DNA of 63,046 nt, the filler included. It is 5 parts of 5 records of this genome, joined end to end, with 100 filler letters (N's around TTAATTAATTAA, not from the genome) between each part and the next. Parts side by side here need not be neighbours in the genome. Positions count along the whole stretch, not along the records: positions 33,172 to 48,530 come from SRR20825010_5084; 4 more parts are not named here. One strand, 5' to 3'. This document shows positions 1 to 63,046 of this stretch, piece after piece (position 1 is the stretch's first letter; every line of letters starts with the position of its first letter). The translations under genes and the position numbers were made by a program. The notes under the pieces were generated by a model, which was given only the letters and a program-made list of their open reading frames with translations, had not been told where the DNA came from and made no database searches.

Positions 1-312
1 GATCCGGCTGATGTGACTGTCGAGGTTCACGCGCACGGCGGGCCAGTTCAATCGCGATGCAACCTGTTCGATGTGCGTCGATTTGCCTGTGCCGTGATAG
101 CCTTGGATCATCACACGGCGGTTGCGGTTGAAGCCTGCAAGGATCGCCAACGTCGTATCGGGATCGAACTTGTAGGTGGAATCAAGGTCCGGCACCCGTG
201 CGGTGCGATCCGGAAAGCCATGGACAATCATGTCGCTGTCGATGCCAAACACCTCGCGGACAGAGATTTCCTCGGTCGGTTTCGCGTTGATATCGATCAT
301 CCCGTCGGCCAT
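1..312 (-). CDS. cobS: Cobaltochelatase subunit CobS (AAA+), N-terminal part; runs off window start
   Basis: Manual translation from ATG at 312: MADGMIDINAKPTEEISVREVFGIDSD...YKFDPDTTLAILAGF...RVMIQGYHGTGKSTHIEQVASRLNWPAVRVNLDSHISRI (Walker A GYHGTGKS); not in the ORF track. Confidence 0.93.
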   Translation of the reverse strand, partial: MADGMIDINAKPTEEISVREVFGIDSDMIVHGFPDRTARVPDLDSTYKFDPDTTLAILAGFNRNRRVMIQGYHGTGKSTHIEQVASRLNWPAVRVNLDSHISRI

Positions 313-404
313 GGTGCCCGCGTCCTTCTGTCAAATCTCTAATGCCTCGCGTTAGGTGCAACATATCTTGGCGAGGGGCAAGAGGAAGTGGTGAGGCCAT
401 CGGT

Positions 405-956
405 ATGACCGCGCAGGAAGAGATCGAAGCTTTGCTGGCCCGCGTGTCCCGCGGCGACCGGACCGCGTTCCGCAAGTTGTACGCGGCGACATCCTCGAAA
501 CTCTACGGCATCGCCTTGCGCATATTGCGCGATGAGGCGCTGGCGCAGGAGGTCATGGAAGAGGTGTTTACCGGCGTGTGGGAACGCGCCGCGCAGTATC
601 GTGGTGCGTTGGCCTCGCCGTTGACATGGCTGGTGACGATCACCCGCGACGCCTCTATCGCGCGGCTTGGGGCGGAACGCGCGGCGGGCCGGATGACCGG
701 TCCGGTGGAAATCACCGAGCGGCTGTATGCGCCCCGTCCCGAGGTCAAGGAGCTAGAGGGTCTGCGCGCAGAGGCACAGGCGCTGGAAACCTGTCTGCGC
801 GAATTGCCGCGCGCCCGCGCCGACATGCTGCGACAGGCCTATCTGTACGGGGCGACCTATGCCGATCTGGCGCGCAGCGCGGGGGCGTCGCAGGACAGTC
901 TGCGAGCGACATTGCGCGACGATTTGCTGGCGCTGCGCGACTGCCTGAGCCGATGA
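405..956 (+). CDS. ECF sigma-70 factor (SigK/RpoE-like), divergent
   Basis: GDRTAFRKLYAATSSKLYGIALRIL region 2 and a region-4 segment; ATGA overlap with the anti-sigma gene; start taken at ATG 405. Confidence 0.8.
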   Translation: MTAQEEIEALLARVSRGDRTAFRKLYAATSSKLYGIALRILRDEALAQEVMEEVFTGVWERAAQYRGALASPLTWLVTITRDASIARLGAERAAGRMTGPVEITERLYAPRPEVKELEGLRAEAQALETCLRELPRARADMLRQAYLYGATYADLARSAGASQDSLRATLRDDLLALRDCLSR

Positions 957-1636
957 AGACGACGTTGGACAGGGATGTGCCGGGCGGCTGGGAGGCCGGG
1001 GCAGCGGAATATTCGCTGGGTCTGATGCCCAAAGATGAGATCGCCGACTTCGAGACACATCTGGTGGCAGAGCCGGACCTGCAACAGGATGTCGCGGCAT
1101 GGGCGGAATATTTTGCCTGCTTCACCGATCTGATCCCCGAAGAGACACCACCGCCCCAAGTGCTGCGCCGGATCGAGGGCAAGGTGTTCGGTGCGGTCGA
1201 AAAAGCCCCGGTGTGGCAGCAGGTGTTGCCCTATCTGATTGGCGCGGTGGTCGGCGTGGCCCTGGCGTGGATTGTCTTTGCCTCCGGGCTGCTGGAACCC
1301 GACCGCCCGGTCCTGAGCGGTACATTGATCGGAGCCGATGGCGCGTTGACGCTGGAAGCGCGGTTTGATGCCTCGACTGGAGTGCTGACCGTGGTGCGAA
1401 CGTCCGACGGCGTTGCGGACGGTCGCGTGTTGGAGCTGTGGCTTTTGCCGGACGATGGCGTGCCGGTGTCGCTTGCGCTGTTGCGCAGTCAGGAAACGCT
1501 GGTTGCGCTGTCTCCGGACCTTGCGCGCGATTTCAGTGGTGCGGTGCTGCTGGTCAGCGAGGAGCCTGCGGGCGGTGCCCCACAGGGGCAACCGTCGTCC
1601 GGGCTGCGCGCCGAGGGCCGTCTGACCACGCCCTGA
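953..1636 (+). CDS. RskA-family anti-sigma factor
   Basis: AAEYSLGLM N-terminus, one TM helix, C-terminal LELWL...VSEEPAGGAP.GQP motif; translationally coupled to the sigma gene. Confidence 0.85.
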   Translation: MKTTLDRDVPGGWEAGAAEYSLGLMPKDEIADFETHLVAEPDLQQDVAAWAEYFACFTDLIPEETPPPQVLRRIEGKVFGAVEKAPVWQQVLPYLIGAVVGVALAWIVFASGLLEPDRPVLSGTLIGADGALTLEARFDASTGVLTVVRTSDGVADGRVLELWLLPDDGVPVSLALLRSQETLVALSPDLARDFSGAVLLVSEEPAGGAPQGQPSSGLRAEGRLTTP

Positions 1637-1754
1637 CTCGTCCGTGTTGCCGATTTACGACGCGCGTTGGCGTCACCGGCGGTGGGCGCTTGAAGCACAG
1701 GATCGCGCGGCTTAGCCGTTGGAGGGAACCCCAGTTGTTATTTTGGAAGTCACC

Positions 1755-2186
1755 ATGGTCCGCATTCGCCTGTCCACACTTGTCGCCGCTGCAATGATCT
1801 GTGCTGCCGGGGCGGCCCCCGCGCAGCAGACAGTTGTCGAGATCCCGGTCACTGCCGCATTCACCCAGAACACGCTGAATTGGGACGCCAGTATGGGTGG
1901 GGTGGATTTGGCGTGGGCAGTGTTGAACATCGGCGGTGTTGCGCATGTCTGTGGTGCCACCAGCGCCACTAGCAGCTTTGCCCACCGCAACACCCGCACC
2001 GCCTTTCGCAAGGCATGGATCAAGGTGAACGACCGCAAGGTCCTGACCGATCTCAGCTACTTTAACCGCACGCCGCGCAAGACCGATCTGACAACGGCCA
2101 AAGCCCGGTGCAAACCACTGGTTGGCGTGTCTGGACAGGGCGGGCAGTTCTTGCTGGGCTTTGATCCGGTCTGGGTTCGGGACTGA
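1755..2186 (+). CDS. Hypothetical secreted protein
   Basis: Signal peptide MVRIRLSTLVAAAMICAAGAAPA; host-like codon usage. Confidence 0.6.
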   Translation: MVRIRLSTLVAAAMICAAGAAPAQQTVVEIPVTAAFTQNTLNWDASMGGVDLAWAVLNIGGVAHVCGATSATSSFAHRNTRTAFRKAWIKVNDRKVLTDLSYFNRTPRKTDLTTAKARCKPLVGVSGQGGQFLLGFDPVWVRD

Positions 2187-2277
2187 CCCCGCTTTTCGCG
2201 GTATTTTGATCTCGCGCCTCGGACAGGTGCCGCCTATAAGAGCGCGGTCCGTTGCCCCAAATCCATAGGAGAGATCC

Positions 2278-3060
2278 ATGACCGGAGAGCTGTCCCCGAT
2301 CGACAAGGCGAAATTCGCGGCTGCCAAACAGGCGGCAAGCCTTGTGGAGACCGGCATGCGTGTGGGGCTGGGCACCGGCTCGACCGCGGCGTGGCTGGTT
2401 CGGTGCCTGGGGGAGTTGGTGCGCGAAGAGGGGCTGCGCTTTCGTGGCGTGCCGACCTCGACCCGCACCGCCGAACTGGCGCGGGATGTGGGGATCGAGG
2501 TGATCTCTCTGGATGAGGCGCGCTGGCTGGACATCACCATTGATGGCGCGGATGAATTCGACGGCGATCTCAACCTGATCAAGGGCGGCGGCGGCGCACT
2601 GCTGCAGGAAAAGATCGTGGCGACGGCGAGCGATCAGATGGTGGTCATCGCCGACGCGGCCAAGGAGGTCGAGCGGCTGGGGAGTTTTCCGCTGCCGGTC
2701 GAGGTGATCCCTTTTGGCCTGCAGACCTCGCAGGCGTTGATCGAAGAGACATTGGTGTCAATGGATGTGATGGGCCGTCAGACGACGCTGCGGATGAATG
2801 GCGACAAGCCGTTCTATACCGATGAGGGCAATCATATTCTGGACCTGCATCTGGGGCGGATCGGCAATGCGCGGCAGCTGGCCATGGTGCTCAATCAGAT
2901 CCCCGGCGTGGTCGAGAATGGGCTGTTCGTCGATATCTGCGACAAGGTGATCATTGGCTATGGCGACGGGCGCGTTGAGACCCGCGATATCAATGAAGGC
3001 ACCGTCAGTGAGGCGCAGCTGGAATTTGCCGAGGATGACAACATCTTTCGCGACCTCTGA
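2278..3060 (+). CDS. rpiA: Ribose-5-phosphate isomerase A
   Basis: GLGTGST, DGADE and KGGGGALLQEK motifs. Confidence 0.97.
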   Translation: MTGELSPIDKAKFAAAKQAASLVETGMRVGLGTGSTAAWLVRCLGELVREEGLRFRGVPTSTRTAELARDVGIEVISLDEARWLDITIDGADEFDGDLNLIKGGGGALLQEKIVATASDQMVVIADAAKEVERLGSFPLPVEVIPFGLQTSQALIEETLVSMDVMGRQTTLRMNGDKPFYTDEGNHILDLHLGRIGNARQLAMVLNQIPGVVENGLFVDICDKVIIGYGDGRVETRDINEGTVSEAQLEFAEDDNIFRDL

Positions 3061-3065
3061 GCGGG

Positions 3066-3085
3066 GCTGTCCACGCGTGGACAGC
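3066..3085. repeat. Perfect 20-bp palindrome GCTGTCCACGCGTGGACAGC
   Basis: Read directly, just after the rpiA stop. Confidence 0.85.
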
Positions 3086-3167
3086 GTAGCGCCTGTGTAA
3101 AAACAAGGGCTTACAGAGGCGTTTTTACGAACTGTTAGGGTTTGCCTTTGTCTTCGCGACGGCGTGT

Positions 3168-3189
3168 GCCGGGCTTAAGCCCGGCCTAC
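3168..3189 (-). repeat. GTAG-type REP-like element GTAG-GCCGGGCTTAAGCCCGGC
   Basis: 18-bp perfect palindrome preceded by GTAG on the minus strand. Confidence 0.65.
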
Positions 3190-3214
3190 CGCAAGGTTCG
3201 GAGGGGCGCGCGGA

Positions 3215-4477
3215 TCACTTGTCGCGCGGGTCCCAGTCGGCGGGTGGGGCGTCGCGGCGGGCCAGCCGCAGGGCCAGTCCCAAGGCCACGCCGACGGCTA
3301 TCGCCACGGTCAGATCCGCCAACACCGTCAACACCAGCGTCAGACCCAAAAGCACCACATCCGACCGGCGACCGGACATGTAGCCGCGCCATTTGTGCGG
3401 CTCTGACATGTTCCATGCGGTCAGGATCAGCAATCCGGCCAGCGCGGGCATCGCAAGTTTGCCAGCCAGAGGCGCGGCCACCAGCATCACCACAAGGATC
3501 GTCGTCGCATGGACCAGCCCGGCCACGGGTGTGCGGCCACCGGCGCGGACGTTTGTGGCGGTGCGGGCAATGGCCCCCGTCACTGGCAGGCCGCCAAACA
3601 AGGATGAACCGATATTGGCAGCCCCCTGTGCCAGCATCTCGGCATTGGGGCGGTGCTTTCCTTCGATCATGCGGTCAGCGACCATCGCCGACAGCAGCGA
3701 TTCCACCCCCGCCAGAAAGGCGATCACCACCGCCGAGGGCAGCAGTTCCTGCATTCGGGCCAGCGACAGTTCGGGCAGGGCGGGCGTGGGCAGGGTGGCG
3801 GGCAACGCCCCAAAGCGGGATTGGATCGTGTCCACGGGCAGCGCCAGCAGCGCCACAACGGCGGACCCCAACCCCACGGCCACCACCAGCCCCGGAAACC
3901 GGGGCGCGGCGCGGCGCAGCAGAACAATCAGGACCATCGTTCCCAGCCCGGTGGCCAGTGCGGCCCCGTTGAAGGTGTCGCGCGCGGCCCAGAGCGCCTC
4001 TATCTTGGGCAGGAAATCGGCCGGAACCTCTGCCATCGTCAGGCCCAGCAGATCCTTGAGTTGGCTGGCGGCGATGATCACGGCAATGCCGATGGTAAAG
4101 CCGTTGATGACCGGCTCTGGCACAAGTTCGATGAGCTTGCCGGCCTTGAGCACGCCTGCGATCAGCAGCAAGACCCCCGCCATCAAGGTGGCGATCACCA
4201 GCCCGTCATAGCCGTGGGCGATGATGGTGCCATAGACCACAACGATAAACGCGCCGGTTGGCCCGCCGATCTGCACCCGGCTGCCGCCCAGCAGCGACAC
4301 CAGAAAACCGCCGATGATGGCAGTCACCAATCCCGCCCCCGGATCGGCCCCCGAGGCGATGGCAATGGCGAGGCTGAGGGGCAGGGCAACCATGGCGACG
4401 GTCACGCCGGCCAGCGTGTCACGGGATAGGTCTGCGCGGCTGTAGCCGGGCAGAACCGTCATCAATTTGGGTTTCAT
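3215..4477 (-). CDS. SulP-family anion transporter lacking the STAS domain
   Basis: DTLAGVTVAMVALPLSLAIAIASG, GGSRVQIGGPTGAF, GAIARTATN; ends at 420 aa right after the last TM. Confidence 0.9.
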   Translation of the reverse strand: MKPKLMTVLPGYSRADLSRDTLAGVTVAMVALPLSLAIAIASGADPGAGLVTAIIGGFLVSLLGGSRVQIGGPTGAFIVVVYGTIIAHGYDGLVIATLMAGVLLLIAGVLKAGKLIELVPEPVINGFTIGIAVIIAASQLKDLLGLTMAEVPADFLPKIEALWAARDTFNGAALATGLGTMVLIVLLRRAAPRFPGLVVAVGLGSAVVALLALPVDTIQSRFGALPATLPTPALPELSLARMQELLPSAVVIAFLAGVESLLSAMVADRMIEGKHRPNAEMLAQGAANIGSSLFGGLPVTGAIARTATNVRAGGRTPVAGLVHATTILVVMLVAAPLAGKLAMPALAGLLILTAWNMSEPHKWRGYMSGRRSDVVLLGLTLVLTVLADLTVAIAVGVALGLALRLARRDAPPADWDPRDK

Positions 4478-4584
4478 GAGTTCAGGTTTTTTGAAATGTC
4501 TGAGCTCAACCTAACGTCTGGTTTTAGTCGCTGCAAATGCAGTAAAGTCGCAGGGGCGGGCGTGGCGGGCCAATTGTGTTTGTT

Positions 4585-5538
4585 TCAGGCGGTGATCAGC
4601 AGCCAGCCCATATAAGCGCCATAGGCCGCCAGCAGCGCCCCGGCCTCACGCCGTGAGACCCGCGCCCCTGTCGTGGCAAAGACCAGCAGTGCCACGGTTG
4701 CGGCGGCCATGACCCAGATGTCCACGTTCAGGATCTGGGCGGGCACCTGTATCGGGACCACTAGCGCCGTGATGCCCAGAATGCCGAGCAGGTTGAACAC
4801 GTTGCTGCCGATGACATTGCCGAGGGCGACCGCGCCTTCGCCGCGCCGGACAGCCATGACGGAGGTGACCAGTTCAGGCATCGAGGTGCCGATTGCGACG
4901 ATGGTCAGACCGATCACGGTCTCCGAGACCCCCATCGAGGCGGCAATCCCCACCGCGCCCTGTACCAGAAACCGCGCGCCTAGGACCGTCAGCACCAGCC
5001 CAGCGATTGTCAGCAGGGCATCGCGGCCTGTTCGGGCCGGGTGTTGGGCCAGCAGGTCCGCCTCGGCAGTGTAGATCGCGGCGGTTTCGCTGGCGCGGCG
5101 ACGTTCCAGCACAAGAGTCGTGAAGACATAGGCCACAAGCGCCAGCACAAAGACCGCGCCGGTTGCGCGGCCAATCGTGCCTTGGGTCATGGCCCACATC
5201 CCCAGTGCGGTGGCCCCGGCCAGCACCGCGCCGTCGCGCCACAACGCGCGGGTGTCCACCGCGATCGGGGCCAGCAGCGCAGCAACCCCGAGGATCAGCT
5301 GCACGTTGCCGATGTTGCTGCCCACCACGTTGCCCACGGCCAGACCGGGCGACCCGCTGAGTGCGGCTTGCAGGCTGGTCACAAGTTCCGGCGCGGAGGT
5401 GCCAAAGCCGACCAGCGTCAGGCCGATCACCAAGGGCGGTACGGACAGGCTGCGGGCAAGGTTGACCGCGCCGCGCACCAGCAGGTCTCCGCCCGCCACA
5501 AGGGCGATCAAGCCGCCCAGAACAAAGAGAAAGGTCAT
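4585..5538 (-). CDS. Calcium/sodium (CaCA, YrbG-like) antiporter
   Basis: Duplicated GTSAPE/GTSMPE and GNVVGSN/GNVIGSN alpha-repeats; start taken at ATG 5538. Confidence 0.92.
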   Translation of the reverse strand: MTFLFVLGGLIALVAGGDLLVRGAVNLARSLSVPPLVIGLTLVGFGTSAPELVTSLQAALSGSPGLAVGNVVGSNIGNVQLILGVAALLAPIAVDTRALWRDGAVLAGATALGMWAMTQGTIGRATGAVFVLALVAYVFTTLVLERRRASETAAIYTAEADLLAQHPARTGRDALLTIAGLVLTVLGARFLVQGAVGIAASMGVSETVIGLTIVAIGTSMPELVTSVMAVRRGEGAVALGNVIGSNVFNLLGILGITALVVPIQVPAQILNVDIWVMAAATVALLVFATTGARVSRREAGALLAAYGAYMGWLLITA

Positions 5539-5721
5539 GATGTCCGTTCTGTCATGAAAGGTGCCGAAGGGGCACAGCGCCAAGATGGGGGTGCGCGGCT
5601 GCGCTACAAGTCCCAGCGCCCCGTTGGGCCACGCGGCTGTGACGGATGCGGGCCATTCGCTGTCTGGCTTTCCCGGGCTGCCTGTGAAATACACCTTGGC
5701 GGGTCAGGCAAGGATGCAGAT

Positions 5722-7161
5722 ATGAGCGATTTCGACTACGATCTCTTTGTCATCGGCGGCGGTTCTGGCGGCGTGCGCGCGGCGCGTGTTGCGGCGGGTG
5801 AGACCGGGGCCAAGGTGGGTCTGGCAGAGATGGACCGCTATGGCGGCACCTGCGTGATCCGCGGCTGTGTGCCGAAAAAGCTGATGGTGTTTGCCAGCGA
5901 ATACGCCGGGATGCCCGCCGAGGCGCGCGCCTATGGCTGGGACGTGGCGGATGGCGTGTTTGACTGGACGGCGTTTCGCGGCAAGCTGGACGCGGAACTG
6001 GACCGGCTGGAGGGCGTGTATCGCAAGCTGCTGGCCGGGTCCGGTGTCGATAGCTTTGACGCCCGCGCGCGGCTGAAGGATGCGCACACAGTCGAGCTGT
6101 CCACCGGCGACGTGAAGACGGCCAAGCATATCCTGATCGCCAGCGGCGGGCGGCCTGTGCGGCCGGACATGCCGAATGCCGATCTGGGCATGGTGTCGGA
6201 CGATCTGTTCCATATGGAGCGGTTGCCGAAGTCGATCCTGATCATCGGTGGCGGCTATATCGCGTGTGAGTTCGCCTGTATCCTGCATGGGTTGGGTGTC
6301 GAGGTGACGCAGTATTATCGCGGCGCGCAGATCCTGCGCGGCTTTGACGAAGAGGCGCGCGGGTTGATTGCCGATGCGATGAAGGAGCGCGGTATCGACC
6401 TGCACACCGGCACCAACATCGTCGAGATGCAGCGCGCGGGCGACGCGGACAAAGAACTGGAGGCCGCGCCGGTCGAAGCGATGCAATATGGTGGCGACGA
6501 CCATGTGGGCCCCAGCGACGGCGCGATCCGCGTCAAGGCGACCAACGGCAAGATCCGCGAGTTCGACGCGGTTCTGTTTGCGACGGGCCGCGCGCCCAAC
6601 ACTTCTGACATGGGGCTGGAAGAGGCCGGTGTCACGCTGGGCCGGAGCGGGGCCATCGAGGTGGATGAGTACAGCCAGAGCAAGGTGCCCTCGGTCTATG
6701 CCATCGGCGATGTGACCAACCGGGTGAACCTGACCCCGGTGGCGATCCGCGAGGGCATGGCCTTTGTCGAGACGGTGTTCAAGGGCAACCCGACACCGGT
6801 CGATCACGAGCTGATCCCCAGCGCGGTGTTCACCCAGCCCGAGATGGGCACCATCGGCCTGACCGAAGAGGCTGCGGCAGAGCAGGAAGAGATCGAGGTG
6901 TACTGCACCTCTTTCCGGCCCATGCAGACCGCCTTTGCCGACAAACCCGACCGCGTTTTGATGAAACTGATCGTCTCCAAGGCCTCGCGCAAGGTGCTGG
7001 GATGTCATATCGTGGCACCGGGAGCGGGGGAGATGATCCAGCTGGCGGGTATCGCCATCAAGATGGGCGCAACCAAGGAAGATTTCGACCGGACAGTGGC
7101 GGTGCATCCGACAATGTCCGAGGAAATGGTGACGATGCGCAATCCGACCCGGACCGCTTGA
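5722..7161 (+). CDS. gor: Glutathione-disulfide reductase
   Basis: GGGSGG FAD motif, GGTCVIRGCVPKK redox centre, HPTMSEE C-terminal motif. Confidence 0.95.
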   Translation: MSDFDYDLFVIGGGSGGVRAARVAAGETGAKVGLAEMDRYGGTCVIRGCVPKKLMVFASEYAGMPAEARAYGWDVADGVFDWTAFRGKLDAELDRLEGVYRKLLAGSGVDSFDARARLKDAHTVELSTGDVKTAKHILIASGGRPVRPDMPNADLGMVSDDLFHMERLPKSILIIGGGYIACEFACILHGLGVEVTQYYRGAQILRGFDEEARGLIADAMKERGIDLHTGTNIVEMQRAGDADKELEAAPVEAMQYGGDDHVGPSDGAIRVKATNGKIREFDAVLFATGRAPNTSDMGLEEAGVTLGRSGAIEVDEYSQSKVPSVYAIGDVTNRVNLTPVAIREGMAFVETVFKGNPTPVDHELIPSAVFTQPEMGTIGLTEEAAAEQEEIEVYCTSFRPMQTAFADKPDRVLMKLIVSKASRKVLGCHIVAPGAGEMIQLAGIAIKMGATKEDFDRTVAVHPTMSEEMVTMRNPTRTA

Positions 7162-7222
7162 ATTTGCGGGCGCCGGGCACAGGTAACATAACACATCGAC
7201 AGACGAGGAAGGACGGAAGTTC

Positions 7223-8392
7223 ATGGCAGGTAACAGCGGCGGCCCCTGGGGGGGTGGCGGTGGCAACCAGAACGGTGGTGGCAACGGTCAACGCCCGCCC
7301 AGTGGCGGCGGTGGCGGCGGCGGACGACGTCCGGAAGACAGCCAGATCCCCGAGATCGACGAGCTGATGAAAAAAGGCCAGGAACGCTTGCGCGTTCTGA
7401 TGGGCGGGCGCGGCGGCGGATCGGGCAACAACGGCGCTGGCGGCAGCGGCGGCGGCTCGGGTGGTCCCGGCCTGACGCGGGGCACCGTGGGCATCGGCGT
7501 GCTGGTGTTGTTCGGTTTGTGGGCCTTTGCCAGCGTCTATACCGTGCGGCCAGAAGAGCAGTCGGTCGAATTGTTCCTTGGCACCTATTCGAACACCGGC
7601 AATCCGGGTCTGAACATCGCGCCTTGGCCGTTTGTGACCTATGAGGTTGTCAACGTGACCTCGGAGCGGACCGAAACCGTGGGCGCAGGCCGTGGTGGCA
7701 ACGACGGTCTGATGCTGACCACCGATGCGAACATCGTCGACATCGATTTCCAGGTGGTCTGGAACATCTCGGATCCTGCCAAGCTGCTGTTCAACATCCG
7801 CGATCCGCAACTGACGGTTCAGGCGGTGTCGGAATCGGTGATGCGTGAGATCATCGCGGCGTCGACCCTTGCCCCGATCCTCAACCGTGACCGTGGTGCG
7901 ATTGCCGACGGTGCGCGTGAGCAGATTCAGGCAACGCTGGACGAATACGACAGTGGTATCAGCATCGTTCGGATCAACCTCGACAATGCCGACCCGCCGG
8001 GTGAAGTGATCGATGCCTTCCGCGCCGTTCAATCGGCCGAGCAGGAACGTGATCGGCTGGAACGTCAGGCTGACGCCTATGCCAACCGTGTCGTTGCCGA
8101 GGCACGCGGTGCAGCGGCCCAGACCCGCGAAGAGGCTGAAGGCTATCGGGCGCAGGTCGTGAACCAAGCGGTCGGTGAGGCCGCGCGCTTTACCAGCGTT
8201 CAGCAGGAATACGCGCTGGCTCCTGAGGTCACGCGCCGCCGTCTGTATATTGAGACGATGGAAAGCGTGCTGGGATCGGTCGACAAGATGATCCTCGACA
8301 ATTCGGTGACCAATGGTGGCGGGGCTGCCGGTGGCGGCGTCGTGCCGTATCTGCCGCTGAATGAACTTCGCCGCAGCGGAGGGAACAACTGA
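7223..8392 (+). CDS. hflK: FtsH protease modulator HflK
   Basis: Gly-rich N-terminus, SPFH domain MLTTDANIVDIDF, YALAPEVTRRRLYIETME. Confidence 0.96.
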   Translation: MAGNSGGPWGGGGGNQNGGGNGQRPPSGGGGGGGRRPEDSQIPEIDELMKKGQERLRVLMGGRGGGSGNNGAGGSGGGSGGPGLTRGTVGIGVLVLFGLWAFASVYTVRPEEQSVELFLGTYSNTGNPGLNIAPWPFVTYEVVNVTSERTETVGAGRGGNDGLMLTTDANIVDIDFQVVWNISDPAKLLFNIRDPQLTVQAVSESVMREIIAASTLAPILNRDRGAIADGAREQIQATLDEYDSGISIVRINLDNADPPGEVIDAFRAVQSAEQERDRLERQADAYANRVVAEARGAAAQTREEAEGYRAQVVNQAVGEAARFTSVQQEYALAPEVTRRRLYIETMESVLGSVDKMILDNSVTNGGGAAGGGVVPYLPLNELRRSGGNN

Positions 8393-17508: not shown

Positions 17509-18255
17509 ATGCAACGCTTTAAGCTTACCATTGAATATGACGGCCGCCCCTTTGTAGGCTGGCAGCGCCAGGACAACGGGCCGTCGGTACAGGCGGCGCT
17601 TGAGGATGCCTTCAAGGTTTTTGCGCCACACGAGGCGATCCGGGTTACCGGATCAGGGCGGACGGACGCGGGCGTGCACGCGCTTGGGCAGGTCGCCCAT
17701 GTTGACCTCGAGCGCGTGATGAGTTCAGACCAGCTTCAGGGCGCGCTTAATTTTCACCTGAAACCCAACACGGTGGCGGTTGTGAAGGTTGAAGAAGTTC
17801 ATGAAAGCTTCAATGCGCGTTTTGATGCGCTGAAGCGCCACTATACCTACCGTATTGCAAACCGCCGCGCGCCGCTCACATTTGATCGGGGCCTCAAGTG
17901 GCATGTGAAAACCCCACTGGACGCGGACGCGATGCATGACGCGGCCCAGGTATTAGTTGGTCAGCACGACTTCACAACTTTCCGACATGTACAGTGTCAG
18001 GCGAAAAGCCCGGTCAAGACCATGGATTACCTGAAGGTTGAGCGCGAAGGTGATGAAGTGCGTGTGCACGCTGGCGCGCGCTCGTTCCTGCATCACCAGA
18101 TCAGGTCCATCACCGGTACGCTCAAGCTTGTGGGCGAAGGCAAATGGAGCAAGGCAGATGTGAAAGCGGCGCTGGACGCACGCGATCGTCAGGCGCTTGG
18201 CTTCAACGCGCCGCCTGATGGGCTCTATTTTGTGCGGGTCGAGTTTTCTGACTAG
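17509..18255 (+). CDS. truA: tRNA pseudouridine(38-40) synthase
   Basis: [21 protein letters not shown]. Confidence 0.97.
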
Positions 18256-18265
18256 TTCAGAAACG

Positions 18266-18538
18266 TCATTTGTTGGCGTTGGGGAAATAAAACGAGACGA
18301 TCAAGGTTATCAGCGGTAAAGCACCGATTTTAATGAGCTCGAAGATCGCCTTGAGGGCAGCATTATCTGGAGCAAACGCCCAACCAATAAAAACTCCCGC
18401 GATTATTATTGCCATGACAATCAAAACTTGGCGGGCAAGCTTGAGCCGTTCGGTTTCGTCTACAGATGTGACTGAACCCTCGGGCGCATATTGGTCTATG
18501 TCAAAGCTTGCGCCAGCACTGGTTTGATTACCGCTCAT
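18266..18538 (-). CDS. Small two-TM membrane protein
   Basis: Acidic N-terminus then two hydrophobic helices ending IVSFYF; start overlaps the stop of the upstream RHH gene. Confidence 0.75.
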   Translation of the reverse strand: MSGNQTSAGASFDIDQYAPEGSVTSVDETERLKLARQVLIVMAIIIAGVFIGWAFAPDNAALKAIFELIKIGALPLITLIVSFYFPNANK

Positions 18539-18759
18539 CAGATTCCGACAACCCGGCCAAGGACATCAAACTTTGAAGGATCGTCCTGGGTTTCCCTGAC
18601 AATGCCCAGTGAATTACCCTTGCTTTTCTCTGTATCCGCCATGGCAAGAAGCGCGAATGCCCGGCGCATGGCTTCTGCTTTGCTGATGCCTTCGCGTTTC
18701 GCAATCTCGGTCAGGCGATTGTCGACATCTTTGGACAGATCAAGCGTTAATCGGGACAT
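18538..18759 (-). CDS. Ribbon-helix-helix (CopG-like) DNA-binding protein
   Basis: SRLTLDLS beta-strand, RLTEIAKREGISKAEAMRRA helices; GGAG SD. Confidence 0.85.
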   Translation of the reverse strand: MSRLTLDLSKDVDNRLTEIAKREGISKAEAMRRAFALLAMADTEKSKGNSLGIVRETQDDPSKFDVLGRVVGI

Positions 18760-18799
18760 AACTTCACTCCTATATACACAGTGATTTTCAACTCACTAC

Positions 18800-18836
18800 A
18801 TACTGCATATATACTGCAAAATTACGGAATATTCAA
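18800..18836 (-). promoter_or_regulatory. Putative sigma70 promoter with overlapping direct-repeat operator for the RHH operon
   Basis: Minus strand TTGAAT-17nt-TATATA; ATACTGCA at 18800 and 18811 flanks the -10 box. Confidence 0.45.
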
Positions 18837-18846
18837 GGCGACGCCG

Positions 18847-19308
18847 TTAAGCCGCGTTGGACGCTGGTTGCGCCAGCATGGCGTAGAGAGCGCTGGCGTC
18901 TGCGGTCACGCGCAGTTTGGACAATGTTTTTTCGTCCCGGAGCAGGCGCGAGATGCGCGCAAGCGCTTTCAGGTGATCAGCACCTGCGTCTGTGGGCGCG
19001 AGCAGCATGAACACGATATCCACGGGTACATCATCCACGCTGTCAAAATCGATCGGGTTGGCGAGTCGGGCAAAAAGGCCGGTGATGCGCTCAAGACCAT
19101 CAATGCGGGCGTGCGGAATAGCAACGCCCTTGCCAACACCTGTGCTGCCAAGTCGTTCACGTTCCAGGAGCTTGTCGAATACCATACGGCTATCAAGCTC
19201 TAACGTGTCCGCAAGTTTGCGGGACAGTGCCTGAATAGTCTGTTTTTTACTCGATGCTCTAAAATCGGCGAGTACATGCTCAGCCGACAACAAATCTTCG
19301 ATCTCCAT
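18847..19308 (-). CDS. ptsN: PTS EIIA-Ntr
   Basis: RERLGSTGVGKGVAIPHA, HLKALARISR; in the rpoN operon. Confidence 0.95.
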   Translation of the reverse strand: MEIEDLLSAEHVLADFRASSKKQTIQALSRKLADTLELDSRMVFDKLLERERLGSTGVGKGVAIPHARIDGLERITGLFARLANPIDFDSVDDVPVDIVFMLLAPTDAGADHLKALARISRLLRDEKTLSKLRVTADASALYAMLAQPASNAA

Positions 19309-19391
19309 GATCTCTCTTTCGTCCGGACCCAACCATGGTTGGGTCCGGTGGACCTCTCTGGCTTATTCCTATTCGCTTACCGCGGGCCTGT

Positions 19392-19973
19392 TTAGGCGGC
19401 TGTGCCCGGGCTTATCCACCCGATATTGCCGTCCTGGCGGCGGTAAACCACCTCTAGCGTCTCACTTTTCCGGTTGCGGAAGACAAAAGCATTGGCATCT
19501 GCCAAGTCCATCAGCATCACGGCATCACCCACAGATACGAGCGGAATTTCTTTTTTGCTCTCTGCGATGATGATCGGCTGATCATCTGCCCCATTGAGGG
19601 CTTCAGTGTCATCTTCCGTCTCCGGCGCGATAACTGTATCGCGGGCCAACTCAAGGGCCACATCGCGCTGCGGAGCGTGGTGGTGGTTCTTAAGGCGTCG
19701 TTTGTATCGACGCAACTGTTTTTCTATTTTCTCTGTCGCGTTCTCAAATGCGACGTAGGGCTCGTCCGCCTCTCCTCTAGCCTGAAGGCTGATTCCTTGA
19801 TTGGCGTGAAGCGATATGTCTACTCGGTAGAGGTGCCCTTCTTTCACGAATGTGGTTGTTGAATCAATGGTGCGGCTGAAATATTTTTCTGCGACTGCTT
19901 CGAGGCGTTCTTCAACATGGCTGGTGAGTGCTGCGCCTACATTCATTTTCCGTCCGGTAACATTGATATCCAT
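19392..19973 (-). CDS. hpf: Ribosome hibernation promoting factor (long HPF/RaiA)
   Basis: EKIEKQLRRYKRRL, VVYRRQDGNIGWI. Confidence 0.93.
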   Translation of the reverse strand: MDINVTGRKMNVGAALTSHVEERLEAVAEKYFSRTIDSTTTFVKEGHLYRVDISLHANQGISLQARGEADEPYVAFENATEKIEKQLRRYKRRLKNHHHAPQRDVALELARDTVIAPETEDDTEALNGADDQPIIIAESKKEIPLVSVGDAVMLMDLADANAFVFRNRKSETLEVVYRRQDGNIGWISPGTAA

Positions 19974-20240
19974 AGGTGCCAATCATCCTTTCTACAGCTG
20001 CCGGGGAGGCAGCTTTATTGACAATACGAGCCGTGGTAGCCCGCGTTGCGACACGGTATTTCCGGTGCCTGTCCCCGTTTGACACCGGGGTCGCTGACGA
20101 CCATTGCGGCCGACTAAATCAGCCTACCACAAAAGATGGTTTAAGTGTGGTTAATGGGAAATGATTTATGTCAAATTTTTGAAACTAAACGGGATTTGGT
20201 GAGCGCTTTTTTGGTGGCTTTTTGGAAAGCTATGAGCGAC

Positions 20241-21821
20241 TCACGAGCCCATGTTCTTGAGGCGCCTGCGTTGTACCGATGACGGGATGCGTAACGCCTC
20301 ACGATATTTGGCCACCGTACGGCGTGCGATATCGATGCCTTCGGCCTGCATCATCACAACCAATTTATCGTCAGAGAGGATTTTTTTCGGGCTTTCAGCG
20401 TCGATAAGCTCTTTCAGGCGGAATTTTACCGACTCGGACGAGTGCGCGTCCCCACCGTCGCCTGACGAGATGGACGAGGTGAAAAAATACTTCAGCTCAA
20501 ACATACCGCGTGGGCACGACATGAATTTGTTGTTGGTCACGCGGGAGACCGTGCTTTCATGCATGTTGATCTCGTCCGCGATATCCTTGAGCGTAAGGGG
20601 CTTGAGGAATCGCACGCCATGCTCGAAAAAATGGCTCTGTGTTTTCACCAGCGCCGTTGAAACCTTGAGAATGGTGCGCGCGCGCTGGTCAAGTGCCTTC
20701 ACCAGCCAGTTCGCGGAAGATACACAGTCGGAGACGAAGGTTTTGGCTTCTTTGCTGCCGCCCACATCGGAAAGCTCTGTCAGGTACTGCTGGTTTACAA
20801 GCACCTTGGGCAGGGTGTCGGTGTTCAGTTCCACAATCCAGCTGCCGGCGCGGTTCTTTTGCACAAAGATATCCGGCACCACAGGCTGCACGGACGTGCC
20901 ACCGTACGCCAGCCCCGGTTTGGGGTTCAGCGCGCGGATTTCCTTGACCATATCGGCGATATCGTCCTGGTCCACGCCGCAGATGCGCTTGAGCGCCACC
21001 ATGTCGCGCTTGGCCAACAGCTCAAGGTTATCAATCAGCGCTTCCATGGCCGGGTCAAAGCGGTCCAGCTCCTGCAGTTGAATGGCAAGGCATTCGCCGA
21101 GGCTGCGGGCAAACACACCTGAAGGTTCAAGCGTCTGCATCACAGTGAGTACGCGGTCCACATCTACATCTTCACAGCCCAACCGCTCGGCAATCTCGCC
21201 AAGGTCAGCGGCATTCAGATAGCCTGCTTCGTCCACAAGGTCGATCATATGGGTGGCAATCAGACGGTCAGCGGGGTTCTGTACCGCCACGGCCATCTGG
21301 CGCAAGAGGAAATCATGCAGGTTTTCTTCGCCCTCGAGCGTTTGATCAAGCCCACGGTCGTCAAACCCGCCGCCGCTGCCTTTAATCGCACCGCCGCCAT
21401 CATAAGAAAGGCTGCCGGAGCTGGTTTCCGTGCTCACGCGGTCTGGCGCTGCATCACTGTTGTAAAGATTGGTTTCATAATCAGTATCAAGGGCGGAATC
21501 CGCGCTGGATGAGGTGTCTGTCGCGCTATCAAGGCCCCGGTCAGCGGCGACAATGCCGTCAGAGCCGTCCCCGCCACCATCACCACCTTCGCGCAGGTAT
21601 TCATCATTTGCGGTGCCGCCGTGCTCACCGCCATCGTCGCCGGGAACACCGCCGTCACCCGGTTCGCCTACCTCAAGAAGCGGGTTGCGCTCAACCTCTT
21701 GCGCGACATAGTCGGCAAGTTCCAGATTATTGAGCTGCAATAGCTTGATCGCCTGCTGCAGCTGGGGTGTCATCACCAGCTGCTGGCTCTGTCTAAGATC
21801 AAGCCTTGGCGTTAAGGCCAC
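20241..21821 (-). CDS. rpoN: RNA polymerase sigma-54
   Basis: LVMTPQLQQAIKLLQL, HESTVSR, RpoN box ARRTVAKYRE. Confidence 0.98.
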   Translation of the reverse strand: MALTPRLDLRQSQQLVMTPQLQQAIKLLQLNNLELADYVAQEVERNPLLEVGEPGDGGVPGDDGGEHGGTANDEYLREGGDGGGDGSDGIVAADRGLDSATDTSSSADSALDTDYETNLYNSDAAPDRVSTETSSGSLSYDGGGAIKGSGGGFDDRGLDQTLEGEENLHDFLLRQMAVAVQNPADRLIATHMIDLVDEAGYLNAADLGEIAERLGCEDVDVDRVLTVMQTLEPSGVFARSLGECLAIQLQELDRFDPAMEALIDNLELLAKRDMVALKRICGVDQDDIADMVKEIRALNPKPGLAYGGTSVQPVVPDIFVQKNRAGSWIVELNTDTLPKVLVNQQYLTELSDVGGSKEAKTFVSDCVSSANWLVKALDQRARTILKVSTALVKTQSHFFEHGVRFLKPLTLKDIADEINMHESTVSRVTNNKFMSCPRGMFELKYFFTSSISSGDGGDAHSSESVKFRLKELIDAESPKKILSDDKLVVMMQAEGIDIARRTVAKYREALRIPSSVQRRRLKNMGS

Positions 21822-21833
21822 AGTTGGTCCTCC

Positions 21834-22607
21834 TTAAAGGCTAAAGCTTTCACCCAAATAAACCCGTCTGACATCCGGGTCCTTGAGCACGGCCTCTGCG
21901 TTGCCTTCAAACAGCACATGGCCGTCGTAAATAATATAAGCGCGGTCAATGATATCGAGCGTCTCGCGCACGTTGTGATCGGTGATCAACACACCGATGC
22001 CCCGGTCTTTAAGGTGCGCGGTCAGGTCACGAATGTCGGCGATGGCGATCGGGTCGATGCCTGCAAAGGGTTCGTCAAGCAACACAAAGCTTGGGCGTGC
22101 CGCCAGCGCGCGCGCGATTTCGCAGCGCCGACGCTCCCCGCCTGAAAGCGCAAGTGCGGGTGTGTTGCGAAGGTGCGCGATGGAGAATTCTTCCAGAAGT
22201 TCGTTGAGCATCGCGTCTCTGAGCGCGCGGTCTTTCTCAACCACTTCCAGGATAGCGCGGATGTTTTCTTCTACTGTCATGCCGCGGAAGATTGATGTTT
22301 CCTGCGGCAGGTATCCGATGCCAAGCCGTGCCCTGCGGTACATGGGCAGATGGGTGATTTCAACACCGTCAAGCTCAACCCGGCCCCGGTCAGGGGCGAT
22401 CAGCCCGGTGATGGAATAAAAGCATGTGGTTTTACCGGCGCCATTTGGCCCCAGAAGCCCGACAACCTCGCCCCGGTGCACGGAAAGGGATACGTCCCTT
22501 AAGACCGGCCGTCCACTATAGGCTTTGCCGATACCGCAAACATGCAACCCTTCGCCAGCATTGGCGTCTGGCCCTTTTGTTTGTTGACTGCTTTCGCTGC
22601 CATCCAT
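21834..22607 (-). CDS. lptB: LPS export ABC ATPase
   Basis: GPNGAGKT, YLPQE, LSGGERRR, LLDEPFAGIDP, ITDHNVRETL. Confidence 0.96.
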   Translation of the reverse strand: MDGSESSQQTKGPDANAGEGLHVCGIGKAYSGRPVLRDVSLSVHRGEVVGLLGPNGAGKTTCFYSITGLIAPDRGRVELDGVEITHLPMYRRARLGIGYLPQETSIFRGMTVEENIRAILEVVEKDRALRDAMLNELLEEFSIAHLRNTPALALSGGERRRCEIARALAARPSFVLLDEPFAGIDPIAIADIRDLTAHLKDRGIGVLITDHNVRETLDIIDRAYIIYDGHVLFEGNAEAVLKDPDVRRVYLGESFSL

Positions 22608-22857
22608 ACTCGCTAACCATCCCTTTTGCGGGGCCTTCCCAGCCCGGCACTTAAAAGCGCCGGAAGACCTGCTTTCCCGTTTGGCTCATTTTATGCATAA
22701 GCCACCCTCAATAAACCATGAACATGGGCATCACGCCAGTGAAAAGCAATGGTTTCAGCTGGTATTATCTTAATCAATAAGGCTTGTGGCCAGCCGCATT
22801 GCCGCGCTCAGTTTGCATTAGCGCAGTGAAGCTGGTTTTGCGATGGCAGGCTGAATT

Positions 22858-23415
22858 TTATTGCTTTTCGTCCGGCTTCTTGGCGGAAGGCACGCTAAAC
22901 TGGCCACGCACACGGCCGTCTTCGCTGGCGTTGCCATCCAGCTTCGCGAGGCCTGAGACGAGGTCGAACTCAAGCCGGTTGCCCCTGAGTGTAGAATCGC
23001 CCTGTGTGAACACAACATCACCGCCCAGCGTGATCAACCGCCGGTCCACATCATAAACGCCCCATTCACCGCTCAGTGTTTCACTGGCGGAGGTGAGTGT
23101 GACCGACCCTTCAGCATCGAGCCGGGAGATTGACGGGTTTTCCACGCCGTTTTCAGCCTGGTAAAACACAGTCAGCGTATCCGCGTTCAGGGTCATTTTG
23201 CCTTGCTTGACAGTCACAGCACCCTTGAAAATAGCCCGGCCTTCTTTTTGTTTCATCTCCAGCCGTTCGGCAGAGATATCAATGGCCTGATAGGTGTCAT
23301 GGCTTTTGAGAACCGATTGCGCCAGCAAAGGTGATGCCATTGCACACAGGGTAGCAGTCAGGATTGCAGTGGCTAGGCTGACTTTTTGGAAAAGCTTTTT
23401 CATATCTGTTCTCAT
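22858..23415 (-). CDS. lptA: LPS transport periplasmic protein LptA (OstA-like)
   Basis: Signal peptide plus beta-jellyroll (IDISAERLE, FKGAVTVKQG); position upstream of lptB. Confidence 0.85.
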   Translation of the reverse strand: MRTDMKKLFQKVSLATAILTATLCAMASPLLAQSVLKSHDTYQAIDISAERLEMKQKEGRAIFKGAVTVKQGKMTLNADTLTVFYQAENGVENPSISRLDAEGSVTLTSASETLSGEWGVYDVDRRLITLGGDVVFTQGDSTLRGNRLEFDLVSGLAKLDGNASEDGRVRGQFSVPSAKKPDEKQ

Positions 23416-24170
23416 GTGCCTGCGAACTCGGTTTCGCTGTTGGGTGTATTGCTTGGCTGGCTGGTAAGCCGTGGCGCTTTGGGGCCGTCCTGCGCCGGAC
23501 GTTGGGGCACAAGGTGCAGCCTGACGCCGCCCTCAAAAACACCTTCGTGGGTATCGATCAGCACTTCCATGCTGCCAGCTTCAAGCTGTCCCAACTCAGA
23601 CGCGCCTTTGATTTTGCCGGTGCCTTTGGCTGTGTGGGCCTTGAGGTCCACTTCCGCGCCGTCCATCTCCAGTTGATAACCTGCCGCAGACCGCACAGAA
23701 ACGCCGCCGATAAGTTCAAGCGTGCTTTCTTTCATGCGGTATATGCCGGTGCGGGCATGCACAAAGGCGGGCAGGTCGGGCTGCAACTCCATTCGCGCAC
23801 GGATATCGCTTAGCCGAATTATGGGCGCGTTTGCATCTTCCTGCTGGCCAGCGCTGGCTTCAATGCGGAACAGGCGGTTGCCCGTATCTGTGCCCACATA
23901 GCGCAAGTTGGTCATATGCACGACGCTTGAGGTTTTGGCCACTTCCTCGCGTGAGAGAGTGAAGCTGACCTCGGTTTCATTGATGAAGGGCCATAGAATG
24001 GTAACACTGCCCAGCACCAGCGCGCAGATGGGTAGCACAAGCCGCATGACAATAATGAAGCTGTCCCAGTGGCGCCCGACGGGCACGATCTTCATCGGCC
24101 CCAAGGCCGCACGCGCGCGTTCCCGTGCCGTGGTAGCGCTGCCAAAATGTTCAGACTTCATCTGCGACAT
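23412..24170 (-). CDS. lptC: LPS export protein LptC
   Basis: Single N-terminal TM plus beta-rich domain; synteny; start uncertain. Confidence 0.8.
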   Translation of the reverse strand: MSQMKSEHFGSATTARERARAALGPMKIVPVGRHWDSFIIVMRLVLPICALVLGSVTILWPFINETEVSFTLSREEVAKTSSVVHMTNLRYVGTDTGNRLFRIEASAGQQEDANAPIIRLSDIRARMELQPDLPAFVHARTGIYRMKESTLELIGGVSVRSAAGYQLEMDGAEVDLKAHTAKGTGKIKGASELGQLEAGSMEVLIDTHEGVFEGGVRLHLVPQRPAQDGPKAPRLTSQPSNTPNSETEFAGT

Positions 24171-24183
24171 CAACTCATTTGCC

Positions 24184-24795
24184 TTAGTGCGAGAAAATAT
24201 CCATCGGCTCAAACCCCTTGAGGTCGAGCGCGGCGCGGGTCGGCAGAAAAGCGAAAGCGGCTTCGGCCAGAGCTGTACGCCCCTCGCGTGCCAGCATCAT
24301 ATCAAGCTTTTCCTTGCAGGCATGCAGGTAAAGCACATCAGAGGCCGCATAGTCTTTTTGCGCGTCTGATATCTCGTCCGCACCCCAGTCGCTTGATTGC
24401 TGCTGTTTATCAAGGTCCACACCGGCAAGCTCGCGGCACAGGTCCTTGAGGCCGTGACGGTCCGTATAGGTGCGCACAAGTTTGCTGGCGATCTTGGTGC
24501 AGTATATCGGCGCCGTGTCCACACCCAGATAAGCTTTCATCACAGCCACATCAAAACGCGCGAAATGGAAGATCTTGAGCACATCCGGATTGGTCAGCAG
24601 CGCCTTCAGGTTCGGGGCATCATACATGCCCTTTTTGAAGCGCACGAGGTGAGCATTGCCGTCCCCGCTTGAAAGCTGCACCACACAGAGCCTGTCCCGG
24701 TGAGGCAGAAGGCCCATGGTTTCGCTGTCAATCGCGACGGACGCGCCAAAGTCCAGCCCGCTTGGCAGGTCGCCCTCGTAGAAGTGGATGGCCAT
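24184..24795 (-). CDS. rnd: Ribonuclease D (short 3'-5' exonuclease)
   Basis: AIDSETMGL, FHFARFD, QQSSDWG, YAASDV. Confidence 0.9.
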   Translation of the reverse strand: MAIHFYEGDLPSGLDFGASVAIDSETMGLLPHRDRLCVVQLSSGDGNAHLVRFKKGMYDAPNLKALLTNPDVLKIFHFARFDVAVMKAYLGVDTAPIYCTKIASKLVRTYTDRHGLKDLCRELAGVDLDKQQQSSDWGADEISDAQKDYAASDVLYLHACKEKLDMMLAREGRTALAEAAFAFLPTRAALDLKGFEPMDIFSH

Positions 24796-25013
24796 GATGT
24801 CTCCCAATCTTTTTGCTTGCCTGCTCTCCTGACAGGATATGTCAGGCAATGTCCATATTATAGAGACCCTTATGGCAGAAAAAAGGACTATATGCACCCG
24901 TGACTTATTTGCGCATGTGAGGGCGGGTATACGGGAATGAAATCTTGCCACAGCTAAAGAATACGCTACCTCTAAGGCGCACATGAAGTTCAGATTATCA
25001 GGAAGGTTTGATC

Positions 25014-25805
25014 ATGCAGGAACGGCTTTTTGGCGACATTCTCGGCGATGTGGACAGCGCGGATGCTGTTGCAACGCTGACACCAGGCTGGATGCAGGGT
25101 CGCGCAGCATATGGCGGGCTTGTGGGCGGCCTGCTGGTGGCTGGCATGAACAGGGCGCTGAGCACACCAAAGCCTATGCGTTCGCTGATGGTATCCTTTG
25201 TGGGGCCCGCGCCTGCGGGTGAAGTACAGGTGGTCTCAAGCGTGCTGCGTGAAGGGCGTAATGTCACCCAAGCCACATCGCAGGTGCGTGCGGGTGATGC
25301 GGTGTGCGCGCAAGCCATGGCGTCTTTTGGGGATGCGCGGGACACCAAAGCCGCAGCCCCCAACGTGGCGTTCAACCCGGAACCGCGTGACAGCGTGCCA
25401 CCTCTTCAGGGGGCCGGGCGCCTTCTGCCGCCCTTCCTGCAGTATTTTGATGGTCACTGGACCGGGGGCGGCGTGCCCATGTCGAACACAGGCGACCGCC
25501 GCCTTGGCATGTGGGTGAAACACAAAAGCGACATGAGCGCTTACCCTGCAGAAGCGCTTGTGGGCCTTGCGGACATCCCGCCACCGGTGATGATGTCGCA
25601 CTACAACAAACCGGTGATGGCAAGCTCGCTCAGCTGGTCGCTTGAGTTTCTCATGCCGCCGGCGGACGTGAAAGCCGACTGGTTCTACCTTGATTATACG
25701 CTTGAAGCAGCGAAGGACGGCTACAGCCAGCAATCAGGCATGCTGTTTACCGAAGCTGGTGAACTGGTGGCCCTTTCCCGCCAGTGCATGGTCTATTTCG
25801 AATAG
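25014..25805 (+). CDS. Thioesterase family (double hotdog) protein
   Basis: WMQGRAAYGG, VLREGRN, ALSRQCMVYF. Confidence 0.85.
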   Translation: MQERLFGDILGDVDSADAVATLTPGWMQGRAAYGGLVGGLLVAGMNRALSTPKPMRSLMVSFVGPAPAGEVQVVSSVLREGRNVTQATSQVRAGDAVCAQAMASFGDARDTKAAAPNVAFNPEPRDSVPPLQGAGRLLPPFLQYFDGHWTGGGVPMSNTGDRRLGMWVKHKSDMSAYPAEALVGLADIPPPVMMSHYNKPVMASSLSWSLEFLMPPADVKADWFYLDYTLEAAKDGYSQQSGMLFTEAGELVALSRQCMVYFE

Positions 25806-25819
25806 GGCTCTTGCGCGGG

Positions 25820-26290
25820 TTAAGGCATCACCGGCACATCAAGGCCAACCTTGGTGCGGCTCATGACAACAGAGGTGCGAAAGCGCCGCACATTGCCATT
25901 TTCAAAAAACAGGCGGTGGGTAAGTGCCTCGAACGCCTGCATGTCTGCGGCCGTGCACACAAGCACAAAATCCGCCTCCCCGGTCACATAATAACACTGC
26001 TGAACCGCGCTTTCCCTCGCTGCCATGCGGCGGAAAGCATCAAGCTGGTCGATACGTTCACGTTCCAGCTCCACCAGCACGATGAAGGTCATATCCTGCC
26101 CAAGTGCTTTTTGGTTCAGCACCGCAATCTCGCGCTCAATCACGCCGGATGCCCTGAGTTTCTTGAGCCTGCGCTGCACGGAAGGGGTTGAAAGGCCGCA
26201 AGCATCCGCCAGGTCGTTGATCGAGGTGGTGCTGTCCCGCTGCAATTCAGCAAGCAGGATACGGTCCGCATGGTCAAGGTCGGTCATCAT
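25820..26290 (-). CDS. Lrp/AsnC transcriptional regulator
   Basis: LDHADRILLAELQRD HTH, CYYVTGEADF. Confidence 0.92.
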   Translation of the reverse strand: MMTDLDHADRILLAELQRDSTTSINDLADACGLSTPSVQRRLKKLRASGVIEREIAVLNQKALGQDMTFIVLVELERERIDQLDAFRRMAARESAVQQCYYVTGEADFVLVCTAADMQAFEALTHRLFFENGNVRRFRTSVVMSRTKVGLDVPVMP

Positions 26291-26386
26291 AATATCTATC
26301 GATCACTTTTTGCCATTGTATGATCAAAAATAGTCACACAAATAGCAATGCGCGCGCAATATATATCGCCATAGCGCGGTATATTC

Positions 26387-27499
26387 ATGCCCGACAAACA
26401 ACAGGGCGCGCTTATGCAGGTTTCACCTTCAATCCATCAAACTGTGTTCAAACCGGATGTTGCACGGGCGCGTGCGACTATGGCGCAGTGTGCGCTTTAT
26501 GCGCCAACACCGCTCATCACCGTGAAGGCGCCAAATGGCAGCGGCATATATATCAAGGACGAAACCGGCAGGCTGGGCCTTGGTGCTTTCAAGGGCCTTG
26601 GTGCCATCTATGCAGTGGCGCAGCTTCTTGCTGGCCTTCTCGGCCAACAGCGCCGGGTGCTGTGGCCCGCAATGGAGCGGCTTGGCGATGCAGAGAACGC
26701 CGCGCTCAGCGGTGTGACCCTCGTGTGCGCAAGCGCGGGCAACCACGGTATGGCGGTGGCAAAAGCCGCGCAGATATTTGGCGTGCGCGCAAAGGTGTTC
26801 CTGCCGGAAAGTGCGCCTGAAAGCTTCGCCCGTCGCCTCGCAGGTCTGGGCGCAGAGGCTGTGATCGCGGGCACCACCTATGAAGACGCCTGTGCCGCCG
26901 CTGCGAATGCCGCAAAGGCCGCAAAGGGTAACAAGGTTTTCCTCGTGGCGGATTTTTCTATCGCAAACGACGAAACTACCCCCGCGCTTGTGATGGAAGG
27001 ATACCAGATACTGGCGAGCGAGCTGGAGCAGGTGTTTGCGGGCACTGGCATCTGGCCCACCCATGTTTATTTGCAGGCGGGTGTGGGCAGTTTTGCGGCC
27101 GCTACCGCGCGTTACATTCGCCTGCACTGGCCCATGCAGCCCACCATCATCATCGTTGAGCCTGACGTTGCGCCGTGCCTGAGGGCAAGCGCAAGTGCTG
27201 GCAGACTGACGGTGGTTGCAGACCCGCGGGCCTCGCTCATGCACCGACTGGACTGCAAGGTTCCCTCAAGCCTTGCGGTGGATGTGCTGGCTCATGCTGA
27301 TGTGCACTACCATACGGTGAGCGATGAGGCCGCGGTCCGCGCCGTGCAGGCGCTTCATGGCTCTGGTATGGTCACAACCCCCTCGGGTGCGGCGGGTTAT
27401 GCAGCCATCCTTTCCGATGTTGAAACAGGCAGGCTTGGCGGCAATGACCGGCCCCTGTGTGTTGTAACCGAAGGGGCTGAAAGCGCCCCATGCTCGTAA
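26387..27499 (+). CDS. PLP-dependent fold-type II enzyme, diaminopropionate ammonia-lyase-like
   Basis: KDETGRLGLGAFKGLG (PLP Lys), SAGNHG, QAGVGS, VVTEG. Confidence 0.8.
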   Translation: MPDKQQGALMQVSPSIHQTVFKPDVARARATMAQCALYAPTPLITVKAPNGSGIYIKDETGRLGLGAFKGLGAIYAVAQLLAGLLGQQRRVLWPAMERLGDAENAALSGVTLVCASAGNHGMAVAKAAQIFGVRAKVFLPESAPESFARRLAGLGAEAVIAGTTYEDACAAAANAAKAAKGNKVFLVADFSIANDETTPALVMEGYQILASELEQVFAGTGIWPTHVYLQAGVGSFAAATARYIRLHWPMQPTIIIVEPDVAPCLRASASAGRLTVVADPRASLMHRLDCKVPSSLAVDVLAHADVHYHTVSDEAAVRAVQALHGSGMVTTPSGAAGYAAILSDVETGRLGGNDRPLCVVTEGAESAPCS

Positions 27500-27548
27500 A
27501 CCCCAACCCCAAATAAGCTCATCTCTATATATAAGAAAGACAGCAAGA

Positions 27549-27908
27549 ATGATCGATCATCTGGAAATCAAAACAAGCGACCTCACAGCCACAGTGGCGT
27601 TTTATAAAACCACGCTTGCGCCGCTGGGCTACAGCCAAACGGTGGACGGCCCGGCAAAGGGATTTGGGGACGGCATATCGCTTGATTTTTTTGTGCTTGA
27701 AGGCACACCGTCCACAGACGTGCACTATGCCTTTCGCGCGCCCGACCGCGCCACAGTAGACCTGATCTATGAAGGCGCTTCAAAAACCGGGTTGACGCTT
27801 GACCGCGCGCCTGCGCTCGCGGCTCATATTCACCCGAATTATTACGCGGGCTATCTTCGTGACCCGGATGGCCGGTTGGTTGAATTTGTGTGCCACGAAG
27901 CAGAGTAG
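27549..27908 (+). CDS. VOC/glyoxalase family protein
   Basis: MIDHLEI, HYAF, YYAGYLRDPDGRLVEFV. Confidence 0.9.
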   Translation: MIDHLEIKTSDLTATVAFYKTTLAPLGYSQTVDGPAKGFGDGISLDFFVLEGTPSTDVHYAFRAPDRATVDLIYEGASKTGLTLDRAPALAAHIHPNYYAGYLRDPDGRLVEFVCHEAE

Positions 27909-27920
27909 GGGCTGCGGCCT

Positions 27921-29063
27921 CTAGCTAAAGGGTAACGGCTGCGTTTTATATAGCTTTACCGGAATGCCACCGTGTGAAAACGCGGTGGTATTTTTGCCAA
28001 ACCGCAGGCCGGTTGCTTTCGCAAGCTCACGCGAGTTGGTCACAAGCCCCACGCGCCAACCGCCAAAGCGGGCCGCAAGCGTTGCCCCTAATGAGCTGTA
28101 TAGCGAGGTAAGTTTTTTCACATCGCCAATACGCGCACCATAGGGTGGGTTGATGATCACGAGGCCTGCCTCGCCTTCAGGGCAGGCAAGCTCGCTGATG
28201 CTCTGGCGGGAGAAGGCTGTCATGCCCATAACACCCGCGCGCTCCGCATTCGCGGTGCTCATCTTGATGGCGCCTGAATCCCGGTCAAAACCAAAGAAGC
28301 GCACATCACTTGTGGCATCATCCAAGATGCTGTTGGCTTTCATGGTTTGCCACGCCTTGGCATCAAAGGTTTTCAGTTGTTCAAAAGCAAAATCTCGGCT
28401 GCGGCCGGGCGTGAGGCCCAGCGCCATTTCCGCCGCTTCAATCACAAAGGTGCCAGAGCCACACATGGGGTCTACCACTGGCTCACCACCTGTGAAACCG
28501 CATTCCATCAACAGAAGCGCGGCCAGATTTTCGCGCATCGGCGCTTTGTTCACCGCTTCCTTGTGGCCGCGTTTGTGCAACAACTCGCCAGACGTATCCA
28601 CGCTGATGGTGCACATATCGTCAAATATGCGCGCCTTGATACATACGTTGGCTTCAGTTGAGATTTCCACCCCCAGTGACGCACGGATCGCTTTTTCAAT
28701 GCGTTCTGCGGCAGCCTTGTCATGATAGATGCGGGATTTTTTGCACGTTACATCCACCCGCACCGGCACATCTGCGCTGAGCGTCTCGCCCCACGGGAAA
28801 GCGCGCGCGCGTTTATCAAGCTTGGCCAAATGCTGCACCCGAAAGCTGCCGAGCCGCACCAGCACTTTGCTGGTGCCCCTCAGTTCAAGGTTTGCGCGCC
28901 ATACCTCAGGCCACCCGCCGGTGACGGTTACACCGCCCGGCGTGGATTTGGCGTTTTTGAAGCCTTTGCTGTGCGCCTCGCGCTGCAGGGCAGTTTCAAG
29001 CCCCGGCACGGTGGCGAGGAATATCTCAAGCGGCTCACTCTTTGTGGGTGTGTCTGTTGTCAT
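27921..29063 (-). CDS. THUMP-domain SAM-dependent RNA methyltransferase (RlmL-like)
   Basis: APMRENLAA, DPMCGSGT, NPPYG. Confidence 0.9.
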   Translation of the reverse strand: MTTDTPTKSEPLEIFLATVPGLETALQREAHSKGFKNAKSTPGGVTVTGGWPEVWRANLELRGTSKVLVRLGSFRVQHLAKLDKRARAFPWGETLSADVPVRVDVTCKKSRIYHDKAAAERIEKAIRASLGVEISTEANVCIKARIFDDMCTISVDTSGELLHKRGHKEAVNKAPMRENLAALLLMECGFTGGEPVVDPMCGSGTFVIEAAEMALGLTPGRSRDFAFEQLKTFDAKAWQTMKANSILDDATSDVRFFGFDRDSGAIKMSTANAERAGVMGMTAFSRQSISELACPEGEAGLVIINPPYGARIGDVKKLTSLYSSLGATLAARFGGWRVGLVTNSRELAKATGLRFGKNTTAFSHGGIPVKLYKTQPLPFS

Positions 29064-29121
29064 GGCGCATAGGTACTCGCTTTCCGCAGCCCCGTCGATA
29101 GTTTGATGCGGGGGCCCTCAT

Positions 29122-29961
29122 CTATTCTGTATCAAGCAGTTTCAGATATATATTCCTGAATTCAACCGGGTGGCTCTCCGCCTGAAACGCGATGTAACCT
29201 TGGCTTAGGTCCGCTAAAGCGGGCTTGAGGTTCCGGGTATCCGGCTCAAGCAGGTCATATTGCGGGTGGCTGTATTCCATTACCAGCTCCCCGTTGATAA
29301 GGTGCTGGATAAGCGCGCCACCCCTCACCACCACTTCTGCATGCACCCAATCATCGCCTGTGTGGGTGCCCGCGCGGGAGGTGATGCAATGGTCTTTCAC
29401 CAGCTTCCCATCAATGTGGATATGGGTGCCGGGCGTGCACACATTGCCCGTTGGCCGTGCGTCACTGCCTTGCTGCCCCAACAGCTGCACCTCGATCGAG
29501 ACAGGAAAGTCCTGATCGGTCGTCATGCTTTCGGGCGCTTGTGCGTGCACCATGACACCGCTGTTGCGAAACGCCCACCCTGGCGCGCCCGCTGTCTGGT
29601 GTCCCGTAAACCGGTATTCGAAACGCAGGCGATAGTTTGAATAGGGCGTTTGCCAGAAAAGGTGGCCAAAGCGTCCTTCAAAGGCCTGATAGTCATCATA
29701 GTTTGCGCGGATAACACCGTCTTCAACTCGGAAGGTATTTTTATAGTTCTCGCCAAGCGGACGCCCCGCAAACTTCATTTGCCAGCCAGACAGGTCTTTC
29801 CCGTTAAAGAGCGCCTGCCAGCCAGCGTCGTCTGCGTGAGCAGCGGTATTTTGTGCGGCCAGAAGCGAGCCCAGAACCGAGCCCAGAACCAGCGCCAACC
29901 CGAGCGGCGCATGTGCCCAGACAGTGCGTGAAAATGCGAGCAATTTTCCGGTGTTAGCCAT
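29122..29961 (-). CDS. DUF1080 (3-keto-glycoside hydrolase/hydratase-like) secreted protein
   Basis: WQALFNGKDLSGW, RNSG, IEVQLLG, GYIAFQAESHPVEFRNI. Confidence 0.88.
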   Translation of the reverse strand: MANTGKLLAFSRTVWAHAPLGLALVLGSVLGSLLAAQNTAAHADDAGWQALFNGKDLSGWQMKFAGRPLGENYKNTFRVEDGVIRANYDDYQAFEGRFGHLFWQTPYSNYRLRFEYRFTGHQTAGAPGWAFRNSGVMVHAQAPESMTTDQDFPVSIEVQLLGQQGSDARPTGNVCTPGTHIHIDGKLVKDHCITSRAGTHTGDDWVHAEVVVRGGALIQHLINGELVMEYSHPQYDLLEPDTRNLKPALADLSQGYIAFQAESHPVEFRNIYLKLLDTE

Positions 29962-30156
29962 GGTATTTCCTCCCCACATCTATGATGCAATACCACAAGT
30001 ATCAGGCCTTGCCATCATACCTGTCCTCATTCGCGGCTGATGGCTTGGTGCACGGCAGGTCGCGCTGGTTTCAACAGTGCGTGATCGCTCTGGTGGCATG
30101 GTGCAGCCGGTGGTATGAAAATTTCAGGCTAGGCAGATCACTTATTGGAGCTTTTG

Positions 30157-30570
30157 ATGACCGTTACGCTTAATCACACCATCATTCATGCCAGCGATAA
30201 AACAGCATCCGCCAAATTTTATACAAGCCTGCTAGGTCTTGCCTCCCATAAAAACCTTGGCCCTTTTGCCGTGGTGCAAGTGGGGGATACATCGCTCGAC
30301 TTCATTGAAACCGATGAGGAAATTACCTCCCGGCATTTTGCCTTTCAGGTCAGTGAGGCGGAGTTTGACGATATTTTCGGCCGCATTCAGGCGCTCGAGT
30401 TGCCCATATGGGCTGACCCGTTCAAAAAACACCCGGGGGAGATCAATCACTGGGATGATGGCCGCGGTGTTTATTTCCCTGACCCGGACGGTCATTTGCT
30501 TGAGATTCTCACCCGCCCTTACGGCAGTGGTGGCCTTGAGGCTGAGCACGTAAACCCCCTACTGCGGTGA
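30157..30570 (+). CDS. VOC/glyoxalase family protein
   Basis: LNHTII, HFAFQVSE, GRGVYFPDPDGHLLEILT. Confidence 0.9.
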   Translation: MTVTLNHTIIHASDKTASAKFYTSLLGLASHKNLGPFAVVQVGDTSLDFIETDEEITSRHFAFQVSEAEFDDIFGRIQALELPIWADPFKKHPGEINHWDDGRGVYFPDPDGHLLEILTRPYGSGGLEAEHVNPLLR

Positions 30571-30590
30571 TGGGGTAAAAGGGCGTACAC

Positions 30591-31079
30591 ATGAAAACTT
30601 TACCCCTCCGACAGCCGGAAACGGCAGATATAGACGCGCTGGCCCAGATTTGGTTCAGCGGATGGCAGGATGCACACTTGGGTATCCTGCCGCCTGAGCT
30701 GGCGCGGCACAGAACGCTTGAAAGTTTTCGCACGCGCCTTGCCCCTATGCTTTCAGAAACACGGGTTTCTGGGCCCATTGGTGCGCCGCTCGGTTTTGCC
30801 ACGATCAGCGGGGATGAATTACACCAGCTGTATGTTTCCCGCGATGCGCGGGGCACAGGTCTTGCCGCCAAACTGACGCAGGACGCGGAAGCGCGTATCG
30901 CAGCCCAAGGCCATAAAACGGCCTGGCTCGCCTGCGGGATCGGGAACGAGCAGGCATCTCGGTTTTATGAGAAAGCTGGCTGGGTGCGCGTGGGTGTCGA
31001 GACCATTGAGCTCAATGTGCCAGAGGTATCCGGTGGTATCTTTCCGCTTGATATCTGGCGCTTTGAAAAACAGCTTTAG
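30591..31079 (+). CDS. GNAT acetyltransferase
   Basis: LYVSRDARGTGLA motif A, NEQASRFYEKAGW. Confidence 0.9.
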   Translation: MKTLPLRQPETADIDALAQIWFSGWQDAHLGILPPELARHRTLESFRTRLAPMLSETRVSGPIGAPLGFATISGDELHQLYVSRDARGTGLAAKLTQDAEARIAAQGHKTAWLACGIGNEQASRFYEKAGWVRVGVETIELNVPEVSGGIFPLDIWRFEKQL

Positions 31080-31242
31080 GGTCTGGTGATCTGCCCTGCG
31101 GCTCTCTTGTGGTTCCACATGTCCAAAGCTCACAGTAACTTTCCAAGCATACTTCGGTCTTTATCGAACCATTGATAAGGCGGCCGGTGATACCTGTGGT
31201 GCACCGTCAACCCTGTCCATCGTTCAACACGCCGGAGGCCAC

Positions 31243-32262
31243 ATGCTTAAAAGAATGAGCACCGTTTTATTTTCAGTCATGACAGTATTTTGGGGAGGAT
31301 CAGCTGCCGTGGCAGAGACAGAACTTCAATCATTCAACCTGCGGGGTGCACCAGCCACAGCTGGCCAGCCTGGCCAACCCGGGCTTGCGCTCATGGTGCA
31401 AAGCGCGGGCGAGGTGCGGGGCACACCGGTGCTTTATATCCACGGGGCGACATTTCCGGCTGAGAATTCGATTTTTTTCCGCTTTGACGGCCGCTCATGG
31501 GCGGACGCGCTGAATGGTGCAGGCTTCTCAGTCTGGGCGCTTGATTTTGCAGGCTATGGCCGCTCGGAACGCTATAGCGAGATGATGCATGACACGCCGC
31601 CCGAAGGGGCGCCGCTTGGCCGTGCGCCGGAGGCTGCGCACCAGATTGAGCGCGCGGTGCGGGCGATCATGGACAACACAGGGGCCGCCAAGGTGTCGAT
31701 CATTGCGCATTCATGGGGCACGATAGCGGCAGGAAAGTTTGCAGGCGACTACCCTGAGCTGGTGGACCGGCTTGTGCTTTTTGGCCCTGTCGCGCAGCGC
31801 AAGACCTTGGACGGTGTTCCGCCGCTTGGGCCCTGGCGCTTCATTACAGTGGAGGAGCAGAAGACACGTTTTATGGAAGACGTGCCAGAGGGTGAAGCGC
31901 AGGTACTGATAGAGGATGATTTCCCGGTATGGGCGGCGCTCTACCTGAAGGCAGATAAAACGAGCGCTTTGCGCACGCCCGCATCCGTCAAAACGCCAAA
32001 TGGCCCGGTTGCAGACCTGATGAGCGCATGGTCGGGTAATATGCCTTATGACCCCGCTCGCATAACCGCGACCACACTGATTGTGCGCGGCGCGTGGGAT
32101 AGCGTGTGCAACGACGGTGACGTGGCATGGCTCAAGCGTGCGCTTCAAAACTCACCCGAGGTCAGGGACGTTAAAATCCCTAAAGCAACCCACCTGATGC
32201 ATCTGGAGACCGGCCGCGACGCGCTTTATAAAGCAGCGACGCGTTTCCTGCTGAAGACCTGA
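31243..32262 (+). CDS. Secreted alpha/beta hydrolase
   Basis: Signal peptide, HGAT, DFAGYGRS, AHSWG nucleophile elbow, WD, TH. Confidence 0.88.
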   Translation: MLKRMSTVLFSVMTVFWGGSAAVAETELQSFNLRGAPATAGQPGQPGLALMVQSAGEVRGTPVLYIHGATFPAENSIFFRFDGRSWADALNGAGFSVWALDFAGYGRSERYSEMMHDTPPEGAPLGRAPEAAHQIERAVRAIMDNTGAAKVSIIAHSWGTIAAGKFAGDYPELVDRLVLFGPVAQRKTLDGVPPLGPWRFITVEEQKTRFMEDVPEGEAQVLIEDDFPVWAALYLKADKTSALRTPASVKTPNGPVADLMSAWSGNMPYDPARITATTLIVRGAWDSVCNDGDVAWLKRALQNSPEVRDVKIPKATHLMHLETGRDALYKAATRFLLKT

Positions 32263-32328
32263 AGCGCCAGGCGGTTAGGGAGTTGGCGGCATGCTCGAGA
32301 AGGACCGCCATTTCTCACCTTGCCCCGC

Positions 32329-32796
32329 TTAGAATATTGAGTTGCCGTGAACGGAGCTTTCCGGTACCGGTTGCCCGACGCCCCAGTGCTCGACAAATTT
32401 CCCGCCTTCCATCCTGAAAATATGGATAACCGCATTGCCGCGAACGTCGGGCGTGCGCTGAAAATGCAGGTGAATCCAAACCAGATCACCGTCCGCAGAT
32501 GCGCGCTTGATGTCCATTTTGGCGTTGGGGAATTTTTCAAACCGTTTTGCAAAATAGCCCAGAACGCCTTCCTTGCCGTCCGGCACGTGGGGGGAATGCT
32601 GGATATAGGTATTGCCAAAACATTCGCGCCCTGCGGTCTCGAGGTCAAATTCAACCTCCAACACTTCCATGCAATAAACAGCTTTTTCCAGATTGGCTTG
32701 TTCACGGGCTTCCTGGGTTTGTTCGTCTGACTGGCTGGCAGTTGTGAATACCGCGGCAAGGGCTGAGGCCGCGAGGGGTAAAAAGCGTCGTTTCAT
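32329..32796 (-). CDS. SnoaL/NTF2-like secreted protein
   Basis: YIQHSPHVPDG, ADGDLVWIH, IFRMEGGKFVEHW. Confidence 0.85.
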   Translation of the reverse strand: MKRRFLPLAASALAAVFTTASQSDEQTQEAREQANLEKAVYCMEVLEVEFDLETAGRECFGNTYIQHSPHVPDGKEGVLGYFAKRFEKFPNAKMDIKRASADGDLVWIHLHFQRTPDVRGNAVIHIFRMEGGKFVEHWGVGQPVPESSVHGNSIF

Positions 32797-33025
32797 GGGT
32801 CTAGGGCTCCTGACGTGTTGAACTGTTGAGAAGCCAGCACTCTGGCTCCCGGAAAACGCCTGACCCTGTATAGCAGTGACTAAGGAGCCACCTTCCCCGG
32901 TGGCTAAAAGGGCACATAGCTTCCGGAGAGCACAATGGAACCTTAGTTTATTAACCGGTGATCCCTGCTCTCGTAATTTGGTGCATGAGCTTCACTCAGG
33001 CGGGACAAGGGGAGGCCAAAAACAC

Positions 33026-33052
33026 AAAACCCGCCAGTTAAGGCGGGTTTTT
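33026..33052 (-). terminator. Rho-independent terminator downstream of the tRNA
   Basis: AAAACCCGCC-AGTTAA-GGCGGGTTTTT. Confidence 0.8.
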
Positions 33053-33055
33053 GAT

Positions 33056-33071
33056 TGGTGCCCAGAAGAGG
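33056..33071 (-). tRNA. 3' end of a tRNA (probably Leu), truncated by contig end
   Basis: Minus strand ...CCTCTTCTGGGCACCA followed by a terminator; only 16 nt visible. Confidence 0.55.
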
Positions 33072-33171
33072 NNNNNNNNNNNNNNNNNNNNNNNNNNNNN
33101 NNNNNNNNNNNNNNNTTAATTAATTAANNNNNNNNNNNNNNNNNNNNNNNNNNNNNNNNNNNNNNNNNNNN
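33072..33171. other. Artificial contig linker
   Basis: N44-TTAATTAATTAA-N44. Confidence 0.98.
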
Positions 33172-33359
33172 TGATACATTCCAATTCACTTTATAATCAC
33201 TGGAAACAACCTTGCTGAATGTTTCCGGAGAAAATTGTGAGATGATACTGTTAATTTCATGAGGCTCGTTTTTCTCGAAGATATCTTCTTCCGAGCAACC
33301 TAGTAACCCTAGGCCAATGGCTGAAAGCGATAGAGCAATTAAAAAAAATGCTTTTTCAT
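33172..33359 (-). pseudogene. Lipoprotein 5' fragment with a frameshift in the signal-peptide homopolymer
   Basis: ATG AAA AAG CAT TTT TTT TAA stops at once; one extra base gives MKK(A/H)FFLIALSLSAIGLGLLG-CSEEDIFEK... with a lipobox, open to the contig end. Confidence 0.6.
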
Positions 33360-33553
33360 GTGATTTTCAGTTGTTTTAAGTAAAAAATGAGACTTATATA
33401 CCTTAGTATATAATAATAAATTACTATAATCCTTACTTATTAATGATTTAAACACTGAAATGTCACCCTTGAAAATGGATTATTTTTGAAAATAAATTAT
33501 CGTAATACGATTAATATCTTACTGACCAGTAAGTTAACTCATGAGTGATATTT

Positions 33554-34159
33554 CTAAAAAATTGCCTCTATAAAATAAGCAAAGGTAGAAGGGCGAAGGA
33601 GTAATGTGAAGATGACACCATAGATGGCGCCAAAAAGATGTGCATCGTGGTTAATGTTGTCAGAATTACGCTTACTCATAATAATGGAGTAAACAATAAA
33701 GAGTCCGCCTAGAATATAGCCAGGCAAACAGATAATGGCATAGAGGCATAGGTCTCTAATAGGATCGAAAAGAATAAAGGCCATTACTAAAGCTGAAACC
33801 CCGCCCGAAGCGCCAAGGGAATTATAGCCAGGGTTATTTTTATGTTTTATGGTTGTGGGTATATTCGCGACAATCACAGCTGTTACAAAAAGTAGGATAT
33901 AAAGAACAAGGCCAAACTCACCAAAATAGCTGTAGAAGATTTGCTCTATGGCCAGACCGAAAAAGTAAAGCGTAAACAGGTTTAAAAGTAAATGGATGCC
34001 ATTGTTATGCACAAAACCTGAGGTAATGAGCTGGTAATACTTCTTCTGGTGAACAGCATTATACGGATTTAGCATCAGCTTCTTGTGCCATTCAGGGCGT
34101 TCCCAAGCAAAGTAAGTGATCAAACCAATTACAGCCATTAATATGTAGGTAACCTGCAT
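33554..34159 (-). CDS. Rhomboid intramembrane serine protease
   Basis: H..HLLLN, GASGG, HDAHLFGA. Confidence 0.92.
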   Translation of the reverse strand: MQVTYILMAVIGLITYFAWERPEWHKKLMLNPYNAVHQKKYYQLITSGFVHNNGIHLLLNLFTLYFFGLAIEQIFYSYFGEFGLVLYILLFVTAVIVANIPTTIKHKNNPGYNSLGASGGVSALVMAFILFDPIRDLCLYAIICLPGYILGGLFIVYSIIMSKRNSDNINHDAHLFGAIYGVIFTLLLRPSTFAYFIEAIF

Positions 34160-35134
34160 CTAGTGTTCTCTATCAATTAAGTATTCTGCAAACCTCTTTA
34201 ACGAGGTTCGTTTCTCTTCTTCAATACCAAGTTGTTCCAAATCTGAAAAACCATGGTCGAAGTATTCGTTCATCTTGGCTTTGGTCAATGCTTCGATGCC
34301 AATGGCATCATAAATGGCACGCACTGCCTTCACTTTGGCTACAGCGTCAAATTCATTCAGCCCCAACCAATAATCGAGTTGCTTTTTTTGCTCTTCATTG
34401 GCCAGCTCTAGGGCTTTGAGCAAAAGGAAAGTCTTTTTATTAGAAATAATATCTCCTCCTACCTGCTTCCCAAACTTGGCCTGGTCTCCATATACATCCA
34501 GCAAGTCATCCTTTAACTGGAAACCAATCCCAATACTCACCCCGAAGTCATAAAGCAACTCAGCGTCCTCGTTTGAGCTTTGGGCAAGCATGGCACCTAA
34601 CTTCAAGCTAAAACCTAAAAGCACAGCCGTTTTGAGCCTAATCATATTGATATAAGCCGACTCATCTACAGTTGCTAGTGCTTCGAAGTTCATGTCCAGT
34701 TGCTGACCTTCGCAAACCCCCGCAGCACAGGCGTTAAAATCCAGTACAATTTGTCTAAGATTGGCTGGGGCATCCAAAAGCATGTCGTAGGCTTTAACCA
34801 TCATCACATCGCCCGAAAGAATGGCGGTATTCGCATCCCACTTTTCGTGCACAGTGGCCTTGCCCCTTCGCAAAGGGGCATTGTCCATAATATCGTCATG
34901 CACTAAGGTGAAATTATGAAACACCTCCACCGCTAAAGCTTGGTCTACAACCGTCTCAGGGTCTTCTTTAAAAAGCTTATACCCCAAAAGCACAAGCAGA
35001 GGACGCATTCGCTTCCCCCCCAAAGACATAATGTATCTTATAGGATCATAAAGCTCCTTTGGCTCGTTGCCATAATCTCGTTCTTCTAACCTTTTATTTA
35101 TGAGCTGAACCAGCTCTAGGTGATTTTCGGTCAT
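34160..35134 (-). CDS. Polyprenyl (geranylgeranyl-type) diphosphate synthase
   Basis: GGKRMRP, HDDIMD, FQLKDDLLD. Confidence 0.93.
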   Translation of the reverse strand: MTENHLELVQLINKRLEERDYGNEPKELYDPIRYIMSLGGKRMRPLLVLLGYKLFKEDPETVVDQALAVEVFHNFTLVHDDIMDNAPLRRGKATVHEKWDANTAILSGDVMMVKAYDMLLDAPANLRQIVLDFNACAAGVCEGQQLDMNFEALATVDESAYINMIRLKTAVLLGFSLKLGAMLAQSSNEDAELLYDFGVSIGIGFQLKDDLLDVYGDQAKFGKQVGGDIISNKKTFLLLKALELANEEQKKQLDYWLGLNEFDAVAKVKAVRAIYDAIGIEALTKAKMNEYFDHGFSDLEQLGIEEEKRTSLKRFAEYLIDREH

Positions 35135-37292
35135 CCTCTGCAAATGTTAAATCGATGGTTCTTCTGTCAATGTCGGTGGCTTTCACCCTCACATCTACAT
35201 TATCGCCAAGGGTAATAATTCTCTTGTTTCGTTTACCAATCACACGATAGTTTTGTTCATCAAACTCATAAAAATCATCTGTGAGATCAGACATTCTTAC
35301 CATACCCTCACATTTGGTTTCGGTGATTTCCACAAAAATACCCCATTCCGTAACACCACTCACAATCCCTGCAAAAACTTTGTCCTCAGCCATGGCCATG
35401 AACTCAACTTGCTTAAATTTAATAGAAGCACGTTCCGCATCGGCAGCACGTTTTTCTCGTTCCGAAGTATGAATACAGGTTTCTTCAGTTTCCTCTTTAT
35501 CAATAGACTTTCCTCCATCCAAATAATGCTGAAGCATACGATGTACCATCATATCAGGGTAACGCCTAATGGGCGAAGTAAAATGCGTATAATGATCGAA
35601 GGCCAAACCAAAGTGACCATTTTCAGCAGTGGTATATTTTGCTTTCGCCATGGTGCGAATGGCCAATTGCTGCAAAACGTTTTGCTCAGGTTTCCCTTCA
35701 ATTTCACTAATTAATGCATTGAGTGATTTAGAAATGCCTTTACGTTCAACATCCATTTTATGGCCGAATCGTACTGCAAAGTTTGAAAAGGTATTCAGCT
35801 TCTCTGGATCAGGATCATCATGTGTCCTGTAAACAAAGGTTTTGGGTTTGTCTCTTGTACCTTTTTTGAACACAAATTCAGCCACGCGTTTATTGGCCAT
35901 CAGCATAAACTCTTCAATCAGCTTATGCGCATCTTTTCTTTCTTTTGGAGTAATTCCAAGCGGCTTACCATTTTCATCCAGAACGAACTTAACCTCCACG
36001 GTCTCAAAATTCACCGCGCCATTTTTAAAGCGTTTGTCTTTTAAATGAAGTGCAAGCTTGTTAAGGTGAAGAATGTCTTCAGCAAAGTCACCTTCGCCAG
36101 ACTCGATCCTTTCTTGGGCTTCTTCATAAGTAAACCTTCGGTCGGAATGAATAACAGTTCTGCCAAACCATTCATTTTTGATCTCGGCATTTTCATCCAA
36201 TTCAAATACGGCCGAAAATGTAAGCTTGTCCTCATTAGGTCGAAGGGAACAAAGTCCATTCGAAAGCCTTTCTGGCAACATCGGAATCGTGCGATCCACC
36301 AAGTAAACTGAAGTAGCACGATTCACTGCCTCTTTCTCCAATTCAGAATTAGGGATGACATAATGCGTTACGTCCGCAATGTGAATTCCTACTTCCGTAT
36401 TTCCATTCGGTAGTTTTTGCACCGACAAAGCATCATCAAAATCCTTTGCATCGAAAGGGTCAATCGTGACGGTAGTCACGTCTCTGAAATCTCTACGTTT
36501 GCTTATTTCGGCTTTAGAAATTTTATCAGAAATGGTTTCAGCTGCCGCCTCTATTCCATCTGGAAACTCTAAAGGCAAACCAAATTCAGCAATAATGGAG
36601 TGAATTTCAGCATTGTGTTCACCTGCTTTGCCAAGCACTCTGATGACTTTTCCTTCTGGCTTTTTATTTCTTTCGGGCCATTGCGTAATTTTCACAATGA
36701 CTTTATCATTGTGCTTTGCACCGTTTAAGTCTTTTAAATTGATGAAAATGTCGTAAAACATTTTCCTGAAATCAGAAATCACGAAAGCGTATCGGCTCGA
36801 CATTTCCAGTCGGCCCACAAACTCATCGCGATTTCTTTCCAGTACCTCAACAATTTTACCTTCAGCATGCTTACCATGCTTTTTGTTCTTCAATACCACT
36901 TTAACTTTATCGTCATCCATGGCACCATTGGTATCGTCTATCGACACCCAAATATCAGCGGTATCCGTGTCACCACCATCAGGGGTCACGTAGGCAAATC
37001 TTGCATTCACAAAATCAACAGTTCCTGTAATGGTTTCTCTTTCGCCCTTATCGAGCGCAAAAGAGCCATTACGTAACTTTTTAACCGCGCCTAGATCTTC
37101 CAAACGGAAAATGGCATCGGTCACTACTTTCTTCGAGTTTTTATCTCTGACCCCAAGGGCCGTTAATATCTGCTTGATCTGATATCCTCTACCCGGATGT
37201 TCACCGAGGAAATCGAGGATGAGAGGCTGTACTTGTTTAGCTCCACGATCGGAGCCATTTGTATTTGTTTGTTTGTTTTTTCTATTACCCAT
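35094..37292 (-). CDS. rnr: Ribonuclease R
   Basis: TIDPFDAKDFDDA, HFTSPIRRYPD, C-terminal S1 domain. Confidence 0.96.
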   Translation of the reverse strand: MGNRKNKQTNTNGSDRGAKQVQPLILDFLGEHPGRGYQIKQILTALGVRDKNSKKVVTDAIFRLEDLGAVKKLRNGSFALDKGERETITGTVDFVNARFAYVTPDGGDTDTADIWVSIDDTNGAMDDDKVKVVLKNKKHGKHAEGKIVEVLERNRDEFVGRLEMSSRYAFVISDFRKMFYDIFINLKDLNGAKHNDKVIVKITQWPERNKKPEGKVIRVLGKAGEHNAEIHSIIAEFGLPLEFPDGIEAAAETISDKISKAEISKRRDFRDVTTVTIDPFDAKDFDDALSVQKLPNGNTEVGIHIADVTHYVIPNSELEKEAVNRATSVYLVDRTIPMLPERLSNGLCSLRPNEDKLTFSAVFELDENAEIKNEWFGRTVIHSDRRFTYEEAQERIESGEGDFAEDILHLNKLALHLKDKRFKNGAVNFETVEVKFVLDENGKPLGITPKERKDAHKLIEEFMLMANKRVAEFVFKKGTRDKPKTFVYRTHDDPDPEKLNTFSNFAVRFGHKMDVERKGISKSLNALISEIEGKPEQNVLQQLAIRTMAKAKYTTAENGHFGLAFDHYTHFTSPIRRYPDMMVHRMLQHYLDGGKSIDKEETEETCIHTSEREKRAADAERASIKFKQVEFMAMAEDKVFAGIVSGVTEWGIFVEITETKCEGMVRMSDLTDDFYEFDEQNYRVIGKRNKRIITLGDNVDVRVKATDIDRRTIDLTFAEDDRKSPRAGSAHK

Positions 37293-37362
37293 AAAGGGGT
37301 TATTTAATGTTGTTTAAAAATATGCTAGAAATTAAGCAAAGGTGGGGAGAACACGAATCTTT

Positions 37363-38073
37363 CTAGATGATGAAAATGTCATCATTTTCTATTGCAGGGA
37401 ATTGATTTAACTTTAAAAATACCTGCGCGAGCACAATTACGTCCTTTTTACAGTATTTAGCAATTCTCTCCAAATCGTTTTCTTCGTAATACACTCTATT
37501 TACTTGACTTCCATCAATGTCGTCTTTACTGGTGGGGATGTTTAAAATGGCGGCTAATAAATCCAGAGAAGTAAAGTGTTTATAGTCACCAAACTTCCAC
37601 ATTTCCATGGTATCTAAATGTGGTATTTCCCATGGCTTCTTACCAGACATTTGAAGGGTTTTAGGCACTTCAATGCCATTTATGATCATTCTTCTGGCGA
37701 TATAGGGAAAGTCGAACTCCTTGCCATTGTGCGCACATAGCTTCAGCTTTTTTTGATTGAACTTCTCCTCCACCAAGGCCTTAAACTCGGTTAAGAGCTC
37801 AATTTCATCATGGCTCGAAATGTCTTTTACCCGAAGCGAAAAGCCATTTTCTTCCTCCTTAAAATAACCTACCGCAATGGAAATAATTTTCCCGAATTCT
37901 GAATAAATCCCCGCCTGGCCATACAACTCCGCTGGCGACAGCTCATTTGGGTTTCGCAAGAAAGCAGCTTTTTTTGTCCATAATTTCTGCATTCTTTCGG
38001 GTAATTCATCAAAGCTTTTATGAGCTGCGGCTGTTTCTATGTCTAGAAACAAAAGGTCGGAAAACTGTTTCAT
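37363..38073 (-). CDS. PolB-related 3'-5' exonuclease
   Basis: FLDIET, AHNGKEFDFP, YCKKDV. Confidence 0.88.
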   Translation of the reverse strand: MKQFSDLLFLDIETAAAHKSFDELPERMQKLWTKKAAFLRNPNELSPAELYGQAGIYSEFGKIISIAVGYFKEEENGFSLRVKDISSHDEIELLTEFKALVEEKFNQKKLKLCAHNGKEFDFPYIARRMIINGIEVPKTLQMSGKKPWEIPHLDTMEMWKFGDYKHFTSLDLLAAILNIPTSKDDIDGSQVNRVYYEENDLERIAKYCKKDVIVLAQVFLKLNQFPAIENDDIFII

Positions 38074-38132
38074 CCTTTTAAGATAATAAGTATTCTAACA
38101 ATTATAATAATGGAGGTTTGATAAATAGACAC

Positions 38133-38161
38133 AAAAAAAGCAACTACCACCTGTAGTTGCT
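38133..38161 (-). terminator. Rho-independent terminator after fbaA
   Basis: Minus strand AGCAACTAC-AGGTG-GTAGTTGC-TTTTTTT. Confidence 0.8.
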
Positions 38162-38189
38162 CTCTTAACCTTAGTTTTTCAAATAAAGT

Positions 38190-39254
38190 TTAGTTTCTGT
38201 TCATACAGTTCAAATCGCTGAATGCTTCTTCTAATCTTTTCACAATGCTTTCCTCTCCTTTTCTCAACCAAACACGTGGGTCGTAGAATTTTTTGTTTGG
38301 AGAATCATCACCAGTTGGGTTACCAATTTGCCCTTGAAGGAAGTCCTTCTTGTCGTTGTAATAATTATGAACGCCATCCCAGAAAGCCCATTGAATATCA
38401 GTGTCAATGTTCATTTTAATTGAGCCATAAGAAGTAGCTTCTTTGATTTGAGCAGGCTCAGAACCTGAACCTCCGTGGAATACGAAAAATACCGGCTTGT
38501 CTTCAGTATTGAATTTAGCTTTAATATAATCCTGCGAATTTTTCAAGATCTCTGGTTTTAAAGAAACGTTTCCTGGCTTATATACACCGTGTACGTTTCC
38601 GAAAGAAGCAGCAATCGTAAAGATATCTCCTACTTGTCTTAAAGCATCCCAAGCTTGGGCTACTTCTTCTGGTTGAGTATATAATCTTGAAGCGTCCACA
38701 TCCGTGTTATCTACACCGTCTTCTTCGCCACCCGTAATTCCCAACTCTATTTCAATACCCATTTCAAGGGCATGCATTTTTTTATAATAATCAACACTGA
38801 TAGAAATGTTATCCTCAAGTGTTTCTTCAGAAAGGTCGAGCATGTGCGTGCTGTACAATGGCTGACCGTGTTGCTTGTAAAATTTTTCACCGGCCACTAA
38901 AAGTCCGTCAATCCAAGGTAAAAGTTTTTTTGCAGCGTGGTCGGTATGAAGAATTACCGGAACGCCATAATGTTCAGCCATTTGATGAACATGCATAGCG
39001 CCAGAAATAGCGCCTTGAATAGATGCGTTGTAGTCGTCATTTGCGAGTGACTTGCCAGCATAAAAAGCGGCACCGCTCACTGAAAACTGGATCATTACTG
39101 GTGAATTCACTTTGGCCGCAACCTCTAAAACTGCATTGACTGTGTTTGTACCAGTAACGTTTACTGCTGGTAACGCAAACTCATTCGCTTTGGCATAAGC
39201 TAAACAATCCTTAAGCTCTTGCCCATAAAGTACACCACTTCTGAATCTTGACAT
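38190..39254 (-). CDS. fbaA: Class II fructose-bisphosphate aldolase
   Basis: LHTDH, GGEEDG, FGNVHGVY, FHGGSGS, KMNIDTD. Confidence 0.96.
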   Translation of the reverse strand: MSRFRSGVLYGQELKDCLAYAKANEFALPAVNVTGTNTVNAVLEVAAKVNSPVMIQFSVSGAAFYAGKSLANDDYNASIQGAISGAMHVHQMAEHYGVPVILHTDHAAKKLLPWIDGLLVAGEKFYKQHGQPLYSTHMLDLSEETLEDNISISVDYYKKMHALEMGIEIELGITGGEEDGVDNTDVDASRLYTQPEEVAQAWDALRQVGDIFTIAASFGNVHGVYKPGNVSLKPEILKNSQDYIKAKFNTEDKPVFFVFHGGSGSEPAQIKEATSYGSIKMNIDTDIQWAFWDGVHNYYNDKKDFLQGQIGNPTGDDSPNKKFYDPRVWLRKGEESIVKRLEEAFSDLNCMNRN

Positions 39255-39444
39255 TTCTTTAATTTTATGCTGGTTAATTTTGGGCAAAGAAACGAAATAT
39301 ATCTATCTAAAGGAACTCAAAACCGAAGGAATAAAGGATTTGATCCCTAGCCAGTTATGGATTTGCATCATTTAATTATGAACGATCATGTAAAAGTGGC
39401 TTAACTGCTCCGATTTCTTTTTTAACTTCCGCCTCCAAATTTTT

Positions 39445-40914
39445 ATGACTATGAAAAAAACACTCTACATACTCTTTAGTACAGCGCTAGTCTTTACAGC
39501 CTGCTCACCAAAAGCCGATGACCAAGCCACGGTTTTCAAGAAAATCAATGAAGAAGTTTTAGCCAATTCTAAAGCCTATGAAACTCTAGGCGAAGCCACT
39601 TCGACCATTGGGCACAGACTTACCGGATCTGAAAATGGCGCACAAGCCGAGCAGTATACCTACGACCTGTTAAAAGGCTATGGCATGACGGACGTTCAGT
39701 TCCAACCTTTCGAAGTAGAATCATGGTCCAGAGGCGATATTGACGTGCAGATTGGTGCGAAAGGAAAATTAGAAGCTGTGCCAGCGGTTACTTTAGCACA
39801 CTCTCCTGTTTCGGCAGATATTACTGCAGAAATCGTAGACATGGGCAATGGTGTTGATGCTGATTACGAAGCCAGACCCGATGCTGTGATGGGAAAAATT
39901 GCTTTGGTATATATCGGTACTTTGCCTGATAGTCCAAAAGGAACTCCAGGCTTACACCGTTCTGAAAAAACTGCTTTGGCTACTAAGTATGGAGCTATTG
40001 GCATTATCATCATTAACCAAGTAGAGGGAGGCGTTTTACTTACAGGCACTGCTTCTGTAACCGGTAGCCTTATTCCAATTCCTGCGGTTTGTATTGGAAA
40101 AGAAGACGGCATGGCCTTGAAAGAAACTTTGGCTGCAAAAAGTCAATTCGCTGCAATTAAAATGACCAACCAATCGGGTTTAATTAAATCACGAAATGTG
40201 ATTGCTACCATTAAAGGCTCTGAATTTCCTGATGAGAAAATCATTGTGGGTGGCCACTTAGATTCTTGGGATTTATCAACTGGAGCAATTGACAATGGTA
40301 TTGGTTCATTCGCAGTATTGGACATGGCCAGAACTTTCCAAGCTTTGAGTTTGAAGCCAAAAAGAACCGTTCAGTTTGTAATGTTCATGGGTGAAGAAGA
40401 AGGTTTATTAGGTTCAAGATATATGGTAGACGAAGCCATTAAAAACGGAACTATTGACCAAATAAAATATGTAATGAACCAAGACATGTCGGGTAACCCG
40501 GCTGGCTTTGGCACAGGCGGAAGACCAGAAGCCGAAGCTTTCTTCAAAGCAATAGGCAAAGAAATCATGGCCATTGATTCTTCTACCTACACGAATGATG
40601 TAAGCACTGGCGCTGGTCTGCATAGCGATCATCAATCATTTATGTTACAAGGAATTCCTTACACTGCGCCAAGCTCAAGGTTAGACCGCGCGATTTATGG
40701 TTGTTATCATGCCGATTGTGATTCATTCGACTTGGTGAACAAAGAGCACATGGTGAACAATGTGCGATTTAGCTCTATGATGCTTTACGCTTTGGCCAAT
40801 GCCGAAACGCTTCCTGCCAAAAAACTAAACGATGCCGAAACCAAAGCTTTCTTAGAAGGTCACGACCTTAAGCTGAAGCTACAAATTGGTGGGGATTGGA
40901 GATGGGATAACTAA
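39445..40914 (+). CDS. M28-family metallopeptidase lipoprotein with PA domain
   Basis: FTAC lipobox, GGHLDSWD, AIDNG, GEEEGLLGS, SDH, YH. Confidence 0.9.
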   Translation: MTMKKTLYILFSTALVFTACSPKADDQATVFKKINEEVLANSKAYETLGEATSTIGHRLTGSENGAQAEQYTYDLLKGYGMTDVQFQPFEVESWSRGDIDVQIGAKGKLEAVPAVTLAHSPVSADITAEIVDMGNGVDADYEARPDAVMGKIALVYIGTLPDSPKGTPGLHRSEKTALATKYGAIGIIIINQVEGGVLLTGTASVTGSLIPIPAVCIGKEDGMALKETLAAKSQFAAIKMTNQSGLIKSRNVIATIKGSEFPDEKIIVGGHLDSWDLSTGAIDNGIGSFAVLDMARTFQALSLKPKRTVQFVMFMGEEEGLLGSRYMVDEAIKNGTIDQIKYVMNQDMSGNPAGFGTGGRPEAEAFFKAIGKEIMAIDSSTYTNDVSTGAGLHSDHQSFMLQGIPYTAPSSRLDRAIYGCYHADCDSFDLVNKEHMVNNVRFSSMMLYALANAETLPAKKLNDAETKAFLEGHDLKLKLQIGGDWRWDN

Positions 40915-40916
40915 AA

Positions 40917-41666
40917 TTGGACTATCAAATTATCTTGGTGTTACTGGCAGTCGGTTTAATAGCCGGCTGCTTGAATACCCTAGCTGGCGGAGGTTCTTTG
41001 CTTGCTTTGCCAGTGATGATATTTTTAGGTTTGCCTCCAAGCGTGGCCAACGCCACCAATAGAGTTGCCATAGTTTTACAAAATATATTTGCCGTTCTAG
41101 GCTTTAAAAGCAAAGGAGTTTCGGCCTACCCTTTTAACATATGGCTGGGTATTTCTGCTTTTTTCGGAGCAATTGTAGGTGCCTTCTTAGCGGTCGATAT
41201 CAACGAAAAAGTCTTTAATAAAATCTTAGCTTTCGTTATTGTAGCGATTGTAGTTTATATGGCTATCAATCCATTGAAGTACCTTAAAAAGAAAGGAGAA
41301 AATCAAACTAAGAAAGCTACTATCACCTCAATAATCGTTTTCTTTTTCATCGGTATTTATGGTGGCTTTATTCAAGCTGGTGTTGGCTACCTTATGATTA
41401 TGGCACTCACCTTGGTGAATGGCTTTAGCTTGGTGAAAACCAATAGTATTAAGGTTTTTGTGGCACTTACTTATACTTCGGTGGCTTTAGCCATCTTCAT
41501 TTACTACGACATCATCAACTGGGAATTCGGAATTCCGTTAGCCATTGGGCAAGCTGTTGGCGGCTGGTTTGCAAGCCGTTGGAGTGTAAAGCTAGGTGAT
41601 AAATGGATTCGCTATTTTGTGATGATTACCGCATCAGCTTTTGCCGTTAAGTTATTCTTCTTTTAG
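40917..41666 (+). CDS. TauE/SafE (TSUP) membrane protein
   Basis: AGGGSLL, ANATN, YGGFIQAGVG. Confidence 0.88.
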   Translation: MDYQIILVLLAVGLIAGCLNTLAGGGSLLALPVMIFLGLPPSVANATNRVAIVLQNIFAVLGFKSKGVSAYPFNIWLGISAFFGAIVGAFLAVDINEKVFNKILAFVIVAIVVYMAINPLKYLKKKGENQTKKATITSIIVFFFIGIYGGFIQAGVGYLMIMALTLVNGFSLVKTNSIKVFVALTYTSVALAIFIYYDIINWEFGIPLAIGQAVGGWFASRWSVKLGDKWIRYFVMITASAFAVKLFFF

Positions 41667-42131
41667 CTTTTTGGCGTAGTAAGCTTCTGCTTCTTCCAGT
41701 TTTGAAAGGTCATCTAAATCTTTATATCGCTTCGAGCGAGCTTTCTCATTTTTGAGGTCTTCCAGAGAAATTACCCTCACTTCGGTTTTCTCAATTATCC
41801 GGGTTTCGGCTTTTTCAAATGCTTCTTCAAAGCTTATTTCTTTACTGATATTGATCCTTGTAAGTAATTCCACTATATAGTCTCCATCAGAAAAGCTCAC
41901 AATATTGTTTTGCTTTAGCTCACTTTCCGCTTCTTCCGAAAAATCATAGCCCATTCTGTAGAAAGCATCACCAAGCCTAATTAAGCTGCTTTCATCATTT
42001 GATACCCATAAATCTAAATCTCCTGTCGTGCGATTGTAACCATGAAAGTTCACGGCAAACCCTCCAATGACCATGTAACGGACGCCACTCATGTTAAAAG
42101 CTCGGATTACATTTAGATAAAAATCATCCAT
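41652..42131 (-). CDS. Nucleotidyltransferase-fold protein (DUF6036-like)
   Basis: VIGGFAVNFHGYNRTTGDLDLW (GG + DxD), C-terminal K...R.KDLDD. Confidence 0.8.
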   Translation of the reverse strand: MDDFYLNVIRAFNMSGVRYMVIGGFAVNFHGYNRTTGDLDLWVSNDESSLIRLGDAFYRMGYDFSEEAESELKQNNIVSFSDGDYIVELLTRINISKEISFEEAFEKAETRIIEKTEVRVISLEDLKNEKARSKRYKDLDDLSKLEEAEAYYAKKLKEE

Positions 42132-42309
42132 TTCTTTTCTTCAATTGAAAACCTTTAGATTCCTTTTTGTTAGACTGAAGTTTGTTCATGATTTTGATTT
42201 GGTTCAACAACCAAAGAATGCGCTCTTCTGGAGTTCGGTTTAAAGACTGTTCCAACATAAACCGTTCGGATTCTTCGTGAGATTTAAAAATACGGATTGA
42301 TTTACCCAT
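42124..42309 (-). CDS. Small protein co-transcribed with the nucleotidyltransferase
   Basis: MGKSIRIFKSHEESE...TPEERI; 8-nt overlap with the downstream gene. Confidence 0.7.
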   Translation of the reverse strand: MGKSIRIFKSHEESERFMLEQSLNRTPEERILWLLNQIKIMNKLQSNKKESKGFQLKKRNG

Positions 42310-42364
42310 ACCTAAAGCTATCAAAAATGACTCCGATTTAAAACGCTTGTGCTATTTTAGATTC

Positions 42365-42943
42365 ATGGAAGAAGTTTTGCAGCAATTAGAAAAGAAAGTC
42401 CGAAGCCTTGTTCAACCCAACGACCAAGAATGGCAAGCCTTCACTCAAAAATGGAGACCCTTTTCCTTCGATAAAAGTCATCGAGTGACCGACCTGGGCG
42501 AGATTGAACCTTACTTTTATTTTATTTCAGAGGGTGTCATTCGTGGCTATTTTATAAAAAATGGAGAAGAATTTAACATCGGCTTTTCTTACCATGGCGA
42601 ATACAGTGGTGTTTACGACTCTTTCATGCTACAAAAGCCATCACAATATGCGCTTGAAACACTCACTGAAACTTCAGGAATACGAATTAAATATCATGAC
42701 TTAATGCCCCTATTCGATCAGTATAAAGTATTTGAGCGCTGGGGACGTCTTTTCAATCAAAGTATATTAGTAGGTTTTGGTATTTTCATTCAGTCCATAT
42801 TGGCTGATTCAGCCGAAGAACGCTTTAATCGTTTAATGCAGCAAAGTCCGCACATTTTTCAGCTTGTTCCGCAAAAGCACTTGGCTTCCTACTTGGGCAT
42901 GTCGGCAGAGACTTTTAGCCGAATGAGAAAAAAGACGATGTAA
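42365..42943 (+). CDS. Crp/Fnr-family regulator
   Basis: cNMP-binding-like domain; VPQKHLASYLGMSAETFSR HTH. Confidence 0.9.
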   Translation: MEEVLQQLEKKVRSLVQPNDQEWQAFTQKWRPFSFDKSHRVTDLGEIEPYFYFISEGVIRGYFIKNGEEFNIGFSYHGEYSGVYDSFMLQKPSQYALETLTETSGIRIKYHDLMPLFDQYKVFERWGRLFNQSILVGFGIFIQSILADSAEERFNRLMQQSPHIFQLVPQKHLASYLGMSAETFSRMRKKTM

Positions 42944-42950
42944 CTGTTTC

Positions 42951-42964
42951 TTGATTTAGATCAA
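42951..42964. promoter_or_regulatory. Fnr-type box TTGAT-TTAG-ATCAA
   Basis: Perfect TTGAT-N4-ATCAA between the crp gene and the dinB promoter. Confidence 0.75.
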
Positions 42965-42986
42965 GTTCGTTTCCATCGTTGGTATT

Positions 42987-42994
42987 TAGTTTTG
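42987..42994 (+). promoter_or_regulatory. Bacteroidota -7 promoter element TAGTTTTG
   Basis: Matches TAnnTTTG, 18 nt before the dinB ATG. Confidence 0.65.
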
Positions 42995-43012
42995 CACGAA
43001 ACTCAAAATACA

Positions 43013-43579
43013 ATGACAATAAGCACTCAGAAATACCTAGATGGGGTCATAAACGATCTTGAAGAAGCCATGACAAAAGTAGAGCAACTCACTGAGAATT
43101 TAGATGAGAAAACCTTAAATCAACCTGAAGCTGAAGGCAAATGGAGTATGTTACAATGCGTTGAGCACATTACTTTGGCCACAGCTATTTATGTAAAAAA
43201 CTTCAGTAAGAAGCTAAATGGTCAACAGCTTCCGGCAGCAGCAAACAATTACAAAGGTCATTGGAAAGGTCGAATGTTTGCCAAAATGAACGCTCCAAAA
43301 CCCGAGGGAGAAATTCCTATGAAGTTGAAAACCTTCAAATTTCTAGAGCCTAAAAGTCAACTCAATTCACAAGCCCTAATGGGTGAATTCAAACAGGTTC
43401 ATGTACAGATGATCGCCCTAGTAGAGAAAAGTCGCGCGGTAAACATTGACCGCGTAAAAGTATCTACCGCTTTAGGTTCAATGGTCAAACTGAGATTAGG
43501 GGAAGCCCTTCGTTTTATAATTGCCCATACGCAGCGACATTTGGTGCAATTGGAGCGAATAAAAAATGCAGTCCAATAG
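43013..43579 (+). CDS. DinB-family protein
   Basis: WSMLQCVEHI and HTQRHLVQ His triad. Confidence 0.88.
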   Translation: MTISTQKYLDGVINDLEEAMTKVEQLTENLDEKTLNQPEAEGKWSMLQCVEHITLATAIYVKNFSKKLNGQQLPAAANNYKGHWKGRMFAKMNAPKPEGEIPMKLKTFKFLEPKSQLNSQALMGEFKQVHVQMIALVEKSRAVNIDRVKVSTALGSMVKLRLGEALRFIIAHTQRHLVQLERIKNAVQ

Positions 43580-43628
43580 GATGGCGCAACTTAATATTTT
43601 TAACTTGAGCTTATCTTAAAGAAGAGAG

Positions 43629-44084
43629 ATGACTCGATTTTTGACTTTCATTTTAATTACTTCCCTTGTTTTTGGTTGTACACAGCCAGAGGAGAATAAT
43701 ATTGAGGAAGCACGATTGGCAATTTCCAATGCCGCTAAAGCCTTCTCACAGGCTTATATTGATGGTAATCTTGACGCCCAAATGGAGTTTTACACCAAGG
43801 ATGCCGTTATTCTTCCTGGAACGAGAAATATGGTAGAAGGAATAGAAAAAATCACCAATTACTGGGACATTCCAGAATCCATCAAAGTACTCAAACATAA
43901 GAGTACCCCGGTAAAGCTTGAAATTTCGGGTAGTACAGCTTCGGATTACGGATATTATGAAGGTGTCAGCGTTAATAATGGCGATACCGTCAATTTCCGT
44001 GGTCAATATGTGATTGTCTGGAAAAAGGGGGAAGACGGAAAATGGCGAATGGCTGTTGATATGTGGGCAGCATTAAATAACTAA
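43629..44084 (+). CDS. DUF4440/YybH NTF2-like lipoprotein
   Basis: VFGC lipobox, FYTKDAVILP, GQYVIVWKK..DGKWR. Confidence 0.85.
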   Translation: MTRFLTFILITSLVFGCTQPEENNIEEARLAISNAAKAFSQAYIDGNLDAQMEFYTKDAVILPGTRNMVEGIEKITNYWDIPESIKVLKHKSTPVKLEISGSTASDYGYYEGVSVNNGDTVNFRGQYVIVWKKGEDGKWRMAVDMWAALNN

Positions 44085-44100
44085 CCCGTAAGGACCCTGA

Positions 44101-44146
44101 AAACAGAAAGAGGCTTCTCGGTAAACTGAGAAGCCTCTTTCTGTTT
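44101..44146. terminator. Bidirectional terminator
   Basis: AAACAGAAAGAGGCTTCTC..GAGAAGCCTCTTTCTGTTT between convergent genes. Confidence 0.88.
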
Positions 44147-44160
44147 AAGTCTTAGCAAAA

Positions 44161-46560
44161 TCACTCATCCCTTAACCGTTCCGAAGGGTTTGAAACCGCA
44201 GCCTTGAAGGTTTGGAAACTTATGGTAACAAAAGCAATAGCTCCCGCTATAAATGCGGCTAATAGAAATGGTGAAGCACCCAACGTAGTTCGGTAAGCGT
44301 AACCGGCCAGCCAATCGTTCATAAAATACCATGCCGCAGGGAATGCCAAAACCATGGCCACAATAATAAGAACAACAAACTCTTTGGAAAGAATCCCCAC
44401 AATTTGCTGTACCGAAGCGCCAAGCACCTTTCTGATAGAAATTTCTTTACTACGTTGTGCCACCGTAAATGAAGCCAAACCAAACAGACCTAGGCAAGCC
44501 AGGAAAATAGCCAAGCCCGAGAACAAAGTAAACAATTGGCTCCGTTGGGTTTCTGTAGTATATAAGTTCTTGAAACGATCATCCAAAAAATTATAATTCA
44601 GTGGGGCGTTGGGTGAAAACTTTGCGTAAAGACCTTCCACCTGTTGGATAGAATTCTTAATGTTCGTGCCCTCAATTTTGATAGAAAGGTTACGCATTTG
44701 ATTTGGGCGATTGACCAAAATAATAGGCGAAATTTCGCTTTGCAACGACTCGAAATGAAAGTCTTTCACCACGCCTATTACTTTACCACGCACACCAGCG
44801 TAAATCATGTTTTGTCCAATGGCATCTTCAGCACTTTTCCAGCCGATTACCTCAACAGATTTCTCGTTTAAAACAAACGAAGCTGAATCTGTCGCAAAAT
44901 TCTTAGAGTAATTACGTCCGCTGGCCATTTCCATTTGGTAGGTTGGAATGAAATCAGGGTCAACAGACAAACTTTTAATTACGATAGAAGTCGGTAACAT
45001 TTCACCATTCACTTCGGCTTGCGCCCCTTGCGAATCAAGCAATTGCCCTGAGGGAACTCGACTTGAACCACCTGCCATTTTCACCCCCTGAATAGTCAGA
45101 AGTTCATTTTTAAAGGCTTCATATTGGTCGGCTACCTGCTGACTTACCCCCATAATCATCATCTGTTCACGGTCGTAACCCAGTTTCTTATTCTGAATAA
45201 AATCCAGCTGTTTAAACACCACAATAGTCGATACAATCAGAATCACGGAAATGGTAAACTGAACCACCACCAAGAACCTTCGCAAGGCTCCACTCTTTGC
45301 TCCACTCGTGAGTTTTCCCTTTAACACTTTTAAAGGTTGAAAAGAAGAAAGATAGAAAGCGGGATAACTACCAGAAAGCACACCCACCACAATAGCACTG
45401 ATTAGAATAATGGCCACAAGAGGGAGGTTTGTAAACAGATCGAACTCAAGTTGCAAACCGGTAAATGACCTGAAATAAGGCAGTATCAACGAGGTTGCTC
45501 CAACGGCCAAAACCAAGGCGAAGAACACGAGAACAATGGACTCGACTAAAAATTGGTTGATCAATTTGCCCTTTCCAGCACCGAAAACTTTGCGCATCCC
45601 CACTTCTTTGGCGCGAGTGGCCGAACGGGCCGTAGCCAAATTCATATAATTGATGCAAGCAATGGCCAAAATCAAGAAAGCAATAGAAGCAAAAATATAA
45701 ACATAGGTAATGTCACTGTTTTGCCCTTGTTCGTCATCCAAGCTTGAATGCAAATGAACATCAGTTAGTTTTTGAATGTGTAATGCTGTCCAGGTGGTGG
45801 CCTCTTCATCCACATGCGTATTGAGAAAATCACCCATCCTTCGTTCGATTTCTTCAATTCTACCTTCAGGTTTTAAGGTGAAGAAAGTGGAAAAATTATT
45901 ACTCCCCCAGTTACGCATCATGGCTTCTCGGCCTCCATAAAAGGCATACAAAGGAGTCATTTCTGCTAAAAAATCAATCTGATAGGAAGAGTTCTTCGGT
46001 AATTTTTTAAATACCCCTTTCACAATTAAATCAGCCTGGGAAAGGAAGTTGATGGACTTACCTACTGGTTCTTCATCCCCAAAATATTTGAAAGCCATTT
46101 CATCTGAAATCACTACCGAACCGGGTTGCGATAATGCCTCCACCAAGTCTCCTTCAATCACATCCAAGGTTAGAATTTCAGCTATTTCAGGATCTGCGAA
46201 GTAGAAATTATCCTCCTCATAAAGTCTATTATTGTATTTAACTGGCCCGCCAACGGACATCATTCTGCCAATCTTCTCTATTTCTCCAGAAAAATCTTCC
46301 CTGGCCAAAGGACCAAAAGGAGGCGCCACTCGCGACAAATGAAGGGAAGTGGAACCATCAGGACTTATGAATTCACGGGTAAAACGGTAAATATTATCTG
46401 AGTTAGCATGAAACTTATCATAACTGGTTTCTTCCGAAATGTAGAGCCCAATCAGCATACAGCAGGCGAGCCCGACAGATAAACCCAGAATATTAATGAT
46501 GGAGAAAGCTTTGTGTCGCTTTAAGCTACGCAAAGCAATTTTGAGATAACTTTTGAACAT
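44161..46560 (-). CDS. ABC transporter permease (MacB/FtsX-type duplicated)
   Basis: MFKSYLKIALR, ACINYMNL..RAKEVGMRK, RSKEISIRKVLGAS. Confidence 0.92.
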   Translation of the reverse strand: MFKSYLKIALRSLKRHKAFSIINILGLSVGLACCMLIGLYISEETSYDKFHANSDNIYRFTREFISPDGSTSLHLSRVAPPFGPLAREDFSGEIEKIGRMMSVGGPVKYNNRLYEEDNFYFADPEIAEILTLDVIEGDLVEALSQPGSVVISDEMAFKYFGDEEPVGKSINFLSQADLIVKGVFKKLPKNSSYQIDFLAEMTPLYAFYGGREAMMRNWGSNNFSTFFTLKPEGRIEEIERRMGDFLNTHVDEEATTWTALHIQKLTDVHLHSSLDDEQGQNSDITYVYIFASIAFLILAIACINYMNLATARSATRAKEVGMRKVFGAGKGKLINQFLVESIVLVFFALVLAVGATSLILPYFRSFTGLQLEFDLFTNLPLVAIILISAIVVGVLSGSYPAFYLSSFQPLKVLKGKLTSGAKSGALRRFLVVVQFTISVILIVSTIVVFKQLDFIQNKKLGYDREQMMIMGVSQQVADQYEAFKNELLTIQGVKMAGGSSRVPSGQLLDSQGAQAEVNGEMLPTSIVIKSLSVDPDFIPTYQMEMASGRNYSKNFATDSASFVLNEKSVEVIGWKSAEDAIGQNMIYAGVRGKVIGVVKDFHFESLQSEISPIILVNRPNQMRNLSIKIEGTNIKNSIQQVEGLYAKFSPNAPLNYNFLDDRFKNLYTTETQRSQLFTLFSGLAIFLACLGLFGLASFTVAQRSKEISIRKVLGASVQQIVGILSKEFVVLIIVAMVLAFPAAWYFMNDWLAGYAYRTTLGASPFLLAAFIAGAIAFVTISFQTFKAAVSNPSERLRDE

Positions 46561-46803
46561 GGTGTTGTTGTTTGAGGTTTGAATTCGGTTTTCTAATGCG
46601 TTAAATTGCCTTTTTCAGACCTTAGACAGGTTAACTAGCTAAAGATAAGAATTTTCGAAGAAGGTTGCATGGGATATGATTGGCAAAAGAGATTACTGGA
46701 AATGGATAAATCTAAAAAAATCAAACATATTGGATAAGGAAACTGTACGTCAAAATAGTAGCACATTTTCTCAACAATCCATCAAGCGTAGACCTCATTT
46801 TGT

Positions 46804-47949
46804 ATGATAAAGTTTTTGAAGTCGTTAACACTTGTTTATGTATTGATAGTAGCCATTTTCAGTTGTTCAAGAGAATCAACTGAAAATGGCTACTATTCTT
46901 CTGGGATCTTCCCCACCAAAACCTCTCGTATAGCCATCGAAATTGATGACCAGACCAGAGACTTAAGTTTTAACGTAAGACATCTTGAGATAGACCAGGG
47001 CATAGGGGCAATATTCCACTTTAATGAAATTAATAATACAATTGGAGTCTATGATGTAGAGAAGGGTATGAAGATTAGAACCCTCTATTATGAAATTAAC
47101 GGGCCAAATGGTTTGGGCGAAATAAATGGCTTTGACGTAGTAAGCAAAGACACATTACTACTTTTGGCTGGGTATGAAAACCGTGTTTCAATTGCCATAG
47201 CCACAGATAACTCTGACACACTAAAGTTGATACGCAGCTACAGATTGAGAGCACCAAATGACCCTCTTATAACCACCCCCTATAGCTCTGTGCAAGCACC
47301 CATTGTTATTCGAAATGATTCGATAATCATGGCGGGCGTTCCGTATATCAGGCCAGAGAGGGACAACATGTATGATGCTGGAAATAATGTAATAAAAATC
47401 AGCTTGAAGGATTCCTCTTATGTGTATGAAAACATGTATAGCCAAGCATATAAAGAAAAGTGGACGCAACATTATTCCAGAATATCATACACTTACAACA
47501 AAGAGCAAGGCCTACTTGCATTCAGTAACCCAATCTCCGACTCGATCTACACTTTTGACCACAAAGGTGTTCGAAAAGACTATATGGTTAAATCTGCACT
47601 TTCTGAAAAAGTGCAGCCTTATCGTGGAAGTTTTCAAGATAATCGAAGAATGCGAGACCATTATAATAACCAGCCCAATTATGGCTACATCATGTATGAC
47701 AAGTATAGAGACTACTATTACAGATTTACAGAAAATGTAGCTACAAAGGAACTGATAAAATACGGGTCAACTGGAATAATAAGAAACATTGGAGTTATTG
47801 TTATGAACAAAGATTTTGAAATTATAGGCGAAACTGAATCGCTTACCCTAGGTTCTTTTCCGACCATTTTTATTGGAAAGCGTGGCCTTTATTTTATGCT
47901 AGTATCCAATGAAGAATCAAAAATGTTATACGATCTCTATGAGTTTTAG
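46804..47949 (+). CDS. DUF4221-like beta-propeller lipoprotein
   Basis: IFSC lipobox, GPNGLG, YDKYRDYYYRF, IVMNKDFEIIGE. Confidence 0.75.
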   Translation: MIKFLKSLTLVYVLIVAIFSCSRESTENGYYSSGIFPTKTSRIAIEIDDQTRDLSFNVRHLEIDQGIGAIFHFNEINNTIGVYDVEKGMKIRTLYYEINGPNGLGEINGFDVVSKDTLLLLAGYENRVSIAIATDNSDTLKLIRSYRLRAPNDPLITTPYSSVQAPIVIRNDSIIMAGVPYIRPERDNMYDAGNNVIKISLKDSSYVYENMYSQAYKEKWTQHYSRISYTYNKEQGLLAFSNPISDSIYTFDHKGVRKDYMVKSALSEKVQPYRGSFQDNRRMRDHYNNQPNYGYIMYDKYRDYYYRFTENVATKELIKYGSTGIIRNIGVIVMNKDFEIIGETESLTLGSFPTIFIGKRGLYFMLVSNEESKMLYDLYEF

Positions 47950-48403
47950 AAATAAGCTCACCTTTATATTTCTGACTGTTACACTTTTAGGTTGTAATAC
48001 ATTAACCAAACAGGCGAATGTAACTAGCCTCTTTTCACCTGAGAGTGCTCCAAAAAATGGGTTAGTAATTCCAATTAGTGGGTGCTCAGGCTGCGTTGAG
48101 GCAATGTTGTCTTTTGCCAAAAAAAACAAAAACAACGTTAACCTTTTTTTAATACTACTTGGAGATGACATTAAACAAAGCAATTATATCTTAAGCCGGG
48201 AATTCCAGAGTCATTCAAACTTCATATCTAAGCCTTTAGATAGTGTGGGCCAATTAACTTTGGATTCTCAATTTCCAAAGTATTATGTGGTACAGTCAGG
48301 GAAAATTATTGAAGAATCACAAATCAATGCCAGCAACCTATTATCAGAGAAACTCAAGCTTCAAGAAATGCTTGAAAATTTACTTTTACCCAATGAACCA
48401 TAA
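47939..48403 (+). CDS. Hypothetical lipoprotein with CSGC (thioredoxin-like) motif
   Basis: LLGC lipobox, VIPISGCSGC; overlaps the upstream gene. Confidence 0.65.
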   Translation: MSFRNKLTFIFLTVTLLGCNTLTKQANVTSLFSPESAPKNGLVIPISGCSGCVEAMLSFAKKNKNNVNLFLILLGDDIKQSNYILSREFQSHSNFISKPLDSVGQLTLDSQFPKYYVVQSGKIIEESQINASNLLSEKLKLQEMLENLLLPNEP

Positions 48404-48419
48404 AACCACTAGAATAAAC

Positions 48420-48452
48420 AAAAAAAGCCTCACATTACTGTGAAGCTTTTTT
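48420..48452. terminator. Bidirectional terminator
   Basis: AAAAAAAGCCTCACA-TTAC-TGTGAAGCTTTTTT. Confidence 0.75.
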
Positions 48453-48456
48453 GCTT

Positions 48457-48530
48457 TGGTGGAGAATACCGCCCCGAAGCCTCGGGGCGAACCGATGACC
48501 TTCCCGAAGCAAGTTCGGGACGCTCTAGCC
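48457..48530 (-). pseudogene. Remodelled tRNA-Ala-like sequence with two CCCGA..TCGGG hairpins, 5' truncated
   Basis: Minus strand GGCTAGAGCG-[TCCCGAACTTGCTTCGGGA]-AGGTCATCGGTTCG-[CCCCGAGGCTTCGGGG]-CGGTATTCTCCACCA. Confidence 0.7.
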
Positions 48531-48630
48531 NNNNNNNNNNNNNNNNNNNNNNNNNNNNNNNNNNNNNNNNNNNNTTAATTAATTAANNNNNNNNNNNNNN
48601 NNNNNNNNNNNNNNNNNNNNNNNNNNNNNN
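48531..48630. other. Artificial contig linker
   Basis: N44-TTAATTAATTAA-N44. Confidence 0.98.
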
Positions 48631-48708
48631 GAGGGCGGCAAGGCCGTGCTGACCAGCATCGACGATGACAGGGCCTTCGATCCGACGGAGGTCTACGGCG
48701 GAAAATAG
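48631..48708 (+). CDS. 3' end of a gene, possibly phosphoribosyl-AMP cyclohydrolase HisI
   Basis: EGGKAVLTSIDDDRAFDPTEVYGGK*; FDP..VY resembles rhizobial HisI C-termini; only 25 codons visible. Confidence 0.4.
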   Translation, partial: EGGKAVLTSIDDDRAFDPTEVYGGK

Positions 48709-48744
48709 CGGACGGAGACCCCTCCCGCGCCTTCCGCGCCCCGT

Positions 48745-49179
48745 TCAGCCGGCGATATAGGACTTGATGTGCTCGGCTTCCTGCTCGACCTCGCGGATGC
48801 GGGATTTGACGACGTCGCCGATCGAGATGATCCCGGCGAGACGGCCGTCGACCTCGACGGGCACGTGGCGGAAATGGCGCTTGGTCATCACCTGCATCAA
48901 TTCGTTGACGCTGACGCCCTCGTCGCAGCGATAGACGTTTTCGGTCATCGCCTCCGAGACCGGATGGGACAGGCACCCTGCGCCGTGCTTGCCGATCGAG
49001 CCGACCAGGTCGCGTTCGGTGAAAATGCCGGCAATGCTGTCATTCTTGCCGACGATCACCACGGCCCCGATCCGGTTTTGATGCAGGATCATCGCGATTT
49101 CCGAAATCGACGCATCGGCCTTCGCGGTTACGACCGCGCGCCCTTTCTCGGCAAGTATCATTCTCACGGTAATGGACAT
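48745..49179 (-). CDS. CBS-domain protein
   Basis: IGAVVI..GIFTERD, RHVPV..GIISIGDVVK; GAGGAGG SD. Confidence 0.92.
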   Translation of the reverse strand: MSITVRMILAEKGRAVVTAKADASISEIAMILHQNRIGAVVIVGKNDSIAGIFTERDLVGSIGKHGAGCLSHPVSEAMTENVYRCDEGVSVNELMQVMTKRHFRHVPVEVDGRLAGIISIGDVVKSRIREVEQEAEHIKSYIAG

Positions 49180-49285
49180 CGAAACCTCCTCGTTCACGGT
49201 GCCGGCGCGGGTCCGCCTCCGGTCGGTCACGCAAAATCGAATGGTGCATGAGGTTTTGGACGATTGCAAGAAAACCGTGATCGGC

Positions 49286-50017
49286 TCAGAAAAACAGGGT
49301 CCGGGGCACCTTGACGTCGAACAGCGGGAAAGCGAGGAAACCGAAGAGAAAACCGCCGATATGGGCCTGCCAGGCGATTTCTCCGGCGCTGACCCCGATA
49401 AAGCTGACGCCGACGGCGATCAACAGATTGCCGACCAGCCAGACGAGCACGAAGGCGCGGGCGGTGCGATCGCGAAACACATCGACAATCGCAAGTCGCG
49501 GCCCGAGATGGGCCTGGGGCAGAAACCGGCCGCCGGCGAACACGAAGCGGCAGGCCGCCCCCATATAGGCCGACACCACGCCGGAAGCGCCGATCAGCAC
49601 CGTGACCGCGCCCCAGTCCGTGGCCGCAAAGAAAAACGCCGAGGCAGCGGCGCTCGTGACCCACAGGACCACAAACCGCACGGCGCCGATGCGCCGGGCG
49701 ACCGGCGCGCCGAAGATCGCGAGCCAGATGCTGTTGAACACGATATGGGTCCAGCCGCCATGAAGCAGCGAATAGGTGAGCGGCGACCAGAGCCATGCCC
49801 AGCCCTGACCCGCAAGGCCATGGGCATAACGCACTGGCAGGAACCCGAATTCCTGCCAGATCATCACATTGGTGCGATAGCCGAGCAGAAATTCCTGCAC
49901 CAGGAAGACCGCGAACAGCACGGCCAGCGCGCCGATCACCACCGGCGGCAGGTTGATGGCCGGTTCCCGACGCCGGCCGTGTTCCGGCCAGCCGTCGCCC
50001 GTACGCGGTGTTTCCAT
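49286..50017 (-). CDS. Rhomboid intramembrane serine protease
   Basis: LHGGWTHIVFN, IGASG, AWQAHIGGF. Confidence 0.92.
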   Translation of the reverse strand: METPRTGDGWPEHGRRREPAINLPPVVIGALAVLFAVFLVQEFLLGYRTNVMIWQEFGFLPVRYAHGLAGQGWAWLWSPLTYSLLHGGWTHIVFNSIWLAIFGAPVARRIGAVRFVVLWVTSAAASAFFFAATDWGAVTVLIGASGVVSAYMGAACRFVFAGGRFLPQAHLGPRLAIVDVFRDRTARAFVLVWLVGNLLIAVGVSFIGVSAGEIAWQAHIGGFLFGFLAFPLFDVKVPRTLFF

Positions 50018-50139
50018 GATCGCACTCCTGTTTGCGGTGTGATATCCGATCGACCGGGACTTGGAAAGCGGCGGCGGGCCGGTGCCCGCGCTTTACATAT
50101 GCGCATATCTTGAAATAAACCTGCCGGAACGGAGCGGGC

Positions 50140-50155
50140 TTAATGTGATATTAAC
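50140..50155 (+). promoter_or_regulatory. CtrA-binding box TTAA-N7-TTAAC
   Basis: TTAATGTGATATTAAC upstream of the DD-carboxypeptidase gene. Confidence 0.7.
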
Positions 50156-50268
50156 CCCGATTTGCGCACACTACACAACAGCCTAGCAATGTGCTTTCCG
50201 GACCGGTATCATCCGGTCACGGAACCGCCAGCAAACATCAACAGCCAGATTTCGCAAGAGTTTTTCGC

Positions 50269-51723
50269 ATGCAGAGACAGGCAACAAGCCGATTCCCCAA
50301 GAGCCGGTTTTCAGCGGCCGCGATCCTTCTCGCGGCCTTCACGATTCTGCTGACCGGGCTTGCCCCCGCACGCGCCGATACCAACGATGCCGCGATCGTC
50401 ATCGACGTCAATACCGGCAAGGTGCTTTACGGTGAGAGCCCCGATGCACCGCGCTATCCGGCCTCGCTGACCAAGATGATGACGCTCTATCTCACCTTCG
50501 AGGCATTGGACGACGGCCGCATTACGCTCAACAGCAAGGTGCCGTTCTCCAAGAATGCAGCCGCTGAGCCGCCGACCAAGCTCGGCATTCCCGCCGGTGG
50601 GTCGGTTACCGTCGAGACCGCGATCTATTCGCTGGTGACCCGGTCGGCGAATGACGTTGCGACCGCGCTCGGCGAATTCCTCGGCGGCTCGGAAACCAAT
50701 TTCACCACGATGATGACCAACAAGGCGCATTCGCTGGGCATGACCAACACGACCTACCGCAATGCCCACGGTCTGCCGAACAGCGCCCAGAAGACCACGG
50801 CGCGCGACCAGGCTCGCCTCGGCATCGCATTGCGTCAGCATTTTCCGCAGTATTACAAATATTTCGGCACCCGCAGCTTCAAATACGGCAAGACGACGAT
50901 CGGCAACCACAACCATCTTCTCGGCCAGATCAAGGGCGTCGACGGCATCAAGACCGGTTACACCAACGCTTCCGGCTTCAACATCGCGACCTCCGCCATT
51001 TCCGGCAACCGCTCGATCGTTGCCGTGGTCATGGGCGGCTCCACGGCCGCCAACCGCGACAAGTGGGCGACCCGGTTGATCACCACCTACCTGCCCAAGG
51101 CCTCCAACGGCCGCAAGCAGTTCGTGATCGCCCGTTCGAAGAGCAGCGGCGGCCCGATTATCGCAGCCGCCATGGTGTTCCCGAAGACCGGCCCAATCCC
51201 CTATCCGCGGCCGGCAGGCCAGACCGGCGGCGTCGCGCTCGCCTACGCCAATGACAATGTCGCCCCCGTAGCCCTTTCCGGCCCGCAGGCCGAACTGATC
51301 GCCAATGTACCGGTTCCGAGCGCACGCATGGAGCCCGGCACCGAAGACGGCCTGAGCGTCGAGGATATTCTCGAAACCGCCGACGGCGTCGCCGACGCGG
51401 TGGGAAACGCGATCGTCCCCGCCGCTGAGGCTTCCGAGCCCGACACGTCGATCAAGACCAGTTCGATCCGCTCGTCGCGCGGCTGGGTGGTTCAGGTCGG
51501 CACCGCCGCCACCCCCGAAGCCGCCAGGGCGTTGCTCGACGATACCAAGGGCAAGGCCGGCGGCGCGCTCGACCGTTCCGAGCCCTTCGCGCTCGCCTAC
51601 AATACCGGCGGCCAGCCCGTCTATCGCGCCCGCTTCGGCGGCTTCTCCGATCAGGAAGAAGCCGTGCGCGCCTGCCGCACGCTGAAGCAGAATGGCGTAA
51701 GCTGCTGGGCAAGCCTACAGTAG
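50269..51723 (+). CDS. D-alanyl-D-alanine carboxypeptidase (S11) with C-terminal SPOR domain
   Basis: PASLTK (SxxK), SAN (SxN), KTG; VVQVG...YRARFGGF..C..LK...SC. Confidence 0.92.
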   Translation: MQRQATSRFPKSRFSAAAILLAAFTILLTGLAPARADTNDAAIVIDVNTGKVLYGESPDAPRYPASLTKMMTLYLTFEALDDGRITLNSKVPFSKNAAAEPPTKLGIPAGGSVTVETAIYSLVTRSANDVATALGEFLGGSETNFTTMMTNKAHSLGMTNTTYRNAHGLPNSAQKTTARDQARLGIALRQHFPQYYKYFGTRSFKYGKTTIGNHNHLLGQIKGVDGIKTGYTNASGFNIATSAISGNRSIVAVVMGGSTAANRDKWATRLITTYLPKASNGRKQFVIARSKSSGGPIIAAAMVFPKTGPIPYPRPAGQTGGVALAYANDNVAPVALSGPQAELIANVPVPSARMEPGTEDGLSVEDILETADGVADAVGNAIVPAAEASEPDTSIKTSSIRSSRGWVVQVGTAATPEAARALLDDTKGKAGGALDRSEPFALAYNTGGQPVYRARFGGFSDQEEAVRACRTLKQNGVSCWASLQ

Positions 51724-51971
51724 AAGCTCTATGAATTGACGGCTCATATCGCTGTCAACGACAATAAAGCGCCGGCCCCGATAACGGGTCGGCGTTTGTC
51801 GTAAAGGCTTTCGAAAGGTTTCCGCCTTATTCTCAAGAGTAAGGTTTTGGAAAGCAAGAACAGCGAAAGTTCGAAGAGCCGCACCTCGCCTCCACGCGTT
51901 CCAGGCCCGCCAGTAAATCCTTGAGTGTCTTGCGTATGAGGATACACGTGACCAGGAAACAGCGTTTCAAA

Positions 51972-52214
51972 ATGATGTCAGGCCAATCATCCCTCTCCAT
52001 CGATCCTCGTAGCGGCTTCAACCCGCTGCAGGAAGCCGCCCAGAAGCTCGCCGACTATGCCCGGTTCCAGGGGCGCTACAAGGCCCGCGACCTCGTCGGC
52101 CTGCTGTCCAGCCAGAGCGAGCGCGCGACCCGCGCGATCGAACCCGCCGTGAAAATCCATATCTATATCGCGGACGCCGCCGGCCGTGCGCCGGTCAATC
52201 TCAAGCTGCGATAA
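51972..52214 (+). CDS. Small hypothetical protein
   Basis: GC3-rich codons, followed by a terminator; start uncertain. Confidence 0.55.
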   Translation: MMSGQSSLSIDPRSGFNPLQEAAQKLADYARFQGRYKARDLVGLLSSQSERATRAIEPAVKIHIYIADAAGRAPVNLKLR

Positions 52215-52223
52215 GCGAAATAC

Positions 52224-52253
52224 AAAAAAAGGCCACGCAAAGCGCGGCCTTTT
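52224..52253 (+). terminator. Terminator hairpin
   Basis: AAAAAAAGGCCACGC-AAA-GCGCGGCCTTTT. Confidence 0.65.
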
Positions 52254-52273
52254 CTCATGACGTGCGAAAACGG

Positions 52274-52299
52274 AAAAGGCGGCCCGAGGGCCGCCTTTC
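52274..52299 (-). terminator. Terminator after the OmpA gene
   Basis: AAAAGGCGGCCC-GA-GGGCCGCCTTT. Confidence 0.75.
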
Positions 52300-52303
52300 G
52301 CCG

Positions 52304-52954
52304 TTACATCTTGACGGCGGAGATCTGAACCTCGACGCGGCGGTTCTGGGCACGGCCTTCCGGCGTCGCATTGGAGGCGATCGGGTTGGAAGGACCGAAA
52401 CCGACGGCGGAAATCCGGTTGCCGCCAACGCCGCTCTGGATCAGGTAGTTCGCAACGCTGTTGGCGCGTTCCTGAGAGAGCCGCTGGTTGTATTCGAGCG
52501 CGCCGGTGGAATCGGTATAACCGTTCACGTTGACCGCGGTCTTGTCATATTTGCGCAGCACCGTCGTAACGGCGTTCAGCGTCGAATAGAAATTCGGCAG
52601 GATCGTGTACTGATCGGTCGGGAAGGTGACGTTGCCCGGCATGACCAGCGTCAGCATGTCGCCATTGCGGACCACGGAAACGCCGGTGCCCGCGAGCGCC
52701 TGACGGAATTCCCGTTCCTGGCTGTCCATGTAGGCGCCGATGCCGCCGCCGGCAAGCGCGCCGATGGCGCCGCCGATCGCAGCCCCCTTGGCGTCGCCGC
52801 CCACGGCAAGACCCGCCAGCGCGCCGAGCGCGCCGCCGGCAAGAGCGCCGGTACCGGTGTTGTTGTTGACGGTCTGGCCCGAATACGGATCGGTGGTCGT
52901 GCAGCCGGCGAGAAAGGCAAGGCCCGCCGCCGCAATGGTGATTTTCTTCAGCAT
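52304..52954 (-). CDS. OmpA-family (YiaD-like) lipoprotein with glycine zipper
   Basis: LAGC lipobox, Gly-zipper, GYTDSTG..YN.RLS..RA, NRRVE. Confidence 0.92.
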   Translation of the reverse strand: MLKKITIAAAGLAFLAGCTTTDPYSGQTVNNNTGTGALAGGALGALAGLAVGGDAKGAAIGGAIGALAGGGIGAYMDSQEREFRQALAGTGVSVVRNGDMLTLVMPGNVTFPTDQYTILPNFYSTLNAVTTVLRKYDKTAVNVNGYTDSTGALEYNQRLSQERANSVANYLIQSGVGGNRISAVGFGPSNPIASNATPEGRAQNRRVEVQISAVKM

Positions 52955-53087
52955 GGTGTCCCTCAACATTGAAAGCTTCGCCAACCTTGAAGCCGTTCAT
53001 TTGCGGCAATCATATGGCGTTCGTGTGCGGCTCGATGGGGTGAAACCCGAAAACAGCCGCACACATCGTAAAGTTAACGCGCTGGCC

Positions 53088-53480
53088 TCAATTGGCCATA
53101 GGCGCTGCGGCAACCGGCGCCGCGCCCGCGGCAGCCGGAGGCGCGATCCGGATTTCGACCCGGCGGTTCTTGGCGCGGCCATCGGCGGTATCGTTGCTTG
53201 CGACCGGGTCGGCCTTGCCGTAGCCCACCGGCAGAACGCGCTGCGGGCTGACGCCGCGCTGGATAATGGCGCCGGCGACCGCGTTGGCGCGCTGCTGCGA
53301 CAGTTTCAGGTTATAGGCATCCGAGCCGGTGGAATCGGTATAGCCGTTCACGTCGATATCTGTGGCGCTGTACTTGCGCAGCAGCGCGGCGATGGTGTCG
53401 AGTGCCGGAACGAATTCGGGAACGATATCGTATTTGTCGGTCTCGAAGGTGATCGAGGACGGGAAGACCAGAGCAATGTA
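53088..53480 (-). CDS. Second OmpA-family protein, C-terminal part
   Basis: VFPSSITFETD..VNGYTDSTGSDAYNLKLSQQRA..NRRVEI; truncated by the linker. Confidence 0.88.
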   Translation of the reverse strand, partial: YIALVFPSSITFETDKYDIVPEFVPALDTIAALLRKYSATDIDVNGYTDSTGSDAYNLKLSQQRANAVAGAIIQRGVSPQRVLPVGYGKADPVASNDTADGRAKNRRVEIRIAPPAAAGAAPVAAAPMAN

Positions 53481-53481
53481 T

Positions 53482-53581
53482 NNNNNNNNNNNNNNNNNNN
53501 NNNNNNNNNNNNNNNNNNNNNNNNNTTAATTAATTAANNNNNNNNNNNNNNNNNNNNNNNNNNNNNNNNNNNNNNNNNNNN
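53482..53581. other. Artificial contig linker
   Basis: N44-TTAATTAATTAA-N44. Confidence 0.98.
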
Positions 53582-54104
53582 TGGTATCATCACCCGTGGA
53601 CAGGTAAAGCAAACCATCAGGGCCAAACTCAACAGATCCCCCCGTGTGACAACATTGCTCCCGCTGAACGGGCACCTTCAAAACGATTTTTTCATTTTTC
53701 AAGCCCGAACTCGAATAATTGAATCGTGAGAGATGCTGAACGGGTGTTTCTCCAATCGGGGAATAGTAGAGATAAATCCACTGATTGTTATCAAAATCCG
53801 GATCCAGGGCCATGCCCATCAGACCATGCTCAAAGGTGTCGAAAACAGGTATGGAATCGTAGCGATCGTATGCACCATTCTCGGGATCAAAACGCATAAT
53901 TGCTCCTCGTCGCTGGCAAAAAAGTATTTCACCACCAGGAAGAACAACCAATTCTGTCGGTTCGAAGAGGTTAGTAACAAAAACTTCCTTGCTAAACCTA
54001 TTTGATTCGGGAATTGCTTCGATTTCCTCTTCCCCATGTCTATTTAATTCCGCACAAGACAGCCCAATGAACATGAGCAGGGAAACGACAATTGCATTCT
54101 TCAT
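53582..54104 (-). CDS. Glucose/sorbosone (PQQ-type) dehydrogenase-family lipoprotein, N-terminal part
   Basis: GLSC lipobox, EHGLMGMALDPDF, CCHTGG, LYLSTGD. Confidence 0.85.
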
Positions 54105-57100
54105 TTATAATTCTCTGATTTTAATATTTCTATACCACACTTTATCCCCATGATCTTGCAAAGAGATATGCCCCTCTACTGCCTTGCCAAAAGCTGGCAT
54201 ATCTGCAAACTTACTTGCCTCGATCATGGCATCCCACTCGGGAGTGCCCTTCGTGTATTCCACTACTTTGTATCCATTCAACCAATGTTCCACCTTATTG
54301 TCTTTGGTCTTGATTCTGGTTCTGTTCCATTCCCCCACGGGATTCACAGTTACAAATTTGGTTTCAATCAAGTCATACAAGTCGCCTGCACGATGTTTGT
54401 AAATCTGACCATCGGGGTGTTTCACATTGTCGAGCACCTGATATTCGGTACCGGTATGCCATACGTATGGGTATTTTTCATCTTCCACCACATTGTAAAT
54501 AATTCCGCTATTTCCACCTTCAGAAATTTTCCAGTCGATTGCAAACTCATAGTTTTTGTAAGGTTTGTCTGTGATAATGATATCTCCACCCTCTTCCGCC
54601 TGCCAGCCATCATCTCCAGCTTTCTTACCAATAAAATGTAAACTTTCATTTTGCACCTGCCATCTTTTACCCAAAGATTGAGAATTGTAATTTCGAATTC
54701 CTGTGGTCGTTTTCCCATCGAATAAGAGCCTCCAACCTTCTTTTTTCTCACCTTCTGTTAGCGCATTACTGGTCACCGAGTACCCATTGGTAAACCCTGG
54801 TTTATTTTCTGGGATATTGGTCAGCGTATACCATGCTTCTGTCGTCCAAAGCTCATGATCCAATTCACTCATAAATGGTCGGACAATTCTAAAATGAACC
54901 ACGTGTTTTTCTTTCAGGCCTTGCAACTCAAAAAAGACCTTTTTGCGGTCGTCGGAGAGGTAGAAATTCTTTGGTTTCAATTCCTTCAGGCCAAGTTTTG
55001 GTCCTCCGTATTCTGCAGTAGGAAGAAAATAGAATTGCTCTATCAGAAAGTCTTCGGCGCTGATATTTTGTCCTTCTTTGATACCCTCAGTAAATTCCAC
55101 TTCAAAGCCATCAGAACAAACGCTTACCTTTAACATTTCAAAAACAGAACGCTCATTATAAACCAAGCGTTGAAGTCCATAATTGAGTTTCCCTGTTTGG
55201 CCCCAATTACCCGACACCCCTATACCTCCGAGCAACAAAGATCCATCAGGTGCCCAAGCCATTCGGTTAACTCCCGCCTCTATTCCCTGAGAAAAACGGA
55301 ATACTACTCCTTGATAGTTGTCGTTTATCTTCTCTACAAAAATACGTTTCACTCCTCCATGAGTCACTTCGCAATGGATCATCTGTCCTTCATACGGGCC
55401 TTTGTCCAGATAAAGTGGTGTGCTTGGTGAATTACCAATATCATCCTGCGGCAACCAAACCAAAGGCTCATCCTGAATCCAATCTTTGGTACCCTCTGGA
55501 TCCACTGAGCGAGAACCAAACCAGGCACCTTCCCGAACGTGATTAATTTTGGAAGCAGGCAGCCAGTCACCCTGATTGTCCGCTACGAAAATCTCATCAT
55601 CCACTCCAATACCAATACCATTCGGCGTTCGCAAACCCGAGGCAAGGAATTGAACCTCACCTGTTTCTTTGGAAATTTTAATGACCTTGCCCCTGTCTTT
55701 TGGCTGTGGCTGAGCTGATGCTCCACCAGGGAGAATATCGGTAGCCAATGCACCATAGAAATAGCCTTCTTTGTAAACCAGTCCAAAAGAAAATTCGTGG
55801 AAATTGGCTGAAACTGTCCAGTTATCTGAAACCGTTTCATATTCATCAATGATTCGATCCCCATCGTGATCAATCAGCCTGGTTAGCTCTTGTTTTTGCA
55901 ACACATAGATATCTCCATCTACCACTTTGATACCGAGTGGCTCAGCAAGACCAGAAGCTATTCTTTGAACGGTGATGTCTTCAGGATTCGGCGAACGGTA
56001 ATTTTTTACCAAATAAACAGGACCCAATGAATCCCATGTACAAACCACCATTTCGTCTTCCGACAAAAAATCGATCCCACCTACTCGTGGCTGAAAACCG
56101 TCAGGACGAGCCTGAAGTAAGTCGAAGGACGGATGAACACCCGCCAACCATCGTCCATCCCCAGGAATGGCTTTTAGTAGTTTATCCTCATCTATAAATG
56201 CTTTTGTTTCCAAATAATCATTTGATGAGACGGAAAGCATCGATTCGGGCACCAATTCAAATTTCCCCAATTCTTTATTGAACCACTGCAGGGAGATGGC
56301 ACCTCCACCTCCACCCTGGAAATACTCCAATTCAAACGGGTGATCACCTGATTTCAGATAAACCTCTGAGTCTTTTGCCTTTGTCCCGTGCAGTCCCCAA
56401 TGGTCATTTACGAGTTTGTTATCGATATACAATCGGGAACCATCGTCGGATACGAGTCTGAAACTATAACTGCCCGTTTTTGCAATACTCAGGCTTCCTT
56501 TAAACAGAATCGCAATATCCTCTTGTCGGCTTCCAAAATCTTTTGAACCCCTGACATGAATCTGAGGAACCACCGTTGCTTTAATTGGTGCTGATTCGAG
56601 TTTTAATGTCTTGAAATTTGGTTGATCACCGCTATACAAGAATAAATACGCTGCTACCCCTTGTTTGGAGTTATTGATCTCTATTTCGTCCTGAAATTTA
56701 ATGGGAATCGTCTTCGCGCCCAGGTGCCAGGATTTTTTGTCCTCACCCGTATCATTGTCATCCAGGGAAAGAATATAACGAATCATTTCATTGGCATCTG
56801 CTTCCGCTAAACCTGAATGAGGTGTCATTAATGCTTCTCCCCAAATGCCAGTACCCCCTTTGATTACTTTATTTGAAAGCATTTTCACAGATTCCTCACT
56901 ATCGTTGTAGCGACGCGCAATGGAGATATATGCAGGACCAACCGTTTTCACGGTTTCATTGTGACAGGATTTACAATCACTGCGCTCAATGAGTTGGGCT
57001 CCCTTCGCTAGCTCTTCGCTGGCTTCAATCTGCTGTCCACTTCTGGCTTCCATTTTATCAAAGCCTCGGTGATAATAAATGCGCAGGTATGTGCTTTCTG

Positions 57101-63046: not shown

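Follow-up and report, generated by a model that had tools for sequence, protein, structure and literature searches.

The element at positions 48457..48530 (minus strand) of the window, the 63,046-nucleotide stretch of DNA analyzed here, is a disabled spare copy of a tRNA-Ala gene in a Roseivirga-like bacterium, two arms of which have been replaced by hairpins at exact positions. It probably forms the right-hand repeat of a small, selfish nuclease-hairpin cassette that lodged at tRNA-Ala(GGC) and was hit twice. In relatives the cassette comprises an intact tRNA, a terminator, a single-domain GIY-YIG gene, a partial duplicate of the tRNA that bears the hairpin and runs from position 8 to the 3′ end, and a second terminator.

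Structure and Context of the Element

The window consists of five contigs (GC contents of 64, 56, 40, 63, and 43%) joined by N spacers at 9577-9676, 33072-33171, 48531-48630, and 53482-53581; as these are separate contigs of differing GC, the neighbors across 48531 are unrelated. The tRNA-Ala copy ends the third contig (33172-48530, 40% GC) and a spacer follows 48530, so that the contig does break at the element, as a sequence-only reading of this DNA had noted. The ABC permease gene of this contig (MacB_PCD/FtsX; 44161..46560, minus strand), assigned by profile and synteny and used as a synteny anchor, has its best relatives in a Cytophagales bin (85%) and in Roseivirga (67-74%), and the contig is Roseivirga-like. 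Further into the contig, at 41652-42324 (minus strand), a gene for a 159-residue nucleotidyltransferase-like protein (DUF2204) and a 66-residue upstream ORF run opposite to the direction of their neighbors. This pair, which is partly missing from the alignment to the related genome G430, resembles a minimal nucleotidyltransferase two-gene module.

Re-reading of the letters confirmed the minus-strand sequence as first quoted. The D-loop 3′ part, the D-stem 3′ strand, and position 26 of a tRNA-Ala(GGC) copy (48521..48530, minus strand, identified from the sequence and from relatives) are followed by hairpin 1 (48502..48520, minus strand; 19 nt with a 7-bp stem and a 5-nt loop), which by comparison with the intact gene substitutes the whole 17-nt anticodon arm (positions 27-43). 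The variable loop, the T-stem 5′ strand, and TTCG are retained from the tRNA, as read from the sequence (48488..48501, minus strand). Hairpin 2 (48472..48487, minus strand; 16 nt with a 6-bp stem and a 4-nt loop) substitutes ACTC (positions 58-61) by the same comparison and is a member of a genome-wide 16-mer repeat class. The remainder of the T-stem 3′ strand, the acceptor 3′ strand, the discriminator, and CCA were likewise read from the sequence (48457..48471, minus strand), with the CCA end at 48457-48459. The terminator reported to follow the copy was found at 48421..48452 (minus strand) as a terminator-like hairpin of 14 pairs, recognized by its fold and duplicated in relatives along with the tRNA 3′ part. 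Positions 27-43 and 58-61 are given in standard tRNA numbering.

The tRNA-Ala scaffold with two hairpins that had been described is therefore real, its parent is tRNA-Ala(GGC), and the whole anticodon arm is replaced; the T-loop, however, is not replaced as a whole, since TTCG is kept. The shared GCTTCGGG of the two hairpins comes from a common repeat family and not from the copying of one hairpin into the other. The idea that the loop CTTGC is a remnant of an Ala(TGC) anticodon was discarded: this 19-mer also lies scattered outside tRNAs, and none of the four Ala(TGC) loci in the nearest genomes has a copy. In the proposed check with tRNA callers, ARAGORN called no tRNA in the window (the copy is also cut by the contig end) and the Rfam tRNA model (RF00005) was absent among 29 Rfam matches at E<=10. 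An Rfam match of the element to BTnc231 was discarded, as it reached 27.4 bits against a gathering threshold of 80.4 and was driven by the terminator. The bare motif CCCGA..TCGGG occurs twice in the window, both times as one of the hairpins (chance expectation 0.73 ± 0.86; 19 of 100 shuffles as high). This count is not above chance, and the case stands on placement and recurrence.

Orthologous Loci in Relatives

Synteny with the window was found in five relatives, with identities of 86-94% over ~13 kb in G430 and G361, 82-88% in G541 and G544, and 84% in L183. All five have the same order: an NlpC/P60 gene, an intact tRNA-Ala(GGC), a terminator-like hairpin, the double-hairpin copy, and a second terminator. 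What lies between the intact tRNA and the copy varies, as the GIY-YIG gene is intact in one (G430), broken in one (L183), and absent in three. In G430 the 293 bases between the tRNA copies contain only the terminator and a GIY-YIG ORF of 82 residues whose stop codon falls inside the D-loop of the copy, and a TAG at 48525-48527 in the D-loop part of the window's element occupies the orthologous place. The gene in L183 has acquired a stop codon and a 22-nt deletion, and in G361, G541, and G544 just 55-56 bases, with no nuclease gene, separate the copies. The small nuclease whose presence nearby had been suggested thus adjoins the copy in relatives. G430 and L183 both have a direct repeat of the tRNA 3′ part around the cargo; the cassette in relatives measures ~350 bases, and the window's element corresponds to its far (right-hand) end. 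In filled alleles the intact tRNA and the terminator persist, so a disrupted target is not evident.

Beside the element lie a convergent ORF of 164 residues with no Pfam family (47909..48403, plus strand) and a DUF4221 gene (46804..47949, plus strand), both of which are at the site in G430 and G361 and absent from G541, G544, and L183. In G474, a genome of the same species as L183 and 95-99% identical to it on both sides, a gene for a 1260-residue protein stands in place of the cassette. This gene and the patchy occurrence of the other two mark the stretch behind tRNA-Ala(GGC) as a hotspot for insertions. In most pairs the 100-base stretch upstream of the tRNA diverges by 3-8%, vs. 13-38% further out, which could reflect co-conversion or promoter constraint. 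In another locus (L001:9665-9739) the tRNA-Ala(GGC) is inverted with respect to the NlpC/P60 and ABC permease genes, relative to L183 and G541.

The GIY-YIG Nuclease and Its Linkage to tRNA Copies

The G430 protein has PF01541 as its sole domain (E 5.4e-15), with catalytic residues read from its sequence as Y5, Y16, and E62, and its best solved relatives are 1ywl (E 8.5e-07) and 1zg2 (E 0.0055). In the genus, where the Ala(GGC) locus is present in 31 of 36 genomes, a hairpin copy occurred at 10 of 10 loci with a downstream GIY-YIG gene vs. 5 of 21 without one, counts that include kin and hence not independent loci. Across five genomes, 13 of 15 GIY-YIG matches adjoin a tRNA or a tRNA copy. The nucleases also cluster by host tRNA (12 changes vs. 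36.6 when shuffled, on a tree of 59 rows, one per locus, and 94 columns, in which many forks are open), implying that the site is kept for long times. Between G430 and L183 the nuclease gene has no differences at 16 fourfold sites, vs. 25 of 62 in the adjacent NlpC/P60 gene (p=0.002); this signal, from one species pair and 16 sites, points to lateral movement, and the nuclease cassette appears to move between species.

A second layout was observed in L319:1226-1530, L320, and L279:1639-2017, in which the GIY-YIG gene lies upstream of an intact tRNA and after a 5′ stump with a D-loop palindrome. The ORF in L319 and L320 ends inside the 5′ end of the tRNA, and the proteins of this layout group apart from those of the downstream type.

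Arm Replacement Across tRNA Genes

Swaps were counted where a hairpin anchors on an intact tRNA of the same locus; the rows include kin and tandem copies, and three were reassigned by hand from the anticodon arm to the T-arm. Exactly 17 nt were replaced in 44 of 66 anticodon swaps and 13 nt in 18 (all Asp), with four being other or mis-anchored. The T-arm swaps (n=34), which recur in copies of 12 tRNA genes, replace four bases in 21 cases, three in six, and 5-11 in seven, and four of five D-arm swaps replace four bases. The loci were found largely by patterns that contain tRNA boxes, and so the search favors precise junctions. The recurrence of one palindrome family at fixed positions bears out the view that random decay does not account for the element.

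The anticodon pattern was found in 32 of 151 genomes of the family and the T-loop pattern in 17 of 36 of the genus, both with zero matches to a reversed-pattern control, so that a unique motif, named earlier as a possible refutation, is ruled out. A stricter T-loop pattern matched 16 of 301 family genomes (control 2) and the double-hairpin pattern 11 of 401 genomes of the phylum (control 0), the latter representing six clear double copies, one degenerate copy, and four that are not double copies. A loose T-arm pattern, which also catches native tRNAs, matched 21 of 401 genomes of the order, with its control matching in seven; 12 of its 30 loci were examined. In viral contigs, none of 56 T-loop pattern matches was tRNA-like by inspection.

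In G361 partial copies adjoin nine of the 35 intact tRNA genes, and eight of these nine loci have hairpins, seven of them in the T-arm; none of the 35 intact genes itself contains a hairpin. A GIY-YIG gene is found at only one of the eight hairpin loci, and the nuclease must therefore act in trans or be often lost. Tandem arrays of 2-9 units occur. A Val(TAC) cassette copy in G541 shares the GGCT loop and has a compensated stem, and the Val(TAC) cassette is a possible donor class for the T-loop hairpin. The copy of Ala(GGC) in G564 has a D-loop insertion and not an anticodon-arm swap.

Several other arrangements were observed among these loci. In L635 (G361:C4:70700-72300), at least four units of ~130 bases lie behind a tRNA-Glu; each closes with the last bases of the tRNA and a terminator, and each has a different AT-rich hairpin. 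L098 holds an array of tRNA-Asp copies, in three of which the anticodon is changed to GCC so that they are called tRNA-Gly. A second palindrome family (CCTGCC..GGCAGG type) inserts into the D-stems and T-arms of the same tRNA duplicates, as seen in upstream copies at L078, L297, L301, and L321 and in the T-arm at L102 and L274.

The Hairpin as a Dispersed Repeat

G361 contains 86 hairpin-pattern matches vs. 32 for the control, mostly away from tRNAs. Among 50 of the 86 that were listed there are 36 16-mers; both free outer positions are paired in 30 of the 36, which fall, by hand count, into four stem types, indicating that pairing, not sequence, is kept. The exact 19-mer of hairpin 1 occurs at at least 121 metagenome loci, and 9 of 119 among the matches listed with full flanks are in a tRNA-like context. 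The earlier proposal of a palindromic element that targets tRNA loops holds insofar as one short-palindrome family sits at fixed tRNA positions, but the palindrome is not tRNA-specific. The flanks of the 19-mer pair above chance (mean -5.48 vs. -4.62 ± 0.15 kcal/mol for 89 of the 119 rows, after removal of near-duplicates), an excess that is modest. The hairpins are also present in 23S rRNA and in terminators, and as dispersed, mostly intergenic short palindromes with conserved pairing they share a feature of REP-type sequences.

These observations speak for an explanation in which the tRNA copies are passive targets: the partial duplicates would be products of ordinary tandem duplication or scars of integration, a REP-like palindrome would land in stem-loop tips genome-wide and survive only in dispensable copies, and the nuclease would be a passenger or a remote source. 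The seven of eight G361 hairpin loci that lack a nuclease gene fit such an account, as does the existence of tRNA-Glu duplicates without hairpins. It is opposed by the link between GIY-YIG genes and hairpin copies at Ala(GGC), by the nuclease ORF that ends within the tRNA copy, by the signal of lateral movement in the nuclease gene, and by the small size of the flank-pairing excess, and we judge it unlikely, at about one chance in a handful.

The hairpins were also seen in other repeats. In G541 (L342, L345, L351, L352, and L359) a dispersed repeat of ~35 bases, in which the 16-mer hairpin caps a TCCT..AGGA stem, lies downstream of genes. In L131, L165, L205, L218, L224, and L227 the 19-mer lies between the halves of SRM-like repeats, so that two hairpin families meet in one array. 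In L295 (near 1953), L298, and L138 members of the hairpin family lie inside what we take to be 23S rRNA sequence, seemingly at variable helix tips.

Alternative Explanations

A functional RNA would be a further explanation: read-through would yield a tRNA-like fragment that serves as a decoy for tRNA-cutting enzymes, as a processing or stability signal, or as a partner of the nuclease. In keeping with this, the two hairpins are near-invariant (0-1 differences per 35 nt) among six lineages, including three without a nuclease gene, compensatory changes maintain their stems, and the window's copy has kept its CCA end. The fourfold divergence among the same six lineages is 19-58%, although some of these rates may include a paralogous permease and one clear orthologue gives 13-47%. 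Lateral spread would account for the near-invariance only if recent; selection on the copy would fit equally. The downstream copies, however, begin near position 8, with 80 of 126 mismatches at positions 1-7 in 18 orthologous copies, and an acceptor stem formed in none of the five that were folded, so that the cloverleaf is absent; lacking the 5′ acceptor strand, the copy cannot be a tRNA or be charged. The parts derived from the tRNA carry uncompensated changes (54 of 360 D-arm mismatches in the 18 copies, a 2-nt insertion raising the count in two rows), in the minimum-energy RNA fold the two hairpins can pair with each other, and there is no copy in G474 or at 16 of the 31 genus loci. The accessible text of PMC11893778 adds that SsnA, a nuclease to which we return below, does not bind RNA. 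We consider a functional RNA improbable, and the tRNA-like decoy or guide RNA of the sequence-only reading is not upheld, in view of the lost acceptor strand and the position of the copies behind a terminator-like hairpin.

Mobilization of the hairpin, as a REP, by a Y1 transposase (IS200/RAYT type) encoded at another place in the genome is highly improbable. Y1 transposases were found in all five genomes searched, and at two Y1 loci of G361 a hairpin lies 400-800 bases away. Against this, hairpins occur at 10 of 12 GIY-YIG loci vs. 2 of 20 Y1 loci; we counted 17 in 33 kb around the former and two in 64 kb around 20 of 24 Y1 matches, a density close to the genome background. The hairpin is thus a dispersed repeat tied to GIY-YIG genes and not to Y1 transposases.

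Misassembly, suggested by the abutment of the element on the contig end and by a normal T-arm behind the same hairpin 1 in the public run X2, and named beforehand as a refutation, is effectively dismissed, since the double-hairpin copy sits inside contigs of five other lineages and run X1 (possibly the source sample) contains 46485-48530 with 0 differences. The X1 sequence extends 78 nt further. The X2 sequence is a 404-base contig with 345 nt upstream and a depth of 7.8 vs. 3.6-5.9, and the identity of other X2 contigs to the window is >=99%. Both the normal T-arm in X2 and the contig break would follow from a tandem unit upstream. By length arguments only, the X1 extension fits the nuclease-less layout and the X2 upstream stretch fits a nuclease-bearing unit.

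Comparison with Known Systems

The Ssn nucleases act on single-stranded DNA and are associated with NTS/SRM hairpins; SsnA binds its hairpin in ssDNA form only, cleaving a few bases upstream, and the Ssn catalytic residues are Y6, Y17, and E64, according to the accessible text (Chenal et al., 2025, PMC11893778). The cassette resembles this system in having a single-domain GIY-YIG protein of <100 residues next to short hairpin repeats with further copies across the genome, and in the like spacing of Tyr, Tyr, and Glu (Y5, Y16, and E62). It differs in being lodged in tRNA duplicates; the main text of PMC11893778 has 0 occurrences of "tRNA" or "Bacteroid". The SRM motif was not found in the element, among the 123 19-mer matches listed, or within 500 bases of the surveyed GIY-YIG genes. 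For the criterion of the Ssn clade (blastp E<1e-10 to SsnA), six SRM-flanked proteins were used as stand-ins in place of SsnA. The best match of the G430 protein to these was 32% over 66 residues (E 0.003), and the stand-ins form their own clade (100/100, branch 2.45) apart from the cassette nucleases. Some tRNA-Asp and tRNA-Val relatives reach E 1e-10 to 1e-12 to the stand-ins, from which the two groups are kin. The cassette is built like Ssn/SRM (cd10448), with membership not supported by the SRM search or by the clade test run with stand-ins.

SegB is a free-standing GIY-YIG homing endonuclease of T-even phages for which, in the accessible text, a tRNA segment is amplified by recombination after cleavage (Chihara et al., 2026, PMC13096335). 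Both systems have a GIY-YIG gene adjoining tRNA genes, with a sign of lateral spread here, and both have tandem copies of a segment containing a tRNA, whose amplification is nuclease-driven for SegB and would be so here. The cassette, in contrast, is in a bacterial chromosome, encodes only 82 residues, and matches the long intron/homing endonuclease model TIGR01453 below threshold (19.4 bits against a cut-off of 56.05, over 29 of 215 model positions), so that neither size nor score places it with SegB-type enzymes; its resident tRNA and terminator stay intact, and its copies are hairpin-swapped, a trait of which the accessible text of PMC13096335 makes no mention. The structures 1ywl and 1zg2 are placed among the bacterial Slx1-like proteins (UPF0213) in the accessible text of PMC1564403, which, unlike what is seen for the cassette, gives no tRNA-gene or hairpin link for UPF0213. 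The likeness is that such stand-alone Slx1-like proteins are the best solved relatives of the G430 protein.

Integrative elements leave att-site duplicates of tRNA 3′ ends. The cassette shares with them the direct repeat of a tRNA 3′ part and terminator around cargo, and differs in that the 350-base unit has no integrase and its repeat itself carries the arm-replacing hairpins. REP/RAYT and IS200/IS605 systems combine dispersed short palindromes with a Y1 transposase. The cassette hairpins are likewise dispersed short palindromes, but the link to a Y1 transposase is absent and the cassette is not a RAYT system. Both of these hairpin systems are discussed in the accessible text of PMC11893778. 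In the open-access literature we found no description of a cassette with a hairpin-swapped tRNA copy.

Proposed Mechanism

By analogy with SsnA, the nuclease would bind the hairpin on single-stranded DNA and nick nearby; to our knowledge, SsnA is not known to move its own hairpins. By analogy with SegB, recombination stimulated by the nick could then use the tRNA 3′ part and terminator common to both copies to insert, amplify, and move the unit, in a manner that would always leave one intact tRNA. Short-patch conversion may transfer hairpins from one tRNA duplicate to another, using boxes common to most tRNAs (GAGCR..RGGTC flanking the anticodon arm and GGTTCG..C in the T-arm), which would produce identical junctions in different tRNAs. 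The anticodon hairpin probably came first and the T-loop hairpin as a later second hit, as anticodon-only copies are found across the family, the T-arm hairpins of Ala vary in sequence and junction between lineages, and X2 combines hairpin 1 with a normal T-arm. The hairpins would survive in spare copies only, and they may stabilize the cassette, as the single Ala(GGC) gene would be lost to any crossover on the 5′ side of a hairpin.

An alternative that we regard as possible, if doubtful, is that the 82-residue nuclease is Slx1-like, reads the cloverleaf-like fold of a tRNA gene in single-stranded DNA, and cuts at helix junctions, whereupon a hairpin of 16-20 bases replaces an arm irrespective of the tRNA sequence; the 350-base unit would then be self-mobile via its tRNA 3′ halves and self-locking by its own hairpins. 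Were swapping structure-guided in this manner, the arm units would be the 17 nt of the anticodon arm and 4 nt of the T-arm or D-loop, and the 350-base unit of nuclease and copy would be among the smallest self-mobile elements.

Significance

The proposed selfish nuclease-hairpin cassette accounts for a frequent type of pseudo-tRNA and contig break in Bacteroidota, and it assigns a defined candidate substrate to a clade of very small GIY-YIG nucleases. If the nuclease is a new hairpin-specific ssDNA nuclease, it would widen the Ssn toolset. The case bears on how short palindromic repeats spread, and its junctions are exact to the base. The sequence that preceded the swap is next door as an intact tRNA. 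Two genomes of one species are also available, one with the cassette and the other lacking it, which makes both insertion and cutting directly testable.
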